A stretch of 57,771 nucleotides of DNA, counting the filler, from Platydemus manokwari (Eukaryota), in assembly GCA_037951405.1 (NCBI GenBank). It is 5 parts of 5 records of this genome, joined end to end, with 100 filler letters (N's around TTAATTAATTAA, not from the genome) between each part and the next. Parts side by side here need not be neighbours in the genome. Positions count along the whole stretch, not along the records: positions 14,037 to 25,525 come from JBBMOY010647764.1; 4 more parts are not named here. One strand, written 5' to 3'. Made by a program: the position numbers and the translations under genes. This document shows positions 1-57,771 of the stretch, in pieces. The first letter of the stretch is position 1. Each line of letters opens with the position of its first letter. Under the pieces are notes generated by a model. That model was not told the origin of the DNA and ran no database searches. It saw only the letters and a program-made list of their open reading frames with translations.

Positions 1-170
1 TTCATATCAAATCGTCTTACGTTCTTATTTTATATTTTCATAATAATTTGGTTTATAGGAGTTTGATATAGTAAATAGGTATTTTCATAAGATATCGTAT
101 TTATTAAATAGACTGATAATCGAGAGGGTTGATTTTAATTTTAATCAGATCAATCTTAAGAACTCACCGG

Positions 171-1102
171 TGTTGGGAATACAAACATATAAGTACCAAA
201 CCCAATAATAATAATAATAATAGTGAAGACCCCATAATGTAAAAATATTAAAATAAAGATAAAATTTAATAGTTAATGAACAAAGATAAATTAAAAGAAA
301 AAGAAAATAAATTTATTTTACTTAAAATAAATAATAAAGTAGAAAAATAATTTAAAAAATAAATTATTCGTAAGAAAAATAATTATTTAAATAAAGAAAG
401 AAATTAAAATTATTATTAGAAAATTACAATTTGTTTAATGTATTAAAATAATTAAATTGCGACCAATTTTCCAGAAAGGAAATTATCGATTAATATCGGG
501 TGATATTAATCTAAATGTAGTTGACTGCACATGCCAATTCGGAGGAAGAGAAATGTGCTGCAAGTGGTGCAAGCACAATTGTAGTATATAAACTCTGACT
601 TGCGTTGAACAAGCCACAACTTAGACGAGAAAAGAAAAGTAGTTTTGTCAAGAGAAGTTACTGAAGAAAAATTAGAAGAATTTCCAGAAGCTATTGGAAA
701 AGAAGAAGATTTTGCGATAAACTTTCGGAACTAGAGAATTAAGGAAGCAGGTTATTATTTGGTATTTTGTTGTTTTGTATGAGAATATTCGTGAATAGTG
801 CATCCCGAATATTGGTATCTCAAAGTAGAAGTAGAAATTTTATCATATCGTGTTAGAATATTTGTGGATAGTGAGTCCCGAATATTGGTAATTCAAAGTA
901 AAAGTACAAGTTTATTGTATTAGGACTTCGAATATCAGTATTGCAACAGGAAATAGTAGAGTAGAGCGCCTGTAATTTCATTATAGTAATTAAACTCTTC
1001 TATACTTTAATTTCATCATTATTAATTTTTGAGCTCTATCAATGTCATTTGTAAGGAATCTTGCCACAATGCACGCTTTTAAATATTAAACCCATGCCAA
1101 CA
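171..1102 (+). mobile_element. Possible solo LTR / LTR-like repeat
   Basis: Starts TGTTGG (171) and a CCAACA ends at 1102 (TG...CA inverted termini). Internal TATA-like TATATAAA at ~585 and an internal tandem duplication. No target-site duplication found, so the boundaries are tentative. Confidence 0.35.
782..918 (+). repeat. Imperfect direct repeat, two copies, 73-bp period
   Basis: AGAATATTCGTGAATAGTGCATCCCGAATATTGGTATCTCAAAGTAGAAGTAGAA at 782 vs AGAATATTTGTGGATAGTGAGTCCCGAATATTGGTAATTCAAAGTAAAAGTACAA at 855. Confidence 0.8.
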
Positions 1103-4100
1103 ATAAATAATAAAGCCTATTAAAAAAATCGTAAAGCTATATGCAAAATTGATAATATATTAAAATAATTAATAATCTAACAATAAATTTAAATAAATAA
1201 GAAAATATAAATAAAATTGGAAAACCCATAAATAGTCTTACAACAAAAAGAAACGAGAAAGTTTTACAAATAGACAGAAAATTAAAATAAATAGGACTTA
1301 CATTACTCATAAAATGCCATAAAACTTTTCCGAACAATGTTACTTGTCACTATTGAAATCAATTATCAAAGTTGCAATGACTTTAGAATTTTTATTAACT
1401 CGTTTGAACGAAAACTTTTGTGTAAATTGGAAGAATTTTTAGGTTGTTCGGCAAACCTATCTATAAAAAATGGAAGTTGGGAATCAGAGTGAATCTTATG
1501 AGATTTTAAAAATGCTCAATTACAATGTCAACAATAAAAAAATATTTATTTTGCAAAATTATCTTATGAATTATTGACTTGAATAATAAATAAAATACAC
1601 ACTGCAAACAGATAAGGACATAACAAAATTTGTTTGAATAAATGTGCAAATATTATTGTGCTAATTTTTACGAATACAATTTGTGCTGTTACAATTTGTG
1701 CGAAATTGTTTTTTAATTTTAAATTCAAAATTTTTTATTCGAATGTATTAATATGTTAATATGGCTCGAAAAGAAATTATTAATTAATTATCCGAGTCAA
1801 GGTTCTCGGAGAATATTTGATCTCCTTCTAAATTACTTCTCCGCTGACCTTATGTTCCATCAAATTTGTATAGCATGAGTTTTCACCATTGCTTTTCAAC
1901 ACTTCAGAGCATGCCAGTGTCAAAATAAAAATTACATTGTAATTATAATAATGTTAATAATTTTATTGTATTAATTATCAAATGAAGTTTATTCGTCTTC
2001 ACTTATTAATGGCTCTAATTAATACCCTCAACCTATGGTTTGGCATTGTGAAAAGTTGGATATTGTTAGAATTATATAACTAACCCTCACAACTAATAAA
2101 TTATAGTAGATATCTTCAAATTTTATAAATACTTTTCTTATTGATAGTTACCTCTATTGCCCTTTCAGTCTGACCAGGTATTATTGACTTCGCCTCACAT
2201 TTGACCTATAATTTTAAGAACATGAGAGTGATAGTGATAGTATCGGTTGTAAAGGTCTATATTTTTACTCAATGTTTTAATTCTTTTTATGTTCTCCTGG
2301 TAGTATTTCACTTTTGAATTTATATGCATTTTAATTGGCAATTCAAGTTGTTTTGATAAAAAATATGAACATGCACTAACGATGATGACAATAATATACA
2401 CCCATATTATTAAGAATGATTCGAATCCACACTTATTAATTATTGCATAAAAATTCTACAAATGACGAAGCCCTATATATAAAGATGAACCAAAGTCGAG
2501 TTCAAATAACAATCTATTAATGTAAAAAAATTGACAATGATAACATAACAATGGTACAAGAATTTTATAACTTTAATTCTGGAAAAGTATTGGGATGAAG
2601 TCGTTGTTGAAAGATGGAAATTGTATAGGAAATATGAAAAATTATTTTGATTTCGTAGATGAAAATTATCAATGAATTGTTACCTCTCAATTGATTTTTT
2701 GCTTGAAAATTCACCGGCCTCTCGTAAATATAAATAACAATTGAACTGGTTACAAAATATTACAAAATGAATTAACTTCAATGTATATGGTTTGCAATAT
2801 TATCGAGCTGTTTAGTGGTTTTATTATTAATAGGAGTCCTTATAAGTTGTAGGGTTTCTAGGAACTTGGCAAACACAGACTAATGACACGGTCCTAAAGA
2901 AACTATAGGTGGAAAAATGATAAATAAAATATTTCTTGAATGCATAAAGTCGAATATAAAAGCGAGTTATCCGCAATGGAGGTTCCACATAGCAAATGGC
3001 ACATGTTAAAGATGGAATATTATTTGTGATCAGAAGGCTTAATGATATCATTAACTTATCTGATTCCAACAGATTAAGGTCGTTATGGGTTATTATCAAA
3101 TAATATTTAAAATATAAGTACTACAAATAAAATAAAACAATACAAAACAGTAAAATATATTTGATTAATTTAAATAATTTTACAACATTAAAAGATAATA
3201 TAAAATTCTATGATACAAGCTCAGTATCCTCAAAATAAAGGTAAAGGACGTGCTGCCCTAGGTGACCGGCAAAGCATCTCTTAAAAATGAAAATGAGAAC
3301 AGAGTATGAGCCAGTAATAGCAGTGAGTTTGCAGTTAATTATTAAGACAATAATAAAAAGTTCACTCATTGGACAAAATATTGAAAATCAAATGAAATAT
3401 TTGTAACAATTCTCTTAATCATAATAAAAATAACTGAACACCTGGTAAGTTGAAATCAAATAGCTAACACTAGAAATTAAGAATTAAAAAAATACGTACT
3501 CAGAAATTGTCGCTCGTTTATATACTTTTTGGATGTTCGTGTGTTTAATGCGTCATTTCGCAACTTTTGGTAACATTCCATGCCTAGTAGTGTTACTATT
3601 TTTGGTATATGTTAAGTATGTATTACTATTTTTGGTCAAAGTAGTTACTTTCACTGACTTTTGTTGCTATTCTATTTTTGGATATGACTCGATGCTTATA
3701 TTTAGATTTTGTTTGAATTTTCTTTTTTACTTTGAGATTAATTAAACAATCTTAATTTTGATGTGATAAAACAAATTTTAAAAATTTTGTGGATATTTTT
3801 TATTAAGAAACTTGGCATTGTGTTTATTTTATTTTAAAATTTTCTGTGCTTATTGTTAATAATTACTTGATTTCTCAAATGGCTAGGAAATTGGTCTGAT
3901 TTTTCACATACACAGCAACAAAAGCGGCTTTAAAAATTGGAAAAGAATATATCCCAGACAACATCGACTGGGTGGAGGGATTAGAATTGATTTATCGTTG
4001 AATTGATAGTATTTTTGAACTAGCGAGTTGCGATCCACAAAACAATTCAAAGAATAGATCAGCACGGGTATATGTTTCCCAATTATCAATGTTTATGGAT

Positions 4101-4345
4101 AAATTTTTGTATATATAAATAATGATTCTTTAAACAACATGTTAGAAATACATTGGAACTAAAATTTAATGCAAAACTTTTCGTAATAATAAGAATATAT
4201 CATATTTTTACATTATACTAACTTGAATTGTTGTATATATTTACTTTGAGTCTATTCAAACTAAATTTTTATTTTGCCATTTTACTATTTCTATAGGTAA
4301 TATTGTAAATCAATGGATAATTTAATTCAAATTTAAACAAATCTA

Positions 4346-4645
4346 ATGAATATCAGTCAGCGTTCGAACGACGAATATGAAATGTTAAGTCTGCATAATT
4401 TTAACCAGTCCAATAGTTGTCCATTGCGTAAACCAATTCCGAAAAGAAAAAAGTCATGTGCTATTAAAAAAAGAAAACCTAGAAAAACTTGTAAAATCAA
4501 AAAGAATCGTAAGTCATCATGTGCCAAAAAAGCAGGCGGTACCTGTTCATGTATCTTTAAGAAAACAATAAAGAGAATTGCTCGGAAGTTTAAAAGCTAC
4601 CTGAAAAGTAATTCCAAACCTGCAGGAAAATGTGGATGTAATTAA
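4346..4645 (+). CDS. Small basic Lys/Arg/Cys-rich protein (protamine-like / sperm nuclear basic protein candidate)
   Basis: ATG-initiated 99-aa ORF with 22 K, 8 R, 8 C and no acidic residue after position 12. AATAAA at ~4701 and a candidate 5'-UTR splice acceptor TTTCTATAG ending at ~4296. Confidence 0.55.
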   Translation: MNISQRSNDEYEMLSLHNFNQSNSCPLRKPIPKRKKSCAIKKRKPRKTCKIKKNRKSSCAKKAGGTCSCIFKKTIKRIARKFKSYLKSNSKPAGKCGCN

Positions 4646-4999
4646 ATGATTTCAATTAAAATTATTATTATATTTATTTAAAATTAGTTCATTTTTTATA
4701 AATAAAACTCTTGAATCTATCCGTTTCTTTTTATAAGCAATAACGTTATAAATTTATTTGAAATCTAGGAAATGAATTATTTTTTCATGTAAAATAACAA
4801 AGCTAACGAAGAAAATTTATTTATAGTTAATTCTTCTACTACAAAGCCATAGTTCACCATTCAACGTGTAACCTAAGAGCAATATATAAAGTGAATGATT
4901 TAATATTGTAGAATTCAAATTTTTATCAGTAGACACAATATTAAAGTTTAATATTCAAAAAATAATTTAGAAATTTAGAAATCGATAGACACAAGTCTA

Positions 5000-7640
5000 T
5001 CAAGAAAGTAAAGTTGTCATGCTTATCGAAGAAATACATGGCCAAGAAACTGTACAATAAATGTCGAGGCATGCCAGATCCAAAAGAATAACGTTTGCAC
5101 AGAGACAATTGATTCTGCTGTGGAGAAAGTGGACACTACAGTGTATTTTAAGGCAAAACTTTTTAATATGCGGTCAAGAAAATCATAATTTCAGATTGGG
5201 CCATTTAATACGAGGTACCAGACACGAAGTAGAAGGAAGAATTTTATGTATTCATGACGAGATCGAGATACAATCTGATCCAATAGAAGGCCCATTGATG
5301 CTCGAGATAGAAGACTAAAAAAACCACACAACTCCTTCGCATACATTTTGTCGGTGGGGTTGAATCTATAGATAACAAGAAAATTTGAAATGGAACCAGA
5401 TGTAAAGAGATGTTTAAAAAACAACGCCAGGGTGTGAAGTAACGTGTAGATCAACGGAGCTGAAGTAAAGATGCTGTGTGATTCGGGAGTGTCTATCACA
5501 GTGATGAGCGAAAGAAAGTGGGAACCCCAAAATTGCAGGATAGCATGATTATACTTAGCGTTTTCAATGAGTGTCTAACACCCTCTATGTTATTCAGAAG
5601 TAATTACCGAGTGGAAATAAAAGGTGATTACAAAAATAATTCACAATGACTTCATTGGAGGCGTTGACACGATAAATGCATTCGGGGTTCAGCTCTAAGA
5701 AGTGGCCACAATCGGTTCATCACAATGTAACGACAAATAAACAGATGAGGAAAGATCGAAATCGCACTGGAAACGATCAAGACTCAGAACACAGACTGAA
5801 TTGGAAGACTCATCAAGGAATACGGAAATATTCATGGCTTCAAAGTTGGATCTAGGCAGAACCAACTTATTTGTTCACGATATTATAACTACCAGAAATC
5901 CCATTTCACAGAATCCCAGAAGACTGCCCATGCACTTAAAATCAAAAATTGAAGACGTGATAAAATACTTGCTCGAAATAGGAATAATAAGAACATGCAA
6001 ATGTGCTTGGAAATCACCACTGGTCATCGTAGGAAAAAATGACGGATCTATCCGGATGTGTGTGGATTATCAAAGACTCAACGGACTGACTGAAAAATTT
6101 AATTTTCCCATGCCTGATATCCACCAACTTCTAGACTGTTTGGTGGATGTTAAATATTTCTACTCGGTAGATTTGGGTCAGGCTTATTATCAAGTCCGAG
6201 GCTCCAAGATTGCACAGCTTTTAGCACAAGGACCGGCCAATACTGTTTCAACAGACTCCCGTTTAGACATACTACAACACCAGCAAATTTTCAAAAGCTA
6301 ATGTACAAGCTGTTGTTGTGGATTGATTTTTAAGGGCATTGTGATATATTTGGATGATGTGCTGATATACGGAAAAACTCAGAAAGAGCATGACGATCTT
6401 ACTGGAAGCCGTGTTTTGACGAATTCAAGAGTCTGGTCTGAATGTGAATCAGAAGAAATGTACTTTAATCAAAGATAAAGTAAGGTTTTTAGACCACACG
6501 GTTAATGTCAGGGGCATATAGACTAATTTCGACAAAATCGATCAAATAAGAGATGCCCCAGTACCACAGTGTACCAGTAAACTGCGATCATTTTTAGGAC
6601 TGACAAACTATTACAGGGGATTCATCAAAGATAATGCTGTAGTAGCGGCTCCACTATACGCCACAGCTGCTGGTGGAGACAAAGAATTACAATAGTCAGA
6701 ATCGTGTTAAACACTTTTTTGAAGCTAAAATCAGCACTCTGTGAAGCATCAATTTTGAATTATTAAAGAGAAAACAAGATATTTGTACTCGATATAGGCG
6801 TGAGTTTTGATGCAATCGGGACTGTTCTAAGCCAAGTTACTGAAGAAGGAACAGAAGTAGTTATAGCATATGGGTCTCGATTACTGACTAGTCACGAGAA
6901 AGGGTACTGTGTTACCAGGAAGGAACTACTGGCTATCCACGAGTATGTTATTTACTTTAGACAATACTTGTACGGGAAGAAAGTCATCGCGAGGACTGAT
7001 CACAAAGCCCTTGTATTTTTTAACTCGACACAAAAACTGATCCTCCCTCAATTTCATGCATGGATGACGGCGCTGTCAAAATACGATTTCGATTTAAGGT
7101 ACAGAAAAGGAGAGAATCATATCGATGCAGATGGATTGTCAATGAGACACTATGTTCCCAGTACAAAAGAAGCGACACGATGGAACAAAGACGGAAAAGA
7201 CGAAAACCAAATATTTAGCTCAAATACAAATAAAGTCGGAGATAATGCAGAAAATACAGGAAGCACAGTATAAAGATGCAGAAATAGTGGAGACGTTCAA
7301 ATTTCTAAATAATGAAACAATCTCAACGAATTTGAAATTCTAGAATAAACTTTCTGGATCCACTTTCGAGAATTAAACATAAGCTGAAGGTGGCCGACAA
7401 TACACTGATGCTGGAGAAAGACAATCGTTTGACTGCTATAATGCTGAAAAATTTTGACGCTCCATTTGTCAATACAACTCACTAGGTGCTATGCCACTTA
7501 GGCTCAAAGAAAACCTTCGCATCTTTGGACGACAGTTTTTATTGGCCCAACATATTCGACACCAACAAAGAGATTCTGGAATAATGTATTATATATGCAA
7601 AGAGAAAGATTGATCAATCCAGAACTAAGGAGTTATCAGT
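5000..7640 (+). mobile_element. Degenerate Ty3/Gypsy LTR retrotransposon internal region (gag knuckle-PR-RT-RNaseH-IN N-terminus)
   Basis: Decayed CCHC knuckle (ICGQENH, ~5170), protease MLCDSGVSITV (~5470), RT motifs WKSPLVIV..DGSIRMCVDYQRLN and IYLDDVLIYG (~6345), RNase H AIGTVLSQ..ELLAI..RTDHKAL, integrase zinc finger CHLG..YWP (~7490-7600). Domain order PR-RT-RH-IN; many stops and frameshifts; boundaries approximate. Confidence 0.93.
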
Positions 7641-9188
7641 GAAATATAAATTTATAATAATTTACAACAAAGATGGACAAAATCTAATCTCAAAATAAGG
7701 CTTATATTTATAAAAAAGATATCATATACTAATCCATCGGTCGAATATATTAACTAAACGTAAGGGACAACGTTGTCAAAATGCAATCCTTACTCGACCC
7801 CGACAGAAAATCTACCAAGTATTGAAATTAAAAGTGGAAGTATTTCTAATATTGTTTATTTAAATATGAGTAATAACATTTAATTTAAACTTTGAAATTG
7901 TAATTATCATCATTTTATTGAATACTAAAATCCTAGTCTGGAAACTGAGTAATCTTAATTTTTATCTAATAGATATAGTTATGGTACAATTAGTCATAAC
8001 CACCAATAAACCACTAATAAATTGTGGATCTTGCGAGTATAACGATAATAGATAATTCATAAACTCACAGTTTTATTTGAAAAAAATGAAAACAATATTA
8101 AAAACAAACTGATCAACAAATTGGTCAGCCCTGGATATTTGCCAAATAACGAAACTAATTTTATCTCATCATTGTATAACGATTTTGATTATTTTAACTT
8201 TGTGATGTAATCAGATTTTGTAATATCATTTATTGTTATATTAATTATATATTACCTCCGAATTATTTATTTTACAATTCATTTATATCTCAACTTTTTA
8301 TCTAATTCGTTCATAATACATACACACTTATGGAGTCAGGCGCTATTTAAAAATAAATACAAGTAATGCATAAGGACATAAACTTGTTTAATTTTAATTA
8401 TTTATAAGATATAGGCAAACTATTTGCTTATCACATAACTTTCAATCTAATATAATTCAGTTTATATCAAATCAAATATTCTAGTAAACCCAACAATTTA
8501 TTATATAATAAACAGCATATAACTTTTGTCCAATGAGGATTTTATCGACAAAGGTTTTGTATCTTTAGGCATTAGAGGATTTGACATTTTTTTCTGTGAC
8601 GATTCTAACTGGCATCTTGTCAAACAAGTGTAACACGAAGTCGATTTTAATAAAGTAATGAATATTTTGTTCTATGTAAAAATTAAGGTTTCAAATTTAT
8701 CTTGTGGGCTATTTTTGCACCATAGATGTAAATAAAAATTATTCATTTAATTTAAACATTACTCCAATTTGAATGGAAAAAGTTTTCATAAGCTTTGATA
8801 ATCAGTGAAATAATTTTTGTGAAAATCATTTTTAATTTAATATAATCATTGGATATCATTGTCATTTCTAAACCGCTCAGAACCGAAAAGACTAATAAAT
8901 TCGGTCAAAATTACCGGCTGTTGTTATTTAATACCATAGACAGTTTATTACAGCTTAATAATTCATATTTATTGTAATTCATCAATTAACCTATGAAATG
9001 CTGACGAGAAAATTTTTCATTTTTTAAAAATATTATAACAAACTTGTTGGTAATCAAAAAAATTCAAATGTTGGTTTTAATGAATCAACATTAATTCAAT
9101 TTCAAAAACAAATATTTGAAAACAATATTTATTTAAAATAAAACCATCACCACAATTTTCAAACATTGAAATTCGATTATAAATGATT

Positions 9189-10622
9189 TCAATCATTTTT
9201 TTTAAAAAGTCTCCAATTGAAATAAGCCAGATGTAACAAAAACATGGCACAGCAACCTTGACTAATCAATAAAGGATAAATAAAAGGATATTTAACGGGA
9301 GGTTTGTAGATCAATGATAAAAGGATAACTACAAAATGAAAAATATTAAAAATTATAAAAATTGCCTTTTCAAATCTTTTCGCTTGTAAAATGTTTTTAG
9401 CAAAAAATACAAGAAAAATTATGATGGAAACGATAGTTCCCAGAATGAGACCATCCTTTAATAGTAGTGGCCACATACTTAAAGTTGCGATATAAAGAAA
9501 GAAGTTGGCCCAAAATGGTTCAAATGGAATAAGCATTAAAGCAGACACTGAAGGAATCAATATCGACTTTTCATGGACCTGATAAGAGAATAAGAAAAAC
9601 GACAAGGAGACAATAAAAGAAGCATAAAGATATCTTTGCTTCTTACGAGGATTAATGAATGTACATAAACAAGCAGGAATGGAGCTTGCAAAGGTACATA
9701 GAGCACAAATAATGACAACTGTGAACGGCTGATAATCTTTGAATTTAAACAAAACAGAAATCGAGCACCAAAAATTACTAACTTTATCCTCGAAAAGACC
9801 CCTGGAAATGGGAAACAATCGTCGGAAGATTTGAAAAATTATCCCCAGATCCGAGCTATAGATGATAAATGGAGCAAAAATTACCAAAAATGTCATGAAA
9901 ACCGTTAATGATATTTTCCTTAAATTTTTGAAAAAGTCAGATTTACAACATTTACCAAGAAGAAAGAAAAATACCGGCAAAGAATGATAGAGTTCCATTT
10001 GCTTATAACAAAGAGCTGCGCAGAAAAATATTGAACCCCATACATCTTTGTCCGTTAACAAAAAGATTGAGGAAATAATAAATAGTCCCAAACTAGCCAC
10101 ATTATATTGAAAATGACCATAATCGATAAGAATGATTCCAGGAAAAAATAGACCGCATAGTATTAAATCTAAGTCAACTATTTTGTTGTATAATTTAGGA
10201 ATAGTTTTAAAATAATAATAACAAATTGCAGGTAAATAAATTAGAATATCAGTAAATAATACAAACAATCGCATCAAAGCTGCTAGGTCGGGATTTTCTG
10301 ATCCTCGAGACTCATATAAAGAAGTCCAATTAGAATTTATTGTTCTAGTTATGATTCCTAAAATATAGCTATGGTAAGCAGTGAGTGGGGGATAGTCTAA
10401 GCCCCAATAATCCAAATCATTATTAGTAGAATTAAAATACCATTCTTTGATTGGAAGATTTGTAGTAATTTCCATCCAATGTCTTTGGGCTTCAAAATCA
10501 CCGAACATATGAGGTTTATTTTTTCCAGAATGAGGAAATAATCCGATAGAACATCGCAATATGATACTCCACAGTACTGGTAAAATGTAAATTAATTTGC
10601 TTAAGTTTTTAGGCTTTTCCAT
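9189..10622 (-). CDS. ALG6: Dolichyl-PP-Man9GlcNAc2 alpha-1,3-glucosyltransferase (ALG6), intronless, 477 aa
   Basis: Motifs MFGDFEAQRHWMEIT, YWGLDYPPLTAYHS, LIDYGHFQYN, YKQMELYH, RRLFP.SRGLFEDKV, FSYQVHEKSIL. Multi-TM, C-terminal KKND (KKxx ER-retrieval signal). First ATG at 10622. Confidence 0.96.
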   Translation of the reverse strand: MEKPKNLSKLIYILPVLWSIILRCSIGLFPHSGKNKPHMFGDFEAQRHWMEITTNLPIKEWYFNSTNNDLDYWGLDYPPLTAYHSYILGIITRTINSNWTSLYESRGSENPDLAALMRLFVLFTDILIYLPAICYYYFKTIPKLYNKIVDLDLILCGLFFPGIILIDYGHFQYNVASLGLFIISSIFLLTDKDVWGSIFFCAALCYKQMELYHSLPVFFFLLGKCCKSDFFKNLRKISLTVFMTFLVIFAPFIIYSSDLGIIFQIFRRLFPISRGLFEDKVSNFWCSISVLFKFKDYQPFTVVIICALCTFASSIPACLCTFINPRKKQRYLYASFIVSLSFFLFSYQVHEKSILIPSVSALMLIPFEPFWANFFLYIATLSMWPLLLKDGLILGTIVSIIIFLVFFAKNILQAKRFEKAIFIIFNIFHFVVILLSLIYKPPVKYPFIYPLLISQGCCAMFLLHLAYFNWRLFKKND

Positions 10623-12139
10623 AAACACAGTTTATAAATCAAATTTAATATTTGTTTAATTTTTAAAACGTTGTCCGTTAAATGAGATTATTAAAACCAC
10701 CTAAATATTTTCATTTTATATGAATATTAAAAATTATTTAATACAAATTAAAAATTATGCTTATTTACATAAACCTGTATAATTGAAAACTCTGAAAACA
10801 TACGTTAAATATGTTTGGATCTTCTAAATGTTAATTATTTTATAATTTAAATAATAAAATTTTAATTGATTTTTATAAATTTAGCAATATCAAACATTTA
10901 ATACTTTTATTCCATGAATTGTGTTTATTAAATGAGATAATCTTCCAAAAATACTTTTCTAGTAGTATATATTTAGAATTATATTGTTTAAGGATTAAGC
11001 AAATATCAAATTACATTATAATAAGTGTTTATTTTTATGTGTATACTAAGCACGAGCCATTTTTATTAATAATATATAGTAAATGCAATAACCAAAGATT
11101 TTTATCACTTTTATGGCTTTCTCATTATTATTCTTTAAAATTCTACTAATGATATGACCAACAGATTTTGAGAGAAGTAGAAAAATATATAAAGTTATAT
11201 CATGCAGCGTTAAGAGTTAGTTCTTAAAAGTTTGTAGGGATTTTTAAAATTATATGGTTATATGTGTTTATGACACTATTCGCACTTAGTATGTTGCAGT
11301 CTTCTTCAATAACCCAAGCAGCACTTAATGCTAACATATAATATCTGAAGCAATCCATTAAATAAAAATCATTGCAAATATCAACTTAACAGTTAGTAAA
11401 TTTGTAGTGTAAATATTAAATCCATCCTTATATTTATTTTTTATTTATTCTATTAAAACTATCCCTGTTATTTTTGATATCCAGGTTATATTTCTTGAAT
11501 GATTTTGTCAGAAATTATTGAAATGTAATTTTATTGTTAAATGTTAAAATACTGTAAGAATTTGTGAGGTGTAATTCAAGCTTATCAATAATAAATAGTA
11601 ATTGTAAAATTTAATACATTTATGCAATATAATATTAACTTAGCAAATGAGGAATACTAATAAAGTTTCCAAAAATACAAACAATTAAAGGGGAGTATCG
11701 ACTGAGGCTGTTCTTTTGTAAAGAAAGTATTTATATTTATAATTGAATGGTTAGTGCTATTTTAGGAATCTTAATCAATTTATGGTATAGAATAATTCAG
11801 GAAGTTCAGTATTTATTTATTTTCCATGTTCTATTTATAAATGAGTATGAACATTTATTTTTAAAATAATTGAATCCCCGACTTAACTAGAACTGATGCA
11901 TTCAACTCAATTGATTTTTACAGACTTATCAGGCAATAGAGGACATTTGAAGTTAACATGAAACATTTTAAAGTAATTGAATTAAATAACTTATGATAAG
12001 AAACAGATATGCATAAAAGATTAAAGAAATAATAGCAAAATATATTGAGAAATACTTGGTTGATAAAATCTCTGCAGACAAATTTTGTAAAGATAAGCAT
12101 TTTGGTCAACAGTCAATTATTACTTTGAAGTTCCAAGAA

Positions 12140-13399
12140 TCATGGAATCTGATCATAACTTCGAAGTTCATTTGAGTTGCAAGAGTTTTCTTTATACTTG
12201 ATAAACATTTCCATTACTAATTTAGAGGAAATGACATTTCCGAAACGCGATTTTATAGACTGAATAATAAAAATTCCATCTTGAGTGACAAACTCTGTGA
12301 ACTTTACAATATGTATTTGGACATCTGAAACATCAGCCCCGTTGTTTAGCAACATCGTTTGAATAAGATGTCTTCTCGATTCACTAATGAAATTGTTAAT
12401 ACAAAATCGAAGAAGCCCAATTATTGATAACAAAGTGAGCATTATAAGCCATATTGTAACATATGCCAAGATATATTTATTCAAAGAATTTTCCGGATGA
12501 ACACAAAACGATAAGTATGTATTTGCACTGCTTCCGAGAACGTAAACGTTATCCATTTTACAGATGGCTACGAGTGGGAAATATCTTGTATGATAAAACT
12601 TTTTTGCTGACCATACTTTTGTGAGTATTTCCAAATAGAAAGTAAAAATTCCATCGGATCTATTAGAAATCAGTTCTTTCAAAATATATAGATTAAACAG
12701 TGGTAAAACAATGAAGCTCAGCTTGACCACAATATACCAGCAACTCAATGCTGTACCCTTGCTACTCGAAAATGGAATGTAACAAGAAATCTTGTCAATA
12801 AATTTAGGTACAGATGTGGAATTCTTTGCAAATTTTAATTCATTTTCTAATAATGAGGCTGCTATAGAAACCATTTTCTTTTCTTCTTCGTGCGAGGCTT
12901 TATTTATTTTGCTGATATAATTCATTAGTTCTCCGATGTATTTATGGCACTTGGTTTGTAGTTTTAGTTTCCATAATATTTGTGGTAAATAAAATGAAAA
13001 ACACTGAAGACCAAGGATGAGAACAAACCATTGATGATAAGCTATAGGGATATTATCTTTTTTATTTATTCAGAAAAACTTACTTATTAGTTCTTTTTTT
13101 TCCATTTCTCTCCATTCTTTATTCAATTCTGGCTTTTGATCATATTTTAATATTGGATAAGTACCCTTCACCCAGCATGATGAAATATAGAATCCTCTAT
13201 AATCGTTCTTAGTTTTTAAATATGAATTCTGATTGCAAACAAAGTTTTTGAAAACATAAGTAATCGTAGCAGAAAGTACAAAAGATATTTCAAAAACAAG
13301 GCAAGTTAATAAATAACCGATTTTATCAAAATTATCACCCAAACAAGAATTAATTGAGGACAAAGAGTCAAAATATTTGAATACATCCAGCGGTAACAT
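12140..13399 (-). CDS. Divergent innexin (gap-junction protein); exons 13399-13084 and 13041-12140, 405 aa
   Basis: A 42-nt GTAAGT...TAG intron (13083-13042) joins the two ORFs in frame and creates TYHQWFVLILGLQCFSFYLPQILW (innexin YYQW motif). CWVKGTY, FPLVAIC and CVHPENSLN match the extracellular-loop Cys motifs; four TM segments. Confidence 0.9.
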
Positions 13400-13936
13400 G
13401 GAAAAAGTAATATTATAAAAAAATATTTAAAACAAATTTTCTTGTTTTTAAAATACTTTTAATATGTTAGAACGTTTTAAAATTGTTGACCTTATAAAAT
13501 GTAATATTTTAATAATTATTTAATTATCTTGCTCAAATTATAATTTCCAAAAAACATCTATGTTTAGATATCCATTGTAAATTTGAAATGGATTTCTTGC
13601 AATTTTTAAAATAATATTATCTCCATAATTCAGTTAGGTAAATTTAATGGCATTTGTTTTAATTATTTAAGTGATATAAAACGAAATAAATTATCAACAA
13701 TCTATAGCAGATAATGAATGGATTTTCAATTATGATGACATTAAGCTAATATACAAATTAAGCCAGTTAGATTGTAGTGGATTTTCGAAGCTAAAGTTTT
13801 CGATAATGAATCAAAAATATGTCAAACAAGTATGAATAATAGGCTTTTAAAAATATTTAAATATTTTTCGACTGTTAAACTCAAAAATAAGACTAAATTA
13901 AGATTATGCTTTGAAAATTTTAAATAACCTTTACTA

Positions 13937-14036
13937 NNNNNNNNNNNNNNNNNNNNNNNNNNNNNNNNNNNNNNNNNNNNTTAATTAATTAANNNNNNNN
14001 NNNNNNNNNNNNNNNNNNNNNNNNNNNNNNNNNNNN
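13937..14036. other. Artificial contig linker
   Basis: N44-TTAATTAATTAA-N44; the 12-mer puts stops in all six frames. Confidence 0.97.
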
Positions 14037-14862
14037 ATATGCTCTATTTTATTCAGGCTGGTTAATCTTTGAACAAATACGTTTATGTATTATCATTACA
14101 CGGATTTAATAAAATATAACAAAACGAAATAATAAAATAAACAAGATAAATCACGGATATAAAATGAAATACTTTATAAAAAGGTCTTATCACTACTCAT
14201 ATAAGAAAATCCAGTTCCAAAAATATGTATTCCTTAACTTTTGATTTTCAGAATTTTTCTAAATATTGCCTATCAATTTTCATTAACCACACCAATAAAA
14301 TTGTATGATACAAGTTTATTTAAGAAAATCAATATTTATTAATATAAAAATATAAATTAATATTCATATATTTTACAATCTGTAAGCAAATATTTGAATC
14401 GATTATATAGAAATCAATGCTAATTAACCTCATACTTGTTAATTTATTTATCAATTCCCACAAAATTGACTAATCAGCTCACTTAAGTTAAAATAAAGAA
14501 ATTCAAAATAGCAATGGCAGCTTAGATAGTTATTTTATTTAATCAATTAGATATTATAAAAATTATAAATATAATCTTCTAGGTGGTGTGTGTATTAGAT
14601 TTTCGAAATTTTGATTATTTATTTTTGTTTATTGCCTTTGCATATATTATGAACTTTATTAGTTTATAACAATAGTTTTTAATTCAAAGTATTTCTTTTA
14701 AAGTTTTGTTTAAACATTACAAATTATATTGAATTAAATATCACTGTAAACATAACTTTTATAATATAGATTTTTAATTTAATTTAATTTAAATCTTAAT
14801 TAAAAAGTTTAATACTTTTTCCAATATTTTAGTTTTAAATTTTAATATTTAGAAATAAGAAA

Positions 14863-17800
14863 ATGGCTTCAAGTGACTTCGTTGAAAATATAATTCAAAC
14901 ATTAAAAGGATTTTGTGTAAATTATAATAACAATTCTACAATTGACGGAGTGGAGCAGCATAAGATTGTTATTGTAGATGAAGATAATATTGACACAGCT
15001 GTATGGTTATTTTAATTCTAAAATCGATGATTAAATCATAATTAGGAAAAGTTGCGTGCTTTTCATTTATTACCAACAGTAGCTTTGACTTTGAAATCGG
15101 AAAACACCAGAAGCAAATTGATTCCAATATTAGAAAGTAACTTTAATAAATATTGGTAAAAATAATTCTACTTGATTTAGCATTGATTACTGTAGCGGTT
15201 GACAATGGAGACGATGAAGCTATAATGGTTATAGCTCAAAAATTGGGTGATTTTGTACCTCTAGTAGGAGGTGGCAATTATGCTGGATGTTTGTTGGTAA
15301 GATGAAATACATAATGATTAATGTTTTTTAAAAATTACTTTCTATAGCCATTATTAGCTAGAATTATTTGTTGCGTTGAAGAAATTGTAGTTGTTCAAGC
15401 AGCATGTGATTCGTTGATAAAAATTATCCCAACTCTAGATTCAAATGTAGTGGATACGAATTGTTTACAACTTGTCCGGAATGTTTTTGCAGGTAATCTT
15501 GCAGTAGAATGTTTGGAATTGTTTCGATTTAATTTTCTAAATTATGATTTTTATGACCTATTTTGAATTATTCACTAACTGCATAGAATAATAATAGATT
15601 GTTTCTAATTAACGCTAAGTACTTTCTCACGATGCATATTTACTTATTCGCTTGATTTTATTTCGCATAGTTTCTGGTTTTAATAACCTTAATCAGACTT
15701 GATAAGTGTTCGTGATTACTTATTAAGACAATCATGGTGTGGGGGTTCCAATAATGTGCATGCGCAATGAGATATGCATGATTCAATTGGTGTTGATTGA
15801 GACTTGAATTTATTGGCATTTATGCATTTGGTGTACAAGATTGTGCAATTATAAATGTAATTCAAATGGCACAATTATTGGAAGCTGTAATAATGACATG
15901 GATTTATTGATGTGTTGGATAAAGAATACTGAATTCAAGCAATGAGATGAGCTGCTATACTTCGTGTTTATTGTCATTCGTGACATAGTTCAACCAATCA
16001 AATTTGAGGTGATTGACGAGGGGCGAGGTGGTTTATTTAACAAATATACACACACGCACATTGGATATTTGTGATGGGTGTGTGTGTGCATCAATGAACT
16101 CACTAAATGGATGAAATGAATTGTTTTGACAATTACTAGTTTAATTTGCAGTATTCATTGTTGATAAGTTATATTAATGCCGTTAGAGGGTGATTTCTAA
16201 ATTTGAGATAATATTGGCTGGTAATAGGTAATCATTATTTATAGTCGACATTCACAGCCATCCAGAAGCGATTATTACTGATGACAATGTCCATCAATTA
16301 GAGGTCTGTCGAATATTATATTTTCAAGTTTGTTACAGTGATGGCTGAGAAATTTATTAATTCGAATAGATCACTTCATATATCGTTTTCTCTCTGAAAT
16401 TTGTCTCGATTTCAATGGCAGTATATTTGGATCTAATTTATCCAAGATCAATTCTGATGTTATAAGATAGTAATTGTCGAATTAATTATCAAATATATGA
16501 TGATCAAGATGCCGCAATATTTCTCATCTATATAAAATGTCACTGTATCAATTAATAACATTTAATATCTTTCATATTTTATTAACAATAAATGATATTA
16601 GGTGGTTATTGTTTTTGTTTTGGATCAATAATTGAAAATCGAATCTCAAATGTGTATCATAAATAACCCATTTTTATTGGCAACATCATTGCGAATCATA
16701 TGACATCTGGTTGATATATTTTCATTTTAAATGATCTAGGTTCAATAATCATTTCAGTTATTGTTTGAAGTATTTTCTAAATGAACTTGATTATGGTCAA
16801 TTCACACAACCAATGATATATCATTATCCTTTGTAATACATTGTTGATGTCTTTAAATATTTAGAAGACCTTTATTGTGCAGCAAGAAAAGCCGGTGTTC
16901 GACTCATTCCAGTTTGTTATAAAATTGCTAGCCTGGAGTCACAGGCTGAACTTAAAAAGTTTTAAAATTTCCTTATCAACGGTTATAATTTATGGTCTTG
17001 GTTTTTCAGTCGGCTTCTGCATTTATGTATGGCTGAAGATGAAATACCCCTTGTCAGGGCAGGTGCAGTTGAACAATTGACTGATCTAAGCATTGCTGCT
17101 GGATCGAGCTTAAAGCCAGAGATGATTAAAACTCTCACAAGGTTTACTTGAGCTATTAAATTTGCAATGAAATACAACCATATTTTCTATAGCTTGGTAT
17201 CGGATAATCAGAGAGTGGTTCGAGCTGCTTGTGTAAAACCGTTGTTGGAATTAGCTAAAAGTGTGGATTCGAATGAGTTTGATACAATTCTGCTACCGTT
17301 GTTAGAGAAATTGAGTGAAGATTCGAACAGGTGAGTGTTAGAAATTATGCACGGATTGTATTTTACTTAATATTTCTAAAGTTTCAATTATAATAATAAA
17401 TAATACTATTAATAATAATAATTGATATTATTAATATAGTAATGTTGAATAATAATAATATAATAATAATTGATATTATTAATATAATAATAATGGATAA
17501 ATTCAAATCTGCTAGGGATACTCGACGTGGTGTGGCAACCGTGATCAGTGAATTTCAAAAAGTGGGACAAAAATTCGACAAATCCCTTCACAATTTGCTC
17601 ATCAAATTAATGGAGGACAACGAAATCGATGCCAGGAAAATCGTTGCAAGCCAATTAAAGGGTTGATTGATTGATTTCTATATTTTTAAACTCAAATCGA
17701 TTTTGCACAGAATTCTGCTCAGCCTGCTCTCATCAAGTGCTCACAGACAGCGTGCTACCAAAAATCAGAGAACATCTTAATCTCGAACGAGAAGATCGAG

Positions 17801-18082
17801 TGAAAGCTGAATTGGTGAAATCTGTGGTAACAATGATCCCCAGTTTTAAAAGAGAAGATTCGTTACCGTTGGTGCAGCACGTGTTATCATTCCTCAATGA
17901 TTCGAATTTACAGGTGATTTATTTCCTCATTTGATTCGGCATTTGATTCGAGATTTTTAACTGTTTCCATTGATCTCTTTATATTTAATTGAGCGTTTCT
18001 ATGATGTACAGCAATGGTCTGTGTAGTGGTAATGATTGTGTGATGAATAGAATTGTTTGTAAATGTGCACATATTTCATGTA

Positions 18083-18119
<37 letters not shown>

Positions 18120-21100
18120 GTCTAAAAAACTAGTTTCTACTCATTGAATAATAAATAATAATAATCACTCTACCATGACTCATTTTCTCTTCCAACTGAA
18201 TCTCGAAACGTGCACATTATAAATCATACAATGGCACTTCTAAAATTATTAGAATCTGTCATTCTATTGGCATATTTTTGAAATACACTTTCAATTGCTG
18301 TGATTGATTGCTGCTGCCGATATCAAGACCAATCGAATAATGTTTCATGAAATAATATCAGTTCTCACACAATCTCATTCTATGAGTTGTTGTGTGCGTG
18401 TTGCATCATCTGAAATCCCCAATCCATATATTGGCACAAAATAGATTTATTATGTAATGAATTATTTCAATGCCTTATTGGTTTCTAAATCTAAACACAG
18501 ATTTGTCTTCAACAAAACCGTGAACCATTTTATCGAACAACTGGTGGAATTTGCACTTTTCGATAATATTTCTCGCATTCTTTATATCAGTTTTTTTACG
18601 TTGAATTTTTTAAATATAATTATTAATATTTTGAATTCATAAAAAAATTATTTTTCAAATTATTTATACATGTTTATATTTATTCAATATAATTATGTGG
18701 TTGCAATATTTCTCATAAAATTTTAATATTGCCATTGCATTATGTCTGATTGAAAACATTTTTCAGATCTAATTGAAAAGCGGCTTTTCGATAAATAATG
18801 GTTTATTTTTATAGAATATTCTCCGATTTCCTATTAATAAATTGTCCAAAAATGTTTATTAAACCTACTCACTACTCGCTAATATCATGATATTGTATAT
18901 CCAATGTAGTTCTGTTTAATGATCCTTAAATTAGATGTTACTAACTGGTTACCATCCGTTCAGATTATTTGAATATTGTTTTTTTGGTAAAATCGAAGAT
19001 AATTTTATGATATTTATGAAACATAATTTTGTCATTTAACGTGACTTTAACAATTTATATCACAATTCAGTTAGGTTTATAATTGAAATTGAATTGTTTT
19101 TCTTGTCACAAGAATTCTCGAAAATTAATCTACGATTGTAATGTCTTTTAATAACATGATCTATGATTCAGTTACAGTTTCTTATTGGTTTTATGTGTGT
19201 CTCACTGTATGTAGTACTTATTGGAAACGGAATGTGCTTTTTGTAAACAAACCCAGTGTTGTATTTACACTTTTTTTTTTGAAAAAAATATTTCAACATT
19301 GAATATTTATATGTATAACGAATATATTCTATTAATTTTATTTTAACCTCACTTAATCTAATAAAAATATCTTTGAACTCAAATACCAACAAAATGATCG
19401 AATTAACAATATTTATTCGACCAGTCGTTAATAAAATTGGTTGGATTCTAATAAATGACATTAAATTCAATTTACGATTATCCAAGTGGAAATGAATGAA
19501 ATATTATGTATTGTGTGTGCTTTGAAATTTGAAATTTACACAATGGTTTTAGTTGTCATGAATAATATTATTAAATATTTTGATTTTTTATATCATTCAT
19601 TTAATCTCAGACGAAGCAATATGTCTTTGAACACTTTCAAGGATTGATCGGGCTCATTTCACCAAGCGAATTGCAGCTTACAATTTTGCCAAGTCTTTTC
19701 AAACTATTCACGGATAAAAATTGGAGAATTAGATCGGGTGTTGTAACATCTCTAATGCTAATTGTACCACTAGTGGTTGGTTTAATCTATTTGTTAATTA
19801 ATTCATCAATTTTTACTATTAAATTTCTGAATTATAATTTCAACATAATATATTAATAACATATTAATACTATTATTATTATTGATTTCATCATAATTAA
19901 TAATATTATTTGTTATTATTAACACGTTGACGGACACTTGCGTCTATAACCGTCAAAGCGAAATTCACTATGCGCCATGCCGGCAATAGCCGTCTAAAAC
20001 GAAACGGTCTTTTTTGTTTTCTACTTATTACACGACTTGCAGCTTAGGTACGCACATATAGTGTTAAATTTCGAACTTCATTTGTTCCTACTGTCCGTCA
20101 ATGTGTTAATTAAGCAATATCATTTTCATTCTGATCATTGTCATTTATATTAATTTTTTTATTTATTGATTATTTTATAAGTTTTGTTTTTATGGATAAT
20201 TTTAATTTGGAAATTGTCGTGAGTTGTATTTCTTGATAAAACATTTATGTGGTGAGGATGATTTTTGTTGAAAGCATTTTATTTGATAGAATGCCAATTT
20301 TTCTTTATTGAAAATGAAAAAAAGCAATAGTGTAATAAAAATTAGACCATAAATTTCAGAAAACAATGAAGATAGTTAATGAAATCATACATTCAATATT
20401 CTCTAAAGACAATTTAGTAATTCATCATTATGGTAACATGAGTGACGTAATGATAGTGCAAATATTTGTATCGTGTCTTTCTAAAACAGACAGAATTGAC
20501 CCGTTAATGAAATCATCACTCAATCTTTATTGATACTTGGCATAATATATCATCGAATAAATATTTATTCCTTCTTATTATTTATATCTAAATGACACCA
20601 TTCAAGCTTGTTCTGCAATTAGGAAATTATCTATTTAGTTTTATTCATTGTTTCATAGTAAATGATAATTCAAGATATTCATCTACAAAATGAAATTATT
20701 CACAAGTATTTAAGCCGTGTTATTTAAACATAAAGTGCAACTGAATTCCAATACATTGATAAATATTATTAAATAATATTCCTTATTCACAGATTTCAAG
20801 TCAAGATAATTTGGGTTTACGGTAAAGTTGTCAGTTTCCGAATGTTATGATAATTTTTAGAAACTATTGATAGTCTTCGGTGAAATGGTTAATACATAAA
20901 TTATTAACATATGCTTTAGATTATTTTACTTTTAAATGTCAATGACTTGATGATTTTTATGTCAATTTTCTTTCATCCAATTTTATTTTGATATAACACA
21001 TATCAGGTCGTTTCTAAATAGTTGAATTTTCGACTAAAATGAAAATTTTCTTGCTAAAACCGAAAATAAACGATATCTAACCTAGTTACAAATAATATAT

Positions 21101-22929
21101 TGATGCAATTTTGTTCTATGTTGCATTTATCAATCTGTGAAAATCACTCAAGTATTGTGTTTATTTGTTCCTTAGCAATTTGTAATATTTCTCTCCGTTC
21201 ACGAGACCAATGCATTGACATATTTATTCTTTTGAGTTGTGTAAACCATAATTAAAGTTATTTTATTAATAGGACGAGGCATGTTGCAGGGATAATTTAA
21301 TGCCCACAGCTCTTTCATGGCTCCGGGATCCTGTTTGGAATATTCGTCAGGGAACGTGTGAAATCATTGGAGCAATATCTGGCCGATTTCCGGCCCTTTT
21401 GGCTGACAAACTCATCAAGGCACCTATTTTGAAGGACTTATATGAAGATGTAAATTATCATTTCAGACAATGTTGGTGCTTTTTGATTGAGGTAGGGTGA
21501 TGTTTGGTTTTTTTTTTATCAAATGAAATTATTGCCACAATGATAATTAGGCAATTTGCAAATCACAACCCAAGGATTCTAAAAGTGATTTACTCACCAA
21601 CTTTCTCACAAACAATATCAACGATCTACTGTTGTCCATGATAGAGAAAGATCCAGTGCCTAATGTACAAATATCGGCAATTCGAAGCATAAAATTACTT
21701 GTAAATTATTTAGATAAAAAGTACATTAAAAATATTTAACCACATAATCGAATTATGTTTTATATTACCTGTTAAGTTATGTTAGCAAACAATTGGTTCC
21801 AGTACTGAAGAAACTTAGCACATCTTCATTAGATATCGATGTTCGTGACTTTTCAGAAATTGCTCTCAAGGGTATGTGTGAAGAATTTGTTTCGATGAAA
21901 GAAAAGTTTTTTTTCATCGAAAATTAAATCATAATATATTTTATATAATTATTTATGATAAAATTATTAAAAAAAATATAGAAAATTGTCTGAATAATAA
22001 TAATAATAATAATTGAAATTTGAAATAGAAGATTAACGATAAAATAACAATTTAGTAAAATATGAAATGAAATAATAATAAAATAACGCAAGAGATTATG
22101 ACGAATAAAAATATATTAGATAATAATAACGATAGATATCAATTATATATATAATTATCCAATCATTATTTATCTTTCAGCTGTCTTGTTGACACTGACA
22201 CGAATGATGGTTTGATAAATAAATTTATTTTCACTGACAAAATAAAAAATGAATGATGTTATTAGCTATTTATTATACAGGGTGGCTCAAAAGTTGGCTT
22301 ACAGACTATTCATTTCAAAATTCGACACTAGTTCATTATATCTGTTAACATAAACAATTTAATCTCTCATATGCTCAAAATATCCGCCTTCAACATTGCA
22401 ACATTCTTCAAATCTCTCCAGGACATTATGACACACACACACACTTTAGTAACTGTAAACTTACTTTTGGACCACCTTGTATATAACGATAAATACAATA
22501 TCATGTAGCTATTGTTTTAAATATTGATGATGTTTATCGGAAAAATTTGTGACCGGTGGAAGTTATAACTGAAAACTGGGAAGTTCAACAAAATATGATG
22601 TGTAGAAATTTGAATTGTTTGCTATCACCAGTATCTAGCACGAATAGATATAGGATTGAATGACAGTCTAGTTGATACAATTTACCTATTTCAAGGCATT
22701 TCACCTAAAAATAAATAACAAGATCAATTTCATATGGTATTTATTTCATATCAATTCAATAAATCGCATTTGGAATGATTCTCCAATAAATAATTAATAA
22801 TTTTGAATACTGATTCCAGGTCTTTTGGCTATTTATACTAAAAAGTGTATCTATTTTGACTGTTGAGTTATTATTATTATTTTATTTAAATTATTTTTTA
22901 TATTTTTAGACATAGAATTGAACGAGTGA
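14863..22929 (+). CDS. Divergent PP2A 65-kDa scaffold (A) subunit homologue, HEAT repeats, 14 coding exons, ~623-628 aa
   Basis: GT-AG exons that splice in frame: 14863-15000, 15046-15136, 15181-15296, 15348-15492, 16865-16958, 17010-17141, 17193-17330, 17516-17661, 17711-17913, 19611-19775, 21273-21491, 21551-21720, 21777-21871, then 22181-22215 or 22910-22929. Motifs TVALTLKSENTRSKLIP, DEAIMVIAQKLGDFVPLVGG, VEEIVV, DKNWRIR, WLRDPVWNIR, DVNYHFR, DPVPNV, DIDVR are collinear with PPP2R1A. Confidence 0.88.
18085..18114. repeat. (TA)15 microsatellite in PP2A-A intron 9
   Basis: Perfect TA run. Confidence 0.95.
19923..20105. mobile_element. piggyBac-type MITE (183 bp) in PP2A-A intron 10
   Basis: 14-bp TIRs CACGTTGACGGACA / TGTCCGTCAATGTG (one mismatch), flanked by TTAA on both sides (19919-19922, 20106-20109). 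Confidence 0.88.
22278..22479 (-). mobile_element. Tc1/mariner internal-deletion derivative (202 bp)
   Basis: 27-bp imperfect TIRs (CAGGGTGGCTCAAAAGTTGGCTTACAG vs reverse complement CAAGGTGGTCCAAAAGTAAGTTTACAG) with TA on both sides. The minus strand retains a transposase-like C-terminus LERFEECCNVEGGYFEHMRD*. Confidence 0.85.
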
Positions 22930-25525
22930 TTCCCAGATGCAAGTCGATCACTCTATCATCATCTGGAAATACTCATTTTCCAATAATGTTAGAATAATAA
23001 TATTAATATTAATAGCGAGTCAGCACACACATTAGTACCAATTGACCTCTGTATATTATCAATATATACCATTATCAATGACTATTGTTATCAATTTCGA
23101 TTCATTTATACACTTGTAATGTTGCGTTCTATTTTTATTTGGAATAATCTAATGAATATGTGATCATGATCGTGTGCGTGTAATGCTTGAGTGTGTTTTA
23201 TTCATGTTATCTTTGTTGATCGCGATCATGAGTGCTTAGTGCATGCATCTATTTATGTCAACTGAATGTCTCAAGGATGGATCCTGTTTTAATGTATATC
23301 TATATAGGTCAATTAAGACGATGTGGTGTCTGTGATAATTGAATAGTTTCTTTTGTCAACCATGTGATTGGTGATTATACTTGTTTTTATAAAGTAGTGT
23401 TCTATAATCTCATCAATTAGTCGAAAGATGCATAGAAATATTTTTTCATTTGGTTTACAGTTTCGCCCGGTGAAAATGGTGAAAGGGTTTTATGCACTTT
23501 CAAAATTGTGAATTTAATTTTACATTAAATTGGTTAGCAATTTAGTGTGTTCAGTGAAAATTTTACGTTTGAAAAATTTGCATTATTTGTTTAGAATTTG
23601 AAATATTTTTGTCTAAAATCCCCATTTAATTTCCATTAATCGAATCATATTAATAGATTTGCAACCATCACTTGGACAATTTATGAATACTGTTGGGTTT
23701 ACTGGTTCATTGTTTTTTAGTTCGATGTAACCTAAATCAAAGCACATTTAGAATAATGTGATAACTAGTTGAGTATTAAACCGAATAATATTTCGAACTC
23801 TATTGTTTTTATTAATAATAATTAGTACACGTGACTCCAAAAGGTGTATGCTGAACTAATATTATAAGATAATTTTATAGATTAAGAATAAAATAAATAT
23901 AAATTCTAATACAATGTAATTGTTTAATTACGAAACAATAAGATTGAATTACAAAATAAGCAAATAATAATACCCTACAAATAGATTAATATTAAAGCAA
24001 ATAACCAGGGAGTTGGATAATCCGCTTATTTGTTTTTGCTTTATTATTTGGTTTAATCTTGGCACCGTAACCATTACTATATGATTATGGTAGGTTTTAA
24101 TAAATTTAAAAAGTGAATTTTGTTTCTAGGTGAACTGGGTTCAGACTATAAATTAATGTTCAAAATCGAGGTAAAAGTATTGAATTTTTAAAAATTGTTA
24201 AAAAGAATAAAATATTGTTCACTGGTTAAGTTGATTGTATATTGTTACAATAACGATTTTTTCTGATTAAGATATGGATTTAATATTGATTCGATTGATT
24301 GTATATAAATACAATAACAATAATTTCTGTTTGAAATCTCGTTATAGTTTTCTCGAGCTTGGTCTATTTCTGACTAATTTATAGTTCATTATTTATTTCT
24401 TTCAATTGCTCGAACTGTATTCTTGCAAATTTTTGTGTATATCAATTATCATCATTATTGTTATTAGGTTATACTCAACAATTCAATTTTGAATAAAACG
24501 TGAACCCACCCAGTTTTTCCATCTTAATTAGAATTGAAATTCAAAGCTGCATTTTTTATCAATTTTTATAATTGATACGCATAACATTTTGTGAAGTTTT
24601 CCAAAAAATTAACGCGCTTTGTTTCAAATGAAAGCGAAACAATAAGGATTAGTTTAATGTTTGTTTAGAGGATTTGTCGTGTATTTTAAAGCCAAAATGA
24701 TTTTAAAAAATTAGCAAAAAAATTATTGAAAAAAGGAAGAAATTAAATTAAAAATTCATTGTATTTATTATATATTTTAGACTAATAATAATAATAGTCA
24801 CAAGGCGGTCTAAATATTATTATTTCCAACTTTAACTATCTGGTTGTGTGATAAACTACGTGATAAAGTAAGAAAATTTATAAAACAAGCATGTATTTAC
24901 CTCGTTATACAATTAAGTTAGAATAAATTAAGGATTATTTTCAGATTACTAGAACGTTATTGATTTATTTTCTAAGCTGTATGGAATATGTTTTTATCAT
25001 TTTTTTTAACGAAAATGTTTAAAAGAAACATTTACTTTATTCAATTTTAAATGAAATATGTTTTATTGTCGCCTAATTTTTATATCTTGGAGAACCTAGT
25101 CAAATATAATTAAATAAGATATATAATAACATTAAATTATTGAATGTATACCTAAAATATCGACTAAAATTTTGTTTGAATCAAGTCTCCCTCGTGAAAC
25201 TTTGATTTGTTACGAGTCACTTGGAATGCGTAATTTTAATACATTAAAATTAAAATTAAACGCTGCTTTGCTTTTGGACTTACTTAATTTTATATTAGAC
25301 TATTACCAAGGTCTTAAAAACGAGTATGCTCAGCGAGATGACGGGCTTAATAATGCCCCCAATCCCAGGAGGCACTCAGATAATCGATTTTCTGAAAAAC
25401 CTAAATTTTATTCTGGGGGAAAATCTAAACTTACCAAACTTTTCCGGGCAGGCTAAGCAATCGCGAAGGTTGTACAGGAAAAAGAGTTTTCCGACAAGGA
25501 TGACAGGTTCTATACCTCCAGTCCC

Positions 25526-25625
25526 NNNNNNNNNNNNNNNNNNNNNNNNNNNNNNNNNNNNNNNNNNNNTTAATTAATTAANNNNNNNNNNNNNNNNNNN
25601 NNNNNNNNNNNNNNNNNNNNNNNNN
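25526..25625. other. Artificial contig linker
   Basis: N44-TTAATTAATTAA-N44. Confidence 0.97.
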
Positions 25626-28189
25626 TCTGTTGGAAATAATCGTTATTTTATTATTAGTCTTTAGTTATGTATTATCGTGATCATATAACACCAAAACATC
25701 GTTTTTGTTTAATTTTTCTATAAAACCCAAACCAAATTATTAATAGAGTTCATTATTAAAAACAAAGTTCAAAATTTCTGTGGCAATCAAGGCACAATTG
25801 GTGTTTTTACATTTAGTTTAGATGTGCCATTTTGTGTTTTAATCCGCATATAGTTTCACAAATACATTTACATTTATATAAAATTAGGATTGATCGAAAA
25901 GCATTGTCTAGTCTAGTGTTGTTAATATACTACTATAATGATAGACCAATCAAACTAACCCACAAAATCGTAAATGTTTCCCAACTCACCTTAAGATCTT
26001 CGACATTTACTCTATGATCAAGTATTTAAGTAATCTCATAAAATCCTACGAAATTTAGCATCTTGTTATTTAAAATGATCTAAGCAAGGAAATAGATTTT
26101 ATGGTTACAGAGATCTCAGCAAAATATTCAAAGAACTCAAATAAAAATATATGCCACACATAAAAGATTATCCGTCCTGACGAAAATTTGTCAAAGCTCC
26201 ATGAACTGGCTGTAATAACACCCAACTCTATTGATGATTAGTAAAGCTAATACTTTATCATTTCCATTTCCAAGAATTAAAAATTAATCATTAAATAAGT
26301 GAAATCTACTTTTCATAAAGATTCTGATCGATAACAATTCAAAAATAAGTGTGATAAATAAATCTTGTTGTGCAGTTTTCCCAATTGATTGTGATTTTTA
26401 TTGAACATGAGATAAGTGCAATCTAAATTTCAATTTATGAATGTTCTCCACAGAAATTCATGCACGAAACATCATATTATATTATGTATATTTTATTATT
26501 GATTTATACGTGGTATCTATACTTGGTTTTTATTATCTATTTTGATTTGTTAATTAAATTTTAACAACATAAAAAGACATTTTGAGTAATATTTTATACT
26601 TTATGAAAGTGGAATAAAATAAAAAGTTTTGATCAATATGTTAGAATGTATATCAACACTGAATGCTTAAAATTATAAAATAACAGTTTGTACAAACTCA
26701 ATAAAATCGTAAATCAAAGGTAGTCTGAAAAATGAAGATTCGAAAAGTCAAACGTCAAATCACAATGGAAACAGTTAAATCAATATTAAAAGTTACAGAC
26801 CATAAAAGACTGGCAGTTGCCCTCGAGATTCAACATCTTTTAAAGACTTATTTTATGTGTTGAACTGTTGTGTTGTAGCTTTGCTTTTCACTCAGCCTAT
26901 TCTATCTTTCAAAGGGGCGAATCTCGATGTTCGTTACCTGTTGTTGGTGTGCGACAATTGACAATTGAATTTAATTTATGGGTTGATTTTTTGGAGGTAG
27001 ATGATTGGCTACTAACCCAGGTGATCATCTACTTTTGTGTGCCAACCGGATTCCTGTCACATTGGGTTGTAATTAACAAAATGACTCCATATAACCAGAA
27101 ACATGAATTGTCTAGTGAAGATGTATAAATTAGTTTTAATAATAAGTGATGCTTAAAGATATTTATTTTTTAAAATAATTGTAGTTAAAGATATAATTTT
27201 GTGTCGTGACTTTCCAGTCGTTTTTAAAGCGTGTTTTATAAAATAATTGCGGCTTACTTAAAACTTTAGGAATTCCTACATGTTAGAATCGCTGATAAAA
27301 TATTTTAAAAACTTAAACACCATTCGTGAAACAATAACAAAAATCATTTCTTTACTATCTTATAGCTTAATTGTATAGAAAAGAGAATATTAGCAATTGT
27401 CCATAGACAGAAAGATTCTTCGGTTGTTAATAAAAACGATATCAATTAATAGAAAATAAATGCTTCTAGTCCACACATTTATTTTAATAAATATCTCTGC
27501 GTGGTTAATGAATAGAGCATTAAATCTGAGAGCAGTACATGTGGTACATGTAGATTAAATAGGAAATCGAAACTATAAACATCTCTAATAATTAACATTG
27601 GATTGATTATTCGAACAATAAACGGACGAAAATATACATAATCAGATAAGTCTACTTTCATCAATTGCACATTTTCAAATAAAAACCTCAAGTTATAAAT
27701 TTTAAATTTAAAACCCATTAAATGTTTTTCTGAGAAAACGGTTTGGGATAAAATCTATTAAATTCCATCTCAACAAATATCTTCGTAAATATCTTCTAAC
27801 TAATATTTTTCTCCACTGTTATAGTAAATTATTTTTGAAATAGATAATAACCAAATTACTACTGATTACTACTACTCAGTTATGAGGAGTGTTGGTTTTT
27901 GTCAATTTTCAAAAATCAGTCGACAAAGATTTTTCAATATGTCTTACACCATCATCTTAATTAAGTAAATGTAATCTCATTTGTATAAGTGGTGTCAAGT
28001 ATATAAAAAATAAACTTTTAAAAATAATTAAAAATTGTGAATAAATATTCTATGAAAGATTCTAAAAGAAAATCATTAATAATTTAGTTAAATCAATATA
28101 TAAAAATTAATAGAATATTCTAGAACAATTTAATTTAATATTGTGGGTGATGACATTATGAAAAGCGTCCATCCTTGGCAAAATCTATT

Positions 28190-30449
28190 AGTTGGAAGCC
28201 AATTTTTGGTTGCGTTTTTTGAAACATTGTGTTGGGTTTTAGAATCTTATCGATAAGTACGTGTGTCGGTTGAAAGTTAAGTTTCAGTTGCAATTTCGTG
28301 TAACTTTGTGAGTCGTTCTGATTAGTAATAAAGCTTGCAACCTTCGATTTTTTGAGTCTACAATGAATTGAGTATTTAGAATTAAGTCCTCAACAGTCCT
28401 CTCTCTCTGTCTCTCTTCATTTAGATAAATGATATGAAGTAAAAACAGTGATAAAATAAAATAAATTATTCTCATTTCACTTTTATGATAGATTTCACAT
28501 AACTAATATTATTGTATTCAATTTATTTTATAATATGCTTAATTTATTAATATATGATTACTAATAATGTTGATAGTAATAATAATAATTCATTAATATT
28601 ATTGTGATATTATCTACTAAAATATTATTTTTGTTTTGTAAATAAATCGCCGCAATTTTAACTCAAAGAGAAAAGCCATTTAAAAGACTCAATAGTGATT
28701 TCAATGTCAGAAATCTTCAAAATTAAATTGCGAAAGGAAAAATTTAATTCCATTAATAATTAATAAATTGTCGTGGCGAAATCTTCTGAATGAATACAAT
28801 GAAATGTCTAAGTGGAAACTGAATGACAACAACTGTTGAATTATTATCTTCTCCAAAATCTTGAATTCCATTTAAATGAGTTCGACTACAGAATGAAATG
28901 TTTTTATTACACCAACCTTAAAATAATATTAAGCATAATCAAGTCTAACAATCAACAGAAAAAAAATGTTAGTTTGGTCGAGTTGTTTTATATTCAGTTC
29001 AGCTTCCAATGATTGGTATTGATTATCACGAGTTATTTATTCCTTGAAAATTAACTGTGAATATTGGAAAATAATAAACATTGTTTTGAACCTTAACAAT
29101 GTCTGAAAGAAAATTTATTATAAAATTTGTATTTAGTTTGTTTCTAGTTTTCATGCTGTTATTTTTTTTAGAAAATATATAACTTAGAGTTATGAATTCT
29201 AATAGGATTTTCGAAATAAATCTTGATATTTTAGAATAAATAGTTTTAGATTAAAATTCATCTTAATAAATATAATTCCACGACAATTTCAAATCATTAT
29301 CTTATCTGAATATAAACACCAGAAATCAAATAATTCGTAAGTTAATTATATTCTTAATGAAATTAGTTGTCTTAATTAACATATTTATTATCATAAAAAT
29401 TTTATCAAATTTCCTGAAACAAACTGAAAACTCCATTCAATATTTGCGGTTATTATCTGTCAACTTATTCTGGTTATAATTATCAAATGGTCAAATGCGA
29501 ACAATTGGAGCGTATAAAAACATAAAAACCATTATTTCACAATCGTCCATGTTTCAATGAAAATATTACGTAAAAATGATATCTCCATCAATTAATTATT
29601 ACAGCCACCATTTGAAAAATTAGCATAATTATCAAATTAATTAACTGCAGTAAATTTAATTTTTTTGACAGGCCTAATTAATTAAATTTTTTCCAATTGT
29701 TTTTCTGTGATCTTTCGTCTAGACGATTTTGTGAAATAATTATCGTATAAATTCTTTGACACAATCAATAGTGCCCAATGCAAAAATGCAATCTTCTACT
29801 TTTTTTCAGTGTCGATATTCAAATCTCAAATCAAGTGAGATATTTTTCAATTATCAATAAACATTTTGGAAATTTTTCCAATCCATAAATAGGAAGAATT
29901 TTCATTCCATTTGAGAATAATATAACTATTTAACTGTCAATGGTAATTTTAGCTTTTAATTTAAGGTGATGCTTAGTTCAGCTAAATTGCTCGATATTTG
30001 ATTTGTGGATTTTAGGAACCTAATTGCCTACGGTTGTTTTAAATCGTCTGTTAGAGGATTTTATATATATTATATATTTTTTATAATATTATAATTAAGG
30101 GAAATATAATCTACCCTGTTTCTTCTATTAAATTCTTCTCGCTCTATATATAAAGAGAGATGGAGAGAGTGAGAAAAAGAGGGGACATTGATAGCATTTT
30201 ACATCACAGAATAATTTAAGACTTCATTTGCAGAAAGTTTTAATGCCGTTGAAGATTCTGAATAATCGAATAATTGCTGACTTCAAAAATCAAAAATTGC
30301 AAGCTTAATTTCTAACTCACGTACTAATCGGTACGACTCTCAAAAATACAACCAAAGCATGGCTTTCAACTAACACACGTAGTAATCAGTAAAACTCTAA
30401 AACTCAAAACAATGTATCAAAAAACGCAACCAAAACTTGGGTTCCAACT
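28190..30449. repeat. Pair of ~87-bp inverted repeats 2.26 kb apart (possible old TIR element)
   Basis: The reverse complement of 28190-28276 (CTTTCAACCGACACACGTACTTATCGATAAGATTCTAAAACCCAACACAATGTTTCAAAAAACGCAACCAAAAATTGGCTTCCAACT) aligns with 30363-30449 (CTTTCAACTAACACACGTAGTAATCAGTAAAACTCTAAAACTCAAAACAATGTATCAAAAAACGCAACCAAAACTTGGGTTCCAACT). No TSD seen. Confidence 0.75.
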
Positions 30450-30741
30450 GGAAGTAGGCCATCTGTACTTATACTCGAGATCTATTTGTAATTTTTGTGT
30501 CACGTTTGTATCATATTTTGATTTGAATTTTGTTTCTATTGGGCTTATTAGTTTTTGTATGTGCGGGAATAATTAATCCTTTTATGTGTATCGTTGTGTG
30601 GCTATGTTCTTTTCCCCAATTATCGGTTTCCATCTAAGCCAACTATGATTGGTTGATTGTCATGCCATATGGTTGTGTAAGCATGCAGATTCTTAAAGAG
30701 CTGAAACAAGGGTTCCAAGGTGCCAGATTTCGCCTCACTCA

Positions 30742-30773
<32 letters not shown>

Positions 30774-31157
30774 TTGAATTCTAAAAGTTATTTTCAATTT
30801 TCCTGAATAATTTTTCGAAAATAAACGTTTTGTGAAGCTCTAAATTATGAAAATTTAATCTTATTATTTAAAAATATTTATTTGAATTTTTATTTAAATA
30901 TCGCTCACACGATTCAATAAAAATTAAAAAAAACATGAAGCAAATTTTGAAATCCTTTAATCTAAACATTTTTTATTAATTCTAATCCAATTTCAAGCTC
31001 CAATAATTTGACTCGAATGTAATTTATCAGACTTGACCATCAATATTTAAAAATTAACCAATCAAATTCGAGATTGTTTTATTTTATTTCATTCCATATT
31101 TTCATAATAAAAATTTATCGATATGTTGCTTTTTCAGTTTACCAAGTCCAGATCAGC

Positions 31158-33855
31158 ATGTCATTTAAATTTATGGTGATTATCGGACTGATACAGTTAG
31201 AGAAATATCTCATGCAGCATTTTTACAATGTAACTGTCACCTATACCATTGAAGAGGAACAACCGAATCAAGTTACTCTTGGAAATTTGTATTCAGACTT
31301 TAATATCGAACAAATAGCTGCTGGTCGAAATTGCACTCATCATAGAAGTCAGTGTCAAATGGTTTTCTTCCCATCGACTCAACGTGCTCAGAAATATTTC
31401 GGCTTAGTATCCAATTCGTTACATTCACACAATATCTATCTCATAACTATTTCCAGAATTGATAGAGAAGCCATATGTGATATAGGCAATTTACAATCGA
31501 AAGCTAACAGTAAAAAGTTTTGTAATTGCGAACCATCAAATGAAAGTGACAATCTTATATGTTCCACTGTGTTACACATAACTCTTTCGCCTTTTATTAA
31601 CGATCAAATATTTTTTCTGTTTCTAGTGAAAATTGTAATTCTGGATAAAAACGATAATCCTCCAATTTTTCCCAAAGATTCAACTAATGTTTATCTGAGT
31701 TTAAAAATGGGAGGACTCAAATCAATAATTCTACCAAATGCCACCGATCAAGATATCGGTTCTAACAGTAAAATTATATACAAGGCACTCGACTGGAACA
31801 ATTTAACGGATATTATTCCTTCAGCTATGGGACTTAATTTCACACTCAAAAATACAGTCACCACCAGAACTATAAATTACTTGAATCAACCGATAATAGT
31901 GAGAATCCTTGCAATGAATACTTTACCACCATATTACAACGATACTTTCACAGCTCGATTATTTGTTGACACAATAGTTCCAGACTCAGAGATATTTTCG
32001 AGGAAAATATTTTCTTTTAAAGTTGAAGAAAATGTCGATTATGGTACTTATATTGGTCAGGTATATCAAAAAAAAGATGGCAAATACAATCCTAAATTCA
32101 AGTTACAGAGATGTTTTAATTTTATTGAGAAACATGGATCATTATTGGTCGATATAGGATCGACGGATGGAATTATCACAACAGCTGGCATGATCGACAG
32201 AGAAGACCAACAACAGCATTGCATTGAAGTCATAGCTATAACTGGTGAGCACAATGAAATATTCGAAACAGCTACAGTGTCTATAAAAGTTTTAGATGAA
32301 AATGATAACAATCCAAAAATTGGTTTGGAACAATCAATATTAGAGAAAAAAGAGTTGGATGTTCTTGAAAACAAACCAATAGACAGCACTATTCTAACAT
32401 TATTCCCCGAAGACCCAGATGAAGGTGAAAACGGAACTGTTCAGTGTGATAGTATTTCCCATGATCAGTTTGCTGTCGTTTTACTGAATAAGAACTTCAA
32501 ATCACCATTAAAGCCATTTTATGGACGACTATCGTACATTCTTATTAATCGAATAATACTCGATCGTGAAATATCAAGTTCCTATCCCGTAACTATATTT
32601 TGTTATGACAAAGGAAAAATTTCGTTAACCACTAGTTTAACAATTAAATTGAAAATAGTTGATGTAAATGATAATGCTCCCTTCTTTCCAAAAAGTTTCT
32701 ATCAAATATCACATTCAGAAGATCTTCCGATAGGGTCACATATTTTAACTGTAAATGCTACAGATCTTGATGCCACAAGAATGAACTCTCAAGTCTTTTA
32801 TTCTCTCCAGAAATCTGAAAATTCAGAAAGTTTCTCAATAAATGAAAGAAGTGGTGAAATATCGTTAGTAAGCTCGCTTGATCATGAATTATGTACTTTT
32901 ATGATGTTAAACGTTATTGCAAGTGATAAAGGGTTACCAAAACCTCTTTCGAGTATTGTGGTAGTCTATTTAACAGTTCTCGATGTAAATGATTGCTCAC
33001 CTCAACTATTACCATCATATTCCGCAACAATAGCGGAAAATGTGCCCGTAAATTCTCTCGTCACATCAATAATAGCGCAAGATCCAGATACCGGTTCAGG
33101 TGGTAAAGTAATATATTTCATTTCAGATACTCAGTTCTTTTCCTGTTCCCCTTTAGGAGATATAAGAACCAAAATATCATTTGATAGAGAATCTAAAAGT
33201 TCTTATACGTTTATCATATACGCGAAAGATCAGGGTAATCCTAGTCTAACTTCCAGTTCTTCAGTTTATGTTACAATTACTGATGTTAATGATAACAATC
33301 CTGAATTTGTTTTTCCACCTCCCTCACAATCATCAACAAATATATCAATATCTTACAGAGAAATGCCATCCAGTGAATTAACGAAAGTATCGAGTAGAGA
33401 TATAGATGAAGGCGATAATGCAAAAATCAAATATGCGTTCTATCCTTATCTCCTGCAAAAGAATATTTTCTTTATTAACGAAACTACTGGTTACATATAT
33501 CTTACCAATGTTCCCGGAAAAGCCAACCTGAAACGAACATTTACCTTAAAAATTATTGCATATGATCACGGAACTCCCGAAGCACGACATTCATCAGCAA
33601 TTCTTAAAATTACAATAGCTGACATGGAGCCGATTTTAAAAGTCCGGAAAACCATAGATTTTTCTCGCATTCCAGCCTCTATTTTCGATCGATCGAAATC
33701 CGATTCACCAGAACTTCCGAGATTCGTTTTCTGGAATATGGAGCAGAACATCGTTACCATGGTACTAGCAGCCATTCTAATGATTGTTATCATATCCATA
33801 ATTACAGCTGTGGTGTGTGTGTGCTATCGGCTTCAATTCCCTATTCACAATCGAG
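31158..33855 (+). CDS. Protocadherin (7 cadherin repeats + TM), large first coding exon; cytoplasmic exons not resolved
   Basis: DRE, DxNDNxPxF, DxD and AxDxG motifs define EC1-EC7. Cys loop in EC1 (RIDREAIC...C), TM IVTMVLAAILMIVIISIITAVVCVCY, splice donor CGAG/GTATGT at 33855/33856. First ATG at 31158. A whole ectodomain in one exon is typical of protocadherins. Confidence 0.92.
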
Positions 33856-36800
33856 GTATGTTAAATTTATTTTTTCCGTCCCATTCATTTCTTAAATAAG
33901 AATAAATTTCGGTTTATCATTACAATTTAATGCGTACATTTTTAGCTGGACAATTCAATTTTGTAAAAACAACCTCAATATTTCGACAATTAATTCACAG
34001 ATTACCGCAGATTCTTCATGAAATTGAGATGTTGGCGTTAAATTTAGTTATAAGCGCAAATCAACAATCGGGAGACAATGTTTAAATTTTGATAAAAAAC
34101 GTGAATTAGCTCAGAATAGTTGCAATAATTTGAGTGGCATTTCTTTTGGAGGATATTTTATTTGATATATCGAAGTGTTTTTGATCAGCAGATAAATTTT
34201 CGGGTAACCAAATGACCCGCCCACGGAAGCACTGATTTTATTTGAATTCAATATTGTAGAATAGAATAAGCGATTCACTGTTATGAAGATCATTTAGATT
34301 TCTGATTTTAATTTAATTTTTGAACACGGGTTAAATCGATAGAGAAAAATAATTAATAATTATGAGTTCATTATATCAGACAGTCTAGCGATCATATATG
34401 TGATATCTGAAAATAAATTCTCAATTCTAAACACAATATTTTCAAACGAGTATAGCTTAATATATTAACAATATTCGATTAACGGTGAGTTGAGTATTGT
34501 TTCATATGAGAATCGAATTAAGGAAAATAATCAATAGAGCATTAGATGCTTTAGAGTTATATAAATTTCTATTGTTATAAAATTCTAATTTTGTAAAGAA
34601 ATTGTTTTTCCCTTGACATACATTAGCTCAATGTTAACAATTTATGGAATGATTGAATCGTTCCGCTTATTCTCTCAACCTAGATTTGGAATAGATATAT
34701 TGGAAGCGATTTTTGTCAAAGTATATACATTGTGAGGATTTGTTGATACACAATTCTTATAAGATAAAATAAAATATAAATATTTTAAATAAGGCTAATT
34801 TGTTTAAATGTCGTGATGGGATGTACTTTGGGGTTTAACTTAATAAATCGTTTTCAATTTGTGTTTATTAAAATATTAGTAGCTACCATGGTTACCATGC
34901 CATTGGATTCGATTAAAAATATAAAGAATGTATAAAATATGGAGACTACATAGAAGACAGTGAGGATATAGGAAAGATAGAAGATTTATGAATTCGTTAT
35001 AAAGAGAAAAACTGAATAGAGACTTCAATAATAAGGAATGTGAAGAGAATTAAAGATTTTAAAGAAAAAGGAATATGAGAACTATAAAATTTTTGATAAA
35101 ATATAAATATATTAAAAAACGATAATTTGTTTAGATATTGTGGTTTAATATACTTTTACTTCGAATTCTAAAAATCGTATTCAATACTCATTTAATAAAA
35201 CCATAGCAGCGAGCATCAATATTAACAGCATCTTAAAGAGATTTAATTAAAAAGGATAATGGTCACAAACATCTATATCGGGGAGATTTATTGCCATATC
35301 AAAATTTGAAATCGATAAAAACCCAAATAATCAAATGGAATGAAATCAATAAATCCCATCGACTTCAAGTCACCGATTAGCAATAATACTTTTTTCCATT
35401 TGAACTCATTTGGATAAATCGTGAAATATTAGTTCAGGACATAATTTTCGTTTGTGTGCGATAAATTTTTAATTAAATATGTGATTTATGAATGAATTAA
35501 TAAAAGAATGAAAAAAAATTTTGGAAAATTTCATTTCATTATCAAAATTGATATAATCTATCACAAACAATAAATACAGAACTTATCGATTTCAAATCTA
35601 ATAAAGCGAACCATCTATAAGCTAACAAACGATAAAGAACTGCTAATAAATCAATGACAAAAAATTTGAAAAATGATCAACAAAATACGATAAAAGATAT
35701 TCTTCAATTTAATAAATTCGGTCAGGAAATAATTTAAAAAATTATCCTATTTTTGCAAATCACGTTTAAATTTAAAGTACTGACGGTCTCGCAATTCATT
35801 ATGACATTTATTTCTGCACTTCCTTAAAATTAAGGAAGCGTGTTCGTATAAAATTTGATACGTGAATTCTCGTGGTTATAACAATTTCCTTTTATTAAAA
35901 AAAATATTATGATATTCAAATTTTGACAGTTATAATCTTGTAACGGATTAAGATAACTGTCATTTAAAATTTGTTCTCGTTGTTAAACACAAAATTACGA
36001 ATCTATGGTGTACATTTTCTCGTATTTTTCCACTCTATTATTAGATGAGAACAGAAATAAAAACATCGATTAATACATAATTTCATGATTAGTATTTGCA
36101 AAAAAGGCTATCATCTTTCTCTACTTTTTCAACGGAAATTCGACCTTTTATTATTCGACTCATTATAGGGTTTTTAATTAGATTGTCGATAGCTGTAAAA
36201 CGATGCTTATTTTTAAAAATGTCCAGTGAATTAAATTTTTCAATTTGATATCATAATTTTTTTCGAGAAACTAAATTGATAAGGTTAAACAAAATACTAA
36301 TGGAAGATTATTTTATGTTTTTTGATGATTCAATTGAAAAAAAACATTCAATTTATCTTCCAAATTCATTATCTAATTTTAGAAATATATTGTAACATTA
36401 AAATTAATAAAGTATGTAAGCACAGTACTTATTAATATTTTAATACTTTAATAGAAAATATTTAATTATAATTTAATTGCAATTACATTGAGTTATAAAG
36501 TTTTTATGAATAGAATAAAATGAGAATTTTTATTTTCAATTCATTCGAAGTACCTGAGGTGAAAATGATAAAATGCAATCCTCACTCTTCTACTTCAAAC
36601 GCATTTGAAAAAACTATAGTTTGAAAGAAAGAAGTGTATTATTTATAATTTTGATTTTTTGAATGATAAAATTATAATAAATACTTATAAAATCATTTTC
36701 TGATTTATTTTAGCTTTAACGAGTATTCTTATAAGGAAATAAATATTTTAAATTAAACGATGTAACTTTGTAATCATAATTAGAACAAATTTTATTAGAT

Positions 36801-36878
36801 GTAGCTCCTCTAAGTATTTGCATCACTCTGTATTATCGAAGTACAATTCAGTCTTTTAAACATGGGAACTAAAATTCT

Positions 36879-36978
36879 NNNNNNNNNNNNNNNNNNNNNN
36901 NNNNNNNNNNNNNNNNNNNNNNTTAATTAATTAANNNNNNNNNNNNNNNNNNNNNNNNNNNNNNNNNNNNNNNNNNNN
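36879..36978. other. Artificial contig linker
   Basis: N44-TTAATTAATTAA-N44. Confidence 0.97.
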
Positions 36979-37169
36979 TTATGAAAACAATAAATGAAAA
37001 TTTACAAAATAGATAAATATATTTAAACGATACTATAACGATTACATTCCAATACCGTGTAACAAAAATTTTAAAAGTTAACAATGCGAAACATCCGTTA
37101 TCTAATTAAAATCAAGCGACACGTAGTATGAAAAAAATCGGGTTATCAGAATCTATTAATATGCATTTT

Positions 37170-40100
37170 TTATGGACTTTGTGGAGAATAACCAGAATTT
37201 GAATTTGTATTCTGTGGTCCACCATAAGCAGGACTTGAAGCAACATATCCAGGTGTGTTAGGAGAATATGAAGGCGAAGCTGGAGAATAACTCATATTTC
37301 CAGAATAAAGTGGAGATACTGCTCCAGTACTCGGAGATTGTGGTGCATATGATCCAACAGACGGAGAAAAGGCTGGTGACGTTGGAGTATATCTTGGTGA
37401 CGCCGAGAAACTTCGGGACACGGAATATGACGGTGAAGTTAGCGAAGTATGTCTAGGAGATGTTGGAGAATAATTTGGTGAACTCGGTGAATAAGCAGGG
37501 GATGCAGGAATATTCGGTGATGTTGGAGAATAATTTGGTGATGATGGTGAATAATTACGATTTGATGGCGAGTAATTTGGTGATGATGGTGAATAATTTG
37601 GTGAACTAGGTGAATAATGTTGCGTTGCGGATGTTGGACTATAATTTGGACTTGTTGGAGAATATCTCGTTGATCTTTGATTGAACGATGGGCTGGACGG
37701 TGAATAAGATGGACTTGTTGGAGAATATCCCATAGCAGGCGATGTAGGAGAATAATTCACACTACGACCTTCAACTGATGTTCCAAGCCTTGGTGATGTA
37801 GGACAATAAGATGGAGATGTCGGTGAGTAATTCGGGCTAGTAGGACTGTATGATGGAGATGTTGGTGAATATCCTGGGCTTGTTGGACTATAAGATGGAG
37901 ATGTTGGCGAATAATTGGGACTCGTTGGACTGTAAGATGGAGAAGTTGGTGAATATCCTGGGCTTGTTGGACTATATGATGGAGAAGTCGGAGAATAATT
38001 GGGACTGGTTGGACTGTACGATGGAGATGTAGGAGAATATCCTGGACTTGTTGGACTGTAAGAAGGTGAAGTTGGTGAGTATCCCGGACTCGTAGGACTA
38101 TAAGTTGGAGATGTTTGAGAATAACCTGGACTTGTCGGGCTATATCCAGGGCTAGAAGCAGGGGAATAACCGCTGTTGCTAGGACTGGTTCCAGCAGGAC
38201 TAATTGGATTCATGCTTGGAGAGTATTTCCCAAAACCATAATCCATTGGTGTTTTTGGACTCATCATTGGACTAAATCCTAATGCTGGACTTGGTGACAT
38301 TCCAATTTCAGAATGTGCAATAGGTGAAAATGAAGCTCCAAATGAACTTGTTTTTGGAGAAAAACTATACGGTGAAGACAGATTTGTCCAAGGTGTTAAC
38401 TGAGGAGAAGCTGAACTCATTGGAGTAGCTCCTCCAATCATATATAAATTATTTGCAACTCCACTCATCATAGGTAATGCTTGTGCTTCGTTACACTTTT
38501 CATAGTTCATCAATATATCAAAACATCCAGTTCCAATTTTCGCTAATTGGCCTAACATTATAGACTCTGATACTCCTTTCATAGGGTCACATTCAGCATG
38601 CGCTCCAGCCTCCATTAGTATATCAACAGTCTCTTCAAAAGAAGAGCGAGCCAAAGCACCTGTTTCTTGTCTATTTATACCATGTCTATCAATTGACATT
38701 AAAAATCCTTTATGTGTCATTATTTCGCACAATAGAGCCAAATGTCTATAATTGACATATGAGCCATCAAATGAAATAACATGATGCATTTCTCTTTCAA
38801 TTGCATTGCGAGCAGCTTCAATACCGAATGTTTCAAATATTTCCGTGATATGGTTGCTAATAGTAGTTTCAGAATCAACGTCTCTTTCGGCCAAAACTTT
38901 CTGCAGACATGTTCCATCTGTTTCTAAAATCCACTCAGCTCTACCTTCAAATGCGCCTTCGCTATTAATTACTATTTTCTTCTTATCATCAGTCTTAGGA
39001 TAATGAATATACACTTTAGAGATTTGAGGAATGCCTTGCAAACATATTTCATCGAGAATAAGATTTTCAACCAACTCTAAATATTTTCTGTCTTCTAATT
39101 CCAATTTTTCATCTTCTTTCTCATCTTCTTTCTTCAACATTCTTATTCTTAAAACTAAATTCAAATTATCATCTGGAATGTGACAAATAATATCATTTTG
39201 AAAATATTCCGTAATCTTTTCAGCTATAGCTTGTAATGTAATTTTCTTATCAGTCATTTTTTTTCGAGTGAGAACTATTCTCAATAAATATGGACTCTTT
39301 TTATCGATATCAAAATCTGGTAATTCATAATATGTTCGAACCCATTCCCGATCACTTTCGATTACAGAATTTTCAGGCTCAGGATCATAATATATTTCAG
39401 ATTTTACGGCCAATTTCCGTAATGTAGTATGTTCTAATCTTGCTGCAATACTCTTTGCCATTTCAGCATCTTTAGCAGCATTTCCTGTAAGAAAAACCGT
39501 CAACGAAGGTGTTTTAGGATTTCTACTAACATTGATGATTTCTTTCAATCGAGGTACTCCGAGAGTAACATTTTTAGCAGATACACCAGCGTAATGAAAA
39601 GTATTCAATGTCATTTGAGTAGCTGGTTCACCTAAACTTTCAGCTGCTAAAGCACCGACCATTTCTCCAGGTTGTACTAGAGACTGATTAAACCTAGTTT
39701 TTATTTCTCCAAGAACCCAATCAAAAGCTTCTGGGCTCAATCTATATTCATCAATAACCTTTTTACAACAAAGCATACTGCGAATCAGACAGCAGAACAA
39801 TAGTGTTGCATTTTCATTTGCAGTTTTGCTAATATTATCATCACCTTTAACAACAATTAATTCATTACAAAGACTTTCAACTTTTTCAATGATATCCGTT
39901 GGTTTGATATCTGTTTTTCGTAATAAATCAATCTTAAATATTTTCTGACCATTCCATATTAACCGTTGAATATTACATGGTAAAACAACACGACCACCAG
40001 TTTCAAATTTAACAATTTCTCTTATCAAATCTCGATCTTTACATAATTGATCCCATTCCATATCAAGTTTACAAATCGTATCTGCTTCAGTTGTTATTTC

Positions 40101-42923
40101 TCTAACACGTTTCTCGGTCAAATAACGGCTTAATTCTTCTTCATTCGAAATATCAAAACGAAAACCTTTCTCAAATTCTGTGGCCGTTGGTTTGAATGTT
40201 GGTAAATTTTGAAATTCCACAAATGCTCCATCAAGACCGTCTTCACCATACCGAAACTGAATTAAATGATCAATTTGATTTCTCACGGTCGCATCATATT
40301 TAATCATAACTGATTCCATGGCTTTTATCAAACGTCTTTGAATATACCCTGTTTCAGCAGTTTTAACAGCAGTATCAATTAATCCTTCTCGTCCACCCAT
40401 AGCATGAAAAAAGAATTCAGTCGGTGTCAGTCCAGCAAGATAAGAATTCTCAACAAATCCTCTCGATTCTGGCCCATAATCATCTTTAATGAAATGTGGT
40501 AATGTGCGTTGCTGAAAGCCAAATGGAATTCGTTTGCCTTCTACGTTTTGTTGGCCGACACAAGCAATAACTTGTGAAATATTGATCTTTGATCCTTTAG
40601 CTCCTGACATGACCATCAAATTGAAGTTATTATACTTGGAAAGAGATCTCTGAGCACAACTCCCAGTTTTATCTCGAGCATCATTGAGAATTTTATTGAC
40701 TGTTGTTTCAAAGGTTTGCCTTAATGTATTGCCAGGTGTTGATTGTAATTCATAATTATGTGCTTTATCAATTGTTTCAAATACAGCTTCTTTTGCTCGA
40801 TCAATTGTCTGTTTGATTTCTTCACGGGTTTTAGCATCGTATAAAGCATCAACAATACCAATTGTATGACCCTCAATTAATAACCAATTATTAACAACAG
40901 TTTGTACATTGTTAAAAAAGTTTCCTGCTTCATCAGGATGTTGTTCAAGAGCAATGATATGAATAAGTGATCCAGCACTACTTCCTAGCGTTTTCTTACA
41001 TAATATTCCACATATCAATTCACCATCTTCAATGACAACTTTGGTATCCCCAGGAGAAATCCATCGATATGGTCCTTGTTCTTCTGATTCTGGATGTGTA
41101 CTATGTGTACGAATACAATTGACGCGACCTGGAATAATGAGCGAAAACAATTGTTTACCAGTCCATAAACGTTGTGGTTTATAGATTGCTGGCTTGGGGA
41201 TTCTTCCATTCCATGTTGGTAAATACATTAATAAATGCATCATTTCTGCACGATTAAGAAAAATATCCCTTGTTGTCATTTTGTTACAAGCAGTTAATGT
41301 ATCTTGTACGATACTCATTACTGGTTGATTACTTTGAGGTGTGACAATCAACTTTGTCACTCGAGCAAGATCAGATACTTCGGCTTTAGTTTCCAATGAT
41401 TGTGGCAAATGTAAATTCATTTCGTCACCATCAAAATCGGCATTATAAGGGCTTGTGACAGACAAATTTAATCGAAATGTCGAGAATGGTAAAACTTTAA
41501 CTCGATGGCACATCATGGACATCTTGTGAAGAGTTGGCTGCCGATTGAATACAATATAATCATCATTAAGCATATGTCGTTCAACGGTTTCTCCATATTG
41601 TAACTGAATATCCGAACTGTCTGGACGCCTTTTAAGATCGATTCGATCGCCATTTTCACGAATAACAAAAGCTGCTCCGGGATACATGGTGCCATTTTTT
41701 ACTAGTTGTTGCAAATAATATTTGTTAAATGGTGTCACTTTTTCTGGAAAAGTGAGGTTTTGTGCAATCACTCTCGGAACACCTACTTGATCTAAATTCA
41801 AATTTGGATCTGCTGTAATAACTGTTCGAGCAGAGTAATCGGTTCTTTTACCCATTAAATTTGACCGAATACGACCATGTTTACCTTTCAATCGCTGTTT
41901 CAAGGTTTTGAGGGGTCGACCAGATTTTTGAATAGCAGTGGGCAAAAAAGGACTTTCATTGTCAATAAATGTTGCAACATGATATTGTAATGAATTTTCT
42001 TTTTCAAGAAGAATTGTCGAAGCTACCCCATTTTCTTCAGCTGTTCTTATTTCATTATTGACTTTGACAATTTCTGTAAGTTTATGAGTTAAATCATCAT
42101 GAGATTTCCCTGTATGATTCATTACAACTGCTGGTCGAACTGCTAATGGAGGAACAGCTAATACAGTCATTATCATACTTTCTGGGCGAGAAAACTTCGG
42201 ATTATAGCCCATAAACAAACAATCTTCGTCAGAAATTCTTTTAAATATTTCTAACACCTGATGAGCTCGTAGAGGCTGCTTGCTGTCTGATTCCGAAGAA
42301 TCATCTTTAAGAGTCACAAAATATTCCAAACCATTGCGACGGAAAACTGGCTGAACATAACCACATCCAGATCTAATCATATCTTGTTTCGAGTCTAAAT
42401 CATCTCTATCATTATTAGGGACTGAACATACTTTAGTTTTTCTACATTCATCATACATAAAATCAAATCTTTTTCGAGGATTGTTTTCGGTTTTCCTTAG
42501 AATTTCTTTAATATTACCCGAATTGACATCCACTAGAATTTTTGAACATTTGAAACACACACTTCTTAAAATTTTAATGATTTTCTCTTTAAAGCCTATA
42601 TGGAATACTGGTCTTGATAAATTAATGTGTCCAAAATGGCCAGGGCATTCAGAAACGCTACCTCCACATGTTTGACAATAAGAATATTTGTCAAAAGGAC
42701 CTTGTCTAGGATCCATCAAACCATCTTTTTTGGGTTTTCCATCTTGGGTTTTTTCGGCATATATGATACCATTTTCCCCAACAACTGACAATCGTTTCTA
42801 AATAATTAAAGTTTAGTTAATAGCAAATAAGATCTCAGTTACTATCTCTGAGGCACATAAAATTCCAAACTGAACTTTCTTTACTTCTCTCAATGGCACA
42901 GTTGGAAGATCCAAATTAGCCAT
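37170..42923 (-). CDS. RPB1: RNA polymerase II largest subunit; exons 42923-42843 and 42797-37170, 1902 aa
   Basis: Exon 1 ([27 protein letters not shown]) is joined by a 45-nt GT-AG intron to KRLSV. Zn sites CQTC..CPGHFGH, active site [10 protein letters not shown], bridge helix [23 protein letters not shown], trigger loop [18 protein letters not shown]. Confidence 0.99.
37788..38144 (-). repeat. RPB1 CTD core: 17 contiguous heptads (21-bp unit), followed by dispersed degenerate heptads
   Basis: 357 bp = 17 x YSPTSPx; position-7 series G,T,G,S,G,S,N,S,G,S,N,S,G,S,N,S,R. Confidence 0.97.
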
Positions 42924-43259
42924 AGTAAATTTGAATCATATAATTTTCAATAAAATATAAACAAATCTGTAAATATTGCACAACCATAATAATTTTCGTT
43001 AAAATTGCATGACTAATCAACAACCATTATGTCATTACAAATAGTCATTACTCAATAACAAGTATTACATAAAATATTAAAAATATATAAAATGAAATTT
43101 TAAATTTATAATAAGAGAAAATTTTAACTTAGTAAAAAAAGTCCCAAAATTAAATAAATTTTAAAAATATAATTCTACTTGATAATAATACTACTATAAA
43201 TCTTTTTGGTTAATAATATATTTAAAATTACATTTCTAATAGAAAACAAGCAAAATTTA

Positions 43260-44420
43260 CATCATACTGATGTATTTACTGAAAGGTTATTAGAAATAAA
43301 GTGCCTAAAAGATAAAAAGGAGTACAAAGGCAAAATTATACTATTGGTTAGTTAAATAAAAAAGTATATCCAAATAATATCTTCAATAATTTCCACGAAG
43401 ATAGAAGGTGTGTCGGAGCCAGTTTGAATAACAAATTATGATGTATATACAACAGGTATTGACATTCATTAAAAAGATCTTAAATATCTAATTTATCGTT
43501 TGTGGAAATCTCATTAATAAATTAAAATAATTTGAATTAAACACCAGAATTTTTATGTTATAAATAAGTTAGTTTAGTTTAAGTTTGAAGTTATAAAATT
43601 GTATTACTAGCTGTAAGTTTGTTCACTGATTCTTAAGGGACTTCTATAGCAGGTATTGAAGACCTCATTACTGGAAAATGTTTAACTGAAAATATATAAG
43701 GGTATAACTAGTTTATTTTAAAACTAATTTATTACTCAACGTCAATATAGTTTACTATTAATATTAGATTATTAAATTGCTGAAAAAACTGATTGTGATC
43801 TTTTTAGTTTGTATAAATTAAAAGTCAAATTAAATTCTTGTACTGTATGCTGTTGTATTCAAGCAACTGTAAAATTACTATAATAAAGAATAACGCTAGT
43901 GTTGGGTTATGGTAGACGTTAAATTTGTTTTTTAAATCAACTCAACAGCGTGAGTTCCTTTGCAGTTATATTAGACCCTTTCGGTTGTATTATATCAGAA
44001 CACACAAATCGATAATGAAGATTAAAAATTAATATACAAACAAAACAATTTGCTCATACTATTTAACTTACACAAAAAGAAATTTATTTTGCAACAATTA
44101 GGAGTGGTTATCTCACAGAAATCGTGAGAACCTTTATTTCTCCTTACAAATTTAAATATAGATGTTAGATAAAAGAAATTATTCAATGTCTCCAAAGGGG
44201 ATCCTTTAGAGTGCTGTTATGATTAATGAAAAGTACTTATTTATTTACCTGGGTTTATATTGAATCAGAGCTTTGATTAGTCTTTCAAAAATTTTCACAG
44301 TTTATTCTTGATCCTCTACAAAGTCGTCGAGATTTCAAAGAGTGAATTGTGATAGAAATCCATCAGCTTATATAGATGCTGAGATTCGGTACTTTGTACC
44401 TAGGAATTTCCATCACTCTC
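43260..44420 (+). pseudogene. Heavily decayed coding-like sequence with faint clan-CE (Ulp1/adenain-like) protease motifs
   Basis: Fragments GIEDLITGKCLTENI, CWVMVDV, AVILDPFG and later QFILDPLQ occur in the order expected for L..G.WL.D / HW..v.v / ylDs motifs. Many stops; no catalytic Cys motif found. Confidence 0.25.
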
Positions 44421-44669
44421 GTAATTTTTAAACAATTTTTCACTTTAGATCTTTAATGTTTATAATTATAAAAGTTCTAAACCTTAAAAATTCTTAATAA
44501 TTTACCTAACCTTATAAATTTTATTACTAAATTTTTTGACATTATACATTAAATATTGTATTTCTCTTTTTACTCTTTGATTTATAAATAATAATATATA
44601 TCAATTTATATTTTTTCCTCAAAAATAAATCAAAAACAATTCATAATTAAAATAGTTAACCCATTTTCA

Positions 44670-44850
44670 AAATCGAAATCAAGATAATTACAAAAATATT
44701 CAAGATTAAAATATCAAAAATGTTCAAGATTAAAATATCAAATATCAATTACAAAAATGTTCAATATCAGTTCAAGATTGGGATCACAAAAATGTTTAAT
44801 ATCAATTCAAAATTAGAATCACATGGGATTTCAATATCAAGTCAAATATT
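44670..44850. repeat. Degenerate tandem repeat (CAAAAATGTTCAAGATT / TCAATATCAA units)
   Basis: Repeated CAAAAATRTTCAA and TCAAGATTAAAATATCAAA units directly after the stop codon of the minus-strand ORF. Confidence 0.75.
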
Positions 44851-47800
44851 GGATTGATTGCTGTCTGATTTTGAATTCGTAGTTCTGCAGTTCTGCTGAA
44901 TCCCTGCTGACATCAAGCGTCAAAATCCACGCTACAGCTTTGGGTGGGCTCACCTCTTTATTTTCTGAGGTTGTTTGTGTCTCCGCAGGTTCCTCCTTTT
45001 CTCTTAGCCCTTGTTCCAGGTTCTCGTCACTATCACTACTTTCTAAGTCTTTAGTGACCTGTCTTATTATTCTATCATGTTTCCTTCTCTTTTTCTGCAT
45101 CCTTTCTTTTTCATTGAGCTTTTCGTATAGCTCAAATTTCCTCTTTATTTTCTCTCTTTTCTCGGGTCTTTCTTCTGCTCTCGTTGGTCAATCTTTCGGA
45201 TCCTCGGGTCACCGGGACTTCCTTTGGTTTTTCAAACCCTCTGGTTAGAGGTCTTATGTTATTATCTTCTATTACTAATGGGATCAGCTTCCATGGCCTG
45301 TTGTTGGCCTCCTCTATCATTTGTTCTATGTCCCTATTGGCTTCTTTTATTAATTTTTCTGTCTTTATCTTGATCCAACTCTAGGATAACTGGAGATGAG
45401 GCCATCTCATCCATAGCCGATCTGTCTGGTGTTGGAATCCTTTCTGTTGTTGTCGGATTCAAACTGGATACCCATTTGCTGGTATTCATCTCTCCACTTT
45501 CCTCTCCTCGGAGTTTTTCCGGTGCCAACTGCATTTCTTCCGGATGATCCTCCCAGTCTTTTTCTACGGCCTTATACACTTTATAGATTTGCCAAACTTT
45601 ATGATGTAATTTTGGCAGCGTTCTATACCTTATTTCTGGCGTTTCATAGAAGATTTTTCTGTGAAGTTCCTCCAGGGTAAAATCCAGTACACCAGTACTG
45701 GAAACTTTTTTCTTATGGCCGGTCCATTAGCTATATCTCTTATTCCAGCTAGTTCCTGTAATCTTGTCTTAATAGCCCTTAATTGTGGGTAAAGTTTATA
45801 CCCCACAACTAATTGGTTCTCCATCATTCTTTTTAGCGCTACTACAACTCTTTCTGCGCCTAGGCAACCCTCTAGATCGAATTCCGATAGACCAGTGATG
45901 TTGGCGTAGTAGTGCCCGATCCTCTGCCTTGGAGTTATCTTGGCCTCCCATACTACCTGTCCTTCAATATTTAATATGATTACATATATCGGATGTGGCT
46001 CCCCATTTAAGGCGAAAGCCACTTTTATGTCCATGAACCCTATTCGATTTCTTAATTCCATTGGTGTTAACTCTATATCTCTGATATACGAGATTTGAGT
46101 GTTGTGTAAATATATCGGATTCCTCGTTTTTCGTCTTATCTTTTGAGGCATTTCTTCAATCCTAGGTCTTCAACCAGAGGAACCGGATAGATCTTACAAT
46201 TAACGAAGAACCAATACCGATAATCAGTGCAGACAATCTATACAGATACCTTGGCGTTCCATTTGGTCTTCCAAAACGATCTCCGGTGTATAATATCTTA
46301 CAAACAATTATATCGGACTTTGAAGGCATTGCCAAATCGAGACTGCATCCATCGCAGAAATTCGCAACATGTATTTTCCTGCATTCGAGTCTTCCATTCC
46401 ACTTTCGGATCCAACAAGTCGAAACTACAAAACTAGACTCCAGAACACTAATCACCGATAATGAAAACAATGTCGTGCAATCCTTCGACAAAAAATACGA
46501 CAAATTTGCTGCAGAATTATGAAGATGGACGGATCCAATTCCAGCAATAACTTCTCCATGTATGCTCCAACGAAACTCGGTGGTATTGATCTAACCACCT
46601 CACTCATGGAATACTGTATCCAAAGTGTAGTCGGGGCCTTCCGGTTCTTAACTAGCTCAGACCAAAAATTCAAGGACTTCATAAGGGACCACATCATTTA
46701 AGTGGTGAATCAGAGGACTACGGAAACTTGCGACCTCAATACAGCCTTGTTGTGGATCTCTGACAAGCTGAACACCGATAAATCCAGCTTCTCATCAACA
46801 TGGTGGACCAAAACCCGATTTGCGATTAGGAAGATAAGGAAAATTGGCACGGATATCCAATTCTACCAACATAACACGGAAATCCCTTTGAAAATCTCAA
46901 TCGAAGAAGATAAAACCTACCACTTCAATTTTGACAACAAAGGAAAACTATTAGATATCCTCCACGACTCAGTTTCAATGTACCACTTCAAGGAATGAAA
47001 GACAATGAAAAAACAAGGAAGGCTCGCTCACTGTTTCTCTGCCTCGCACCTGTCACAGAAACCATTGAAAAACTGCCACCTCTCGCCTGAAGTATGGATA
47101 TTTGTTCAACATGCAAGAAACAATCTCCTTTTGCTGAACTATACTCCGTACTTTATCAAAAAGGAAAAATCGACGCTCTGCTGAAGATGCCAGACTGAAA
47201 GGGAAACCGATGCTTACATCTTTATAAACTGCCCCGCAGTGCCAGGACTAGCATCGAAAAGACATGCAGTGATTCTCGACCATCTTGGACACTACCTCAG
47301 ATCCTTAGGTTACGACACGGACATAGATACGAGTCCGCCAAGGCTGAACACGAAACTCAGGCCTGACCTAATAATTAGGAACAAGGTAAAACGTCGTGCC
47401 TACATCGTGGATCTAAAAATACTTTTTGATATGGCGGAAAACTTCGAGAAGCATAGACTACTAATCTTTGAAAAATACAGGTCAATAGCTGCCGATATCA
47501 GGACCAAAACAAGATTCGAAACCAGCTTAGATGTCCATTGCCTTGGAGTACTTGGATCTTGGGACCCAAAGAACAATGGTGTACTCTCCAACATTGGACT
47601 CGACAAAGCCCAAATCACATTCATCGCTGGGTTCCTGATAAGCTCATTGCTGAAAGATGCCTTCGCCATCTACAAGGCCCACACGGATATGCGAAACCTC
47701 AAGCCCCCATCTTGGAATAGAGCATTCAAACAACTAGCCGGACCTACCAATGATTCGTAACAGAATCGATAAGAATTATAAGGATCCAAACTGGAAACTT

Positions 47801-48155
47801 GTCAAGCAAATATTCCGATCATTATGGAAATGTATAAACAGTACAAAAGATGTGAGGACTTGTGCCACCGCATCGCCAAGAATATTATGTTTGTGTTAAA
47901 TAAATTTTAGTTAAAAAATTTTAATGCCTATTGTTTTTGGTAACTGGTGGGGGTGAATGATTACGGTCTCATATCCCGTATAATTTTTTAGTTCCAGTAA
48001 TCTTAGGGTGGAATTCCCCTCTATTTGATAAGTTTTTGTTGTTGTTTCTGGGACAGCTGATGTTGCTGCTTCCATTCATCGTAGGATTTTATGGCATATG
48101 GGATTTTTTCATCTTCGCTCTCTTCGCTACCTGAATAGAGCACAAGACGTTCCAT
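44837..48155 (-). pseudogene. Disrupted intronless ORF (~520 codons) with a REX4/ISG20-like DEDDh-fold domain and charged C-terminal tail; interrupted by a non-LTR insertion
   Basis: ATG at 48155 (MERLVLYSGSEESEDEKIP...LPKTIGIKIF) continues past the insertion as RIEEMPQKIRR...IGFMDIKV..VIILNIEGQVVWEAKITP..YYANITGLSEFDL..QLVVGYKL..IRDIA..FTLEELHRKIF..VYKAVEKDWED, then a K/E/R-rich tail to the stop at 44837. Several frameshifts and stops. Confidence 0.7.
46166..47907 (+). mobile_element. 5'-truncated non-LTR retrotransposon with restriction-like endonuclease (NeSL/R5/R2 group)
   Basis: RT end YRYLGVPF, thumb SRLHPSQK and MYAPTKLGGID, zinc knuckle C*RC..ETDAYIFINC, RH motif, RLE motifs LRPDLII, IVDLKI, KY, LGVLGSW, stop at 47760, 3' UTR with AATAAA at ~47899. 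Possible 3-bp TSD TAG (46163-46165 / 47908-47910). Contains stops and frameshifts. Confidence 0.92.
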
Positions 48156-48522
48156 GCTATCCCAACACTAGTATATGCAAAAAATTATTTATCGAACACA
48201 AAAAATAAACAACAATTGAACTGAGCACAAAATTTCGGTTTCAATATCCAGTGAGTCACGAAAGTAAGTAGCTGATAGTTAAGAAGAGAATATTTTTTGG
48301 GGATCGGGCTAAAAACAGTGAATCATTAACAATTACAATTTTTTTATGTGAATAATACTTTTTATTTCTATTTTCTGTGTTTTATTTTCATAATGAGTTA
48401 ATCAAAGTATTTATAAATGTATAAAAGTAGTTTTTATAGAAAACTATAGTAATAATGGGATTAATTAGTATCTGTAACAAAACATTGTAGCAATTTTTAG
48501 GGATACGGTTATGTAGTCAGTT

Positions 48523-48628
48523 TTGATACACTGAAATGTATCAATGTATTTTAGGAAACATCAGCCGAATGTTATGGTGATATTATAAATCATTTTTTCG
48601 ATACATTTGACATGCTGTCAAATGTATC
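48523..48628. repeat. Two related hairpins built on GATACA/TGTATC
   Basis: TTGATACA-ctgaaa-TGTATCAA (48523-48544) and a perfect 13-bp stem GATACATTTGACA-tgc-TGTCAAATGTATC (48600-48628). Confidence 0.8.
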
Positions 48629-48662
48629 AATTTTTATCAACTTTTATAAATTATTTATGAAT

Positions 48663-48762
48663 NNNNNNNNNNNNNNNNNNNNNNNNNNNNNNNNNNNNNN
48701 NNNNNNTTAATTAATTAANNNNNNNNNNNNNNNNNNNNNNNNNNNNNNNNNNNNNNNNNNNN
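48663..48762. other. Artificial contig linker
   Basis: N44-TTAATTAATTAA-N44. Confidence 0.97.
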
Positions 48763-50619
48763 ATATCATGCCACTGGTTATTCAATACCACAGGACAAGA
48801 GAGTGAGGTCGACGAACTGCGCAACTCATCCTGAAGCCCCAGTGAGATCCCATCAAAAATTATATTGTATGTAGTCCGAGTGCAAGACAGGTAGTTCTTT
48901 TTACTATCTAAAAGCTTTAAGCTGAGAATGATATGTCTTCTTGATCTGCACAGCTTTGTTGAGTTTTCTTTCTTGTATATTCTGGAATAATGTCGTCTTT
49001 CATATATTTTCTTTTCCATAATTCAAATCCTTTGATGAATGGAAAAATTTCGGATCTAGCATCTCCATTTGTGCAGCAGAAATAATCATCTCAAAGTCCC
49101 TCTTTTTAGTTTGTATTATAGTCTTGGTTGTAATTGACTGAGGGTATTCCGTGATTTTTGGTTGATATATTGAGATCAATTTCCTTCAATTGTTTCACTT
49201 GAAGTTTCATGTAGATCAAACATATTGTATGAGCATTGATTATCCCGGTCACTTCTTTTATATTTATCCAATGTACTACTTGGCCGAAGTATATATTTTA
49301 GGATTTCTTTAACTTAATAGGTAACCACATCTTCTATTCGATAATCACAAAGATTATTTTTTAATTGAATTAGTGAGTCGTGATTTTCTAATCATTAGAA
49401 ATTATTAGAGTTACGGTTGGTACTCTTAGAACTTGTTTTGATATTTGTTTGCTTTACTTAACTCTCTTTTTTCCTTTCTCCAAGATTTTTTCTTATTTTA
49501 TCTAAAGTTTTTATTGGGTTTTCGATTTTCTTATTTCAATTGAGAGGTACAATTTTTCTGGAGTTTCGTTGTGTCTTTCGCTTTATCATTTAAAAACTTT
49601 CATCATAAAGTGTACCGGGATTTAGTTTCTTGTTTGAATTCAGGTTTTGCCTGTTTCTCTTGAACTTAGTATGCTTGGGATCTGCTTTCTATTACCACAT
49701 ATTTCACAACATTTGCATAGTGCTTTTTGCATTGGCGTGGCATTGTGTATTCTCTGTGTGGAAATATTCATTGGTATTTTCAATTGGGTAATTTGGTAAG
49801 GATTTCAGCAAAATTCTGGCCAACCAAGTAATTTGTTTACAATCATTCAATGTACCATTTCGTGTTGCTTTAGCATTACTGACGTGAGGGGGTTACTATC
49901 ACCTATAAATATTTCATCTTTATTAAGGCTCGTCAACGTTTTAGGAGTACTGGTCGTTATTGTGTTACCATTTAAGTTGCCTCCTTTGACGAGTAAGTTT
50001 ATGTTTTTCTCTGGTGGTTTGTTTAGAGGTTGTAGAATACTTTTTTTTGAAGTTTCTCCTGACACTGGATCTATAATTAGACTCTTCATTCATACAAGAC
50101 AAACTCATAAAAGTCATCTTAAATGACAACAAATTTTCCAAAGCACTGCCAATTGCAAAAAGCAAAGTAAAACAGTGTAAATACGAAACAGTCAGTTGGA
50201 AGATGCTAGTTGAAATTTTGAGTATTGAAGAAGAAATTCAATATGGAAGACAATTTGACAGAAAACCGACAAAAGTGTTTGAGGAAAGAGATATTTTTTC
50301 ACAAGGCCAACATGATTTTATAAATATTTGTACTAAAAACAAAGGAGAGGTACTTTGCTTACATAACAAGATTGTAAGTTCAGCAAAAGAAAATTGTTAT
50401 ATAACATCATTTATAACAAAGATTCTCTGCTAGCACACAATATCAACAAGATTGGCATAGACTATGAAGAAATTCAACTGCGGAATTTATATTTATATCA
50501 TAGAAGTATAAAAATGTCAGCTATGATAGTCAATTATCGAAAAGTACTAAGTATGAGACATCTTTTTTCAAAAATCAACTACATTAACATGGAGCATGCT
50601 GATAATGGCGAAATATCAA

Positions 50620-51153
50620 GGTGTTCAAGAAAAGTTTATCAGGAAATAATTGATGTGATTGGATCAAACAAAATGCCGAATTTAACATATAAGAAATTTT
50701 TGCATTACACTCAAGCTGTTATTTAGATTCTCATCTGTGGCTCTTTTGACCCTACCTCATCGAGTTGTTTAAACCACAGAGGTAGATGAATATTTCATTC
50801 ACAAAGATTCCATTGTTTTTCCTAATCTGTATGCTTTTCATCGTGATACAAGTGTATGGGAGAAACCGTTTGATTTTTATCCAGAACACTTTCTAACTCA
50901 ATCAGATAACAATGAAATGAAATACAAAACTCGAAATGAATTGGTACCGTTTGGTATTGGTAAACGACAGTGTCTCGGTGAATCATTAGCTCGGATGGAG
51001 TTCTTCGTATTTCTAACGAGTATTTTACAAAGATTTAAAATTCGATTTGATAAAGTCATGAATGAAGAAGATTTTTTAAAAATAAATCAAGTAACAGAAG
51101 GACCAGTCAGAGCCCCGCTGAGTTCTGACATCATTTTTGAAATGCGAGTTTGA
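50620..51153 (+). pseudogene. Cytochrome P450 (CYP2-clan-like) 3' fragment, pseudogene
   Basis: KVYQEIIDVIG..YTQAVI, then the ExxR motif is deleted with a frameshift; LPHRVV* (stop), NLYAFHRD..WEKPFDFYPEHFL, heme motif PFGIGKRQCLGESLARME. The 5' part is not recognisable. Confidence 0.88.
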
Positions 51154-51181
51154 TTTTAAAAAATAATTAAATTAATTAAAA

Positions 51182-51301
51182 TTTAAAGTTCGATTTGATA
51201 AAATTATGAATGAAGAAGATTTTATTAAAATAATTCAAGGAACACGAGGTGTTACCAGAGTACCTCTGAGTTTTAATGTTATTTATGAAATGAGAGTTTG
51301 A
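51182..51301 (+). pseudogene. Second, diverged copy of the P450 C-terminal 39 codons
   Basis: FKVRFDKIMNEEDFIKIIQGTRGVTRVPLSFNVIYEMRV* vs upstream FKIRFDKVMNEEDFLKINQVTEGPVRAPLSSDIIFEMRV*; AATAAA at 51312. Confidence 0.88.
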
Positions 51302-53164
51302 CCGAAACTGCAATAAAATTTCGATTTTAATTTGTAGATTTATAATAACACAGATACCAGTCATTATTTTATCATTAAATTAATGATTATTTGTATATAG
51401 AATGGAATGAAATTGATTTAACAGCTAAAGTAATTGATGTATTCATATTTATAGTTTTCATTTAATTTATGCACTATAGTAATGACTAATCAAAAATAAA
51501 TCAATAATTCTTAATAAAAACAGAAGAATGGCTTCAGTTACATTATGATTGTGTTATGCAACAACATTTTTCTATTTATTATTATCCACCCATAAGATCA
51601 ATAATAATCAAGGTAATAGTTTCGTTGAATAGAGACGAAATCTTGCAAAATAAAAGCGATTTCGGCACTGCTAACATATATATGCCTACACAACCATATA
51701 TTCATGACAATAAACTAATCATAGCTAACTTAGATGGTAAACGATAATTTGAAAAAGGGACATATCAATACAAAGAAGGACAAATGCCAAGCTGGAAGCC
51801 AAGTTTATTCTCTTTTTTTTGAGATACTCTGTCAGATTTCAAAGTATTGTTCAGGTTGGTACATTTAAAGAAAACATAGTTTGCAACCTTGGATTCTTCA
51901 GTTGTTAACAGTTTTTTTAATACCATTAATAATGAACAAATCAGTGAGATAAAAATTATTCAAGAAAATTATATGTTAAAAATATTATGAAACATCTGAA
52001 ATGTAACATTGAGAACTGATGTCGAGTAATAAATTGGTGGGCTTTGAAAGATTAACATTATTCATAAAAAATTTCGAAGCACACGAGAAATCTTTAGGGT
52101 TACGAATTATAAACGAACAACTCAAATATAAGTCTTTGGACTCTCTATCAATGGTGCTTATGAAAGATCGACAGCAAAATAACATAATTAAGTATTTTAG
52201 ACATTAATATTGTTTGTTTTCAAATTTGATTGCTGGGTTCAGAGTAGTGTCCCCCAACGTTTTTACATCGATGCATAATATTGAGCTCTTTAAATTTTCA
52301 CGGCACACCCATCACAAAAATAAATATTTTCTACTCATAAAGAATTTTTGCAATGAAATAATATAAAACAAAGAAGATCATATGAGGAGAATTTTTATTC
52401 ACAAAAATACAACATATTCTGTATAGAATAATAATGGTGAATGTGAGTGGAACATTTGCACCTGGTGCTTCTTTACTACTATCGCAATTTGTGAATGAAT
52501 GTAAGAAAGACATAGTATTAACTCTTTTTCAATGTTTTCAAGTATTTCAAGTTTTTTTTTAATGTCGTTTAGGAAATAAAATCCCAGTCCACATAGGTAC
52601 AAAGTTGAGAATTTCACTAATACTTTGATGGGTTTTTTAGTAAAAGTTGAATACTCTTTCGTAGCAGATTCCAAAAAGGTGTGTAATGGCAGTTATGAGC
52701 ACTTCAATTTAAGTCCTCGATCCTCTTCATAAAAATTAATGTTGGAAAGATTAACGATTGATAAATCTAGGTAACGATTGCAAACTCAATCAAATTCTTC
52801 AATGCTCATTGAATGGAAATATTCTTCAATTTTATTTTCCAAAATTGTCAAAGTTTCACTAATAATAAGAATCATCTCGGTAACGCAAGTTTCGCGAATT
52901 GATGGAAACATATCCAAATCGTTTACCATCATTTTTTTCTTCTATATTGAAATGTTTTCTTAATTAATTAATTAAGTAATTAATTTACCTATTGTCTCTA
53001 GAATATTTTCATTTCTACCTTACACATTACTATTCAGACTATTGAGATGTCCAAACATCCAACTTAAATACTCTATTTTTGACATCGACAATTCATTTAT
53101 AAAGAATTTACTAAATATATCAAGAATTTCTTTTTCAAAAAAAGTTCTTTCTGAAGCTCAAATA

Positions 53165-53515
53165 CGATAACCATCTTATGTTTGTGTGTAAATGAACATA
53201 ATGGGAATCCATATCCTTGCACAGCAACTCAAAAATTCTAGACTTCAACGGCCGAATTTTTATGAAATTTACCATTTCAATCACTGGCCTCAAAGCCTTC
53301 TTTAGTTTACTTTGTGCTGTCTTTGAAACTAATACTTCTCTATGTAAAATAGCAATGAGTTCGTATGATGTTAGGATTCTATTTTTTCACTGAGGATACA
53401 AAATTTTTAACAGAATCAATAATTATTGGTGCTCTACTGATACATATTCCCACACATAAATCGTAGGATAAGTCATACTTTTCAAGGCATATTGTGATCG
53501 TATCAAAAATATCTT
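53165..53515 (-). mobile_element. hAT (Buster/Charlie/ZBED5-like) transposase fragment
   Basis: DIFDTI..LCVGICISRAP..KNFVSSVKK*NPNIIRTHC(fs)LHREVLVSK..VIEMVNFIKIRPLKSRIFELLCKDMDS..HTNIRWLS matches the hAT CxxH and RW motifs. The TDGA catalytic Asp is lost; one stop and one frameshift. Confidence 0.88.
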
Positions 53516-54094
53516 GAAATTTTTAAAGTTTAGGTAATTGTTTTTTTTTATTCTAACGAATTCCTATCTCTTTGATATTTTTATTTCAAAATGATACAAT
53601 TCAATTCCAATCAAACGTATTTACCTAATTAGGTCTCAATTCCCAACGAAATTCCATAATATTTCTGTCCACGATCTAATGTTTTATAATCTTTTATTCC
53701 TTGTCGTGGGTCTATATACTTAATTCATAGGCACCGCCGTTCATCTTCCTTTTTATCGGTGGGATAAGGTTTAAGATACAATGTTAGATAACAGCGCATA
53801 TTTCAAAGTAAAAATAAAGTAAACATAACAACACGTTATTTCCGTAGCATAGAATTGAAAAATATCATCCAAATAAATTCATCGGGTAATAATTTTCAGC
53901 TTGAGACCTAGAAATCCAAGAGCAATGTACCGGCATCATCTCTCTTGCTTTTCCCAATTTAAGCGAATTTCAGTTCAGAAAATCTCTAATATAAAATAAA
54001 TAATATAGAATCACCTTTGTGATTAAATGTATAAATTAATTCTTTATATTTTTGTTTCCTGTACCTAATTAATGTGGACTATAGTAAACATTCA

Positions 54095-54290
54095 ATTTCA
54101 TTGAAGCATTCCTTTTCTAAATCTGCGTCTTTATATCACTTGAAATTCCTGATAAAAATTGATCTATCAATATAATTATTATATTTTCAGCCTTCTGAGA
54201 ATTTTAGACAAATACCTTTCCTGCTAAGGAATATAAAAGAATACCAAATTCACGCACCGATTCATGAGGTTTTTGTTCGAAGGATTTGGC
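54095..54290 (-). mobile_element. LTR-retrotransposon gag (capsid C-terminal) remnant
   Basis: FEQKPHESVREFGILLYSLAGKVF*...LIDQFLSGISSDIKTQI* resembles the gag Q..ESv.eF...L..LA and dqFl.Gl motifs. Confidence 0.55.
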
Positions 54291-54389
54291 TTACTTCATC
54301 AATATTTTTACTTTTGATTTGTTTAATTACCTGTTTTACCATTCCTTTCAAATATAAAGGTTATCTCTGAATAATCTTTTTCTCTGTTT

Positions 54390-56260
54390 ATCTGCTCTCG
54401 AAACCCAACGTATAATAACCGTACATAAAATGGAAGAATTCAAAAGGGTTACGGTCGTATTGATTTAGTTGTAACTCATCCGTCTTCTTACTTGAATTAC
54501 TTTCTGCTGTGGATTCGCAGTCTCCTTTAAACTGTTTTAACGAAATCGTTTGCCACAGGTCATTATATATTGATTCTTCAAAATCATACGATGTATTCAC
54601 TTCTACATTCACTGGCACATCTTGTTCCGATTTTTCAATAGACTCATCGTTTTTTGATTATAATAAATTTCAAATTGAATTTCATTTACCTTCCCGACAA
54701 GAATTCAATAATTAATCAAATATTCATCTTCATCCTAATTTTGTATAAAATAAGTGAGTGTAATAAGCGCTTCACCTTTTAATTTCTCTGAAACTCGTCT
54801 TCTGATTCATTGAATTTTTGTAACCCAAAGTTCCTGAAAACTTTTAATTTTTACTCCTGAAATATATAATACGATTTCAAACAGGGAAGATCTAAACGTT
54901 CCCTTCTCCAAATTTGTCCAGTTAATAAAAATAGATTTCTGAAAATAAAATTAATCGGCATACTTTTTTGATATACGGCACCAACAAAGCTTCTAAATTC
55001 CAATTTTTAAAGATCATAATATTATCTTTAATTTACTTCAATTTTTCGACAATTTTACTAAAATCAATGGTAAAGTTTCATTCAATCGAAATTAAATATC
55101 ACCAGGGGCTTCTCTTTTTCCAAAATATCAGTTTTGAATTTTTGCAACAATATCAATTTCTGGCACGATGCCATAACTCATAAAATAATCATCATCATTC
55201 AGCATTCGGGAATCTGTCATCGAATATCAATAACTTTTGAAAATATGTCCAGTCTCGCTGTAACTAATATTCCCCAAAATCAACAACTTGAATATCAAAA
55301 ACTTTAGCATTACTTTTTCCTTTAATCGCATCCAAAATACTCGTTTGAAACTAGTAACATTACTTCGCCAAATCTAAGATGATACTGCTAGAGGAATTCT
55401 GTTTTCAACATTTTTCCAAATTGACATTTCCGACTTCTTTATTAAATTGCTTAGCCTTATTTTCGTCAAATTCTTTTAATATTCCATTTAGATGAATAGT
55501 AAGATTTTGAGATTCGTATATTCCGATTCTGTCAATCCAACGATTTACTTTATCTTGTATTGCTGATAATTCTGTTTCCGATTTTTCTATATCTTCTAGG
55601 AATGTTGTATTAATTCTGTTTTCAAATTCCTGAAAATTAACTTCATTTTTGAGAATCGGCTGTTGAAATTTGCTTCGATTGGAGGGACATGCTCACCCCA
55701 GTACCCAAAATTGCCATATAAATGTTTACATTTTCTTGAAGAAGAGATTTCTTGCTCTGCAGCTTTGTGCAATATGACATCTCCTGCCAAATTCAAAGAA
55801 AATTCGGGATTCATTACTTGACGATTTGTTTTGCCTGTAGTTGAATGAAGACTTGGTTGTTTGAAAATTATCGAAGACTTTTTGATTTTTGAAATTATTT
55901 GTGTAATGTCCAATTTGTAGACATTTGAAGCAAGTGACTCACGTCTGCCGTTTTGAGACGACGTTAGCGGGAGATAGTAGATAATTTGTGAATGTTTTGG
56001 TGGATCCATTGTTCGGAGATTTTGGTCTATCACTGTTTAGAGAAGAAATTGAATGTCTCTCAATTTTTCCCATTCAGAGATTTTTGGTTTCTATAGCTAA
56101 AATTGTGGGTTTCTTGTACATAGGAGTGCAGTTCATTTTGACTCTCATTGCCCTTTCAGTGCGTTTATCGTAGTCGGCGAATCTCACTCAACTTATCTCC
56201 CTCCTCCAGACGATTTAAAAAAAATTTTGTTGGTAGAATGGAATGAAAATGATGTCATTG
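54390..56260 (-). pseudogene. Unidentified decayed coding-like region
   Basis: Long protein-like stretches on the minus strand (55596-56033 ORF; FLEDIEKSETELSAIQDKVNRWIDRIG...; 54388-54618 ORF) broken by multiple stops and frameshifts. No family recognised. Confidence 0.35.
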
Positions 56261-57771
56261 CTAAGACCTTTATATTTATTGTTTGTATTTGATTTTCTTG
56301 TTTTTGTAATGAGTTATAAAAGTTAAAGAGAAGATTAGAAAGCCTTTGGAATGTTATATTTCAAATACTCACGGTATTCTTTTAAAAATTTTCAAGTAGA
56401 TAAATATTAAGAATTGGAATTGGTAAACTGAAAAAAGACATTAGTAACTCGGACTTGTTACTTTTATATTATATATATTTTCGGCAAAAATTTGGCATAA
56501 TTCAACATCGCAATCCAAGGAAAAATGCTTCAATAATAGAGATGATAAACTCCAGTCATTATCGATTGTATCAAAGCCATGAGAAACTTATTTTTTACAA
56601 TGAAATTGCTGTTAAAAATTTGAATAAAACAAATTTCGAAAAAAAACAGTTTACGGAAAGGAAAGGAGAAATATGCCACAAAAACAACTTTTTATATAGT
56701 GATATAAACTTTAGGGTGCTTGAGATATAGAGATTCAATCTCTAATTATCAATAACATTAAAATTATTCAAAAACATCAAGTTTGATTTTGATTATTATA
56801 AAAAATTGTTTATTATTAATCATATGTATAATCGATATCGGGGATACCTTTAATGTGTCCTAATTTTTGTATCTTATCATATTCTAATTGTGTCCTGCAT
56901 GGCTGGACCTCATGGTGACATGCTACAAAAATCAGGTCAACGAAACAGACTTCTGTCGATCATTTTATTCTAACAGTATTATAATGGACTCCACCCGAGT
57001 TAGTTGAAGATCTGTTTTAGTTATTCAATTTAAAATTTATTTTATTGATAGTTAAGAGCTAAGTGCTTGTAGCTACCGAGCACAAACATATTTGTAAAAG
57101 TTTTATTTTGATCTGTCTATCAATGAAAATCGGTTATAAAGATAGGAAGTTATTAATCTACACAGTTTGGTCATATGTTTTGCGTTTTGTTTGTGCTTTA
57201 GGTGGTGTTTTATAATGTTTTTGGCTGTAATGGATATGTTTTAGAAAATGTTGAAAATTATGTAGTCTAGCGGTAGATTGATAGTTCTTGTTATATTTAT
57301 CGTAACTGATAATAATAACCATTTTCAGTTATAATAATATATTGTATATTTTGTTGCTAGCAATTTGTTGTGTATATATTATTACTCTTTTTAGTTCTTT
57401 TTCAAACTCACTTAATATAAGTAATTTTCTTAAATCGAAAAGACAATACTGACAGATTTCTACTCTACACAAGTAAATATTAATTAAAAACTCGCCTTGT
57501 TTAGAATTTGTTAAATAGAATATTTTTTTTTAATTTTCATGTGTAATTCAAAAATATGTGATTTCAGTTATGGTTTCTTTGATATTTGATCGCTGAGAAA
57601 TTATTTTCTACTTTATTTAATAATATAAAAATACTCTACAGTGTGATCTTGCTTTTATTACTTTATAAATCAGTCTCAACCAACGACAAAAATAAAAATA
57701 ATAATCAAAATAATTATATTTTAATGCTTTTATTTAAATTTTAAATCAAATTAATAGAAAACCAACTACGT

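Follow-up and report, generated by a model that had tools for sequence, protein, structure and literature searches.

The window, i.e. the whole stretch of DNA analysed (57,771 nucleotides of Platydemus manokwari, five parts joined end to end), contains a 13-exon gene on the + strand (14863-21927). The gene starts with an ATG at 14863 and encodes 635 amino acids, all its exon borders are GT-AG, and no in-frame stop is present. Its exons align colinearly to all 15 HEAT repeats of the PP2A A subunit (PR65), as follows (P0046 is the Macrostomum lignano orthologue).

Exon 1, 14863..15000, + strand: ATG at its start and GT donor after its end at 15000; clade-specific N-terminal extension of about 45 aa, which aligns with the N-terminus of the Macrostomum orthologues.
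Exon 2, 15046..15136, + strand: HEAT1; AG/GT borders and frame continuity; the following intron is at an M. lignano position (P0046 aa 74).
Exon 3, 15181..15296, + strand: HEAT2, which of all repeats is closest to canonical A (45% identity).
Exon 4, 15348..15492, + strand: HEAT3 and the start of HEAT4; VEEIVVV loop; E100 kept; the following intron is at an M. lignano position (aa 160).
Exon 5, 16865..16958, + strand: HEAT4; DLYCAAR loop, one residue longer by insertion; W140L.
Exon 6, 17010..17141, + strand: HEAT5; IPLVRAG loop; P179 and R182 kept, M180L and R183A.
Exon 7, 17193..17330, + strand: HEAT6 and the first half of the HEAT7 loop; E216N; best PDB match a PP2A A subunit at the colinear HEAT6 (E=1.7e-4).
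Exon 8, 17516..17661, + strand: HEAT7-8; DSNRDTR loop, formed with the end of exon 7; S256N, W257R, R258D.
Exon 9, 17711..17913, + strand: HEAT8-10; aligns with the clade; no PDB match on its own.
Exon 10, 19611..19775, + strand: HEAT10-11; DKNWRIR loop; the following intron is at an M. lignano position (aa 453).
Exon 11, 21273..21491, + strand: HEAT12-13; WLRDPVWNIR and DVNYHFR loops; the following intron is at an M. lignano position (aa 525).
Exon 12, 21551..21720, + strand: HEAT13-14; DPVPNVQ loop.
Exon 13, 21777..21927, + strand: HEAT15 with the DIDVR loop, then the stop codon; a donor at 21871/21872 may be used alternatively.

The joins 9/10, 10/11, 11/12 and 12/13 are read across by two orthologous protein fragments (P0001 and P0002), to each of which exon 11 is 79% identical. 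The weak GTTGGT donor of exon 10 was confirmed by P0001, which spans the join. The Macrostomum orthologue lends support to exon 1 with an N-terminal extension that matches it and is predicted with low confidence (AF2 pLDDT 44-52). A preliminary description had reported a gene from 14863 that splices without stops and does not look like a pseudogene, in agreement with the 13 GT-AG exons and the 635-aa product. The end that it gave (21871) stands as a possible GTATGT donor within exon 13, and straight reading continues from there to a TAA at 21925-21927. Since either this donor or the read-through may be used, up to the last 18 residues are uncertain. Uncertainty at the 3′ end of the coding sequence also comes from P0002, which crosses the join 12/13 and then, after ALK, continues with another tail. 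A search of the piece against Rfam gave no match.

By its sequence, the gene product is a homologue of the PP2A A subunit-type scaffold, colinear with the 15-HEAT A subunit. Databases were searched with single exons or natural orthologues, and the joined model was used only in local BLAST against fetched proteins, in MAFFT alignments and in trees. The joined model showed 24-25% identity to canonical A subunits (E=1e-30 to 5e-48; local script). The Macrostomum orthologue P0027 matched human A alpha and A beta in the PDB from end to end (E=3e-53, residues 42-606 against 24-586), with no matches besides A subunits at E<=0.001; no chain of PPP4R1 or PPP4R4 was among them. The AF2 model of P0046 (pLDDT 90.7) has paired helices throughout; its TM-scores were 0.82-0.86 against PP2A A chains over 577-600 columns, and the next folds scored 0.3-0.5. 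A generic HEAT protein of the importin type was rejected on the basis of these PDB matches and TM-scores. The homology to PP2A scaffolds noted earlier is thus borne out by the full-length similarity and fold of the Macrostomum orthologues. As a lead only, all ten nearest language-model (ESM) clusters were PP2A A subunits.

Single exons were less discriminating. Pfam returned weak generic HEAT matches. In PDB searches, exons 7 and 10 matched nearly exclusively PP2A A chains, with one or two weak others and the best matches at colinear positions; for exon 10 (E=3e-9, one weak non-PP2A match) the best stretch was HEAT11. Exon 11 alone was weakly PP2A-like (PP2A A at E=2e-3 versus importin-beta at E=4e-3). 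Loop skeletons are recognisable in HEAT2, 3, 5, 6, 8 and 11-15, and the resemblance to canonical A is lowest in HEAT9-10 (19% identity).

In the phylogenetic trees, the window protein does not group with canonical A subunits and falls in a separate clade with a full-length protein of M. lignano, with Schistocephalus solidus and with several further fragments and transcripts. The clade is monophyletic at 100 and sits on a very long stem. Its members show the branch to occur in distant flatworm lineages, namely Macrostomorpha, a cestode and the lineage of the window. Over 576 aa the joined model shares 37% identity with P0027, compared with 24-25% with canonical A, and the window gene and the M. 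lignano gene have four intron positions in common (P0046 aa 74, 160, 453 and 525). M. lignano carries, in addition to the divergent type (P0046), a normal A subunit (P0057 residues 300-885). This A part is 69% identical to an animal A, has TPMVRR and SWRVRY intact, and groups with mollusc A. Because M. lignano has both, the clade is a paralogue in that species, and the duplication would be older than the split of M. lignano from the lineage of the window. Of the specialised paralogue proposed earlier, the paralogy is supported, in the form of a clade that coexists with canonical A in M. lignano. The stem attaches close to the base of the metazoan A subunits or outside it; the point of attachment depends on the model, and differs between the LG+F+G4 tree and a quick PMSF tree.

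When the Macrostomum orthologue or a clade profile was used in word-index searches, the matches listed comprised only Macrostomum and two distant A subunits; the candidates, capped at 8000, were filled up by generic HEAT words, so that the extent of the clade is not readable from these matches. The representative search used exon 11 only (73 aa) and is blind to relatives below about 35% identity, and does not imply a restriction to flatworms.

Contacts with B subunits such as B56 and with small t, and cancer hotspots, have been located at W140, F141, D177, P179, M180, R183, E216, S256, W257 and R258 of the A subunit (PMC1945078, PMC6558005). We compared these positions with ten canonical A subunits from animals, a plant, a fungus, amoebozoans and a heterolobosean. 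W140, F141, P179, M180, R183, S256, W257 and R258 are present in all ten, and a few have E, S or D at D177 or E216. At the ten positions, in the order given above, the window protein has L, Y, E, P, L, A, N, N, R and D; E100, P179 and R182 are kept. The loss of B-contact residues claimed in the preliminary description was accordingly recovered (W140L, M180L, R183A, E216N, S256N, W257R and R258D). Four of the replacements (W140L, M180L, E216N and W257R) are common to the whole clade.

HEAT3-5 are the most conserved repeats between the window protein and Macrostomum (46-51%), and identity to Macrostomum was 41.4% in HEAT2-8 versus 32.4% in HEAT11-15 (p=0.06). The alignments show the N-terminal ridge, which is the B-subunit face in canonical A, as rewritten at the sequence level, with the new sequence conserved among the members of the clade. 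The branch is under strong purifying selection between two Macrostomum copies (dN/dS = 0.06). The gene is transcribed and spliced in Macrostomum, where an intron-free transcript contig of 1884 nt corresponds to a genomic span of 8.2 kb. The conservation of HEAT3-5 within the clade, together with the low dN/dS in Macrostomum, points to a remodelled functional partner face and not to decay. This within-clade pattern makes a new partner likelier than a mere loss of binding.

The HEAT11-15 repeats of the window protein contain the motif skeletons NWRIR, DPVWNIR, NYHFR, VPNVQ and DIDVR. All ten motif strings previously quoted for the window are present in the translation, and the human PPP2R1A strings quoted beside them were seen in PDB chain alignments. 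The loops chosen at that time were the best-matching ones on the C-side and the worst-matching ones on the N-side.

The reported contrast between conserved HEAT11-15 and altered HEAT3-7 did not hold. Identity of the window protein to an animal canonical A was 28.7% in HEAT2-8 versus 23.7% in HEAT11-15 (Fisher p=0.24). Canonical-invariant columns were kept at 33/64 on the N-side versus 26/59 on the C-side (p=0.47), and canonical-invariant residues of the intra-repeat loops at 19/41 on the N-side versus 15/26 on the C-side (p=0.45). The formal alignment, which had been set in advance as a check capable of refuting the contrast, thus found divergence to be uniform along the window protein. A catalytic-subunit face preserved in contrast to the N-terminal half is not supported for this protein. 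The C face of the window protein may also have changed, its loops (15/26 residues) being no better kept than those of the N-side. A loop asymmetry was found in the Macrostomum orthologue only (N-side 19/41 versus C-side 21/26, p=0.006).

Our preferred reading, to which we assign a probability of roughly two in three, is that the locus is an intact, spliced gene of a strongly diverged paralogous branch of PP2A scaffolds, i.e. a putative scaffold with remodelled HEAT3-7 and a predicted docking site for a catalytic subunit, belonging to a separate holoenzyme class. The branch keeps the full 15-HEAT horseshoe and would still act as a scaffold. Its HEAT11-15 ridge appears to keep the C-binding loop skeleton (WR.R, D...IR, NY..R, PNV and D.DV), and these motif skeletons suggest that it could dock a PP2A-type catalytic subunit, which may be PP2Ac or perhaps PP4c or PP6c. 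In its remodelled form, the HEAT3-7 ridge would no longer fit subunits of the B55 or B56 type and might instead hold a lineage-specific partner. The outcome would be a separate holoenzyme class and not a passive sink. A bolder extension, which we offer tentatively and which may well not hold, is that flatworms possess a second, ancient PR65-type scaffold whose B face was rewritten and then frozen, and with it a putative class of PP2A-family holoenzyme, so far unrecognised, whose regulatory subunits are lineage-specific and which runs parallel to canonical A/B/C.

A flatworm orthologue of PPP4R1 (less likely PPP4R4) that lost its disordered insert and scaffolds PP4c instead of PP2Ac could also account for the very long stem joining near or outside the metazoan A base, as for an old paralogue, and the 24-29% identity to canonical A falls in the range of PPP4R1 against PPP2R1A. 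This is nevertheless unlikely, as the protein follows PR65 through every repeat with hardly any indels and at equal length, PR65-specific irregular loops are present (DEDE..LL in HEAT2 and NY..R in HEAT13), and none of the ten nearest language-model clusters, a lead only, is PPP4R1. It also seems rather improbable that the protein is a sink for the catalytic subunit, which would bind PP2Ac via HEAT11-15 and titrate the core enzyme without a third subunit. The replacement of the canonical B-contact residues and the better-kept C-side loops of the Macrostomum orthologue would suit such a role. However, an N-terminal ridge without partners should drift, yet HEAT3-5 are the best conserved repeats against Macrostomum, and the replacements W140L, M180L, E216N and W257R are identical across the clade.

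The retention in M. lignano of both a normal A subunit and the divergent type, with the duplication predating the split, makes it very improbable that this animal has the protein as its sole A subunit, after loss of the canonical gene in the lineage and with B subunits that changed alongside. Canonical A is also highly conserved (46-59% identity among animals, plants and amoebae) and, to our knowledge, essential wherever it has been studied. Hardly credible is a decaying or functionless duplicate that has yet to gain stop codons: the strong divergence from canonical A and the loss of otherwise invariant residues might be read in this way, but the 13 exons are intact, the protein is conserved across flatworm orders with introns in common, the Macrostomum gene is transcribed, spliced and constrained (dN/dS 0.06), and the orthologue is predicted by AF2 to fold with confidence.

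Proteins of the clade are labelled in databases only as "hypothetical" or "TOG/HEAT domain-containing", and a literature search found no paper on them. In this branch, a paralogue at 25% identity keeps the whole horseshoe and has replaced the very residues at which mutations in human tumours disrupt the binding of B subunits. With the new residues held under strong selection, the branch would represent a natural experiment in scaffold re-wiring. It could reveal new regulatory partners of the PP2A family in flatworms, among which are models of regeneration as well as important parasites. Should there be partners specific to the parasites, their complex would be distinct from the PP2A of the host.

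Few eukaryotic proteins are as conserved as canonical PP2A A, whose known paralogues, A alpha and A beta, differ very little from each other. The window protein resembles PP2A A (PR65; PPP2R1A/PPP2R1B, Pp2A-29B, PAA-1, Tpd3) in its size class and in its 15 HEAT repeats in the same order, and the AF2 model of its orthologue has the same horseshoe fold (TM 0.82-0.86). However, it is only about 25% identical to canonical A subunits, which are 46-59% identical among animals, plants and amoebae, and its clade is separate from canonical A and coexists with it in M. lignano. It further differs by one-residue insertions in the HEAT4 and HEAT9 loops, by the change of VR to KQ in the HEAT10 loop and by the extra N-terminal extension of about 45 aa. 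Generic HEAT solenoids such as importin-beta, CAND1 and SF3B1 match single exons about as well as PR65 does, but far worse over the full length. PPP4R1 is a distant PR65-like, all-HEAT protein that serves a catalytic subunit of the PP2A family (PP4); in vertebrates it has about 950 aa, a long disordered insert and different loop motifs. It thereby sets an example of an A-like scaffold that has diverged and serves partners of its own.

The piece of the window taken from JBBMOY010647764.1 (14037-25525) is AT-rich (G+C 19-37%) and contains one clear gene on the plus strand. Frames read across canonical splice sites gave 13 exons, all with AG acceptors and GT donors, without internal stops, and a product of 635 amino acids with the following limits:

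14863, plus strand: start codon ATG, by frame reading
21925-21927, plus strand: stop codon TAA, by frame reading

The start codon agrees with the preliminary description. The end proposed there, 21871, corresponds instead to a possible GTATGT donor within the last exon, so the final residues of the model (at most 18) are uncertain. Exon joins 9/10, 10/11, 11/12 and 12/13 are spanned uninterrupted by two close protein fragments (P0001 and P0002), confirming these splice sites, among them the weak donor of exon 10 (GTTGGT). Introns of the gene match four intron positions of the Macrostomum lignano gene. Intron 7 carries an AT-rich tandem duplication (17384-17510) in units of roughly 45 bp (aataat...ttgatattattaatata), and intron 9 a (TA)n microsatellite (around 18085-18112). 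Intron 10 contains a 193-bp MITE-like element (19918-20110) with 19-nt terminal inverted repeats that are 95% complementary; TTAA at both of its outer ends suggests a piggyBac-type target site. The end of the piece (25172-25525), with a G+C content above its surroundings and two overlapping ORFs, one running off the edge, had no Pfam or Rfam match and may be a repeat or mobile-element fragment.

Databases were queried with single exons or natural orthologous proteins, and the joined model was compared in local scripts only. Pfam searches, exon by exon, gave only weak HEAT matches. Against the PDB, exon 10 matched almost exclusively PP2A A subunits (E = 3e-9; top match at HEAT11), and exon 7 matched them colinearly, at HEAT6 (E = 1.7e-4), along with one weak other match. 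Exon 11 was ambiguous (PP2A A, E = 2e-3, versus importin-beta, E = 4e-3) and exon 9 had no PDB match. With exon 11 as the query, exhaustive HMMER searching of 1.84 billion representative proteins uncovered P0001 and P0002 (79% identity over this exon), a 608-aa protein (P0027) and weaker fragments. In local BLAST against the proteins fetched during the analysis, the joined model showed 86% identity to P0001 (205 aa aligned) and 37% to P0027 (576 aa aligned, E = 1e-115), whereas its identity to canonical A subunits was only 24-25% (E = 1e-30 to 5e-48).

P0027 derives from a transcript-like contig and is near-identical to three M. lignano "hypothetical proteins" (P0046, P0054 and P0055). A partial Schistocephalus solidus protein (P0028/P0052) has the same loop variants, and further relatives are P0022, P0018 and P0026. 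With relatives in both M. lignano and S. solidus, the window protein is a member of a family present in distant flatworm lineages, and a flatworm is the most likely source of the window itself. This clade is described in no paper found by our literature search. Its signatures are a conserved extension at the N-terminus (about 45 aa), a one-residue insertion in each of the HEAT4 and HEAT9 loops, a VR to KQ change in the HEAT10 loop, and NY[HQ]FR[KQ].W in HEAT13. Cestode-type members (P0028/P0052 and P0026) contain long low-complexity inserts (Gly/Ser/Ala/Thr-rich) between the HEAT12 and HEAT13 loops. A cestode-type gene on an ENA metagenome contig (L003, 3760-4532) adjoins a MUN-domain (unc-13/CAPS-like) gene, indicating eukaryotic DNA within a metagenome assembly. 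The M. lignano gene covers 8.2 kb with introns and contig L001 holds an uninterrupted 1827-nt ORF; the gene is therefore transcribed and spliced. Between two Macrostomum copies dN/dS was 0.06, at a near-saturated dS of 1.44.

M. lignano also encodes a canonical A subunit, P0057 (A0A1I8H4X3, 885 aa), the top non-self match of a canonical A profile. P0057 is a merged gene model, in which residues 1-299 are a corrupted partial A copy and residues 300-885 a complete canonical A. The latter, in which TPMVRR and SWRVRY are preserved, has 69% identity to the A subunit of another animal but only 29% to the divergent M. lignano protein. In trees, the divergent proteins formed a single clade (100*) whose stem was very long, and the canonical M. 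lignano subunit grouped with mollusc A subunits within Metazoa. Placement of the stem differed: it joined a basal metazoan polytomy in a quick PMSF tree with long protist branches left out, and fell between Metazoa and the remainder in an LG+F+G4 tree. Because M. lignano has both proteins, separate in the trees, the clade is a paralogue, at least in Macrostomum, and we infer the same for the genome of the window. Among canonical subunits, five bdelloid rotifer proteins (P0140, P0148, P0149, P0166 and P0171; 960-994 aa) are annotated "Protein HGH1 homolog"; their HGH1 Pfam domains come from a genuine fusion or else from repeated merging of adjacent gene models in Rotaria and Adineta.

B subunits are bound by HEAT1-10 and the C subunit by HEAT11-15, with hotspots at P179, R183 (HEAT5) and S256 (HEAT7) (PMC6558005). 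B56 and SV40 small t share the contacts E100, W140, F141, D177, P179 and M180, and small t touches E216 (PMC1945078). Each HEAT repeat was scored in an alignment of the model to ten A subunits of the canonical type, from five animals (M. lignano among them), Arabidopsis, a chytrid, two amoebozoans and one heterolobosean.

Residues at B-contact and hotspot positions (human A alpha numbering): window protein; ten canonical A subunits
E100: E, kept; E in 10/10
W140: L; W in 10/10
F141: Y; F in 10/10
D177: E; D in most
P179: P, kept; P in 10/10
M180: L; M in 10/10
R182: R, kept; R in 10/10
R183: A; R in 10/10
E216: N; E or D
S256: N; S in 10/10
W257: R; W in 10/10
R258: D; R in 10/10

The reported loss of canonical B-contact and hotspot residues was thus borne out (W140L, M180L, R183A, E216N, S256N, W257R and R258D), with E100, P179 and R182 retained. 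W140L, M180L, E216N and W257R are common to all clade members covering each site. However, the accompanying claim that HEAT11-15 were kept and HEAT3-7 altered did not hold for the window protein. HEAT2-8 and HEAT11-15 were similar in identity to an animal A subunit (28.7% vs 23.7%, p = 0.24), in retained canonical-invariant columns (33/64 vs 26/59, p = 0.47) and in retained invariant intra-repeat loop residues (19/41 vs 15/26, p = 0.45); HEAT9-10 showed 18.9% identity to canonical A. Its divergence is therefore uniform, an outcome that the preliminary description had itself named as counting against the contrast. In the M. lignano orthologue the contrast was present in the loops, with 19/41 invariant residues retained in HEAT2-8 vs 21/26 in HEAT11-15 (p = 0.006), and it may have been present in the clade ancestor.

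Between the window and M. lignano proteins, the best conserved repeats were HEAT3, 4 and 5 (46-51%) and HEAT11 (44%), and identity was 41.4% in HEAT2-8 vs 32.4% in HEAT11-15 (p = 0.06). Far from decaying, the former B face was thus rewritten and then conserved, which argues for a new partner on this face. The protein could otherwise be a bare sink for the C subunit, or the gene a dying duplicate, but a former B face conserved inside the clade with no decay speaks against both. On the best reading, the clade protein is a second, diverged PR65-type scaffold in flatworms; it probably still binds a catalytic subunit of the PP2A family and presents a partner specific to the lineage.

Sequence and fold mark the clade protein as a PR65-type scaffold. 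P0027 (residues 42-606) aligns end to end with residues 24-586 of human A alpha/A beta (E = 3e-53), with no other PDB match at E <= 0.001. The ESM-Atlas clusters ranked as the ten closest by language-model features were all PP2A A subunits, a lead only. The AlphaFold2 model of P0046, the full-length Macrostomum orthologue, has paired helices throughout (mean pLDDT 90.7) and resembles PP2A A chains with TM of 0.82-0.86, whereas the next folds, CAND1, SF3B1 and karyopherins, reach 0.3-0.5.
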